This document shows positions 1 to 42,707 of a stretch of 42,707 nt of DNA, in pieces. Under the pieces are notes generated by a model. That model ran no database searches. It had not been told where the DNA came from and saw only the letters and a list, made by a program, of their open reading frames with translations. How positions within the stretch are numbered: the first letter of the stretch is position 1; every line of letters starts with the position of its first letter. The position numbers and the translations under genes are program-made. The stretch spans positions 1 through 42,707 of the forward strand of contig JAZGDW010000239.1 of NCBI GenBank assembly GCA_036478295.1, written 5' to 3'. The stretch comes from Candidatus Krumholzibacteriia bacterium (lineage in GTDB: Bacteria; Krumholzibacteriota; Krumholzibacteriia; WVZY01).

Positions 1-348
1 TATGAAGCGGGAAGCTCCGGGCCAAGACTTATGGAATCTCGAAGGGACGGGGCGGCGAGCAAGATGTGGGGCACGTGGCTGAGGAGACGGTGGATTCCTC
101 GCCCCTATTGTGCGTTTGATCATACTAGCAACAATGCCGATAAGTCAATAAAATAGTGCGGACGGGTCGCAGCCACGGGGTCTTGAGCAGGTCAACTGCG
201 CGCTCCTGGGACCCGGCGCCCATCGTCGATTGGTTCTCGTGGTACAGGTCGAACCCGACCATGGAAACTACCGCGGCGGGTGGCGGTACGACGCGAAATA
301 CACCACATCGGACAACTCGACGGCCCAATGGGGTTCACTGCCTTTGCT

Positions 349-518
349 AAGGGTGGCGTCCTTCCCGTTGCGATCCTTGGCAGCGCTGACTTCGACGTGA
401 GTGAGATCGACATCTCGTCGCTGCTCCTCGAGGGTGTGGCGCCGCTTCGGGGCAACTACGAGATGTCGCCGCACCGGTGATCGACGGTGGGGACTGTGAG
501 TGCAACGAGGCCGGGCCG
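349..518 (+). pseudogene. Frameshifted gene remnant paralogous to the middle domain of the 23605..24798 secreted protein
   Basis: 349-462 reads KGGVLPVAILGSADFDVSEIDISSLLLEGVAPLRGNYE. After a -1 shift at about 462 it reads DVAAPVIDGGDCECNEAGP. This aligns with KGGILPVAVLGFASFDVADIDMGSMRLEGVAPLADKTIFEDVATSVDPEGGCFPGGP at 24178..24348. No signal peptide or C-terminal domain flanks it. Confidence 0.7.
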
Positions 519-686
519 TCAATTTTGTTCGAAACCGGGAGCAAGTCGACTGCGCGTTTCTTCGACTCTGGCCTGGGGTGCCCGCAAGCCTCGATGTGTT
601 ATAATCAGCAGGTTCACGTGGCGCCCTAAACGGGAGGTGGGGCTTGGGCGCCGCTGTTTTGTCAAGCGTAGGACACTCCACGTATT

Positions 687-1736
687 ATGGCATCGATCTG
701 GATAGACCTCGACAACTCCCCTCATGTGCTTCTATTCGAGCCGCTGATCGCCGAGTTGCAGGCGCGCGGGCACGAGACCGTCGTCACGGCGAGGGATTAC
801 GGATTTACATTCGAGATGCTCGACCAGAAGGGCATCCCCTACGACCCCGTCGGGTGGCATCCAGGAAGAAATATCGTCCGCAAGGTGGTGGGCCTCGCAA
901 GCCGTGTGGGCGCGCTTATGCGGTGGGCGCGTGGCCGCCACATCGACGTTACCGTCAGCCACGGTTCACGCGGTCTCGTGCTCGCCAGTTCGTTGCTGCG
1001 CATCCCTTGTCTGACGATGTACGACTACGAGTTCGTCGCGACCGGGATCTACCGCCTATCCAGCAAAATCCTGCTGCCGGACATACTGTCGGACGACGCC
1101 GTGAGCAACCTCGGAGGCGCGCGCTGTCGTGTCACCCGCTATCCGGGACTCAAGGAGGAAGTCTACCTCGGGAGTTTTGCGCCCGATCCGTCGATCAAGG
1201 ACACGCTGGACATCCCCGACAACAAGGTGGTCGTCGTCGTTCGCCCCCCGGCCACCGAGGCGCACTATCACAGTGAGGTCAGCGACAGAATGTTCGACGC
1301 CGTTCTCGATCGTCTGCGCACGTCGGATAACGTCGTGGGCGTGATCGTTCCGCGCACGCAGGTGCAGGCGCAGTTGCTCGCGGGCTCGATACGGGATTCC
1401 AACAGTATTCGTTTGCTCACCTCCCCCGTCAACGGACCGAACCTGATATGGCATGCGGATCTCGTGGTTGGCGCCGGCGGAACCATGAATCGCGAAGCGG
1501 CACTCCTCGGCGTGCCCGTGTACAGCGCTTTCATGAGCCGGCCGGGCGAGGTCGATCAAGCATTCGCGAGACAGGGTAAGATGACGTTTTTGCAGGATAG
1601 GGAAGCTGTGGCCAACATCCGGCTCGAGAAGCGCCACAAGGGTGACTACGCGGAAGAGGCCGCCGCGAGACAACGCCGCAGCCGCAAAATCATCGAGTTC
1701 GTTTGCGACGAAATTCTGTCGATGGTAAAATCGTAG
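687..1736 (+). CDS. DUF354 family predicted glycosyltransferase (GT-B-like)
   Basis: 349 aa ORF with IWIDLDNSPHV, TARDYG, SHGSR, MYDYE, YPGLKEEVYL and GAGGTMNREAALLGVP motifs typical of DUF354. Confidence 0.85.
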   Translation: MASIWIDLDNSPHVLLFEPLIAELQARGHETVVTARDYGFTFEMLDQKGIPYDPVGWHPGRNIVRKVVGLASRVGALMRWARGRHIDVTVSHGSRGLVLASSLLRIPCLTMYDYEFVATGIYRLSSKILLPDILSDDAVSNLGGARCRVTRYPGLKEEVYLGSFAPDPSIKDTLDIPDNKVVVVVRPPATEAHYHSEVSDRMFDAVLDRLRTSDNVVGVIVPRTQVQAQLLAGSIRDSNSIRLLTSPVNGPNLIWHADLVVGAGGTMNREAALLGVPVYSAFMSRPGEVDQAFARQGKMTFLQDREAVANIRLEKRHKGDYAEEAAARQRRSRKIIEFVCDEILSMVKS

Positions 1737-1745
1737 GCGAAGTGG

Positions 1746-3050
1746 CTAGCGTGGTGCGGGCTCGATGTGTACCTGGTCGCCGTCACGGCGGGCGTACCAG
1801 ATCGCCGCGTCCAAGGCGGCGGGCCCTTCGACGCGTGGGTCGTCGGTCGTTCCTACGAGTGACGAGCGGCTGCGCCGCTGCCACCAGTCGGCAATGGCCG
1901 CCGCCGTCGCGATCCATCCCCGTTCCGTACGAACCACCGACGCAACCACTCGGCCGTAGTCGTCGAGGCGCTCCTGCGCCAGGTTGTAGTCGGGATGGTA
2001 GAGAAAATTCGCCAGTCCGTGCCGTGCCCGCACCCATTCGAACTTTTTCAGCATGCCCCGGGTCGTGTCCGTACGAAGCAGGTTGATCAAGTGGTGGTCC
2101 ATCGGCATGGTGATCGGCAGCTCGATCGTTCGCTCGCCGATATGGTAGGGAAACACGGTGCTCACCCCGCCGAGCTGCGGTTCGAGGACGGCCGTGTCCA
2201 TGAACGAAGAATCGTAGTCGATGCGGAGGTCGCAGATCCACTCGGCATTCCGATAAAGCGCCGGCGAACGAAAACCAACCGCGCCCCACTCCTCGATATA
2301 CCGGTTGATCTTGAGAGCCCGCCGCTCGAACTCTTGCCGTGACGAGAAAAGCTTGCCGTCGTGGTTGAGGCCATGTACGCCGATCTCGTGCCCGCGCTCC
2401 TGGAGCGGTTGCAGGTCGGCTTGTGAGACGGGATAACGCTCGGGCACGACGAACCATGTCGAGCGGATACCGTGCGACTCCTCCAGTGCGGCCATACGCT
2501 CGCTAAACGCAAGGCCCTTGCTCGTTTCGACGTCGTGGGTAAAACACGCCGCCCAGTGATACGACATCGGCCAGAACCCGATGAACGGCACACGCTGTTG
2601 ATCCGCCCTCTCCATCAGTACCCGCAGTGCCGTGCGCAGGAATTCGTCCAGCGTGTCGTCTTGGGGCCATCCGGGGAACTCCACCGAGGCGAGGCGGGAG
2701 CGCGCGTTCGCTCGCTGCGCTGTGAGCTGAAGCGAGCGCGGCATGAGCGGTTTCAGCAAATAGTAAACCTTCTTCAGAAACTCTGTCTTTCGCGCATCGG
2801 GGGTGCTGTGCGGGACGTATCTCTCGAACTGGAGATTGGCAATGGCGTTCTCTGGATCGAACGTGGCCTTGCCGTCGTCAGTGAGGAACAACCCCTTCTG
2901 GTCAGCGTCGGCGACAGGGTGAATCCACACGGTCACGCCTTTGAAGCGTGCCATTATTGGGGGATGGGCATGTGGAGACGGTGCCGGCGCTCCGTACAGT
3001 TCTCCGCCGAGGTCCTGCAAAAGTTTCCAATGGTTCAGCAGGCGGGACAT
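1746..3050 (-). CDS. Polysaccharide deacetylase family protein (CE4/NodB-like)
   Basis: 434 aa; FTHDVE, HEIGVHGLNH, GFRSP, YDSS, ELPIT and LYHPDY motifs; 12 nt downstream of the carbamoyltransferase. Confidence 0.8.
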   Translation of the reverse strand: MSRLLNHWKLLQDLGGELYGAPAPSPHAHPPIMARFKGVTVWIHPVADADQKGLFLTDDGKATFDPENAIANLQFERYVPHSTPDARKTEFLKKVYYLLKPLMPRSLQLTAQRANARSRLASVEFPGWPQDDTLDEFLRTALRVLMERADQQRVPFIGFWPMSYHWAACFTHDVETSKGLAFSERMAALEESHGIRSTWFVVPERYPVSQADLQPLQERGHEIGVHGLNHDGKLFSSRQEFERRALKINRYIEEWGAVGFRSPALYRNAEWICDLRIDYDSSFMDTAVLEPQLGGVSTVFPYHIGERTIELPITMPMDHHLINLLRTDTTRGMLKKFEWVRARHGLANFLYHPDYNLAQERLDDYGRVVASVVRTERGWIATAAAIADWWQRRSRSSLVGTTDDPRVEGPAALDAAIWYARRDGDQVHIEPAPR

Positions 3051-3062
3051 GGATGCTCGCTA

Positions 3063-4772
3063 CTAATCGCCATGGGCGCGAACCCGAAAGGACTCGAGAA
3101 AGAGCACGTCGACAGCTCCGCGTTTTAGCTCGCTAATGGCGTCGGCAGGACTGCCGACGATCGGCTCCTCGTGCTTGTTGAAACTCGTGTTGATCGCTAA
3201 CGGAAGACCGGTGATTTCGTTGTGCTTGGACAGTGCCTCGTGAAGGTAGGGATCCACCGCCGCGCTGACCGTTTGCGGCCGTGCGGTGCCGTCGAGGTGA
3301 ACGACCCCCGGGGCTTTCTCTTTGCACAGCGGAGTGCAACGCATGCAGATCGTCATGAACTTCGCGGGGTAGCTCATCCCCGCGAAGTCTTTGAAGTAGT
3401 TGGGAGCTTCCTCTTCAAGGATTATTGGAGCAAACGGCATGAACTCGGTGCGCGCGAGCCGCTGGTTCAACCAGTCCATCATCTTGGTGTCCGTGGGCTC
3501 GGCGAGAATGCTGCGGTGTCCAAGCGCCCGCGGCCCGAACTCCATCCGTCCTTGAAAGAGGCCCACCACCTGTTTTTGGGCAAGGGCTTTGCCGATCGCG
3601 TGCGCCGGGTCGCTGATCTCTTTCCATGTGATGCCGCGGGACACCTCGAGCTCCGCTCTGATCTGTGAGGTGTTCCAGTCGTCGCCCCAGTAGAGATCGC
3701 TCAACTCCTCCACGGGGGTGCCACCGTTTTGCGCCTGAAGGAGCTGCGCGCTGCCCAAGCCGATGCCCCCGTCACCCATGTGTGGAAAGACGAAGACGCT
3801 TTCGACCCCCGGAATCTCCCGGATGAGCAGGTTGGTTCTCACGTTCGCGAACGTTCCGCCAGCGAGCGTCACGTGCGGTATACCGTGCCTCTTGACCGCA
3901 TCGGCCGCCGTTTGCACGAACACTTCGTCCAGGAGGCGCTGCGCGCCGGACGAAAGCTCCTGGATATCCATGTCGCCGACACGTTCGCGAACGTATTCGA
4001 ACGCGTCGCGGAAGGCAAGTCGGCGCCGATTCGCCAGACCACCGGTTCGAGTCGAATACCCGAAGATCTCTGACAGAATTTTGTAGGCTTTGTCTCCATC
4101 CGAGTAGGCGGCAAGGCCGGTGATCTTTCCACCGTGGCGTTCGGGATTGAAGCCGCAAATCTGCGTGATGATTTCCCAAAAAATCCCGGCGGAGTTCAGT
4201 TTCGAAAACGTTGTTTCGTTTCTCAGTACGCCGTCGCGACCGACGTAGATCCCGCCTGAAATGCCGTCACCTCCGCCGTCCGACGAGATGACGATGGCGT
4301 CTGGGCAGCCCGACGAGTAATATGCGGACGCGGCGTGTGACATGTGGTGATTGAGGTAGTGGATCGGCGCCTGAATGTCAGCGTTGCGCACGTTCTGCTC
4401 CAGCTCTTCCTTGTTTTGGCTCATGAGTTTCATCAGCTGCAACGATCCGTAGGCAGCAAGGCGCGTGTTCATGAGCGGCCCGAGTGATCGGGTGAGAACC
4501 GAATACACCTTCTGGTGCAGCCGCGGCTCCGCGGCGTAGTCGTACGAGGCCTCGGAGTCCTCCACCATCGCCTCGAAACCCACCGTCACCGCATCGATGT
4601 CCTGCGGACGAACGCCGGTGAAGCGGAACATGCGCTCCATCGCGAGAAAGGGAAAGCCAAAGTGAAGCTTGCGGCGCGAATAGCGTTCCTCGTTCGCGGC
4701 GAACAGTACGCGGCCGTCCTGTAACAGCGATACGCCGGAATCTTTACCGTCATGAAGTCCGAGCAGCAGCAT
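3063..4772 (-). CDS. Carbamoyltransferase (NodU/CmcH family)
   Basis: 569 aa; EERYSRRK, HHMSHAASAYY, DGGGD, GKITGLA, LAGGTFANV, PHMGDGG, GRMEFGPRALGHRSIL, FMPFAP, VHLDGTARPQ, NTSFN motifs. Confidence 0.93.
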   Translation of the reverse strand: MLLLGLHDGKDSGVSLLQDGRVLFAANEERYSRRKLHFGFPFLAMERMFRFTGVRPQDIDAVTVGFEAMVEDSEASYDYAAEPRLHQKVYSVLTRSLGPLMNTRLAAYGSLQLMKLMSQNKEELEQNVRNADIQAPIHYLNHHMSHAASAYYSSGCPDAIVISSDGGGDGISGGIYVGRDGVLRNETTFSKLNSAGIFWEIITQICGFNPERHGGKITGLAAYSDGDKAYKILSEIFGYSTRTGGLANRRRLAFRDAFEYVRERVGDMDIQELSSGAQRLLDEVFVQTAADAVKRHGIPHVTLAGGTFANVRTNLLIREIPGVESVFVFPHMGDGGIGLGSAQLLQAQNGGTPVEELSDLYWGDDWNTSQIRAELEVSRGITWKEISDPAHAIGKALAQKQVVGLFQGRMEFGPRALGHRSILAEPTDTKMMDWLNQRLARTEFMPFAPIILEEEAPNYFKDFAGMSYPAKFMTICMRCTPLCKEKAPGVVHLDGTARPQTVSAAVDPYLHEALSKHNEITGLPLAINTSFNKHEEPIVGSPADAISELKRGAVDVLFLESFRVRAHGD

Positions 4773-5517
4773 CCGTGTTCTCCTTGACCCCCTCCTGTAC
4801 CCGACGAAAGCGAAGAACGTTCATCGAGGCGATTCGTTGCGAGTCGATGAATTCTAAGCCTTCCAGTTCGGCCTCGGCCGCGTACTCTTCTGGCTGAGCG
4901 TAGTGAACGAATGGAACTTTTAGAAAATCGGTGGTCCGTTGGTGAACGGCACGTGGCGTCAAAAACGTTCCTCGCATAGCGTAGCGCGCGGAGATCAAGA
5001 ACGCCGTGGTGGCTTGAACGAATGATCGTATCAGACCGATTCGCGCCGTATCGTGCCAGCGTTTCAATCGCGTTTGAAAAGAACCCGGTGCATAGACACC
5101 CAGGACGAGCTCGCCGTTGGGAGCGAGCACTCGTGCGATCTCCGAGAACACGCGGTTGCGTTCGGGAAGATGGTGAACGACGCCTATACAGAGGACGTAC
5201 GTGTAGACGCCGTCGCGAATCGGCAGATCTCTCAGATCGGCACAAATACGCACGCCGCAATCGATCGTCGCGAGAGCGTTGGGTGATATGTCGAGAAAAG
5301 TCGGCGGCGGCGAGTAGTTGCGCAGCGCCTCGTGGAACAGCGACTGCCCGCAACCGAAATCGCCGACGCGCTCGCCCGGCTGGCGCGGGAGCAAAGTTTG
5401 ATACTCTTCGTGCGCGCTTCGCGACGGAAACACGAGCTTGTCGTAGAAGCTGGCGACGTCACGGAAGATGGACTCTTGGGAGTCGGCGGACGCGGTCTGA
5501 TGATTGTTAGCGACCAT
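4750..5517 (-). CDS. Class I SAM-dependent methyltransferase
   Basis: Motif I VGDFGCGQS, acidic FLDIS, ADLRDLP, GVVHHL, RVLAPNG. Its 3' end overlaps the carbamoyltransferase start. ATG at 5517 (TTG 5520 alternative). Confidence 0.8.
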   Translation of the reverse strand: MVANNHQTASADSQESIFRDVASFYDKLVFPSRSAHEEYQTLLPRQPGERVGDFGCGQSLFHEALRNYSPPPTFLDISPNALATIDCGVRICADLRDLPIRDGVYTYVLCIGVVHHLPERNRVFSEIARVLAPNGELVLGVYAPGSFQTRLKRWHDTARIGLIRSFVQATTAFLISARYAMRGTFLTPRAVHQRTTDFLKVPFVHYAQPEEYAAEAELEGLEFIDSQRIASMNVLRFRRVQEGVKENTDAAARTS

Positions 5518-5817
5518 CAATCTAGCTCAAAGTTGGCGGTTTGTCGCGTGTAGCTGAGATCCGGGCCTCCGCCGTCGTCGGCGTATCTATTGAACCCTAG
5601 GTGGACGTTTGAACCTAGAGAGAATCGATGGCTCACGGTTAGACCACTCGCAGCGGCTCATGATGTATACAAGTATCTCACAATAGGTTGCTTACGTCAA
5701 CCCGTGCCGCATCGAACCACGGGCTTGGCGCGCGAGGGGCGGGCCATCATACGCCACGAACTTGAGGTCGCTCTGCAGAGTCGCTAGCCACGGGTCCCGT
5801 TCGAGTCGCGTTTGTTG

Positions 5818-7128
5818 TCACCGCTGTGAGAGCCATTCCACCCAGCCAAATACCAGGATGAACAGGATGGCGGCCGGAATCATGTACTTGATCCAATAGA
5901 AAAGGAAAACCGGTACCACCGGACCGCTATCGGAGCGCATCTCCTCGAGCGTACCCGCCCGCCCCACGCACCACGTAAGGGCGATGACAGCCAGTGCTGC
6001 GCCGAGCGGCTGCATGGTGGACCCCCAGATGAGATCACTTGTGCCGATGTATCCCGCCACCGTGTACGCGGGCAGGGCCAGGGCAATCTCGACCACGGCG
6101 ATGATGAGTAACGACCGCCTGCGGGACCACGCGAGTGATTCTTCGAGTGTGGTGGCGATGACTTCGTAGGCCGCGATGAGCGAGAGCATGGCCACCATGA
6201 ACACGGATAAGAAAAACACAACTCCGAACCAAGCCCCGGCGGGCATCCTTGCAAAAACTTCCGGCATTACCTCGAACATGAGTGAGGGGCCGGCGGAAAG
6301 GTCCAGGTCGAAGGCGAAGACAGCCGGCACGACGATGAGCCCGGCCATCAACGCCGCCCCGGTATCCGCCCCTGCCGTTATCACCGCCTGCCGCGGAATG
6401 GGGTCGGTTTTACTCATATAACTGCCGTAGCGCACCATGAACATCCCGCCCAGACCGAGCGAGAAAACGGCCTGGCCGAGGGCGGCGAGCGCGGTATCAA
6501 AGGAGAAGTTCTCCCATCTCGGCTCGAGGAACTCCCGCAGCCCGTCACGGGCACCGTCGAGTGTTAGCACGCGAACGATCAGCACGACGAATAGAATAAA
6601 GAACAAAGGAATGACAATCCTGCTGGCGCGTTCGATACCACCGCGTACGCCAAAAGCGATGATCGTGCAGCCCATTAAGACGGTGACTCCTGTCGCCATC
6701 AGCTGGCGCGGGATGCCCGCGGTCAGTTCGGCAAACGAAACGGCTGACCGTGCCGAAACCGCCGCATGCAAAAATGCCATTGCCTCCTGTAGCACCCATC
6801 CGATAACTACGGCGTAGTACGACGCCGCCATCACCACCGTGACCAGAATCATCGAACTCCACAAGCGTCCGGCCGGCATACCGGCGGCCCCGAAGGCCCC
6901 CCACGGACCGCGCCGGGTGCGCCGCCCAAGCGACCACTCGCTCATCAGCGCGGGTATCCCGAATGCCAACACGATGACGAGGTAGATGACCAGAAAGGCG
7001 CTGCCCCCGTAGCGACCCATCATGTAGGGAAACCGCCAGATGTTGCCGAGACCGATGGCGACCCCCGCCATCGCCAGCACCGTCCCCCAACCGGAGGAAA
7101 AAATGGAGTTTGTGGTTCGATCGGACAT
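5818..7128 (-). CDS. Sodium-dependent transporter, NSS/SNF family
   Basis: AIGLGNIWRFPY, GGSAFL..Y, GGIERAS, ALGQAVFSLGLG, YGSY, GPSLMF motifs. ATG at 7128 lies 1 nt after the upstream stop; 436 aa. Confidence 0.92.
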   Translation of the reverse strand: MSDRTTNSIFSSGWGTVLAMAGVAIGLGNIWRFPYMMGRYGGSAFLVIYLVIVLAFGIPALMSEWSLGRRTRRGPWGAFGAAGMPAGRLWSSMILVTVVMAASYYAVVIGWVLQEAMAFLHAAVSARSAVSFAELTAGIPRQLMATGVTVLMGCTIIAFGVRGGIERASRIVIPLFFILFVVLIVRVLTLDGARDGLREFLEPRWENFSFDTALAALGQAVFSLGLGGMFMVRYGSYMSKTDPIPRQAVITAGADTGAALMAGLIVVPAVFAFDLDLSAGPSLMFEVMPEVFARMPAGAWFGVVFFLSVFMVAMLSLIAAYEVIATTLEESLAWSRRRSLLIIAVVEIALALPAYTVAGYIGTSDLIWGSTMQPLGAALAVIALTWCVGRAGTLEEMRSDSGPVVPVFLFYWIKYMIPAAILFILVFGWVEWLSQR

Positions 7129-7129
7129 A

Positions 7130-8320
7130 CTAGCGAAATATTGCCTTTGTGCGGCCCCACGAATGTTGCTTGGTCGGTGTCGTGACTCCGGCGAGCGCAA
7201 ACCATGTGGTCCCGTTCCACCGAGCGACACGGTTAACGGGCACTCCGTCCGCCGTGACAAATTCGCCGCCGGCATAGACGGCGCCTTCCGATATGGCGAT
7301 GGCATGAACGGGCGCATCGACGCCGGCGCCCAGCGGGTGCCACGCACTCCCGTCCCAGCGGGCAATGTGGCCCACTACAACATCGCGGATCCGGTCAACA
7401 TTACCACCCGCGTAAAGGTCGCTGTCGGATACCGCGAGAGCTGCGATCACTCCGCCGGCAGCAACGCTTGGGGTCGTGGAACCGTCGCCGAGTCCGACGA
7501 CGACGGTTGCGTTTGCCAGTTCGACCACTTCGTATGGACTTCCCGCGAGCAAAACCGCACCAAGTGTTGTAAATGCGCCTGCCACGAAGAGATTCGTGCC
7601 ATCGGACACCAGTGCATCCACTGAGGCGCATCCCGTGCATTCGTCGTCGGCGTTTGCGCTGCCCGCGTGGTCGGAGAGAACAAACGGTGTCGCGCGGGCG
7701 AGCGTCGCTTCGCTGGGTCTCGGAGAGCCGGGAAAGCGCAGGATCCCTCCAACATAGATCGTTCCGCCGAGGGGGGCGATCGCATGCATGTCGTGTTCGA
7801 TACCTGGCGGCGTCCCGCCGAGGACTTCCCACGCCGCTCCTGTCCAGCGGGCAAGTCCGTTGGCCGGTGTCGATCCGCCCACTTGAGAGAAAATTCCGCC
7901 AACGAGGAGTCCCGTGGCGTCCAGGGCGAGTGCCTTGACGACCGGCGCCGGGCCAACGATGCCGCCTCCAACGTCACTCCAAACGGAGCCGTCCCACATG
8001 GCGAGGTTGTGAACGGGTGTAGTTCCGGCAAGCGAAAACTCGCCGCCGACATAGACCTTTCCATCGGCAACCATGATCGCGCGCACGGTTCCGTTCACGC
8101 CAGCGCCGAGCGCGTGCCACATCGCACCATCCCACATCGCGATGTTGGAGGCAGCGAGATCCGATGCGTTCGAAAAGTTTCCGCCAACGAATATCTTGTC
8201 CGTATCCGGTGCCAGGGCGTGAACGGGACCATCGACCCCGGGCGTGGGGGACGCGGCAAGTAACGGGGCTGCTCCGAGCAGCGCCGCCACCTTTAGCGCA
8301 ATGCGTGCGGTTTTCCACAT
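7130..8320 (-). CDS. Secreted repeat (beta-propeller-like) protein with C-terminal SWGxxK motif
   Basis: Signal peptide MWKTARIALKVAALLGAAPLLAA. About six repeats of (Y/F)VGGxF...(N/H)(I/L)A(M/R)WDGxxWxxLGxG. Ends TTPTKQHSWGRTKAIFR. Confidence 0.8.
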   Translation of the reverse strand: MWKTARIALKVAALLGAAPLLAASPTPGVDGPVHALAPDTDKIFVGGNFSNASDLAASNIAMWDGAMWHALGAGVNGTVRAIMVADGKVYVGGEFSLAGTTPVHNLAMWDGSVWSDVGGGIVGPAPVVKALALDATGLLVGGIFSQVGGSTPANGLARWTGAAWEVLGGTPPGIEHDMHAIAPLGGTIYVGGILRFPGSPRPSEATLARATPFVLSDHAGSANADDECTGCASVDALVSDGTNLFVAGAFTTLGAVLLAGSPYEVVELANATVVVGLGDGSTTPSVAAGGVIAALAVSDSDLYAGGNVDRIRDVVVGHIARWDGSAWHPLGAGVDAPVHAIAISEGAVYAGGEFVTADGVPVNRVARWNGTTWFALAGVTTPTKQHSWGRTKAIFR

Positions 8321-8372
8321 GGCACCACTTTGTCACATATGCTTTGGCCATCTCCCTCATCTGGTGCCGTGC

Positions 8373-8390
8373 TTGCGAAGTTAATCACAA
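8373..8390. promoter_or_regulatory. CRP/FNR- or Rex-like palindromic site in divergent promoter region
   Basis: TTGCGA-AGTTAA-TCACAA: one mismatch to TGTGA-N6-TCACA and two to the Rex consensus TTGTGAA-N4-TTCACAA. Confidence 0.4.
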
Positions 8391-8551
8391 AGTCAAATTA
8401 CGAGTGGCTGTCGCTATCCCAAAGTTGACAACAATCATCTTTGATCCGTGGATTAACATCGGCGCCTCATCGTACACTAAATGCCAAACGGGGCGGTGTG
8501 CGACCGCACACCGGTGACGGCACCATTGGGGCAAATACCAGGGGAGGATAC

Positions 8552-9988
8552 ATGCGCCTGCTCTTGATAAACCCAAGCAATCGCTTGTCAGGCATGGTCA
8601 ACTTGAAACAAAACCGTTGGAACAAGTACCGCGTTTGGAAGCCCCTTGGCCTCATGACCCTGGCCGGTCTGACGCCCTTGGAGTGGGACGTCACAGTGGT
8701 TGACGAGAATCTCGGTATTCCCGACTACGCCGGTATGCCGTGCCCCGATCTTGTGGGGATCACCGCCTTCACTTCACAAGCGCCCCGTGCTTACGATCTG
8801 GCTACCGAGTTTCGTTCCCGTGGCGTGCCTGTCGTGATGGGCGGCATCCACGCGACCATGTGCTCGGCCGAGGCACTGGATCACGTCGACACCGTGGTGA
8901 AAGGTGAGGCGGAGAGCGTGTGGACACAGGTTTTGGAAGACGTCCGGAGGGGCGCGCTGGAGCAGATCTACGAGGGTAGTCACGTCGAGATGGAGCAGGT
9001 GCCGTTCGCCAGGCACGACCTGTTGCAGGACGGGTATCTCCTCGGGTCGATACAGACTGCACGGGGCTGCCCGCTCAACTGCATCTTCTGCAGCGTTAGT
9101 GCGTTCAACGGAAGAAAGTACCGGCGCCGCTCGGTTGAGAACGTCATGCGCGAATTCAAAATGATTCGCGAGAGTCGTGTCCTCATCGTGGACGACAACC
9201 TCATCGGTACCCGCAAGGATCATATCGTCGGCGCCAAGGACTTGTTCCGGGCGCTGATCCGGGCCAACCTCGGCAAGACGTGGATTGCCCAGGTGACGAT
9301 CAACATGGCCGATGACGAAGAGTTGCTTCGGCTGGCCGCGAAGGCTGGCTGCGACGGTGTCTTTATCGGTTTCGAGACACCGAGTCCCGAGGGGCTGGCG
9401 GAGATTCGCAAGAAGTTCAACAGCCACAAGGATCGCGACTTCAGGGCGTCTGTCCGCCGCATACAGCGGCACGGCATCGTGGTGGCCGGCTCGTTCATCG
9501 TGGGGTTGGACGTCGACAAGCCGGGCATCGGGGGCCGTATTGCGGCTGCAGCCACTCACTACGGTTTGGATGTGTTGAACGTGCACTGTCTAACGCCGCT
9601 GCCCGGCACGGATCTGTGGGACAAGATGGAATCGGAGGGCCGCATCGCTGCCAACGCTTTTCCGGAGGATTGGAAGTATTACACGTTGACGTTTCCGGTG
9701 GGGCATTACAAGCACTTGAACCGGGACGACATCTGCCGCGAGATGGATTCCTGCAACCGGCAGTTCTACTCACTCCGCCGCATTCTGAGTCGGGTTGTGG
9801 GAAGCGTCCTGGAAAGACGTAAGCCCCTCTTCACCATCGTGGCCAATCTGTCCAACAGAAACAGTATGCGCACGCATCGCAAGGCGTTCCGAGAGTTCGC
9901 AGTCTCACAGGGCGCCCGCCCCGCCTTGAACACCATCCGAGGGAATACAGCGATGATGGCGGCCGCGACGGAGGTAGCACCCGAATGA
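8552..9988 (+). CDS. B12-binding domain radical SAM protein
   Basis: GGAGG RBS before ATG 8552. N-terminal cobalamin-binding motifs PLGLMTLA, DLVGIT, VMGGIHAT, VVKGEAE. RGCPLNCIFC (CxxxCxxC), VDDN, FIGFET, TPLPGT. Confidence 0.92.
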   Translation: MRLLLINPSNRLSGMVNLKQNRWNKYRVWKPLGLMTLAGLTPLEWDVTVVDENLGIPDYAGMPCPDLVGITAFTSQAPRAYDLATEFRSRGVPVVMGGIHATMCSAEALDHVDTVVKGEAESVWTQVLEDVRRGALEQIYEGSHVEMEQVPFARHDLLQDGYLLGSIQTARGCPLNCIFCSVSAFNGRKYRRRSVENVMREFKMIRESRVLIVDDNLIGTRKDHIVGAKDLFRALIRANLGKTWIAQVTINMADDEELLRLAAKAGCDGVFIGFETPSPEGLAEIRKKFNSHKDRDFRASVRRIQRHGIVVAGSFIVGLDVDKPGIGGRIAAAATHYGLDVLNVHCLTPLPGTDLWDKMESEGRIAANAFPEDWKYYTLTFPVGHYKHLNRDDICREMDSCNRQFYSLRRILSRVVGSVLERRKPLFTIVANLSNRNSMRTHRKAFREFAVSQGARPALNTIRGNTAMMAAATEVAPE

Positions 9989-10002
9989 GCGTTATCAATC
10001 CT

Positions 10003-11424
10003 TCACGCGGTCAGATAGTCGAGCACATCTTGCGCGGTATAGCTATGATGGCCCGGTTTGATATACTTGCGGATGCCTATCAGTCCGTCTCCGGCAGTGA
10101 CTATCGGCGGTTCGACGTAGCCGTCTTTTCGATGCTGAGGGTATCCCGCGGTGGCGAATAGATTGTTGCACAGGCAGTTTTTTCCAACCGTATCCTCCAG
10201 CTTTCCCCCCTTTGCCAGGTATTGCTCTGCGGGCTCGGCCGGACAGCGGAACCCCACCTTTCCATCCGCTCCCTTGTAGAGATGTCGTAGCATACCAACA
10301 TCACACAGCTGCGCGGGGTTCCGGCAAATCTTCGGATCTGACAGGGTTCCTTCCAATTGGACCACTTTGAAGGGGAAGCCGGTTGGGGAGTAGAGGGGAT
10401 CGGTGCGCACCTCTATGTCCTGGTCGAGAACTTTTTGGATGAGGCGGCTCTTGAGTGTTTCATCCATGCCCGATTCAGCGCAACAGCCGAAAGCGGTACC
10501 AACCTGGATACCCGCCGCGCCGGCATCTAGTGCGTACTGTAGTTTCTCCGGGCTGTCGTAGCCTCCGGCCAGCCAAAAGGGCAGCCCAAGCTGTTTGATT
10601 TGGTTCAAATCGACAACGTCTTTCTCCCCGTAGATCGGTTCGCCCGCTTCATTCAGACGCAGCGGACCTCTGGGGAGAGCGTTGTGCCCGCCAGCTGTGG
10701 GCGCTTCGATGACAAAGCCGTCTATCTTACCCGCCCGTTTGAGCAGGGCTTTCCCCAGCACCGCCGAGGAGATGATCGGTAGAAAATTCGGGTGGGGCAA
10801 CGGGCCGGTCTTTTCTGCGACGCCGGGAAAAACTGCTTGGGGATCAAAGTGAAGGCTATACTCATCCCCCGGAGCGGCTCCCTGTACATCGAGCCGGTAG
10901 CTCACCGCCTCGTGGTCGGCCAGCTTGTCGAGGATGCCGGGTACTTGAACCGGGATGCCGGCTCCCATGATCACGAAGTCTACCTCCGCGAGCATTGCCC
11001 CGTAGAGAGAGGCCATTGTCGGTAACTGCACCTTTTCCAGTAGGTTAATTCCCACCGCGTTCTGGTGTCCCTCCTTCGCCAGAAATACCTCGACAAAATT
11101 GGCAATGACCGTCAACTCATTGAGCGCCTTGGGTGGGTTGAGGGACCACATCGGCGGGCGCTTGTAAGGCGGCAGTGGGGTTTCTGGTTCAGCGACATAG
11201 TAGTTATCCAAAATGCGCTGAACCGGCTCTTGATGGGGGAACTGGTCTAACGCCCGCCGTACATGACCCCCAGTATCCCCGCCCATCAAGCGAGAAATCA
11301 AGATCAGGGCAATTCCGGTCCCGGAAACGACGCCCAAATGCCCCTGCATCGACACCGTTCTGGCCAGCTCCCAGGTGGAAATGGCAACACCCATTCCCCC
11401 TTGAATGATCTTCGGTAGTTTCAT
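10003..11424 (-). CDS. Nitronate monooxygenase / FabK-like FMN-dependent oxidoreductase with Cys-rich C-terminus
   Basis: 473 aa; IIQGGMGVAIS, MGAGIP, EAPTAGGHN, WLAGG, GIQVGTAF, SPTGFPF; C-terminal CDVGML...CPAEP...CLCNNL. Confidence 0.88.
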   Translation of the reverse strand: MKLPKIIQGGMGVAISTWELARTVSMQGHLGVVSGTGIALILISRLMGGDTGGHVRRALDQFPHQEPVQRILDNYYVAEPETPLPPYKRPPMWSLNPPKALNELTVIANFVEVFLAKEGHQNAVGINLLEKVQLPTMASLYGAMLAEVDFVIMGAGIPVQVPGILDKLADHEAVSYRLDVQGAAPGDEYSLHFDPQAVFPGVAEKTGPLPHPNFLPIISSAVLGKALLKRAGKIDGFVIEAPTAGGHNALPRGPLRLNEAGEPIYGEKDVVDLNQIKQLGLPFWLAGGYDSPEKLQYALDAGAAGIQVGTAFGCCAESGMDETLKSRLIQKVLDQDIEVRTDPLYSPTGFPFKVVQLEGTLSDPKICRNPAQLCDVGMLRHLYKGADGKVGFRCPAEPAEQYLAKGGKLEDTVGKNCLCNNLFATAGYPQHRKDGYVEPPIVTAGDGLIGIRKYIKPGHHSYTAQDVLDYLTA

Positions 11425-11500
11425 AAGAATACAGCGCTATAAACGCCTTCGCTCCTTTTCGATCCTGATAGGATTAGCCCCATCCTAGGACCGATTCTAT

Positions 11501-11536
11501 TATAGTTCAATCTATGTCTATAGTTCAATCGATGTC
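11501..11536. repeat. Tandem 18-bp direct repeat overlapping a putative promoter of the nitronate monooxygenase gene
   Basis: TATAGTTCAATCTATGTC / TATAGTTCAATCGATGTC (17/18 identical). The minus strand contains TTGACA (11538-11533) and TATAAT (11504-11499). Confidence 0.8.
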
Positions 11537-11835
11537 AAAGGGGGATTGCAACGAATCGAGTTGACGGCCTGGCGTCCGCGGCCGGTCAAAGACCGGTCTG
11601 TCTGCATCGCCTGGCCAGGCAGTTTACAGCTTGGAATTTCACGTCGCCGCATCGGGGAAGTGTGAGTCGCTTTCGACTGTCACACATAACGTTAGCCCAA
11701 ATTCACGAAACGACTCATTGGTGGGAATCCCTCCAAAAGGACGGCGCGGGAATATATTTGGCTGGACGCCCGGGAGACACCCTACTAGACTATCGCGGTC
11801 ATTTTGGCTACGTCAAACGCGTTTGGAGGTGCACT

Positions 11836-12396
11836 GTGAGACCTTTCAACCTCTGTGCTATGGCCTTGTTGCTCTGCGTAGCGGCCGCGACGGACACTCA
11901 TGCCGGAGCGAACCTCGGCATGCGGGGCGTCGGTGGGCGACTGTCGTTTGTCAATCCGCAGGACATCGACGGCACAATCGGTTTTGATTTGATCGCGGAC
12001 TTCGGTACGCTTCGGCCGCAGCTCGCGTTGGAGGCCACGCTCGATTACTGGTCGTCGGAAGAGGACCGCGGCTCTGTCAGCAACGACGTGCGAGACATCG
12101 CGCTCGGCGCGCGCTTGAAGCACACTTTCAACGTCACGAACGCCAGGGTACGGCCCTACGTAGCGGGCGGGCTGGCGCTGCACTTTATCCGCACCGAAGT
12201 GCCGGCTATGCTCATCGGCGGCGTCCCGATCCCTGGTACGGACGACAGTGACACAAAGCTCGGACTCGATCTCGCGGGCGGTGTGGGATACAAGACGAGC
12301 CCAAATCTGTTCGTCGTCGGCGAGCTCAGGTTCCGGCTGGTATCCGATGTCCCGCAGGCCGTGCTCGCCGGTGGTGTCGTGTACTGGTTCAACTAG
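11836..12396 (+). CDS. Outer membrane beta-barrel protein (8-stranded OmpA/OmpW-like)
   Basis: GGAGG RBS then GTG 11836; signal peptide; alternating amphipathic strands, RPYVAGGL, GLDLAGGVGY; aromatic C-terminus VVYWFN. Confidence 0.8.
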   Translation: MRPFNLCAMALLLCVAAATDTHAGANLGMRGVGGRLSFVNPQDIDGTIGFDLIADFGTLRPQLALEATLDYWSSEEDRGSVSNDVRDIALGARLKHTFNVTNARVRPYVAGGLALHFIRTEVPAMLIGGVPIPGTDDSDTKLGLDLAGGVGYKTSPNLFVVGELRFRLVSDVPQAVLAGGVVYWFN

Positions 12397-12419
12397 CGAG
12401 GCCGTTTCTTCCGCAAAAG

Positions 12420-12458
12420 AAGACACCCGGCCGATCCCGGCTGGGTGTCTTTCGCTTT
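12420..12458 (+). terminator. Putative intrinsic terminator (possibly bidirectional)
   Basis: 14-bp stem AAGACACCCGGCCG-atcc-CGGCTGGGTGTCTT just after the OMP stop; interrupted T tail, A-rich 5' side. Confidence 0.6.
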
Positions 12459-12622
12459 GGCCAGTGCGTCCGAGCGACCGGGGTACCGCGTTCGAGCTGA
12501 GCGAATCGTTGCTGAACGCCGCCGAAGGCCTGCCGGACCACCCCACGATTAAACTTTCGGGCGATTTGTGCTAGACTGCACGTAACCCCGATTTGGAATC
12601 GGGCTAACGCTCGGAGGACCGA

Positions 12623-13021
12623 ATGCCCACTGCGACCCAATTGAACCTGAAACTCCAGAACGAGCCAGGGACCCTGGCCCGTCTCAGTCGCGACCTCGCG
12701 AACCTCGGAATCAACCTGTTGGCGCTCTCCGCGCCGGACAGTTCCTCGGAAACGGGGCCGATCCGTCTCCTGGTAGCGAACCCCGAGTTGGCCCGGGTCA
12801 AAATGGCGCAGGCAGGCTACGAGTTCAGTGTCGAAGAAGTCCTCTTCATCGAGATCAAGAACCGTCCCGGAGCCCTTGCCAAAGCAATGGAAAAGCTGGC
12901 CCAGGCGAACATCGATGTGAAATACGCGTATGCCACAGCCTTCACGGGGGCCCGCAAGACCGCTGCTGTGGTTGCAGTGGACGAGAACGACCTGCCGCAG
13001 GCACGCAAGCTGCTCGGGTAG
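12623..13021 (+). CDS. Tandem ACT domain-containing protein
   Basis: GGAGG RBS; two ACT repeats (NEPGTLARL...GINL and NRPGALAKAM...NIDVKYAY); 132 aa. Confidence 0.88.
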   Translation: MPTATQLNLKLQNEPGTLARLSRDLANLGINLLALSAPDSSSETGPIRLLVANPELARVKMAQAGYEFSVEEVLFIEIKNRPGALAKAMEKLAQANIDVKYAYATAFTGARKTAAVVAVDENDLPQARKLLG

Positions 13022-13028
13022 ACCAGAC

Positions 13029-13529
13029 CTACTTGCGAACGCCGGCGATCTGCCAGCTGCTCGTGCAAGGGGTGAAATTCTCGCAGTCGCCGCGCAAGCG
13101 CCGACGGAACACGATGCTCCCGGAAAACCTGTCTTCTGAAGAGAACGTGATGTTGACTGAGGTCCAAGTGGTTATGATGCAGCTCTTGAACGTGTTGGAG
13201 ATAGGCTCCGTGCTACCGCTGCCCAGCAGCGTATTCGGATTCCATGTCCCGGTCCAGTCGTCCCCCATCGAGAAAGCCGTCCCGTTAATCTGAATCTCAT
13301 ATGTGTTCCCATCGTAGACGTCTGGCTTGTCACACCCGTTGAAACCGGACCCCGTGATAACGTCGAAGAACCCACTTTCGACCGTTATCGGGGGCGGCCC
13401 GGCGACCGGCGGCGGAGCGCTCTCGTCTCCACACGCCGCCACGAATAGAGTGGCGAGAGCGAGCAAGAGGAGCCAGGCGGCGGAATGGATACCGCTGGAG
13501 ATGTCGGTGTGTTTGGTCAAATGGGGCAT
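13029..13529 (-). CDS. Hypothetical lipoprotein
   Basis: Hydrophobic leader ending in lipobox LFVAA-C, Pro-rich linker, beta-rich domain with 4 Cys; GGAG RBS. Confidence 0.7.
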   Translation of the reverse strand: MPHLTKHTDISSGIHSAAWLLLLALATLFVAACGDESAPPPVAGPPPITVESGFFDVITGSGFNGCDKPDVYDGNTYEIQINGTAFSMGDDWTGTWNPNTLLGSGSTEPISNTFKSCIITTWTSVNITFSSEDRFSGSIVFRRRLRGDCENFTPCTSSWQIAGVRK

Positions 13530-13558
13530 CAGTTGTGCTCCGCCGAGGAGGTTGATGC

Positions 13559-13587
13559 AATATAATACGCCCCTGGAGCCGGGTCAA
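13559..13587 (-). promoter_or_regulatory. Putative sigma70 promoter of the lipoprotein gene
   Basis: Minus strand TTGACC-N17-TATATT, 29 nt upstream of ATG 13529. Confidence 0.5.
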
Positions 13588-13701
13588 ATGACAACAGGGA
13601 AAATGATGGCCAAAAAGGTAACGCGGTTGACGAAGCAGACGCGCCCGATTGTCACAGCATGCTTTGGCCTGCTTCTGCTTTGCCGGTGACCCCCTCCGGT
13701 T

Positions 13702-14670
13702 TCAAGAGCGTCGCGAGAGCTCGTCGAACCGGATGTGCATACGTCCCAGGTAGAACAGGCCGGTGAGTGTAATGGGAAAGAAATGCGTCGCGTGGTAGAC
13801 GAGCGAATACGCCAGCGCTCCACTCTTGTCGATACCGAATATTGCGAGCGACACGATGCACGCGTACTGCGTCGTACCGAGATACGCCGGGGCGGAGGGA
13901 ATCATCGTTCCCATCGACACCAGGACCACCAGGGTCAGACTGGCCACGAACGGCGGGTGCATGTTCAAAGCCTGCAGGCAGAAGTAAAACCCCAGTATCG
14001 CTGAAAACCACACGAGCACCGACGTGAGGGCGATGGGGAGCAACGTCTGCGGCCGGGTCACGGTCGAGAGGCCGCTGGCAAAGGAGGCCGTCGCGTGGTT
14101 GATCTTGTCCCGCCACCGCTCGGGCAGTGGCGACGTAAGCCTGTTCATCCAGCGGATGAACATCTCGCGTTTCCTTTCCATAAATACCATGAGGACAAGA
14201 AGCGCGACGTTCATGGCGAGTATCCACATGCCGCTCGTTTCGAGCCAGCCCGGCCCCTCCACTTTGAGCAGAAGGATCCACAAGAGCGCCAGCAGTGTGA
14301 ACACATCGACCACGCGTTCGTAAACGATGGTCGCGAAGGCGGCGGAGCGGCTTATCCCTTCATTCTTGCCCAGGACGTACGCGCGGACGAATTCCCCGAG
14401 CCGGGCCGGCAGCAAGTTGTTGGCCATGAACCCGACCGCCGTCGCCGCAAAGAGGTTGTGGGTGCGGATACGCTTCACGGGCAGCATCATGAACTTCCAG
14501 CGGTACGACCGGACGTAGTGCCCGAACATGGTAAAAAACGCGGAAGGAATGAGGTACTCGTACCGGGTTTGTTTGAGGGTCTCCCATAACGCGGACCACT
14601 GGACATCGCGCATGGCGAGGTAGAGAAACAGCATGCTAACGAGGGACCCGATGAGTAGCTTGCGTTTCAT
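13702..14670 (-). CDS. Lysylphosphatidylglycerol synthase TM-domain (UPF0104, flippase-like) membrane protein
   Basis: RSYRW, GFMANNLLPARLGEFVR, ERVVD, PSAPAYLG motifs. ATG 14670 overlaps the upstream stop (ATGA). Confidence 0.88.
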   Translation of the reverse strand: MKRKLLIGSLVSMLFLYLAMRDVQWSALWETLKQTRYEYLIPSAFFTMFGHYVRSYRWKFMMLPVKRIRTHNLFAATAVGFMANNLLPARLGEFVRAYVLGKNEGISRSAAFATIVYERVVDVFTLLALLWILLLKVEGPGWLETSGMWILAMNVALLVLMVFMERKREMFIRWMNRLTSPLPERWRDKINHATASFASGLSTVTRPQTLLPIALTSVLVWFSAILGFYFCLQALNMHPPFVASLTLVVLVSMGTMIPSAPAYLGTTQYACIVSLAIFGIDKSGALAYSLVYHATHFFPITLTGLFYLGRMHIRFDELSRRS

Positions 14671-16730
14671 AGGCCTTCGGCGGGATTGGGCAGGACCTGC
14701 CCCGCTGCCTCCAGACATGCGGCGCGGTCCAGTTTCAGAACGACAACGTCCTCGATGCGAAACACGACCTCGAAGAGCGCCGGGTATCGGTTGAACTTCT
14801 CCATGGTGGTGGTCCGGTCCTCGTTGTCACGAATGACGACGTACACTTCGGACGCCATCGACCCCAGCGTCGTTAGCGTGGGGGTATTCAATGCATCCTC
14901 CGAGTAGATGTTGTCGCGCACGTGCCGGCGGTGCTCCATCTCCTCCCGCGGGTAGCCCCAATTGTCTGCATATATAATGCGGCCCCAGTAGTACCGCCTC
15001 GGACCGGTAAGCAACAGCAGAACGCGATCGTTGTTTTCGAAAAAGATGGCGTCTCGGGGAGTCTCCTTTTGCACCCATTCCGTTAGCTCCTTGTCCTGCG
15101 CGGTGAGCGGATCGCCGGTCGGCGTATTGTGGTAGGCCAGCCAGGCGAACGTATTCACGGGCAGCAGCAGGAGTAGCATGGCCGCTACGACTCTTCTCCG
15201 GTGCCGGCTCGACGCGTGGCGCCTGCAGTACCGGTCTGCGAACACCCAACTGCCGATGATGGCCAGTGGGTAGTGCACGAAGAAGGGAACCTTGTCGTAC
15301 GTGTTGATGCCGGGCAGCTTGATCAAGTTACTGACGATAAAAACCCCGAAGGCAAAATAGACCAGAAAAGAAGTACCGGCGGTGCGCCTGGCGAGCAACG
15401 GCCGGATCTGGAAAGCGGCGAGCACAATGACCAGAGCACAGCTGATCAGGATACCACCCGATTTGGCGAACGACAGCCCTATCGGAATGAGCTTATCGGT
15501 TTCCTTCAGATGCACCACCGAATACAAGTACGGCGCGGAGAGCAGGGCGGCGAGCAAGGTCGCCACCGCGAGCGTCACGATTCGTTTCTGTGAGAAATCA
15601 TGCAGGCCGTGTCGCGCGAGGGCGAGCAGCACGAGACCCGCGCCGAGACCGCCGATCGTCGCGACGCCGAACGCCGTGTGAAAAGACAGCATGCCGACGG
15701 CCGAGATGACGACCAGCACCAGCAGGGCGGCGCGGCCCACTTTTATATATGCCACGCAGGCGTACCAGAATACGCCCATGAAGCCCATTGCGAGGGACAA
15801 CGCTGTCGAAACGATGAACTTGTTCAAGAGAAAGGGCTGATTGTTATAAAAGCGCAAAAAGGTCCAGACCGTTTCCTTATCGAAGGGCGTCACGGAATAA
15901 TTGCGGACGACCTCGGCCCATCCGCGCATTTCGCCGAGAAGTGCCCTGGCAAGTTTGAGAGGAAGAAACGCCCACACCACCGCGTTCATCGCGAGGACGA
16001 CAAAGAGCACGGCGAGAATTCCGGAGGCGAAGGATTTTTTGAACAGTGTCGACAGGAGATACGCGGATAGAATGAACGCGACCAGGCCGCTGAGGTTGAG
16101 AAGCGGCATCACCACCAGCGGTCCGATGCCGGAGCCGTGGCTCACCATCAGAACCAGCACGTGATAGATCCACATGTACTGAAGGTCCAGCCCGGTGAAG
16201 TAGGGGTCCTGCGGGGGAACACCCCAGGCGTCGATCTGGTGCACGACCGCACCGTGAAACCATGCGTCGGACCAGTACCGCCACCAGTGATCGCTGAGAG
16301 GCAGATAGCCCGCCAGGGCGCAAAACGTGGCGGTCAGCGCGGCCAACAACAATAACTGGCGGGTTTCGGGCGGCCGGATCCAACGCCCACCGCCGGCCAT
16401 GAGGGCAACAGCGGTGGCCGCCAGCGCGGAGGACAGGACGAGCCACCGGGCTGCGGCGACGGCGTCGAGGCCGGAGAGCATCATGAGCGCACCGGCGGCG
16501 GCGACCAGGACCGGACTCAAGACCACGGAGGCCAGAAGGCATTCCACGGGCCGGCGCTCGCGTGCGACCAGCAGGTGCAGCGCCAGGCCGGGGAAGAGCG
16601 CCATAACCAGGTACCCACCGATCTGACCGGAGAGGCCCTGCCAGGGCGTCACCACGGGTGCGACCGCGAGTACCGCGACAATGATTGTCAGCACTCGCAA
16701 GGTTATGACTTGGGTTCGGTGATGGTTCAC
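14667..16730 (-). CDS. Large polytopic membrane protein, probable GT-C fold glycosyltransferase
   Basis: 687 aa with many TM helices. Loop SDAWFH...PPQDPYFTG..LQYMWIYH and a soluble C-terminal domain (WVQKETPRDAIF...TGPRRYY) resemble GT-C enzymes. Confidence 0.6.
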   Translation of the reverse strand: MNHHRTQVITLRVLTIIVAVLAVAPVVTPWQGLSGQIGGYLVMALFPGLALHLLVARERRPVECLLASVVLSPVLVAAAGALMMLSGLDAVAAARWLVLSSALAATAVALMAGGGRWIRPPETRQLLLLAALTATFCALAGYLPLSDHWWRYWSDAWFHGAVVHQIDAWGVPPQDPYFTGLDLQYMWIYHVLVLMVSHGSGIGPLVVMPLLNLSGLVAFILSAYLLSTLFKKSFASGILAVLFVVLAMNAVVWAFLPLKLARALLGEMRGWAEVVRNYSVTPFDKETVWTFLRFYNNQPFLLNKFIVSTALSLAMGFMGVFWYACVAYIKVGRAALLVLVVISAVGMLSFHTAFGVATIGGLGAGLVLLALARHGLHDFSQKRIVTLAVATLLAALLSAPYLYSVVHLKETDKLIPIGLSFAKSGGILISCALVIVLAAFQIRPLLARRTAGTSFLVYFAFGVFIVSNLIKLPGINTYDKVPFFVHYPLAIIGSWVFADRYCRRHASSRHRRRVVAAMLLLLLPVNTFAWLAYHNTPTGDPLTAQDKELTEWVQKETPRDAIFFENNDRVLLLLTGPRRYYWGRIIYADNWGYPREEMEHRRHVRDNIYSEDALNTPTLTTLGSMASEVYVVIRDNEDRTTTMEKFNRYPALFEVVFRIEDVVVLKLDRAACLEAAGQVLPNPAEGL

Positions 16731-16855
16731 GGCGCTAGTAGTATAATTCTAAATGAGATACAATGGACGTTCAACTCGAATCTTCGGGCGGGCGACGGTC
16801 CGGCAGAAGCCGAGTGCGGCCTAAGGGGCGGCGTCACGCGGGACACGGAGTGGCG

Positions 16856-16884
16856 TTGACTTGCTCCAGGCGATTGATTAGAGT
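16856..16884 (+). promoter_or_regulatory. Putative sigma70 promoter of the GAF-PP2C gene
   Basis: TTGACT-N17-TAGAGT. Confidence 0.5.
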
Positions 16885-16971
16885 AGGAGACACGAATCTG
16901 TTTATTGCGCGCCAATATTGCAGGTGACTCTCTGGCAATGCCGGTCGACCTGCGCGACCGAACCGAACCCT

Positions 16972-18342
16972 ATGACCAAGAAGCGATTCTTCGATCAGAT
17001 AACCCAGGCCTTCTCTCCGAAGGGTGACGGCCAGCCACCTCTGGCGACGCCGGGTCCGCCGGCAGACGTGGAATCGCTTCGACAAGAAAACCTGAGGCTG
17101 CGGAGAGGTCTCGATGAGCTGTCGATGTTGAACGAACTGGCGCGCGAGATCAGTTCGTCCCGCAACGCGGATGCCATCATGGACCGCATCATCCGCCGGT
17201 CGCTGCGAGCCGTTCACGCGGAGCAGGCCGTCATAACGCTGGTGAGCGAACAGACCCACGAGCCGGGTAAGACACTCGTCCGAGCGATGGTCACTTCCTC
17301 CGAGCACGAGCAGTTCCACCTCAACCAGAATCTGCTTGGCTGGATGCATCTGAACAAGAGACCGCTACTGGCGAACTCACCGCGGACGGACGAGCGCTTT
17401 CGCGGCATCACGTGGGATCCGTCGATCAAATCGATTCTGTGCGTTCCCCTGATGGTCCAGGCTCAACTCATCGGAGTCCTCACCGCTTACAACAAGAAGG
17501 ACGGCGTCGAGTTTACCGAGGAGGACCAACGACTCCTCACCATCATCGCCATGCAGTCAGGGCAAGTGGTGGAGAACGCTCGGCTCTACGAGGTCGAGAA
17601 GTCGAATTTGCGCATGCAAGAAGAAGTGCGGCTGGCGTCGGTTATCCAATTGGAACTGCTGCCGCGTGAGGCGCCGAACATTCCCGGCTATGACATCGCG
17701 GGCAGGAGCATCCCTGCCCAGCTGGTGGGAGGCGACTACTTCGATTTTATCCCGCTCGAGAACCGGGGAATCGCGGTGTGCCTGGGTGACGTTTCAGGCA
17801 AGGGGCTCCCGGCGTCGCTGCTGATGGCCAACCTGCAGGCGACGCTGCGTGGACAGACGCTTCTCGACGTCTCGGCCGCGGTCTGCATTCGACGCTCGAA
17901 CGAACTGCTGTATCGCAGTACCGATCCCGAGAAATTTGCGACGCTCTTCTACGCCGTGCTGAACACCCACGACCACACGCTCAGCTTCTCGAACGCGGGA
18001 CACGAGAACCCCTTTCTGCTCACCAAGGGAGGCGAGGTGATGCGGCTGGCGACAGGAGGCACGGTCCTCGGCGTCGTGGATAACTTTCCATTCGAAGAGG
18101 ATACGATTCCGTTCCGCCCGGGGGATCTGCTGGTTATTTTTTCCGACGGCATTACGGAAGCGTGGGACACTGCGGATACGCAGTTTGGGGAGGACCGCCT
18201 GGCCGAACTCCTGAAGGCCAACCGCGACACGCCCGCGGATGAGCTCATCGATCGCATCGTCGAGACGGTGGGCAAACACGCCGGTACCGCTCCGCAGGCG
18301 GATGACCTCACCCTCGTCGTCATCAAACGCGACGACGAGTGA
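16972..18342 (+). CDS. GAF domain + SpoIIE/PP2C serine phosphatase (RsbU-like)
   Basis: GAF (SILCVPL, IGVL, FTEEDQRLL) followed by VGGDYFD, GDVSGKG, NAGH, FSDGITEA, DDLTLVV. Confidence 0.92.
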   Translation: MTKKRFFDQITQAFSPKGDGQPPLATPGPPADVESLRQENLRLRRGLDELSMLNELAREISSSRNADAIMDRIIRRSLRAVHAEQAVITLVSEQTHEPGKTLVRAMVTSSEHEQFHLNQNLLGWMHLNKRPLLANSPRTDERFRGITWDPSIKSILCVPLMVQAQLIGVLTAYNKKDGVEFTEEDQRLLTIIAMQSGQVVENARLYEVEKSNLRMQEEVRLASVIQLELLPREAPNIPGYDIAGRSIPAQLVGGDYFDFIPLENRGIAVCLGDVSGKGLPASLLMANLQATLRGQTLLDVSAAVCIRRSNELLYRSTDPEKFATLFYAVLNTHDHTLSFSNAGHENPFLLTKGGEVMRLATGGTVLGVVDNFPFEEDTIPFRPGDLLVIFSDGITEAWDTADTQFGEDRLAELLKANRDTPADELIDRIVETVGKHAGTAPQADDLTLVVIKRDDE

Positions 18343-18448
18343 TCTCCGGCGTTGTGCCCTTGCGTGAATCGATGATGCACAGTTGTCTCTCTACTTTCCA
18401 TCGCCCCATTTTATGATTCCTCGCCGTCTCAGCGCTTGTTGTTGGACT

Positions 18449-19468
18449 ATGGTACGAGCATTCCCGGTCGCTATGGTCGCGCTCGGCGCCATCGCGGTGG
18501 CGGGCTGCAATGAAAACCCGACGGGGCCTGCGGACGCGGCGGGCAGCGCGGTCAAGGGCGTTACCCTGGTGGAGTGGACACGGGACGGATACAGCCAGCC
18601 GCCCGCGCTGGCCCAGGTGGGGAACATCTCGGCTACCGGCGCCAACACCCTGGCCGTCCTGGTTACCGCGTACCAGGAGGATGCGGACGCGCCGGAGATT
18701 CGTATCGATTCCCTCTTGACGCCGATTCCGACGTCCGTGGCCGATGTCGTTCTTCAGTGGCAAGCCGCATCGCCGGCGGTGGCGGTTGCACTCAAGCTCC
18801 ACGTAGACCTGGACGACGGGGCGTGGCGCGGCACCATTGCGCCACCCGATGCGGCACGGTGGTTCCAGTCATACGGAGCGTTCGTCCTCAGTTGGGCGTC
18901 GTTTGCCGAGAACCAAGGGGTGGAGACACTGGTTGTGGGTACCGAGCTGGCCGGTACGCTCGCGCACGAAAACGAGTGGCGCGCGCTGATCGCGAGCGTG
19001 CGCGGGGTTTTCTCGGGCGAACTGGTGTACGCGGCGTCCTGGGATGAGGCGCCCAGGGTTCCCTTCTGGGATGCGTTGGACATCGTCGGGGTGAACTTCT
19101 ACGCGCCGGTGGCCGGCCGGACGGACACCGGCCGCTTTGAGATCCTGAAGAACTGGCAGCCGTGGCTCGACCGCCTCCGCCTGCTCCACAAGTTGGCGGA
19201 GCGCGACATTCTCCTGACCGAAATCGGTTATCGCAGTGTGGACGGCGCGGGCATGCATCCCTACGATTTTGGACGGACAACCGCATTGGATTTGCAGGAA
19301 CAGGCGGACCTCTACTGGGGGGCACTCGAAGCCGTCGGCGACAAGCCGTGGATCCGCGGGGTTTACTGGTGGAACTGGCTAGCCACTCCCACGGGCGCCG
19401 AACAACGTGACTATACACCGCAGGGCAAACCCGCGGAGAAGGAGCTCGTGGATGCGTGGCGACAGTAG
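18449..19468 (+). CDS. Glycoside hydrolase family 113-like lipoprotein
   Basis: Lipobox AVAG-C; WRGTI, WFQSY, VGTEL, YAASWDE, FWDALDIVGVNFYAP, TEIGY, YWWNW; start chosen at ATG 18449. Confidence 0.8.
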   Translation: MVRAFPVAMVALGAIAVAGCNENPTGPADAAGSAVKGVTLVEWTRDGYSQPPALAQVGNISATGANTLAVLVTAYQEDADAPEIRIDSLLTPIPTSVADVVLQWQAASPAVAVALKLHVDLDDGAWRGTIAPPDAARWFQSYGAFVLSWASFAENQGVETLVVGTELAGTLAHENEWRALIASVRGVFSGELVYAASWDEAPRVPFWDALDIVGVNFYAPVAGRTDTGRFEILKNWQPWLDRLRLLHKLAERDILLTEIGYRSVDGAGMHPYDFGRTTALDLQEQADLYWGALEAVGDKPWIRGVYWWNWLATPTGAEQRDYTPQGKPAEKELVDAWRQ

Positions 19469-19484
19469 GAATTTGGAGCACAAG

Positions 19485-20048
19485 GTGAATCGAAGCGTGG
19501 CGCACACGGGGATCGTGATCCTGTTGTTCACGCTGGCGCTCGTGCCGGAGGCCAAGGCCCAGGAGAGCTTATCGCCGCCGCCAACGCTGCAAGCGGGGGC
19601 GATTGAACTGGGCGTCGCCGGCAACCTGACGACCATCGAGGGGATCACCAGCGGCGCCGTGCTCCTGCGCGGCGGCCTTTTCAGGAGCGCTTTCGGGGGA
19701 CTCGCCGGGTTCGAGCTTGCGACGTCGTACCGCCACGTCAGCTCACTGGACCAAAACGGTCTCGAGGCCATTCTGAGTTGGCAGACGCGCCTCGAGCAAA
19801 GTTCGAGTTATCCGTTTGTGTCGATCGCCGCCGGCTGGCGGCACGAGGAAATCGGGAGCTTTGGTCAAAGCCGCTATCCTCTTGGATTCGGGTTGGGTGT
19901 GCGTTCTCTTCTTGGCCAGCGGTCCGCGCTGCGGGTGGAATACCAGTTCCGCCGCATCCTGGGCGACCCCATCGCGGATTTTTCCGAACATCAGGTCGTC
20001 GTGGGACTGTCGGTTTTCTTTCGCAACGCGGCACCCACGGGTGAGTGA
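19485..20048 (+). CDS. Outer membrane beta-barrel protein
   Basis: GGAG then GTG 19485; signal peptide ending AKA-Q; amphipathic strands, YPFV, GFGLGVR, ALRVEYQF, VGLSVFF. Confidence 0.72.
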   Translation: MNRSVAHTGIVILLFTLALVPEAKAQESLSPPPTLQAGAIELGVAGNLTTIEGITSGAVLLRGGLFRSAFGGLAGFELATSYRHVSSLDQNGLEAILSWQTRLEQSSSYPFVSIAAGWRHEEIGSFGQSRYPLGFGLGVRSLLGQRSALRVEYQFRRILGDPIADFSEHQVVVGLSVFFRNAAPTGE

Positions 20049-20075
20049 CAACAACCCAATTAAGGAGGAAAAGAG

Positions 20076-21113
20076 ATGTCCCCCTCGCGCAGGACGAAAA
20101 CCACGGTCACCATTGCCGGGCTTCTGATTGTCGCAGCTCTTTTCTTGTTGACCGCACTCGCGCCGGATCGCCCGGATCGGCCGCGCCGCAGGGGGCGTTC
20201 ACCAAGACCGGATTTCGTATTGAGCGCGGACCGCACGCACAACAAATTCAGCCGCCTCATTCCACCGGTGCTTCGTGTGCCCTCCGGTGCCGTGATCGAA
20301 GTCGAAACCCGTGAAGCCACCGACGGGCAGTTGAACAAGGATTCGGACGTGGAGGCGCTTTCCACGCTCAGCTTCGAGCCGATTCATCCGTTGACCGGGC
20401 CGGTCTTTGTCGAAGGCGCCGAGCCCGGCGACGTGCTCGCGGTCACACTGCATCGCATAACGGTGGGGGACTGGGGCTGGACCGCGGTCCTGCCCGGCTT
20501 CGGTTTTCTTGCCGACGAATTCAAAGACCCGTACCTGCGGACGTTCACCTTCAAAAAGGGTCAGAACACTGTAAAGTTCACGGACAAAATTGAGATCCCG
20601 CTGCGGCCCTTCGCCGGCGTCATGGGGGTGGCGCCCGATACTGACGAAATGCTTTCCACGATTCCGCCGAGGTCCAACGGTGGTAACATGGACAACCCGC
20701 ACCTGACGGAGGGGACGACGGTTTATTTTCCCGTGTTCGTGCAAGGGGCACTGTTTTCGATCGGGGACACCCACGCAGCGCAGGGCATGGGTGAGGTTTG
20801 CGGCACCGCGATTGAAGCGCCCATGCGCGTTGTCTACCAGGTAGAAGTTATCAAGAACAAATCATGGATGCGGGAACCGCACTATGAGACCCAGCGGGAT
20901 TACGCGGTGACGGCGTTCGCGCCGACGCTGGATGAGGCGGCGAGGAAGGCGACGCGCTACATGATCGAATACCTGGTGCGAGAACACGGTCTGGCGCGGA
21001 CGGAAGCGTACATGCTGTGTTCGCTGGCCGGTGATCTCGAGATCGTCGAAGTCGTGGACGTACCGAACGTGCTGGTGAGCATGCATATTTCCAAGAAAGT
21101 ATTGGGTATGTAA
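20076..21113 (+). CDS. Acetamidase/formamidase family protein with N-terminal hydrophobic leader
   Basis: AAGGAGG RBS; HPLTGPVFVEGAEPGDVL, PFAGVMGVAP, GGNMD, GDTHAAQGMGEVCGTAIE, AYMLCSLAGDL. Confidence 0.92.
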   Translation: MSPSRRTKTTVTIAGLLIVAALFLLTALAPDRPDRPRRRGRSPRPDFVLSADRTHNKFSRLIPPVLRVPSGAVIEVETREATDGQLNKDSDVEALSTLSFEPIHPLTGPVFVEGAEPGDVLAVTLHRITVGDWGWTAVLPGFGFLADEFKDPYLRTFTFKKGQNTVKFTDKIEIPLRPFAGVMGVAPDTDEMLSTIPPRSNGGNMDNPHLTEGTTVYFPVFVQGALFSIGDTHAAQGMGEVCGTAIEAPMRVVYQVEVIKNKSWMREPHYETQRDYAVTAFAPTLDEAARKATRYMIEYLVREHGLARTEAYMLCSLAGDLEIVEVVDVPNVLVSMHISKKVLGM

Positions 21114-21130
21114 TTGGGCAGGGTGATGGT

Positions 21131-22816
21131 TTGAAACAACATTCGAAGGCTTGTCATGGGGTCTTCGCACTCCTCATGGTGTTGGGTCCTGGTGTCAGCG
21201 GTTGTAAGTCGGAGCCGCCCGCCGACCTGATTCTTACGGGGGGCCGTGTTTATACGATGAACCCGGAGCAGCCCCGGGCCGAGGCGGTAGCGGTCCGCGG
21301 GGATCGCATCGTGTTCGTCGGCGGCCGCGAGGGGGCTCTGGCGAAAAAGGGGCCGGGAACGAAGATTCTGGATCTGGAGGGGATGACGACTTTGCCGGGG
21401 CTGATCGACGCGCACGGGCACCTGCCGAATTTGGGGAGAACGCTTCGCGAGTTGAAGCTCTTGGGAACCTCGTCGTCGAGCGAGATACGGGAAATGGTCA
21501 TTGCCAGGCGGAAGCAGGTGGCGGCGGGCGAGTGGATCGCGGGCCGCGGTTGGGATCAAAATGACTGGCAGGTACAGGAGTTTCCAACCTGGCAGGATCT
21601 ACACGGTACAGAGGACAATCCCGTATACCTGCGGCGCGTGGACGGGCACGCCGTGTGGGTGAATCGCAGGGCGCTCGAGCTGTGCGGCGTGACGCGGGAT
21701 ACCCCGGATCCGGAAGGCGGTCGCATTGTTCGCGATGAGGAAGGGCAGCCGACCGGTGTTTTCGTCGATCGGGCCGTCGATCTCGTTTCCTCGAGAATTC
21801 CGAAGCCGTCGATGGAGGAACGAATCGAGCGCGTCCGCGTGGCCATACGCGAGTGCAGGCGCTACGGACTCACCGGTGTTCACGACGCGGGAACCACCGA
21901 AGATTACCTGGGCGTATATCGCCGGCTACTCGAGGACGGCGAGCTGACGCTGCGCGTATACACCATGCTGGACTGTGATTCTACCCGGTTTGTTCGCGCG
22001 CGGCTAGAGGAGGGACCGTGGGCGGACCCGCAGCATTTCGTGACCGTACGTGCGATCAAGGTATACGCCGACGGCGCGATGGGCTCGCGGGGCGCGATGC
22101 TGCTCGAGCCTTACAGCGATGAACCGTCCAACCGGGGCCTGCTGCAGAATCCACGGCACACCATCGAAGAGTGGGCCGGGCTAGCCCTGGAAGGTGGTTT
22201 CCAGATGTGCGCGCACGCCATCGGCGACGGCGGGAACCGGTTGATACTCGACGTGTATGAAACAGCATTGCGCGCCCGTCCGGTCAGCAACCATCGCTTT
22301 CGAGTGGAGCACGCCCAGTTGCTGGCCCTCGACGACATCCCGCGGTTTGCAAGCATGGCGGTGATCGCGTCGATGCAGCCGACCCACGCGACCTCGGATA
22401 TGTATTGGGCGGAGGACCGGGTGGGCGCAGAACGGATCCAGGGCGCCTACGCTTGGAGAAAACTGCTCCGCTCCGGGGCGGTCATCGCCTGCGGCTCGGA
22501 TTTTCCCGTGGAATCCGTCAACCCCCTGTGGGGCGTTTACGCGGCCGTGACGCGGCAGGACCACAGCGAGTGGCCGGAGGGGGGCTGGTATCCCGATGAG
22601 CGAATGACGGTGTATGAGGCGATCGAAGGCTTCACCACGGCCGCCGCGTTCGCCAGCTTCGAGGAACACCTTAAAGGGTCCATCGAACCCGGTAAATTCG
22701 CAGATTTTACGATTGTTGACCATGATCTGTTTGAAATCGCACCCGGGGAGATTCTCGAGACCTCCGTGCGCTATACGATAGTCGGTGGAAAGGTGGTCTA
22801 CTCGGCCGCAGAGTAG
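21131..22816 (+). CDS. Amidohydrolase family 3 (YtcJ-like) lipoprotein
   Basis: Lipobox VSG-C; PGLIDAHGH, GRGWDQNDW, RVDGH, K.YADGAMGSRGA, HAIGD, RVEHAQ, SMQPTHATSD, GSDFPVE, GSIEPGKFAD. Confidence 0.92.
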   Translation: MKQHSKACHGVFALLMVLGPGVSGCKSEPPADLILTGGRVYTMNPEQPRAEAVAVRGDRIVFVGGREGALAKKGPGTKILDLEGMTTLPGLIDAHGHLPNLGRTLRELKLLGTSSSSEIREMVIARRKQVAAGEWIAGRGWDQNDWQVQEFPTWQDLHGTEDNPVYLRRVDGHAVWVNRRALELCGVTRDTPDPEGGRIVRDEEGQPTGVFVDRAVDLVSSRIPKPSMEERIERVRVAIRECRRYGLTGVHDAGTTEDYLGVYRRLLEDGELTLRVYTMLDCDSTRFVRARLEEGPWADPQHFVTVRAIKVYADGAMGSRGAMLLEPYSDEPSNRGLLQNPRHTIEEWAGLALEGGFQMCAHAIGDGGNRLILDVYETALRARPVSNHRFRVEHAQLLALDDIPRFASMAVIASMQPTHATSDMYWAEDRVGAERIQGAYAWRKLLRSGAVIACGSDFPVESVNPLWGVYAAVTRQDHSEWPEGGWYPDERMTVYEAIEGFTTAAAFASFEEHLKGSIEPGKFADFTIVDHDLFEIAPGEILETSVRYTIVGGKVVYSAAE

Positions 22817-22861
22817 GCGCGGTCGAGCGGCCGCCACGGGTCACGACGGTGAGGAGCGACA

Positions 22862-23305
22862 TTGCTGCGAATTCTCAGAGGTTTCACGTACGTAGCCATG
22901 GTGGTCGTGTTTGGCGCGGGAGCGGTAATCACGGTGCGGGATGGTCGCACGCTAGAGAAATACTCGCGTGTCATCACGGAGCAGGAGCGTGAGAAAAAGG
23001 ACGTCGTCCGCGAGAGGGCAACGCAGCAGCGGGTGATCGCCGAAATAGGTGAAGAGATGCAGGCCGTGCAGGATTCGCTTCAGAGGGCGGCGGCGATGGG
23101 AATCGTCATGAAGCGCAGTACGGAGATCGGCAAGATCTTGCTGGTGCTGGACAATCGGACGCTGCGCGCAAACAACCTTATCAAGAGCGCGCAGAGCCAC
23201 CGGGAGGCGATCCGACGCCATCGCTCGCGGTGGCTCGTGCTGCTGGGAGGCGCGTTCGTGCTGCTGGGAGGCGGGCTGGTGGTTCTCCGCCGGGCAGGGC
23301 TCTGA
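22862..23305 (+). CDS. Hypothetical membrane protein (TM - coiled coil - TM)
   Basis: GAGGAG RBS before TTG; hydrophobic N- and C-terminal helices flanking a charged helical segment. Confidence 0.6.
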   Translation: MLRILRGFTYVAMVVVFGAGAVITVRDGRTLEKYSRVITEQEREKKDVVRERATQQRVIAEIGEEMQAVQDSLQRAAAMGIVMKRSTEIGKILLVLDNRTLRANNLIKSAQSHREAIRRHRSRWLVLLGGAFVLLGGGLVVLRRAGL

Positions 23306-23374
23306 GTGAGTCCGGCACCCGCAGGGCGGCGGGGGTTGGGGAGCGCGGGTACCTGTGAAAGCTTAAGAGATTTC

Positions 23375-23403
23375 GTGACATTTGTGCCCAAAAGGAGTAT
23401 AAT
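23375..23403 (+). promoter_or_regulatory. Putative sigma70 promoter
   Basis: GTGACA-N17-TATAAT, about 200 nt upstream of ATG 23605. Confidence 0.55.
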
Positions 23404-23604
23404 GCTTCGCGATAGAGCCGTGTGTATACATATGGCCTCGTAAATCGAGATTCACGTCGTTGAGGGACGATTGTTGGGTACGAATAGTTGCCGTCAGCGT
23501 GATCGCCTCTTCCTGATCCTGCCTTGCACCCACGCTCGGTGAGAACCGAGACCCGCGCGTCTTTGCAACACGTACGTTCTTTCCATAATTCTGAGGAGTT
23601 CGTT

Positions 23605-24798
23605 ATGAAGTGCATTCTTCGTGTTGTCACGTTGTGCGTGGGCGTGTGCTGTCTGGTCTCCACCGCGCTCGCTCAGACGCCAACGATTACCGTGTATTTC
23701 GACACGGGACGCGCCACAGACTGCCCCGGCACCGGGGTGGTGGGCACGGTTACCATTGTCGCTGAGGGCTTCAACGCCCTTATTACCGGGGCGGAGTACA
23801 AGGTCGATTACCCGCCGAGTATGGTGTGGATCGCCGATCTCGAAACTCCCCCGGTGACCTTCGGGACAAGTCCCAGTGGGATTTCGATGGGATTCCCGTT
23901 GCCACGAGACGGATTTCAGCCGGTCGTGCTGCAAAAGGCGATCTTCCAGTGGAATTGTACGGACTGTAGCGACGCGACAAACGACAAGCTCTGCGTGGTG
24001 CCGCACCCCTTGTTTGCAAGCATCCGCGCCACGCGGTGGCCGACCAACACGTTTATTGACGCGACGGGTCGATGCTCGGTGGTGTGCCCGCAGGCCGACC
24101 TGGATGTCCGTCCGGCATCGTGTCCGAATCCGTTCAATGCCCAGCTCTTCAATATCCCTGACGGCTCCATGACACGCAAGGGTGGCATTCTTCCGGTAGC
24201 CGTTCTCGGTTTTGCGTCGTTCGACGTCGCGGATATCGATATGGGCAGCATGCGTCTCGAAGGCGTGGCTCCGCTCGCCGACAAGACGATATTTGAAGAT
24301 GTGGCGACCTCGGTCGATCCCGAGGGCGGCTGCTTCCCGGGCGGTCCTGACGGCTTCGTTGATGTGCAGATGAAGTTCAGTTCCCAGGCGATCGCAGCTG
24401 CGATTGGATCGGCTGCGGTGGGGGAGGACGTCACAGTTACGTTGACCGGCACGTTTCTGGATGGGGTGCCGTTCGCGACGACGGACGTCCTGAACGTCGT
24501 GTCGAAAGGCACGCCGCCTCCGGTCCCGATCAATCTGACGACGAGCCTGCTACCGGCGACGCCGAATCCGTTCAACCCGGTGACGCGTCTCGGGTTCTCG
24601 ATTGCGTCCGCGCAGCGGGTTCACCTGGCCGTGTACGACGTTACTGGCCGCTTGGTCGACGTCATCGTGGATGGCGTGCGGCAAGCCGGCGAGCACACGG
24701 TGACGTGGGATGCCGCTGGCCTGGCCAGTGGTGTCTACTTCTACCGGTTGAAAACGCGCGAGCAGACGCTGACGCGGCGTATGGTGTTGCTGAAATAG
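23605..24798 (+). CDS. Secreted Cys-rich protein with C-terminal FlgD-Ig/T9SS-CTD-like sorting domain
   Basis: GAGGAG RBS; signal peptide ending ALA-Q; C-terminal PNPFNPVT...VYDVTGRLV...WDA..LASGVYFYRL...RRMVLLK. Confidence 0.85.
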   Translation: MKCILRVVTLCVGVCCLVSTALAQTPTITVYFDTGRATDCPGTGVVGTVTIVAEGFNALITGAEYKVDYPPSMVWIADLETPPVTFGTSPSGISMGFPLPRDGFQPVVLQKAIFQWNCTDCSDATNDKLCVVPHPLFASIRATRWPTNTFIDATGRCSVVCPQADLDVRPASCPNPFNAQLFNIPDGSMTRKGGILPVAVLGFASFDVADIDMGSMRLEGVAPLADKTIFEDVATSVDPEGGCFPGGPDGFVDVQMKFSSQAIAAAIGSAAVGEDVTVTLTGTFLDGVPFATTDVLNVVSKGTPPPVPINLTTSLLPATPNPFNPVTRLGFSIASAQRVHLAVYDVTGRLVDVIVDGVRQAGEHTVTWDAAGLASGVYFYRLKTREQTLTRRMVLLK

Positions 24799-24879
24799 GC
24801 ACTCACCCGCCGCACTGAAGATCGATATGCTGTGTCCCCGGACGACGAATCAGAACAAGTCCGGGGCCACCAGGCAAGA

Positions 24880-24921
24880 AAATCCCTCCAATGCCGAAGG
24901 CGGTATTGGAGGGATTTCTTT
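24880..24921 (+). terminator. Intrinsic terminator hairpin
   Basis: 17-bp stem AAATCCCTCCAATGCCG-aagg-CGGTATTGGAGGGATTT followed by CTTT. Confidence 0.65.
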
Positions 24922-24983
24922 AGTGGACGGACCAATTTATGCTTTCATGTACTTACGGTGTAGTACTACGAGAGCGAGAGACG

Positions 24984-25412
24984 ATGGGTTTCGGCGAATG
25001 GATATCCAGAGTGTTGGGCGCTTCTTCGGCAGCAACATTGGGTGACGGTATGAAGCGGCTGACGAGTATCGGTGACTTCGATGAGGCACTTGCGAGGAGC
25101 GAGCGCGAGGCGGTTTTCATCTACAAGCACAGCACGGCGTGCGGGTTGTCGGCAGTGGCCCACGATCGGGTGACTGCGTACGTCGGGTTAAAGGTGGAAG
25201 GCTCGGCGCCGGTCTATATTGTCAATCTCCTGGAAACACGCAGTGTGTCGAACGAGATAGCCGATCGCCTGGGAGTGGAGCACCAGTCCCCCCAGCTCAT
25301 TCTTGTCAAAGATCGGCGCGCGGTGTGGCACGCGTCCCATGGCGCGATAAACGAGGAAGCCATCGTGCAAGCGCTGGCCACCGTGGTTGGTGCCGTAGCT
25401 TCCAGTACGTGA
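24984..25412 (+). CDS. ytxJ: YtxJ/DUF2847 monothiol thioredoxin-fold protein
   Basis: IYKHSTACGLS, R.VSNEIA..LGVEHQSPQLIL, WHASHGAI match the YtxJ family. Confidence 0.85.
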   Translation: MGFGEWISRVLGASSAATLGDGMKRLTSIGDFDEALARSEREAVFIYKHSTACGLSAVAHDRVTAYVGLKVEGSAPVYIVNLLETRSVSNEIADRLGVEHQSPQLILVKDRRAVWHASHGAINEEAIVQALATVVGAVASST

Positions 25413-25496
25413 CCGAGCTGCCTGGCGGCCACACCGGTACTGACACGCAGTGTCACCCCCCAGCCCTCTCTGGAGCGTGGTTCCTCCCTGTACACA

Positions 25497-28400
25497 TCAG
25501 TGAAAGTCACGGCTCTTGCCATGCCCGGGCCGGGTGGGCACTTTTGGGGCCCAGAGGGTCTCGGCAATGAGATGGGTCACGCCCGAGGCCACCTGCAATC
25601 GCCCCGTCACTCCAATAAACGAGGCGGTTTTGACCAGCACGGTGTGCTGTTTGAAAACATTCTGCCAGACAACGACGTTTACGAATCCCGCCTCGTCTTC
25701 CAAAGTCATAAAAACCACACCGCCCGCCGTCGACGGACGCTGGCGGCAGATGACCAGGCCGGCGTAGCGAACGCGCCGTCCATCGGGCATGTCTTTTACC
25801 TCCCTTGCATCGGGCAGGCCCTGGGCCGCAAGCCAATCGCGCAGCGGGGTGAGCGGGTGCGCGCGGGGACTGTGGCCGGTTGCACGGTAATCCCAGTCGA
25901 TGGTTTCAAAAAAACTCAACGGTGCAAAACGCGTTTTCGACCGGGTGGCGTTTAGCGGCAGCCGCGGAGCGGCGGTACGGTCCAGACCACGTACTTGCCA
26001 GATCGTATTGCGCCGGTTTTTCTCGAAGCACTCGAAAGCGCCCGCTTCGGACAACCGCCGGAGGGGCGCGTCTTCGAGATCGGTTCTTTCCGCAAAGTCT
26101 TCGAGCGACTTGAACTCTCCCAGCTGGCGGGTGGTCTCTATGCGTTCCCAGGCGCTTTCGCGAAAACTGCGCACGTATCCCAGCCCCATGCGTACGGCGA
26201 ACCCTTCGCCGCTCTCGCGGCACGGCTCGAGCGTGCACTCCCAGCGGCTCTTTTGTACGTGTACCGGCCGTACATGGATGCCGTGACGCTTGGCGTCGTC
26301 GATTATCGTAGATGGCGAGTAGAATCCCATCGGCTGCGCATTCAAGAGTGCGCAGGTGAACGCCGCAGGGTGATGGCATTTGAGGTATGCGGTGACATAG
26401 GTAATGAGGGCAAAGCTCGCCGCATGGCTTTCCGGAAAACCGTACTCGCCGAATCCCTGTATCTGTTTGAACACCCGCTCGGCGAATGCTCTGGAAATCC
26501 CCTTCGCTATCATGCGCGAGATCAATCGGTCGCGGTGACGGAGGAGCCGGCCCGACCGCCGCCACGCGGCCATGTCACGCCGCAGCTGGTCGGACTCGCT
26601 CGGTGTGTAATCCGCCGCTACCATGGCAATCCGCATCACCTGTTCCTGAAAGAGCGGTACGCCGAGTGTTTTTTCCAAAACAGGTTTCAAGGACGGGTGC
26701 GGGTAGATAATTTGCTCTTCGCCGTTTCGGCGGCGGAGGTAGGGATGCACCATGCCACCGGTAATGGGACCGGGGCGCACGATGCTCACTTCGATAACCA
26801 GGTCGTAGTAGGTGCGGGGCTTGAGGCGGGGCAGCATTGCCATCTGTGCGCGGCTTTCGATTTGAAAGACGCCCACCGTGTCCGCCCGCCGGATCATTTC
26901 AAAGGTCGCTTCATCATCGGCCGGCACCGTGGCCATCGAATAGCGCTTGCCTGAAACCATCTCGATCGAGCGAAACGCAATGTCGATGACCGTGAGCATG
27001 CCCAGCCCCAGAAGATCCACCTTGAAAAGTCCCAGCGCTTCGAGATCTTCCTTGTCCCACTGGATCACGGTGCGGTCCGGCATGGTGGCGTTCTCGATCG
27101 GTACCAGGTCGCGCACCGGCTCGTGGCCGAGAAGAAAACCACCGGGATGAATGGAGAGGTGCCGGGGAAAATCCTGGATCTCCAGTATCAAGTCCAGAAG
27201 GTGGCGGTGACGTGGATTTTGTGGGTCGAAGCCCGTCGGCTTCAGCGTCTCCGGTGAAACGGTGTCGTAATAGGAGAGCAGTTTGGCAAAGCGGTCGATG
27301 GTGGTCTCCGACAGCTCGAGCACCTTGCCGACGTCACGGATGGCCGAACGCGCCCGGTAACGGATGAAATTGGCGACCATGGCTGCGTGCGTGCGGCCGT
27401 ACTTCTCGTAGACGTGTTGAATCACCTCTTCGCGCCGGTTGTGTTCGATGTCGAGGTCGATGTCCGGCGGCTCCGCGCGTTCGCGCGAGATAAAGCGCTC
27501 GAAGAGAAGACCGGTCCGCACCGGGTCGACGGCGGTTATTCCCAGGCAGAAACACACCACCGAATTGGCCGCCGAACCACGACCCTGGCAGAGAATCTCG
27601 CGGTTGCGGCAGTAACGGACGATCTCCCACATGGTGAGGAAATACCCCTCGTAGTCGAGATCGTGGATGAGGTCGAGTTCCTTTCCGAGTTGCGCAATGA
27701 CGCCCCCTGGGATGCCTTCGGGATAGCGCCAGCGGGCACCCCGCAGCGTCAGCTCGCGCAGCCGTTCCTTGGATGTGCTGCCGTCGGGCAGTTCCTCGGA
27801 AGGGTAGCGGTAGCGGATTTCAGACAGAGAAAAGCTGCACCGCGCGGCCACTTCTTCGGTGCGCCATACCGATTCGGGATCGTCGGCAAAAAGGGCGAAG
27901 AAATCTTCTTTGGACTTCAAGGCGTGCTCGGCGTTGGGTTTGATGAGCCGGCCCGCCGTGGATAGTGTCACCCCGAATCGAATGCAGGTAAGCACGTCCT
28001 GCACGGCGCGCCGCTTCGGTGTGTGGTAGAGCACTTCGGTGGCGGCCGTGGTGGGAATGCGGTAACGCGCCGCGCGCTCACGGGTGCGCCGTTCCGGCCG
28101 CACGTCGCCGGCGCGCCGGTGACGCGTTACCATGGCGTAAAGCCTGTCGCCGAAGGCTTCACGCAGGTTGCGTGCGACAAAGAGCGGGTCTGCCCGCGCC
28201 GCCAGCAGACTGCGTTCACCGCCCCAGAGCGCGATCAGTCCTCCGGCGTGTGTACAGATTTCTCTCCAGCGTACGGTACATTCGCCCTTGGGCGAGCGCA
28301 GGCGCCCGCCGGAGATCAAACGGCAGAGACCGGTATACCCTGCACGGTTGGTGGCGAGAAGCACAATGGTGGAGCCGTCCTCGACGGTTACCTGCGAGCC

Positions 28401-28610
28401 GATGATCAGGTGCACGCCGAGTGCCCGGGCTCTTACGTGGCCGCGGACGATACCGTATACGCCGTCGCGGTCGGTAATCGCGAGCGTCTCGATACCCAGT
28501 TGCGCGCACTGCTCGACCAACTCCTCGGGGTGGCTCGCGCCTTCGAGAAACGAGTAGTTGCTCTTGCACCACAGGGGCACATAGCCGTGTGCCCGTTGAC
28601 GCCGGGTCAT
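25497..28610 (-). CDS. dnaE2: Error-prone DNA polymerase DnaE2 (ImuC)
   Basis: PHP domain ([15 protein letters not shown]), [36 protein letters not shown] fold, C-terminal SRDFH signature; ATGA overlap with imuB. Confidence 0.96.
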
Positions 28611-30175
28611 GCCACTTCGCCCTGGACAAAGGTGCGCCTGCGGCGCCGGTCGTAATAGATCCACAGCCAACGGCCCTGCGTACTGCGGATATAGTAGTAC
28701 TCGCGGTGAATCCTTCGCATCCACCACCCGCCCGAGATGATGTAAGGACCGATGACGCCGGGACCGGCACGGGGTCCGGTCGGCCTTGACATATCTTCAG
28801 GCGGGCGCGCCTCGATGCCAAAAAAGGGACGTCCGGTATGGTGCTGACGTCCGTGGTACTGCGGCGGGTTTGTAGGACGACCATCTCCCGTACGGTGCGA
28901 CCATGACAGCAGCGCGATGGACTTCGAAAAAATCTTCCGCACAAGACTGCGTGCCTTGACCTTGCGTGGAGATGGAAGGGGCAGTTTTTCCATCGGCTCC
29001 CATCGGTAGCGCGCCTCAGGTAGATGGCCGTCGCGAAGCGTTGCCTTCATCACCGCATGCTCTCCGAACTCGGCGCGCAGACGCGCGAACGCACGGTCGG
29101 CCGCCCGGAGATCACGCGTTGGTTCTTGCGAGAAAAGTTGCAGTTGCCTGGGTACGGCTGTGACCTCTTCGGCCTCGACGGTGATATCGACCACGCCGGA
29201 GCTGAGTGAAATGCTTTGCAGGCGGAGTTCAATGAGCTTGAGAATTTGGGTGGCATCGATGGTGGACGCGGCGGGGCGCAGCCGTTCGGTTCTTTTCTCG
29301 CCGTTGTCGAGTGTGAGCGAGAGTGAGATCGCAGCGACCGCCATGTTTTCTTCCACGAGCGAAGCCACAATCGATTCCAGCAGCGTCTCGACAACGATCA
29401 AGAGACGTGCGACGTCGTCCACGGGGTGGTCGAGCGTGGTCCCTGCCGCAAACGGTTCCCGGGGCGCGAGCGGATCGATGGGCGCATACAACTCGTTTTT
29501 GGCGAGCTTGTAGAGTGTGTGTGCCTCGGGACCGAAGCGCTTGCGAATTCCCGTTGCGGGAAGGTCGATGAATTCACCCAGTGAAGTGATGCCAAGCTGG
29601 TCGAGGGCACTTCGGAGTACGGGGTCGAAACCCAGGCGTACCAGCGGCACCGTGCGCGCGTGCTTTCGTTCCTGCGCGGCGCTGTCGAAGACGAGTATCT
29701 TTTTGCACGCCTGCGCTGCGGCGTAGGTGCCGTAACGTGTAAAGCCCACCGCTACCGTCCAGTGGTATCCGTCCCGCGCAAGCTCCGAGCCGATGAGACC
29801 CGCCCACTTTTTCATAGAGGGATAAAGCAGCGAGAGCCCGGAGGCGCCGAGCCAGAAGATTCCCGGCGCGTGCTGCGACGGTTCGACATCCGGCGTAAAG
29901 AAGCGCAGCCGCTCGGTCAGGGCGGTTATGTGTTTTTCGATCTCGGGGGCGGCAATCACACCGGCCCGAAGATCGGGTGAGAGCGAGAGGCCCTTGGCGT
30001 ACCGCATGCCCGGGAGGATGCGATAACGCGTGGCACGGGAATTCACCCACAGGATGACACCCTGCGGTGTGTCCTTGTCCACAACCGCCGCCGGGAGCGT
30101 TTTCCAATCGGGGTGCCGGCGGATGAGGAGTTGCAGGGGAAAGGCGGGCAGGTTAACACAGGCCATCCGGTCCAC
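28607..30175 (-). CDS. imuB: ImuB, Y-family DNA polymerase-like accessory protein
   Basis: Degenerate Y-family N-terminus, FTPDVE, clamp motif QLQLF, C-terminal GGWW...REYY...WIYYD; GGAGG RBS; lies between imuA and dnaE2. Confidence 0.92.
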
Positions 30176-30848
30176 GGTACACCTCCGTATGATGCCAACC
30201 CAGTCCGTGGCGTTTGTCCCGCAGGATCTCGAGCTCCCAGGTGAACCGGTCGAACCCCGTCTTGTGTATCACCCCCTGCGCACGGAGGGAAACCAGCGGC
30301 CCCAGCGACGGGACCGCCGGTTCTTTGTGGGTGAGGCAGAGAAGTGCGGTGTGATGTTTTCGGGCCAGTGCGGCCAGGCGGGCCTGCACCGCGATGCGCA
30401 TGTCGATTTCGCTCCCGAGATCGAGCACGATAATGCCGAACCCCCCGGAGCGCAGGAGCTGTTCGCCCGCGCGTGCCGCCGACAAGAGGTGGGGTACGCG
30501 AACGACCGGCAGCGATTCGAGGTCGATGCCGCATGCCGCGAAATCGGGAGGGAAAAAGGTGGAGTCTTGCAAAGCAACCCAGGCGGCGGGCTCCCCGCGG
30601 TGCTGCGAGTCGAGGATGAGGGAAGCCGCCGCCGTCATGGAAACAGCCGGGGTAGAAATCTCGAGAAAGCGGCCCCGGAGCGTATCCAGACACCAGGCTG
30701 CGGGCGCTCGCCCGGGCACCCGAGGAGCGGCCGCTCCTCGGGAAGCCCCGGTTGCCGCATGAGCTTCTTTGTCGGTGCGCGGCAGCTGACGTACAACCTG
30801 GACGGCCGTGCCGGAGCGCTCGAGTATGATCGGGCGGGAGGAAGCCAT
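30153..30848 (-). CDS. imuA: ImuA, RecA-like accessory protein
   Basis: GRFLEIS (degenerate Walker A), GEPAAWV, FFPPDFAACGIDL, LLRSGGFGIIVLDL, ARLAALAR; position in the cassette. Confidence 0.85.
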   Translation of the reverse strand: MASSRPIILERSGTAVQVVRQLPRTDKEAHAATGASRGAAAPRVPGRAPAAWCLDTLRGRFLEISTPAVSMTAAASLILDSQHRGEPAAWVALQDSTFFPPDFAACGIDLESLPVVRVPHLLSAARAGEQLLRSGGFGIIVLDLGSEIDMRIAVQARLAALARKHHTALLCLTHKEPAVPSLGPLVSLRAQGVIHKTGFDRFTWELEILRDKRHGLGWHHTEVYRGPDGLC

Positions 30849-30878
30849 TACAAAATTCTCTTATCGCGTCAAACTCTG

Positions 30879-31499
30879 TTAAACCTGTGGAATCTCGATG
30901 TAACGTCTTATCTCGATCACTTTGCCCAGAATGATCAATTCATCCGGGTCGGGAATGATCGGCTTGAATTCGGGATTTTCCGGGTGGAGCTCGATCCGGT
31001 TCTTCTTGATGCGGAGCCGTTTGACCGTCGCTTCATCACCCAACAGGGCCACGACCACATCACCCGAGTCCGCCGTCGGCTGGTGGCGGACAATGGCGAT
31101 ATCGCCGGGCATGATCCCCGCACCGGTCATGCTTTCCCCCTGGACGGTGAGGGCGAAAAGATCGCCCGCACCCCGGGATTGCACGGGTACATAGCCCTCG
31201 ATGTCTTCCACCGCCGTTGTCGGGTCACCCGCCTCCACTCTCCCCAGGAGGGGAATCGGAAGGACCACAGGGATCTTTTCGAGGCCGGGCAGGGAGTACC
31301 CCCGGGCTTTGCCCTTCCTTTTGGCCAGACGCCCCTCCTTGACCAGCTGCTCCAGGTGCTCTCGTGCTGTTTCCACAGCCTTGAAGCAAAAGGCGTCCCG
31401 TACCTCACGCACGGTCGGTGGCAGTCCTTCGAGCAGGCGCTTGCGCACGAACCGGTAGATTCGCTCGCGGGTCTGGCCTTTTGGGGTCCGGGGTGACAT
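30879..31499 (-). CDS. lexA: Transcriptional repressor LexA
   Basis: wHTH PPTVRE...HLEQL..GRL; cleavage site LGRVEAG; catalytic GESM (Ser) and ATVKR (Lys); 206 aa from ATG 31499. Confidence 0.95.
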   Translation of the reverse strand: MSPRTPKGQTRERIYRFVRKRLLEGLPPTVREVRDAFCFKAVETAREHLEQLVKEGRLAKRKGKARGYSLPGLEKIPVVLPIPLLGRVEAGDPTTAVEDIEGYVPVQSRGAGDLFALTVQGESMTGAGIMPGDIAIVRHQPTADSGDVVVALLGDEATVKRLRIKKNRIELHPENPEFKPIIPDPDELIILGKVIEIRRYIEIPQV

Positions 31500-31505
31500 A
31501 TTGGT

Positions 31506-31535
31506 ATCATACCAGACATTTGTCTGGTATGTCAA
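31506..31535 (-). promoter_or_regulatory. lexA promoter containing a perfect palindromic operator (candidate SOS box)
   Basis: Minus strand TTGACA-N18-TATGAT with extended -10 TG; perfect inverted repeat CATACCAGACA-TT-TGTCTGGTATG at 31508..31531. Confidence 0.85.
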
Positions 31536-32178
31536 GGGAAAATTACGGGAATTTTTAGGGACCGCCTGCGAACCCCGAGGGGGCTTCTATACAGCCGCGA
31601 CCACCGCAAGGCCATCAATTTTGCGAAGTCACCGTCCGATTCGGTACTGCGCAGGAACACTAGTACGGAGGACTTCCGCTCCTAGGGGGTAGGTGTCTCG
31701 GCTCTTTTCGGGGTCGAGTGGTTCGTCAAACGAAGCTTGAGCATTCATGCCGAGTACACCTCGTGGGTACAGGTCACCTGGTCGAGCAGTGAACTGGTTC
31801 GCCAGTCGTCGGGCGGCAGCCTAAGGCGAGACGAGCGAGACTCGACCGGATGGGATGTCCGGTCGGGGTCGGTCAAGTTCGGACTGAGGCCTACTTTTAG
31901 GCGTTTCTTATAAACCAGGTTCTTTCTCACGGTAGCGCACTGTCTCCACCCGATATGCAGCGGGTGCCGGCATCCAGTGGTCCGGCCTTCTCGCAACGTC
32001 CATGAGCCCTGTCAAAAAGGTTGCGGAACGGCAGGGATGGTTTGATATTTGCAACCCTCTCGCCGGCAACGCTCTATCGAGACTTCAGAATACAATCGAA
32101 GTGTTACTCGTAACCTGTTGCAAACATGAGCCGCACCGTCTCGATAGGGATACAATCATACGACTCGGGAGGCAAGCC

Positions 32179-32769
32179 ATGCGCAAAGCCCATGTCATTG
32201 GACTGGCATTTTTAGTTCTCGCTGTACAATTTGTAGCCGCTCCGGCGCTCGCGGGTAACCACGCCCATGCGCGGGACGGGTTCTATCTCGGGCTCGGCCT
32301 CGGTTGGGGAAACGCCGGTGCGGAGGTCCAGGGTCTCAACCCGGACCGCGCGAACAGCGGGTCGGGTAACTTCAGGCTCGGATGGGCCGTCAACGAGCGG
32401 GTCACCGTCGGCCTGGAGAATACCACGTGGATCAAGGATTACGATATCTCCGGAACCGGTGCGAACCTCGAACTGACCGGCACGGTTACCACGTTTGCGG
32501 TCACGGTATTTCCGCACAACATCGGTTTCTACCTGCGAGGCGGTATCGGCGTGGCGACGGGTTCCGCCAAGATAACGAGCGGCAACTTCACGTTCGACGA
32601 CACCGAAACCGGCTTCGGTGCGCTGGCGTCGTTCGGCTACGAGTGGCGGCTCACGCCAAAGTTCGCATTGGGACCCCAGTTTCAGTACGCCTACCTGAAC
32701 ATCGACGGCGACGGCACGGAGAGCGTTGACTTCGTCTCGCTGACCGCACAGGCGACCTGGTACTGGTAA
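32179..32769 (+). CDS. Outer membrane beta-barrel protein
   Basis: GGGAGG RBS; signal peptide ending ALA; GFYLGLGLGWG, FYLRGGIG, FGYEWRL; C-terminal ATWYW. Confidence 0.85.
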   Translation: MRKAHVIGLAFLVLAVQFVAAPALAGNHAHARDGFYLGLGLGWGNAGAEVQGLNPDRANSGSGNFRLGWAVNERVTVGLENTTWIKDYDISGTGANLELTGTVTTFAVTVFPHNIGFYLRGGIGVATGSAKITSGNFTFDDTETGFGALASFGYEWRLTPKFALGPQFQYAYLNIDGDGTESVDFVSLTAQATWYW

Positions 32770-32792
32770 ACCCCATGACACCCAGGCAAGCG

Positions 32793-32831
32793 ATGACCGG
32801 CCCGCCGTACGAGTGGGCCGGTCATTTTTTT
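32793..32831 (+). terminator. Rho-independent terminator
   Basis: ATGACCGGCCC...GGGCCGGTCAT 11-bp stem followed by a T run, 23 nt after the OMP stop. Confidence 0.85.
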
Positions 32832-32869
32832 ATCACGTCTCTTCGGAACACGCCGCCCGCAGGTATGGG

Positions 32870-33316
32870 TCACAGGTGTCGCTTGGGTATCCGCTGGAGG
32901 TCCGTTTCGTCGTTCCACACCAGTGCGGTGATGCGCCACACGCCGCTGGCCTTGATGAACTGGATGCTGTTGACGCCCCGGGCCAGGATATGGGACGGGT
33001 CCGGACCGATTGTGGCTTCGTAACTGCTCAAGCGGTGCGCGATTCTGGAGAAGATCTCCGTCTTGCCTGCGATCTCCGCTTCTTGCAGGGCCTCGAGCGA
33101 GCCGTTGGATATCTGCAGGTGGATCGCCTCGATAAACTGGTCGACGCTCATGATGGCCGGACTGTCGTCGCTGTTGTTGATGAGGATCCCCTCGGGAATG
33201 AACAGTCGCCTCAGCTGTTCGAGATCGGGGACACCGCCTTTTTCGAAACAAACGCTCGCGTAAAGGGATTCCGTTACTCGGTCGATGGCATGGAGTTCGT
33301 CCACATCTTCAGCCAT
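32870..33316 (-). CDS. Hypothetical protein, NTF2/SnoaL-like fold
   Basis: AGGAGG RBS; LRRLFIPEG, TEIFSRIAHRLSSYE, RGVNSIQF...WRITALVW pattern typical of NTF2-like proteins. Confidence 0.75.
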   Translation of the reverse strand: MAEDVDELHAIDRVTESLYASVCFEKGGVPDLEQLRRLFIPEGILINNSDDSPAIMSVDQFIEAIHLQISNGSLEALQEAEIAGKTEIFSRIAHRLSSYEATIGPDPSHILARGVNSIQFIKASGVWRITALVWNDETDLQRIPKRHL

Positions 33317-33394
33317 GGTAAAACCTCCTGTTGCGGGGCATGCCAGTCCGGCTCACCGCCTGTGGGACCGCCCGCCGGGGCACGTCGCTCACTC

Positions 33395-34261
33395 TCATGC
33401 TCGCGTCTCCTCGAGGGACGCCGCATCGACAAGGTCGAGGCCGATATCCGCCGGTGTCAGCACACGCAGGCTCGCCCCGTACTGGCTGGCGTCGATGGCG
33501 CGCTGAATGTCCGCGGCGGCGGCTGCGGGAAACTTCGTCCCGTCGAGCATAATGGCAACCAGGTGAAACTCGCAAGAACGTCCGGTGATAACCGCGTAGC
33601 GGTCGGCCGCCTCTTCCAGCTGACGTACCTTGTCGATCAGGTGGGAAGTTGGCACCCGTTTCCTGACGTACTTGAATTCAAAGAGCTTGTCCGAGGCGCG
33701 GCCGTTCCCCTGGATAATGCCTTCGATTTCCACCGAGAACCCGTTGAACGAGAATCGCACGTGCGTCTCGACGGCCCCTCCGAAAATCTCCGAGAGCTTT
33801 TTCGCCGCCAGCTGCTCGACGGCGGCCCGGAAGGTCGCCTGGCTCATACGCCGCGGTGAGCGGCGCTCCCGCCTGCTCCTGGGGCGAGCCCGCGCCTTTT
33901 GATCGGCGAAGCCGTGGTGTCCGTTCGCTTCTATCTTGCGCTGGGCCTCTTCCGGAGAGAGGAGTTCTTTCTTGTACTCGAAGTAGGGTTTGTTGCCGCG
34001 GATGATGGCGGCGAGGTTTTGCAGAAAATCGAGTTCGGTCACCGCCGTGGCGACGATAAAGAGCGCGACCATATACGTGCCCCAGTGGTGCGAGAAGCAC
34101 GCCAGCGAGGCAACCGACAGGATCGCGAACATCTTGGTCGCGTGTGCCCGCCCGCGCGTGCGAATCGACAACACGGCCAGCCCGACCGCCGCCAGGGCCG
34201 TCACGCCGCCGATCAACTCGACGAAGCTGGTTGGAAAGTACCTGTCCATATCCTGCTCCAT
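33395..34261 (-). CDS. Hypothetical membrane protein with possible PD-(D/E)xK-like C-terminal domain
   Basis: 2-3 N-terminal TM helices; C-terminal E...VETHVRF...EIEGII...FEFKYV. Start is ATG 34261 or 34249. Confidence 0.65.
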   Translation of the reverse strand: MEQDMDRYFPTSFVELIGGVTALAAVGLAVLSIRTRGRAHATKMFAILSVASLACFSHHWGTYMVALFIVATAVTELDFLQNLAAIIRGNKPYFEYKKELLSPEEAQRKIEANGHHGFADQKARARPRSRRERRSPRRMSQATFRAAVEQLAAKKLSEIFGGAVETHVRFSFNGFSVEIEGIIQGNGRASDKLFEFKYVRKRVPTSHLIDKVRQLEEAADRYAVITGRSCEFHLVAIMLDGTKFPAAAAADIQRAIDASQYGASLRVLTPADIGLDLVDAASLEETRA

Positions 34262-34505
34262 AGTATGACTTCGCCTCCGCACGGCGCTCGCCACGCGTAA
34301 ACCCAGCCCCGGTGCCTTCCCAGGCGCCGCAATGTGCGAAACTGAGGGGCTCCGAGGTAAGTGCAATCCACTTTTCAGCTTGTACCTCGAGAAGGCAGCA
34401 TAAACTGCACCCAGCGACAGCTCCAGTGGCCACACAAGGCCTGGTGTCGCAGGAGGCCCGGGGGCGGACATTCTAAAAGTGCTTTACAGGGATGGGCGAT
34501 CTGTT

Positions 34506-34534
34506 TTGACACGCGTTAAGTCCGGTGTTAAACT
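34506..34534 (+). promoter_or_regulatory. Putative sigma70 promoter of the kinase gene
   Basis: TTGACA-N17-TAAACT with extended -10 TG. Confidence 0.65.
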
Positions 34535-34600
34535 CTAAGTAGCATCTCTCCGAACAACATCTGCGGGCGGCGGTGACTCCGACTCGGCAACGGTGGCCTT

Positions 34601-37156
34601 ATGATCGGGCAGACTATCTCGCATTACAAGATCGTCGAGAAACTCGGCGGGGGCGGCATGGGCGTTGTCTACAAGGCGTGGGACAACCGCCTCAAACGCG
34701 ATGTTGCCCTCAAGTTCCTGCCGCCCGAAATGACCCGCGACGAGGAGTTCAAGACCCGTTTCCGGCACGAGGCTCAGGCAGCCTCCGCCCTGGATCACCC
34801 GAACATCTGCAACATCCACGAAATCGACGAAACCCCCCAGGGTCGTATGTTCATCTGCATGGCCCACTACAAGGGCGAAACCCTGAAGAAGAAAATCGCA
34901 CGCGGCCACTTGTCCACGGACGAGGTGGCGCACACGATAGACCAGGTCGCGCGGGGATTGGCCGAGGCACACCGGCACGGCATCGTCCATCGCGACATAA
35001 AGCCCGCGAACGTGATGATAACGGACAAGGGCAGGGTGAAGATCGTCGATTTTGGCCTGGCCACGCAAAGTGGCACCTCCAGAATCACACGGACGGGGCG
35101 CACATTGGGTACGCTGGTGTACATGTCGCCGGAGCAGGCGCGCGGTGATGCGATCGACGAGCGCACGGACATTTTTTCGCTGGGCGTCGTGTGGTACGAA
35201 ATGCTCACGGGAACGATTCCCTTCGAAGGCGACCACGAAGCAGCCGTGCTCTACGGGATCATGCACAAGAACCCCGAGCCGCTCTCGACATACCGCAGTG
35301 ACATCCCCGCGGGCCTGCAAGAACTAATGGACAAGGCACTGCACAAGGAAGTGGACAAACGCTACCAGACGATGACCGAGCTGCGCGAGGACCTGCACAG
35401 ACTGATGGGGGGACCATCGGGCGGCCGCTCGCTTGTCCGGCGGGAGTGGTACCGGAGGGTCCGTTCCCCGCTGGCGATAGCGGCCGCTGTGGTGATTCTC
35501 CTCGCGTTGAGTCCGATGCTCCGGAACGCCGTACAGGAACTGTTCACACGGGCGCCGGACCAGAAACACATCGCCGTGCTGCCGTTCGAGAACATGGGGC
35601 CGGTAAACGAGGCTTTCAGCGCCGGCCTGGTGGAAACCCTGACCAGCAAGCTCACCCAGCTGGAACGGTTTCACGAATCGCTGTGGGTAATACCAGCCAG
35701 CGAGGTGCGCCACTGGCAGGTGGCCAGTCCCAGCGAGGCCCGGCGCCTCTTCGCCGTGAACCTGGTGTTTACCGGGAGTATCCAGCAGCTCGGGGACAGC
35801 TACCGGCTCACCCTGAACCTGATCGAGGTGGGCAAGAAAACGCCGAGACAGTTGAGCTCGGCGGTAATCGACGAACCGCTGACCAACGTCTCGGCATTGC
35901 AGGATAACACGGTGATCAAGGCGGCCGGCCTGCTGAATCTCGAACTGGGTCCGGAAACACAAAGGCTGCTCACCGAGGGTGGCACGGTCATGGCGGCGGC
36001 AAACGATTACTACCTGCAGGGTCTCGGGTACCTCCAGCGCTACCAAAAAGTCGACAACCTGGACCACGCTGTCTCCTTGTTCGAGCGAGCGATCAAAGAA
36101 GATTCTCTCTACGCGCTGGCGTATGCCGGTCTGGGAGAGGCGTACTGGCGAAAATACCGGTATTCGATGGACACGCGGTGGGTGGAGCCGGCGGTGAGGA
36201 ACGGTGAGCGTGCCGTCGAGTTGAACGATCTGTTGGCGCCCGTGCATGTGACCGCAGGAGTGATCTACAAAGGGACGGGCAACGATGAACGAGCAGTTGA
36301 AGCGTTCCAGTACGCGCTCGCGCTCGATCCCTCCAGTGCCGAGGCCCATCGCGGCCTGGCGTCTGCGTACGAGAATCTGCAGCGGTTGGCCGAGGCGGAA
36401 TCGACCTATCAAAAAGCCATTGAATTGAAGCCCGGCTATTGGGGCGGCCACGACGACCTGGGGATCTTCTACCATTCCAGAGGACGTTATGACGATGCGT
36501 TGGTGGCGATGAACCGCGTTGTAGCCCTCGCACCCGACAACAGCCGGGGATACAATATGCTGGGTGCGATTTACTACGCCCAGGAGCGTTGGCAGGAGGC
36601 GCGAGAGATGTGGGAGCAAGCCGCCCAAATCGAACCGGACTATCGAGTCTACTCGAACCTGGGAATTCTTCACTACATCGAGGGGCGCTACGTCGCCGCG
36701 GCGGCGAGCACCGAGAAGGCGCTCGCGCTCAACAACACCAGTTACGTCACCTGGGCGAACCTGGCAAACGCCCAATACTGGAGGCCGGGTAAGCGGAGCG
36801 AAGCTCTTGCCACTTATCGCCATGCCGCGGAAATGGCCGAAGAGAACAGGGCGATAAATCCGCGAGACCCGGAATTGCTGGCGTCGTTGGCCGGGTACTA
36901 CGTGGTGCTCGAAGAAGGCCCAAAGGCATTATCGATGTTGCAGGAGGCGTTCAAGATTGCACCGAGCAACTGGTGGGTGTTATACAACTACGGTTTTGCA
37001 TACGAACAGCTGGGCGACAGGGGAAAAGCACTGGAATGGATTGAAAAGGCACTGGATGCCGGTTATCCGATGAAAGAAGTGGAACGTGACCCGTTCCTCG
37101 TGGATCTGCGGACGGATGCCCGCTTCGAGGAGCTGGCGACGAGGCGCCGCGGTTAG
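34601..37156 (+). CDS. Hanks-type Ser/Thr protein kinase with TM helix, TolB-N-like domain and TPR repeats
   Basis: LGGGGMGVVY, VALK, HRDIKPAN, DFG, YMSPEQ; TM LAIAAAVVILLAL; IAVLPFEN; multiple TPRs; ends DP.LVDLRTDARF. Confidence 0.95.
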   Translation: MIGQTISHYKIVEKLGGGGMGVVYKAWDNRLKRDVALKFLPPEMTRDEEFKTRFRHEAQAASALDHPNICNIHEIDETPQGRMFICMAHYKGETLKKKIARGHLSTDEVAHTIDQVARGLAEAHRHGIVHRDIKPANVMITDKGRVKIVDFGLATQSGTSRITRTGRTLGTLVYMSPEQARGDAIDERTDIFSLGVVWYEMLTGTIPFEGDHEAAVLYGIMHKNPEPLSTYRSDIPAGLQELMDKALHKEVDKRYQTMTELREDLHRLMGGPSGGRSLVRREWYRRVRSPLAIAAAVVILLALSPMLRNAVQELFTRAPDQKHIAVLPFENMGPVNEAFSAGLVETLTSKLTQLERFHESLWVIPASEVRHWQVASPSEARRLFAVNLVFTGSIQQLGDSYRLTLNLIEVGKKTPRQLSSAVIDEPLTNVSALQDNTVIKAAGLLNLELGPETQRLLTEGGTVMAAANDYYLQGLGYLQRYQKVDNLDHAVSLFERAIKEDSLYALAYAGLGEAYWRKYRYSMDTRWVEPAVRNGERAVELNDLLAPVHVTAGVIYKGTGNDERAVEAFQYALALDPSSAEAHRGLASAYENLQRLAEAESTYQKAIELKPGYWGGHDDLGIFYHSRGRYDDALVAMNRVVALAPDNSRGYNMLGAIYYAQERWQEAREMWEQAAQIEPDYRVYSNLGILHYIEGRYVAAAASTEKALALNNTSYVTWANLANAQYWRPGKRSEALATYRHAAEMAEENRAINPRDPELLASLAGYYVVLEEGPKALSMLQEAFKIAPSNWWVLYNYGFAYEQLGDRGKALEWIEKALDAGYPMKEVERDPFLVDLRTDARFEELATRRRG

Positions 37157-37224
37157 CCATAACGCGGACCGCGCTGAGCATTAACCCGAGCGACGAGGAC
37201 AGCTCGGAAAGGAGGGTTTTCATC

Positions 37225-37599
37225 ATGGAGAACCCGGAAAAACCAACCCCGAAGAACCATAGTGTCAGCGTGTACCTGGAAGGTGATACCTGGAAAGTGA
37301 GCCGTCCCGACAACGGCAGGGTACACCTCCATGACACGGTGACGTGGAACGTCGTTCAGGAGGGAGTGACGGCCCACCTGCAGTTCACCGACGCGCTTCC
37401 CGAGCACAAAGATCAGTGCATCTTTGACGGTGTGGATACCGATTGGCAGAGGAACGTCGAGTCGGGTGCGCCCGTAACCCTCACTCTGAGAAAGGGCGTT
37501 CCACGCGGATCGTATCACTATGCGGCATGGATCACGCCCGCGGGTCAATGGGCCATCGGCGATAATCCACCGCCGCAGATCGATACCGATAGACCGTAG
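37225..37599 (+). CDS. Hypothetical beta-rich protein (possibly cupredoxin/Ig-like)
   Basis: AGGAGG RBS; 124 aa; DTVTW, GSYHY, ends NPPPQIDTDRP; host-like codon usage. Confidence 0.65.
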   Translation: MENPEKPTPKNHSVSVYLEGDTWKVSRPDNGRVHLHDTVTWNVVQEGVTAHLQFTDALPEHKDQCIFDGVDTDWQRNVESGAPVTLTLRKGVPRGSYHYAAWITPAGQWAIGDNPPPQIDTDRP

Positions 37600-37855
37600 G
37601 CAATCTTCCCGGAGCGTAAGGACGCGCCGACACCCCGCCCCGGTGAACGACGGCCGGCGACGACTTCCTTGCGCCGCCGCTTCTTGCCGCTACTACACGC
37701 GCACTTCGCGCCGCCGCCCCTGCTACGGGCGGTCGGTGGGGACCGATGTGCGCGGGGCTGCTAACTTGATAAATCTCAATAAAATAAGCCGAACGAAATA
37801 CGTGCCGGGTGTTATATTTAACCAGGTTACGAAATATTTTTCGGTAGTCTGATAA

Positions 37856-38040
37856 CAGAGTCACAGGAGAGATCCGCCCCACGGGCGGGCGCCGAAGGGG
37901 CAAGGTCGCCAGCGGCCGAAACTCTCAGGCAAAAGGACTGGACTCTGGTGTCTCCTGGAAAGATCCGGGGCATTGGCCTGGGCACCGACGGGGTAAGCCC
38001 TACGGGCGTAGGGTAATCTCTCAGGTAAACGAGACAGGGG
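37856..38040 (+). ncRNA. Tandem glycine riboswitch
   Basis: Aptamer 1 (about 37856-37947): GGAGAG...CGCCGAAGGGGCAA...AACTCTCAGGCAAAAGGAC, closed by CAGAGTC/GACTCTG. Aptamer 2 (about 37952-38040): CTGGAAAG...CACCGACGGGGTAA...AATCTCTCAGGT...GACAGGGG. Confidence 0.93.
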
Positions 38041-38072
38041 CAGAATGTAGGTAGTTCTGTCGCTGTTTTTTT
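38034..38072 (+). terminator. Riboswitch expression-platform terminator
   Basis: ACAGGGGCAGAA / TTCTGTCGCTGT stem (one mismatch, one G-U) followed by a T run; the 5' arm is the 3' strand of aptamer 2 P1. Confidence 0.7.
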
Positions 38073-38108
38073 ATTGGAGGAACAGGGCTGACAAGGGAGG
38101 GTGCGAGC

Positions 38109-39407
38109 ATGAATCGCTTCGCGGAACGAATCGCTCAACTCGGCACGGAAAACGCGTTCAAAATCGGCGTCGACATTCGGCGCTGCGAGGAAAAGGGCAT
38201 GACCGTGGTCAAGCTCAACCTCGGCGAACCGGATTTCAATAGCGCGGATAACATCAACCAGGTTGCGATCGAGAACATCCGCATCGGCAATTCCCACTAC
38301 ACCGACCCGCAGGGGATAATGCCGCTGCGGCAGGCCATCGCCCGGCAGGTTTCAAAGACGCGAGGCATCGACGTCGGCCCCGAGCGGGTCGTCGTGACGC
38401 CGGGCGCGAAACCGCCGATTTGCTACACGATGATGACACACGTGAACCCGGGAGACGAGGTTATCTACCCCAGCCCGGGTTTTCCAATTTATGAGTCGTG
38501 GGTCACCTTCGTCGGCGGCGTGCCGGTACCCCTGCATCTTGAAGAGGAAAAGGATTTTCGATTCGACGCCACAGACCTGGAAAAACTCATCACGTCGAAG
38601 ACCAAGGTTCTCATTATCAATTCGCCCTCGAATCCCACGGGTGGCGTGCTGACGAAGGAAGACCTGCAGGATATCGCGGGCGTGATTCGGAAAAAGGCGC
38701 CGCCGGATATCCGCATCTACTCGGACGAGGTATACGAGGACATCATTTTCGACGGCAAGCGGCACGAGAGCATCGCATCGCTTCCCGGCATGGCGGAGAA
38801 AACGATCCTTGTCAGCGGACACTCGAAGTCGTACGCGATGACAGGATGGCGGCTCGGGTACGCCGTGTTGCCGACGGAGCAAGAGGCGGCGGTCTTCAAA
38901 CAACTCAACATCAACATCATCTCGTGCACGCCGCCCTTCATCCAGGAGGCGGGCAGGGAGGCCCTGGAGAACAGCGTCAACAGGCGCATCATCGCCGAGA
39001 TGGTGATGGAGTTCGAGAAGCGGCGCGATGTGGTCGTGGCAGGCCTGAACAAAATTCCGGGCATCCGCTGCGCCAGACCAGAGGGCGCGTTCTATGTATT
39101 TCCAAATATCGGCGGCGTATGCAGCAAGCTGGGCGTTCTCGAAGCCTACGAGAAGCTGGATCCCGCAACGAGATCGAAAACGACACCGTCCACACTTTTT
39201 CAGATGTTTGCCTTGTACCACCACGGCGTCGCAACCATGGACCGGCGTTCTTTCGGCATCGTCGGCAGCGAGGGCAAACATTACTTGAGGCTATCTACGG
39301 CCGCCGACCTGGCTTCGCTCAGCGAAGGGCTGCGGCGCATAGGCAACGCGTCGCAAGACAAGGCCGGGTTCGACCAGTTCATCGATGAGGGCGCGTATCT
39401 CTACTGA
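38109..39407 (+). CDS. PLP-dependent aminotransferase class I/II (aspartate aminotransferase-like)
   Basis: GGAGG RBS; LGEPDF, TPGAK, PGFPIY, NSPSNPTG, SDEVY, SGHSKSYAMTGWRLG (PLP Lys), PEGAFY, YLRLS. Confidence 0.93.
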   Translation: MNRFAERIAQLGTENAFKIGVDIRRCEEKGMTVVKLNLGEPDFNSADNINQVAIENIRIGNSHYTDPQGIMPLRQAIARQVSKTRGIDVGPERVVVTPGAKPPICYTMMTHVNPGDEVIYPSPGFPIYESWVTFVGGVPVPLHLEEEKDFRFDATDLEKLITSKTKVLIINSPSNPTGGVLTKEDLQDIAGVIRKKAPPDIRIYSDEVYEDIIFDGKRHESIASLPGMAEKTILVSGHSKSYAMTGWRLGYAVLPTEQEAAVFKQLNINIISCTPPFIQEAGREALENSVNRRIIAEMVMEFEKRRDVVVAGLNKIPGIRCARPEGAFYVFPNIGGVCSKLGVLEAYEKLDPATRSKTTPSTLFQMFALYHHGVATMDRRSFGIVGSEGKHYLRLSTAADLASLSEGLRRIGNASQDKAGFDQFIDEGAYLY

Positions 39408-39423
39408 CGCGAAGGAGCAAGTC

Positions 39424-41781
39424 ATGGCATTCACATTGGGTCCAAGGCGCGGGGTCTACATCGACGTGCGCGACGAGGTGAACGCCTCCGGCAACCCACT
39501 CAGTGCCGGGGAAGTCGAGACGTTCGAGACGTTCGACCTCGTGTACCGTTCGCTGTGCGCGGCGCTTTTCAACTACGTACCCACCTCCGGTCATCCGGGT
39601 GGTTCCGTCTCGTCGGGACGTTTTGTTGCAGGTATTCTCTTCGACTCCATGGACTACGACGTCTCCAATCCGGACCGGGAGGACGCGGACATTATTTCGT
39701 ACGCCGCCGGCCATAAGGCGCTGGGCCTCTACTGCATGTGGGCGCTTCGCAATGAGATGATGGTCATCGGCGCGCCGGAACTCCTGCCCGCGGACGAACG
39801 GTGTCAGCTGCGCATCGAGGACCTGCTCGGGTTTCGCCGCAACCCGACGGCAACGACACCGCTCTTCAAAGAGTTCAGGGCCAAGGCCCTGGACGGACAC
39901 CCGACCCCCGGCACACCGTTCGTGCGATTGTCCACCGGCGCTTCTGGCGTCGGTATGGGCACGTCCCTGGGACTCGCCCTGGGGGCTGCGGATTACTACG
40001 GAGACGACGCGCCGCGCGTCCACATCGTCGAAGGAGAAGGCGGAATGACCCCCGGGCGTGTCGGCGAAGCCATGGCCGCCGCGGGAACGGCGTCGTTGAA
40101 AAACGCTATTCTGCATGTCGACTGGAACCAGGCGTCCATCGACAGCAATCACGTCTGCCGCGACGGCGACAAGCCCGGTGATTACGTACAGTGGACACCG
40201 GCGGAGTTCGCTTATCTTCATGACTGGAACGTTATTTATGTGCCCGACGGCACCGACTTCCAGCAGATAATCACGGCACAGCGCAAGGCGCTCTCCCTGG
40301 ACAACCACCAGCCGACGGCGATCGTCTACCGTACGACGAAGGGCTGGCAATACGGTATCAAGGGCAAGGCATCCCACGGGGCGGGACACAAGCTGTGCAG
40401 CGACGGCTTTTACGAAGCGTTGCAGCCGCTGCTCGAGAAGACCGGTGGTACACTGCCACGATGCGACTGTGAGCCCGCCGGCCAGCGCTGCGTGGGCGGA
40501 ACGGTGACGGAAGTCGTGGAGGAGTGTTTCTGGGATGCACTCATGACGCTTCGTACATCGCTCGACTCCCAGCGAAGCGTGGCCGAGGCGATGGCGAAAC
40601 GCCTGGTCGAAGCCCGCCGGCGACTCGACGTCCGCGGGCGCAAGCCGCGCAGCAAGGCGCCGAATGCGGCAGCGATCTACGAAGCCGCCGCCCGCAACGG
40701 TGTGCCCGAGGAATTACGGCTAAAACCCGGTGCTTCCACCACGCTACGCGGGGAGCTCGGCAAGGTGCTTCAGTACTACAATAAGGAGAGCGGCGGTGCG
40801 GTGTTCGGCGCGGCGGCCGATCTGTTGGGTTCGACGAGCGTGAACGCGATCGGCAAAGGTTTCGACGACGGCTATTACAACGCCCATGCCAACCCCGGCG
40901 CGCGCCTGCTTTCGATCGGCGGCATCTGCGAGGACGCGATGGCGGGGGTGCTGTCGGGCCTTTCCAGTTACGGGCATCATATCGGGGTGGGTTCTTCCTA
41001 CGGGGCGTTCAACGCGCCGCTCGGGCACATCGCCGCGCGCCTGCACGCCATCGGCAACCAGGCACGGGAGGCGGTTACCGGCGAGGCCTACCGTCCCTTT
41101 GTCCTCGTGTGCGCACACACCGGTGTCAAGACCGGTGAGGATGGCCCTACGCACGCCGACCCGCAGGCGCTGCAGCTCCTGCAAGAGAACTTCCCGCTCG
41201 GCACCATGATAACGCTCACTCCCTGGGACCCGCAGGAGGTGTGGCCGCTCATGTCGGCGGCGCTCGCCCGGCGCCCGGCGGTCATCGCCCCATTTGTCAC
41301 CCGGCCCGCGGAAACGGTGCTGGACCGCGAGGGGCTCGGCCTGGCTCCAGCAGACGACGTGCGCTCCGGCGTTTACCAGCTGCGCCGCGCGAAGGGCGAG
41401 GGAGACGGAACGCTAATACTCCAGGGCAGCGACGTCGCGTACGCCTTCGTGGACGGGGCGATGAAGCTGCTCGAGATAGAGGGTATCGACCTCAACGTGT
41501 ATTACATCGCCAGCACGGAGCTGTTCGACCTGCTGCCGGAGGACGAGCAGGAACGAATCCTGCCGCGTGAACGTTCCGAAGAGGCGATGGGGATTACGGG
41601 CTTCACCCTGCCGACCATGTATCGCTGGATCCGTTCCGAGCGCGGTCGCAAGATGACACTGCATCCTTTTCGCAAGGGGCGCTTTCTGGGAAGCGGCCAG
41701 GCCCACATGGTACTGTCCGAAGCGGGACTCGATGGAAAGAGTCAGTTCGAAGCCATCGTTCACTACGTGAGGGAACACTAA
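39424..41781 (+). CDS. Divergent transketolase-like ThDP-dependent enzyme
   Basis: AAGGAG RBS before ATG 39424; SGHPGG, AAGH, DGHP, variant ThDP motif GEGG...DWN.ASID, SHGA, ADL.GS, GICE, HTG...GEDGPTH, VTRP; 785 aa. Confidence 0.85.
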   Translation: MAFTLGPRRGVYIDVRDEVNASGNPLSAGEVETFETFDLVYRSLCAALFNYVPTSGHPGGSVSSGRFVAGILFDSMDYDVSNPDREDADIISYAAGHKALGLYCMWALRNEMMVIGAPELLPADERCQLRIEDLLGFRRNPTATTPLFKEFRAKALDGHPTPGTPFVRLSTGASGVGMGTSLGLALGAADYYGDDAPRVHIVEGEGGMTPGRVGEAMAAAGTASLKNAILHVDWNQASIDSNHVCRDGDKPGDYVQWTPAEFAYLHDWNVIYVPDGTDFQQIITAQRKALSLDNHQPTAIVYRTTKGWQYGIKGKASHGAGHKLCSDGFYEALQPLLEKTGGTLPRCDCEPAGQRCVGGTVTEVVEECFWDALMTLRTSLDSQRSVAEAMAKRLVEARRRLDVRGRKPRSKAPNAAAIYEAAARNGVPEELRLKPGASTTLRGELGKVLQYYNKESGGAVFGAAADLLGSTSVNAIGKGFDDGYYNAHANPGARLLSIGGICEDAMAGVLSGLSSYGHHIGVGSSYGAFNAPLGHIAARLHAIGNQAREAVTGEAYRPFVLVCAHTGVKTGEDGPTHADPQALQLLQENFPLGTMITLTPWDPQEVWPLMSAALARRPAVIAPFVTRPAETVLDREGLGLAPADDVRSGVYQLRRAKGEGDGTLILQGSDVAYAFVDGAMKLLEIEGIDLNVYYIASTELFDLLPEDEQERILPRERSEEAMGITGFTLPTMYRWIRSERGRKMTLHPFRKGRFLGSGQAHMVLSEAGLDGKSQFEAIVHYVREH

Positions 41782-42707
41782 TGAATCAAACACGCAACAA
41801 AAACCCGATTATCCGGGCGCTCGGCTCGGCCAAACTCACCCTGGTGATTCTTGCCGCCTTTGCCGTTTCCATCGCCGTCGCCACGTTCCTGGAGGTGCGC
41901 TACGGAGCGGCGGGTGCACGGGCGCTGGTATACAACGCGCGCTGGTTCGAAGCACTGCTGGCGCTGCTGGTGCTGAACGTGATCGTCGCGCTCGTCGCCA
42001 ATCTCCCATACCGCAAGCATCAGACCGGCTACGTCATTACGCACATCGCGTTCATCATCGTTCTCCTCGGGGCCGGGATCACGCGCTTTTTTGCCTACGA
42101 GGGCAGCATGGCGATCCGCGAAGGGGCGTCGACCGATTACATCTACTCGACCGCGGACTACGTGAGCTTGCAGGCGGGCACGGAATCGGCGAGCTTTCCC
42201 GTGCGTCTCTACAAACCGGACAGGAACGTTCTGCAGCGCGATGTCACAGTTGGCAGGGAGCGCTTTCGAGTGTCGATCGACGAGTACTGGCCGCACATGG
42301 ACGAGCGCCTGGCGGAGGGTCCGGGCGGCCGGCCCGTCGTCGTGTTTGCGGCACAAGCGCACTCCGGAGGCCACAGCGGACACCGAGTCCTGGACCTCGG
42401 TGACGCGTTCCGGGCGAGTGGTGTGACGGTGCATTTTGTCGGGGAGGAAGTGGAAACCGTGGAGGCGGGAACGGCGCGGGGCGAGATGGTCGTCGTCATC
42501 GACGAGGAGACACACCGCATGGCGGTACCCGCTGGCGTGCCGGCCGGGATGAAGGCGGCAGGCTACCGTTTCCGCATTACCGAGTTTGCACCCGATTTTC
42601 GCGTCGGGCGGACGCCGGACCCCGCCGATGCCATGAACAACCCCGCGATCCGGGTGATGATCGAAGGACCGAACGGTACGAGCGCCGAGCGTCTTCTCTT
42701 CGCATTC
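41781..42707 (+). CDS. resB: Cytochrome c biogenesis protein ResB/CcsB-like (system II), 5' part; runs off the window
   Basis: Not in the ORF track (no stop in window). ATG overlaps the transketolase stop (TAATG). Translates MNQTRNKNPIIRALGSAKLTLVIL...ATFLE...VYNARWFEALL..L.LN...GYVITHIAFIIVLLGAGITR...EGSMAIREG. Confidence 0.85.
   Translation, partial: MNQTRNKNPIIRALGSAKLTLVILAAFAVSIAVATFLEVRYGAAGARALVYNARWFEALLALLVLNVIVALVANLPYRKHQTGYVITHIAFIIVLLGAGITRFFAYEGSMAIREGASTDYIYSTADYVSLQAGTESASFPVRLYKPDRNVLQRDVTVGRERFRVSIDEYWPHMDERLAEGPGGRPVVVFAAQAHSGGHSGHRVLDLGDAFRASGVTVHFVGEEVETVEAGTARGEMVVVIDEETHRMAVPAGVPAGMKAAGYRFRITEFAPDFRVGRTPDPADAMNNPAIRVMIEGPNGTSAERLLFAF

Follow-up and report, generated by a model that had tools for sequence, protein, structure and literature searches.

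We found a glycine riboswitch in front of two adjacent genes for an aminotransferase and a long transketolase-like enzyme in a Candidatus Krumholzibacteriia bacterium. The second protein represents a distinct, highly conserved and unstudied transketolase subfamily. We suggest, with a probability of about 0.5, that the pair serves a route from glycine via serine to hydroxypyruvate, from which a two-carbon unit would be transferred with decarboxylation to an aldose phosphate. The window, the whole stretch of 42,707 nt that was analyzed, contains the following features at this site:

37853..37950, plus strand: glycine riboswitch aptamer 1 (RF00504; 66.2 bits, E 9.9e-12)
37945..38047, plus strand: glycine riboswitch aptamer 2 (RF00504; 48.3 bits)
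38034..38072, plus strand: intrinsic terminator of the expression platform (hairpin plus U-tract, fold -17.3 kcal/mol)
38109..39407, plus strand: class I PLP aminotransferase, fold I, subgroup I-beta-like, 432 aa (PF00155)
39424..41781, plus strand: long transketolase-like ThDP enzyme, 785 aa (PF00456, PF02779 and PF22613, all weak)
41781..42707, plus strand: ResB-like cytochrome c biogenesis gene (PF05140), overlapping the stop codon of the transketolase-like gene by 1 nt

Both aptamers exceed the RF00504 gathering score of 32 bits, as expected from the sequence-only reading, and are the sole matches in the source genome among the 150 of 375 candidates scored. According to the computed structures, the 5′ arm of the terminator is identical to the 3′ strand of the aptamer 2 P1 stem. 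This overlap was found at 6/6 riboswitch loci, with differing hairpin sequences at 5/5 of the other loci. The terminator is therefore predicted from the sequence to be mutually exclusive with the ligand-bound P1, which would make the element a transcriptional ON switch. No match to a sigma-70 promoter was found upstream of the riboswitch, and no RNA holder is listed. The arrangement resembles the gcvT-type tandem riboswitch of Bacillus subtilis (RF00504), with two aptamers above the gathering score and a terminator overlapping the second P1, but differs in its cargo, here the aminotransferase and transketolase-like genes. In the available portions of the glycine riboswitch surveys, the targets are gcv, transporters, sdaA, serC, serA and malate synthase, and a transketolase-like gene is unlisted (PMC3766115, PMC2211319). 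The terms transketolase, glyoxylate and hydroxypyruvate were all absent from the 8 supplements of PMC3766115.

The stop codon of the aminotransferase gene (39407) and the ATG of the transketolase-like gene (39424) are separated by the 16 nt already noted from the letters, including an AAGGAG. The aminotransferase matches PF00155 with 189 bits (E 1.6e-55) and retains the SKS motif of the PLP-lysine and the downstream GWR. It stays below the cut-off for the best 25 of 71 NCBIfam families, including the aspartate, alanine and aromatic aminotransferase equivalogs, and its nearest solved structures are aromatic/aspartate aminotransferases. At one locus (L235), its ortholog lies inside a gcvT/SHMT-gcvH operon. 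From gene context, we predict a serine (or glycine):2-oxoacid aminotransferase. The ResB-like gene is probably a neighbor outside the module; among annotated loci, the nearest relative (L006) is the only other one that has this gene 3′ of the module.

The transketolase-like enzyme combines the PP, Pyr and C-terminal domains in a single chain (Pfam) and reaches 98 bits against TIGR00232 (cut-off 682) and 125 against PRK05899 (cut-off 488). Its structure model (pLDDT 89.7) aligns with solved transketolases with Z 36.9 over 632 residues, an rmsd of 2.6 A and ~22% identity. No structure for it was found in the Atlas, plasmids yielded no match, and a search of the openly accessible literature found no paper on this family or module. 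Like the transketolases (EC 2.2.1.1) E. coli TktA and B. anthracis 3M49, it has the three-domain fold, the catalytic histidines, E411, D469 and the phosphate site. It is ~120 aa longer, carries Pro/Ala for E160 and Tyr for F434, has a Cys preceding the catalytic Glu, and occurs in addition to a canonical transketolase and outside pentose-phosphate operons.

The equivalents of E. coli H100, H261, R358, S385, E411, H461, D469, H473 and R520 are invariant in 151/151 full-length members, that of H26 is kept in 149/149 members covering the position and that of H66 in 67/67. Judged by this alignment, the donor, acceptor and phosphate-binding residues of transketolases are all retained. The GDG...N ThDP/metal motif reads GEG...N in 150/151 members (one gap), so the acidic ligand is changed but still acidic. 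In E. coli transketolase, replacement of H100/H473 shifts the enzyme toward pyruvate, and that of D469/R520 toward non-sugar acceptors (bioRxiv 10.1101/719906). At the F434 position, an invariant Tyr (Tyr526) corresponds to Tyr395 of DXP synthase, the loss of which raises the KM for GAP more than 10-fold (PMC5851014). A further proposed analogy to DXP synthase (Dxs) is that a 2-oxoacid would be ligated to GAP with decarboxylation, but the enzyme here retains H100/H473, the pair suited to a hydroxylated donor, and the genome has a separate dxs (C240). Hydroxypyruvate as donor fits the active site and the gene contexts; the residues leave a preference for it unproven, because an ordinary transketolase has the same ones.

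We compared 159 related loci, 79 from genomes and 80 from metagenomes. An aminotransferase gene is adjacent on the same strand at 51 of them (36/79 genome and 15/80 metagenome loci), and these aminotransferases belong to two separate clades; 100/159 loci lack an adjacent one, 44 of these with short flanks. The linkage suggested from the single sequence thus held for the gene pair and failed for the riboswitch, which was found at 5/159 transketolase-like loci, at 5/33 loci that have the aminotransferase ortholog upstream and could be evaluated, at the module in 5/76 genomes (47 candidates scored per genome) and at 0/20 loci examined in the source's own class. We therefore rejected it as a general feature of the module. 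In a spirochaete genome, one switch class governs both gcvT-H-PA-PB and the aminotransferase/transketolase-like pair.

The contexts contain genes of glycine, glyoxylate and glycerate metabolism, and tal, rpe and rpi were not among the neighbors. Core gcv genes lie within 9/159 loci, compared with ~0.8 expected by a rough estimate, and a GcvT-SHMT fusion adjoins the transketolase-like gene at four (L012, L017, L153, L169). In G003 and G005, a carboligase-like gene, a LarA-like racemase gene and glcD-E-F-like genes lie directly upstream, and a divergent unit in G003 encodes a class V aminotransferase and a tartronate-semialdehyde-reductase-like protein. A glycerate kinase/FAD hydroxyacid dehydrogenase fusion is encoded two genes upstream at L197, L155 has the order reductase, aminotransferase, transketolase-like enzyme, glutamate dehydrogenase, and in G007 a reductase and a glycerate kinase gene are 7 kb distant. 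Hydroxypyruvate-reductase-like genes occur as well. The glycine-cleavage, carboligase, glycolate-oxidase and glycerate contexts are best read as converging on hydroxypyruvate. Neighboring lpd/lipA/lipB genes pointed to an E1-like role with lipoyl-GcvH. We did not retain this reading, as such genes belong to gcv clusters and the enzyme has an intact sugar-phosphate site.

The enzyme occurs in 28/61 sampled genomes of the source class. The expectation that the module works without the glycine cleavage system did not hold, and replacement of that system was rejected, since gcvT-H-PA-PB is present elsewhere in the source genome and GcvP in 49/50 carriers. Given gcv in the carriers and the frequent location of the module inside gcv clusters by the GcvT-SHMT fusion, a position downstream of glycine cleavage is more likely. 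GcvP is not enriched with the enzyme in the class, where 59/60 genomes have it regardless. In a second phylum (baseline 36/79), both carriers, and also four other deltaproteobacterial carriers, are GcvP-positive (Fisher p 0.01 with these extra carriers, whose kinship makes them non-independent; 0.2 for the sample alone). A canonical tkt on C220, in a tal/pgi-gnd-zwf-like operon (neighbors read by eye), bears out the view that the enzyme is not the housekeeping transketolase, a role we rejected. PLP threonine/serine-dehydratase-like genes (below cut-off) offer serine another exit in the source genome, and the idea of a single exit for it was rejected. The absence of Fe-S serine dehydratase, which was found in 5/47 carriers and 1/33 non-carriers, does not discriminate and was dropped as support.

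Hydroxypyruvate is the standard artificial transketolase donor; no report of it as a natural donor was found in the literature. In the proposed pathway, abundant glycine would make the riboswitch block termination, as predicted from its sequence, and both genes would be transcribed. Two glycines would be converted to serine by the glycine cleavage system together with SHMT, whose genes lie elsewhere, and the aminotransferase may turn this serine into hydroxypyruvate, passing the amino group to a dicarboxylic 2-oxoacid. The transketolase-like enzyme, which would be dedicated to hydroxypyruvate, would decarboxylate it on ThDP and load the glycolaldehyde unit onto an aldose phosphate. With glyceraldehyde 3-phosphate as the most likely acceptor, the products would be xylulose 5-phosphate and CO2; the irreversible loss of CO2 would pull the unfavorable transamination. 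No third enzyme would be required, and neither DHA kinase nor glycerate kinase was found in the source genome (G000). The earlier idea that glycine/serine carbon reaches sugar phosphates is thus partly sustained, by the glycine link and the fit of the hydroxypyruvate-donor option. Serine is degraded in photorespiration and in Thermotoga by serine aminotransferase, hydroxypyruvate reductase and glycerate kinase. The proposed pathway shares the path from glycine via serine to hydroxypyruvate, but the latter would enter sugar phosphate by decarboxylation, without NADH/ATP, instead of by reduction and phosphorylation. A serine-hydroxypyruvate-sugar phosphate route has been built in vitro, and no description from nature was found in the literature. 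Serine transaminase and transketolase work together in vitro in an engineered cascade with the same two-step chemistry, in which transketolase pulls the transamination as proposed here; it differs in being artificial and in using ordinary transketolases and non-phosphorylated acceptors (PMC8719814). Counting against the proposed pathway, the top serine transaminases there were of class V or IV, and the class I-II one yielded 4.6% with L-serine (PMC8719814).

Against the hydroxypyruvate reading, glyoxylate as the shared metabolite can explain every context too. The aminotransferase would then convert glycine to glyoxylate, which would serve as acceptor, with a ketose phosphate as donor; the products would be an aldose phosphate and 3-oxo-tetronate, the latter going on to dihydroxyacetone and CO2. 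In a reverse version, the enzyme would supply glyoxylate for glycine. Class I glyoxylate aminotransferases exist, the glycine signal fits directly, and glcD-E-F-like and glyoxylate-reductase-like genes occur in the contexts. The known glycine riboswitch targets include malate synthase, which consumes glyoxylate (PMC2211319). We nevertheless consider this route unlikely: DHA kinase was found in just 1/5 genomes tested and not in the source genome, oxo-tetronate kinase and decarboxylase were not seen among annotated neighbors, and the clustering with the GcvT-SHMT fusion and the chiral-hydroxyacid racemase would be left unexplained.

An ordinary second transketolase acting on ketose and aldose phosphates beside an aspartate-type aminotransferase, both co-induced by glycine with separate substrates, appears distinctly improbable. 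The canonical residues would suit it, as would the Lys of a GAK motif in the aminotransferase, which we take to be typical of I-beta aspartate aminotransferases, and the 5/50 carriers (incomplete genomes) without a conventional transketolase hit; however, 45/50 already have one, the neighbors are not pentose-phosphate genes, and aminotransferases of two different clades were recruited alongside. Very little credence goes to a non-homologous glyoxylate carboligase that would join two glyoxylates to tartronate semialdehyde or hydroxypyruvate and CO2, a folate-free path from glycine to serine: glycolate-oxidase-like and glycerate kinase neighbors favor it, but a real carboligase-like gene (PRK11269, 725 bits, cut-off 791) shares the operon in G003, G005 and L148, the sugar-phosphate site is invariant, and MOFRL-type glycerate kinase occurs in only 8/47 carriers. 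The least credible reading is a phosphoketolase-like conversion of hydroxypyruvate to acetyl phosphate by decarboxylation, dehydration and phosphorolysis, saving serine's energy, for which the protein length near that of phosphoketolases, feature scores of 0.95-0.96 for XFP clusters, an SY-x-x-F motif with Tyr526 and an acetate kinase gene directly upstream at L202 speak, while the fold is nearer to transketolases than to phosphoketolases (Z 29.4), no XFP Pfam match was found at E 0.001, Asp573 sits where phosphoketolases presumably have Asn, and the acetate kinase neighbor was seen at this one locus only.

Extending the hydroxypyruvate reading beyond the source genome, we tentatively suggest, at slightly under even odds, that natural hydroxypyruvate transketolases, decarboxylating and DXP-synthase-like in direction, form a widespread family. 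In >10 phyla of uncultured bacteria, its members would provide a shared point at which carbon from glycine, serine, glyoxylate and glycerate enters sugar phosphates. In other bacteria, the enzyme would take hydroxypyruvate derived from glyoxylate or glycerate. If true, three hydroxypyruvate would by our arithmetic give one hexose phosphate for 1 ATP, compared with ~6 via gluconeogenesis from pyruvate. In that case, this would be a hitherto undescribed route of gluconeogenesis or fermentation that saves ATP, and the family would offer biocatalysts ready for use. A dedicated enzyme would mean an additional branch of glycine, serine and glyoxylate metabolism in abundant uncultured bacteria and would widen the glycine riboswitch regulon. 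It could also serve as a component of photorespiration bypasses and for carbon-carbon ligation.

The module comprises the following elements:

37853-37950, glycine aptamer 1 (Rfam RF00504 match, 66.2 bits)
37945-38047, glycine aptamer 2 (48.3 bits, from the whole-genome search)
38034-38072, hairpin and U-tract after aptamer 2 (computed fold, -17.3 kcal/mol)
38109-39407, class I aminotransferase, 432 aa, downstream of the aptamers
39424-41781 (+), transketolase-like protein P0002 ("the enzyme"), 785 aa, 16 nt after the aminotransferase

The covariance search confirmed the two-aptamer glycine riboswitch that the sequence-only reading had placed upstream of the aminotransferase, and the gene spacing was as described there. 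Beyond these two aptamers, no further glycine aptamer match appeared in the whole-genome search of the source genome (150 of 375 candidates scored). The 5′ arm of the hairpin is, by computation, the strand closing the P1 stem of aptamer 2, and this overlap is shared by all five other riboswitch loci, with differing hairpin sequences. This arrangement is that of a transcriptional ON switch, for which the Bacillus subtilis glycine riboswitch is the model. The riboswitch itself is a standard RF00504 member. In published surveys, such switches control gcv genes, transporters, sdaA, serC, serA and malate synthase (PMC3766115, PMC2211319). The portion of the literature searched, subscription journals excepted, yielded nothing on the transketolase-like family or the module.

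Downstream of the module lie ResB-like and CcsA-like cytochrome c biogenesis genes (41781-42707), likewise in the nearest relative (L006:8410-11925); the ResB-like start overlaps the enzyme's stop by one base, and therefore the transcript may be common to both. Elsewhere in the window, a LexA-like repressor gene followed by ImuA-, ImuB- and DnaE2-like genes (25497-31535, minus strand, by eye) looks like an SOS mutagenesis cassette, and a Ser/Thr kinase with TPR repeats (34601-37156, plus strand) precedes a 124-aa ORF that has no Pfam match (37225-37599, plus strand).

By profile scores the enzyme falls far under the curated transketolase cut-offs. Of 8000 scored candidates, 4469 pass E 0.001; the 120 matches listed are all at least 70% identical, and among the relatives listed the annotated names are "transketolase" or "hypothetical protein". 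A structure model built from 67 sequences (pLDDT 89.7) is closest to transketolases (Z 36.9, rmsd 2.6 Å, 632 residues, 22% identity). Numbered by equivalence to E. coli TktA, residues H100, H261, R358, D381, L382, S385, E411, F437, H461, D469, H473 and R520 are invariant in all 151 full-length members, H26 in all 149 covering that position, and H66 (His97) is kept in 67/67 sequences. In E. coli transketolase, changes at H100 or H473 favour pyruvate over hydroxypyruvate, and changes at D469 or R520 favour non-sugar acceptors (bioRxiv 10.1101/719906). Family-specific changes are GEG in place of GDG, Pro or Ala at E160, Tyr at F434 (Tyr526, 151/151) and a Cys preceding the catalytic Glu (Cys502, 151/151). 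Three further cysteines around a family-specific insertion (Cys325, Cys349, Cys368) are kept in 123-147 of 151 members; with Cys502 they could possibly form a metal or redox site. Tyr526 corresponds to Tyr395 of DXP synthase, where Y395F increases the KM for GAP more than tenfold without affecting the value for pyruvate, while the equivalent E. coli residue is reported to be of little importance (PMC5851014). The source genome's own Dxs has the motif of that Tyr. Judging from the conserved active-site residues and the Tyr comparison, this unstudied transketolase subfamily most likely transfers a glycolaldehyde unit and works with a sugar phosphate; the residues fit either a ketose-phosphate or a hydroxypyruvate donor.

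We surveyed 159 loci (79 genome, 80 metagenome). An orthologous aminotransferase (52-81%) lies upstream of the enzyme in 30 genome and 9 metagenome loci, and in six loci of each kind a member of a second clade (about 36%) follows the enzyme on the same strand; both clades share the motifs TE[N/T]AF, GKP and NxNxxSC. The aminotransferase is convergent in 8 further loci, and 100, of which 44 have short flanks, lack an adjacent one. By a quick tree method, these contexts are spread across the enzyme tree. Of the linkage proposed earlier, the gene pairing is conserved, and the riboswitch is not a conserved part of it. Of 33 evaluable loci that have the orthologue ahead of the enzyme, the switch recurs in five (L006, L018, L020, L142, L183), on four separate branches, and it was absent from all 20 fetched loci of the host's class, Krumholzibacteriia, one of which has the gene pair. 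One riboswitch locus belongs to a spirochaete whose second glycine riboswitch precedes gcvT-H-PA-PB. Apart from any transketolase-like gene, one aminotransferase orthologue lies immediately 5′ of panB (L234:6417-8633, G006).

The source genome (assembly 90.9% complete) encodes gcvT-H-PA-PB, SHMT and, within a pentose-phosphate operon, a canonical transketolase, which rules out the enzyme as the housekeeping copy. Among 50 carrier genomes, picked from the 79 genome loci chiefly because their flanks are long, 45 encode a conventional transketolase and 49 encode GcvP. The suggestion that the module replaces glycine cleavage is therefore abandoned. GcvP is near universal in the class regardless of the enzyme (59/60); in a second phylum (baseline 36/79) all carriers checked have it, weak support because these carriers are few and related. 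The source genome also encodes a 1427-aa protein matching the malate-synthase TIM-barrel, about twice the usual length (C187:675-4955, minus strand), and G078 has a similar long frame.

Irrespective of the riboswitch, 9 of the 159 loci contain gcv core genes, where chance would give roughly 0.8, and three more contain lpd-lipA. Arrangements include glycine/alanine symporter-enzyme-aminotransferase-GcvT/SHMT (L017), lpd-gcvH-enzyme-tdh-like-kbl (L029) and GcvT/SHMT-aminotransferase-enzyme (L153); in L235 an aminotransferase orthologue away from the enzyme sits between sarcosine-oxidase-like genes and GcvT/SHMT-gcvH. GcvT-SHMT fusion proteins of 883-902 aa recur in several phyla (L012:8643-11291, L017:9771-12419, L153, L169, L235:4064-6712).

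A second set of contexts (neighbour names are mostly best matches under curated cut-offs) has no class I partner and combines carboligase-like, LarA-like and glcD-E-F-like genes with the enzyme (G003, G005), in L148 without the racemase. G003 also has, close by, genes for a class V aminotransferase and a tartronate-semialdehyde-reductase-like protein. Its glyoxylate cluster (L221:4870-18253), with an IclR/BhcR-like regulator, carboligase-like, LarA-like racemase and glcD-E-F-like genes and no hydroxypyruvate isomerase gene seen within that stretch, is a lead for the substrate of the LarA homologue; such homologues can racemise glycerate (PMC11770544), with the published warning that context often misleads (PMC7583248). 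The set without a class I partner also includes L197, where a single 1477-aa protein (L197:562-4992) fuses MOFRL glycerate kinase with FAD-linked hydroxyacid dehydrogenase and CCG Fe-S domains. Other neighbourhoods hold the order reductase-aminotransferase-enzyme-glutamate dehydrogenase (L155), and a reductase and glycerate kinase 7 kb from the enzyme (G007). Xanthine-dehydrogenase-like and amidohydrolase genes adjoin the enzyme in L030 and L075, suggesting purine breakdown, another glycine or glyoxylate source. An ETF pair and two CCG Fe-S oxidoreductases are divergent from it in L010, L033, L057 and L062.

We give a probability of about 0.5 to a route in which glycine would be converted to serine via the cleavage system, serine transaminated to hydroxypyruvate, and hydroxypyruvate plus GAP converted to xylulose 5-phosphate and CO2. 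What the data show directly is the RNA structure (computed), the gene pairing, the paralogy, the conserved residues and the contexts; the substrates of both enzymes, the acceptor and the reaction direction are our inference. The route requires no further enzyme, and DHA kinase, MOFRL glycerate kinase and GlxK-type kinase were not found in the incomplete source assembly. Serine transamination coupled to transketolase works in vitro, the transketolase pulling the transamination; against the route, the good serine transaminases in that study are class V or IV (PMC8719814), and threonine/serine-dehydratase-like genes offer serine an alternative exit. Each gene context also fits glyoxylate, which as the acceptor we consider unlikely. 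An ordinary second transketolase, with which a ketose-phosphate donor would agree, appears less probable again, and a carboligase analogue quite improbable. Phosphoketolase-like chemistry is the least credible; phosphoketolases match the model less well (Z 29.4) than transketolases.

Cleavage-derived serine, carboligase-derived tartronate semialdehyde and glycerate would converge on hydroxypyruvate; among 2-oxoacids, it alone is known to be accepted by the conserved donor site. The feature is real, an ordinary switch joined to an unstudied transketolase subfamily, and the module probably marks an undescribed pathway.
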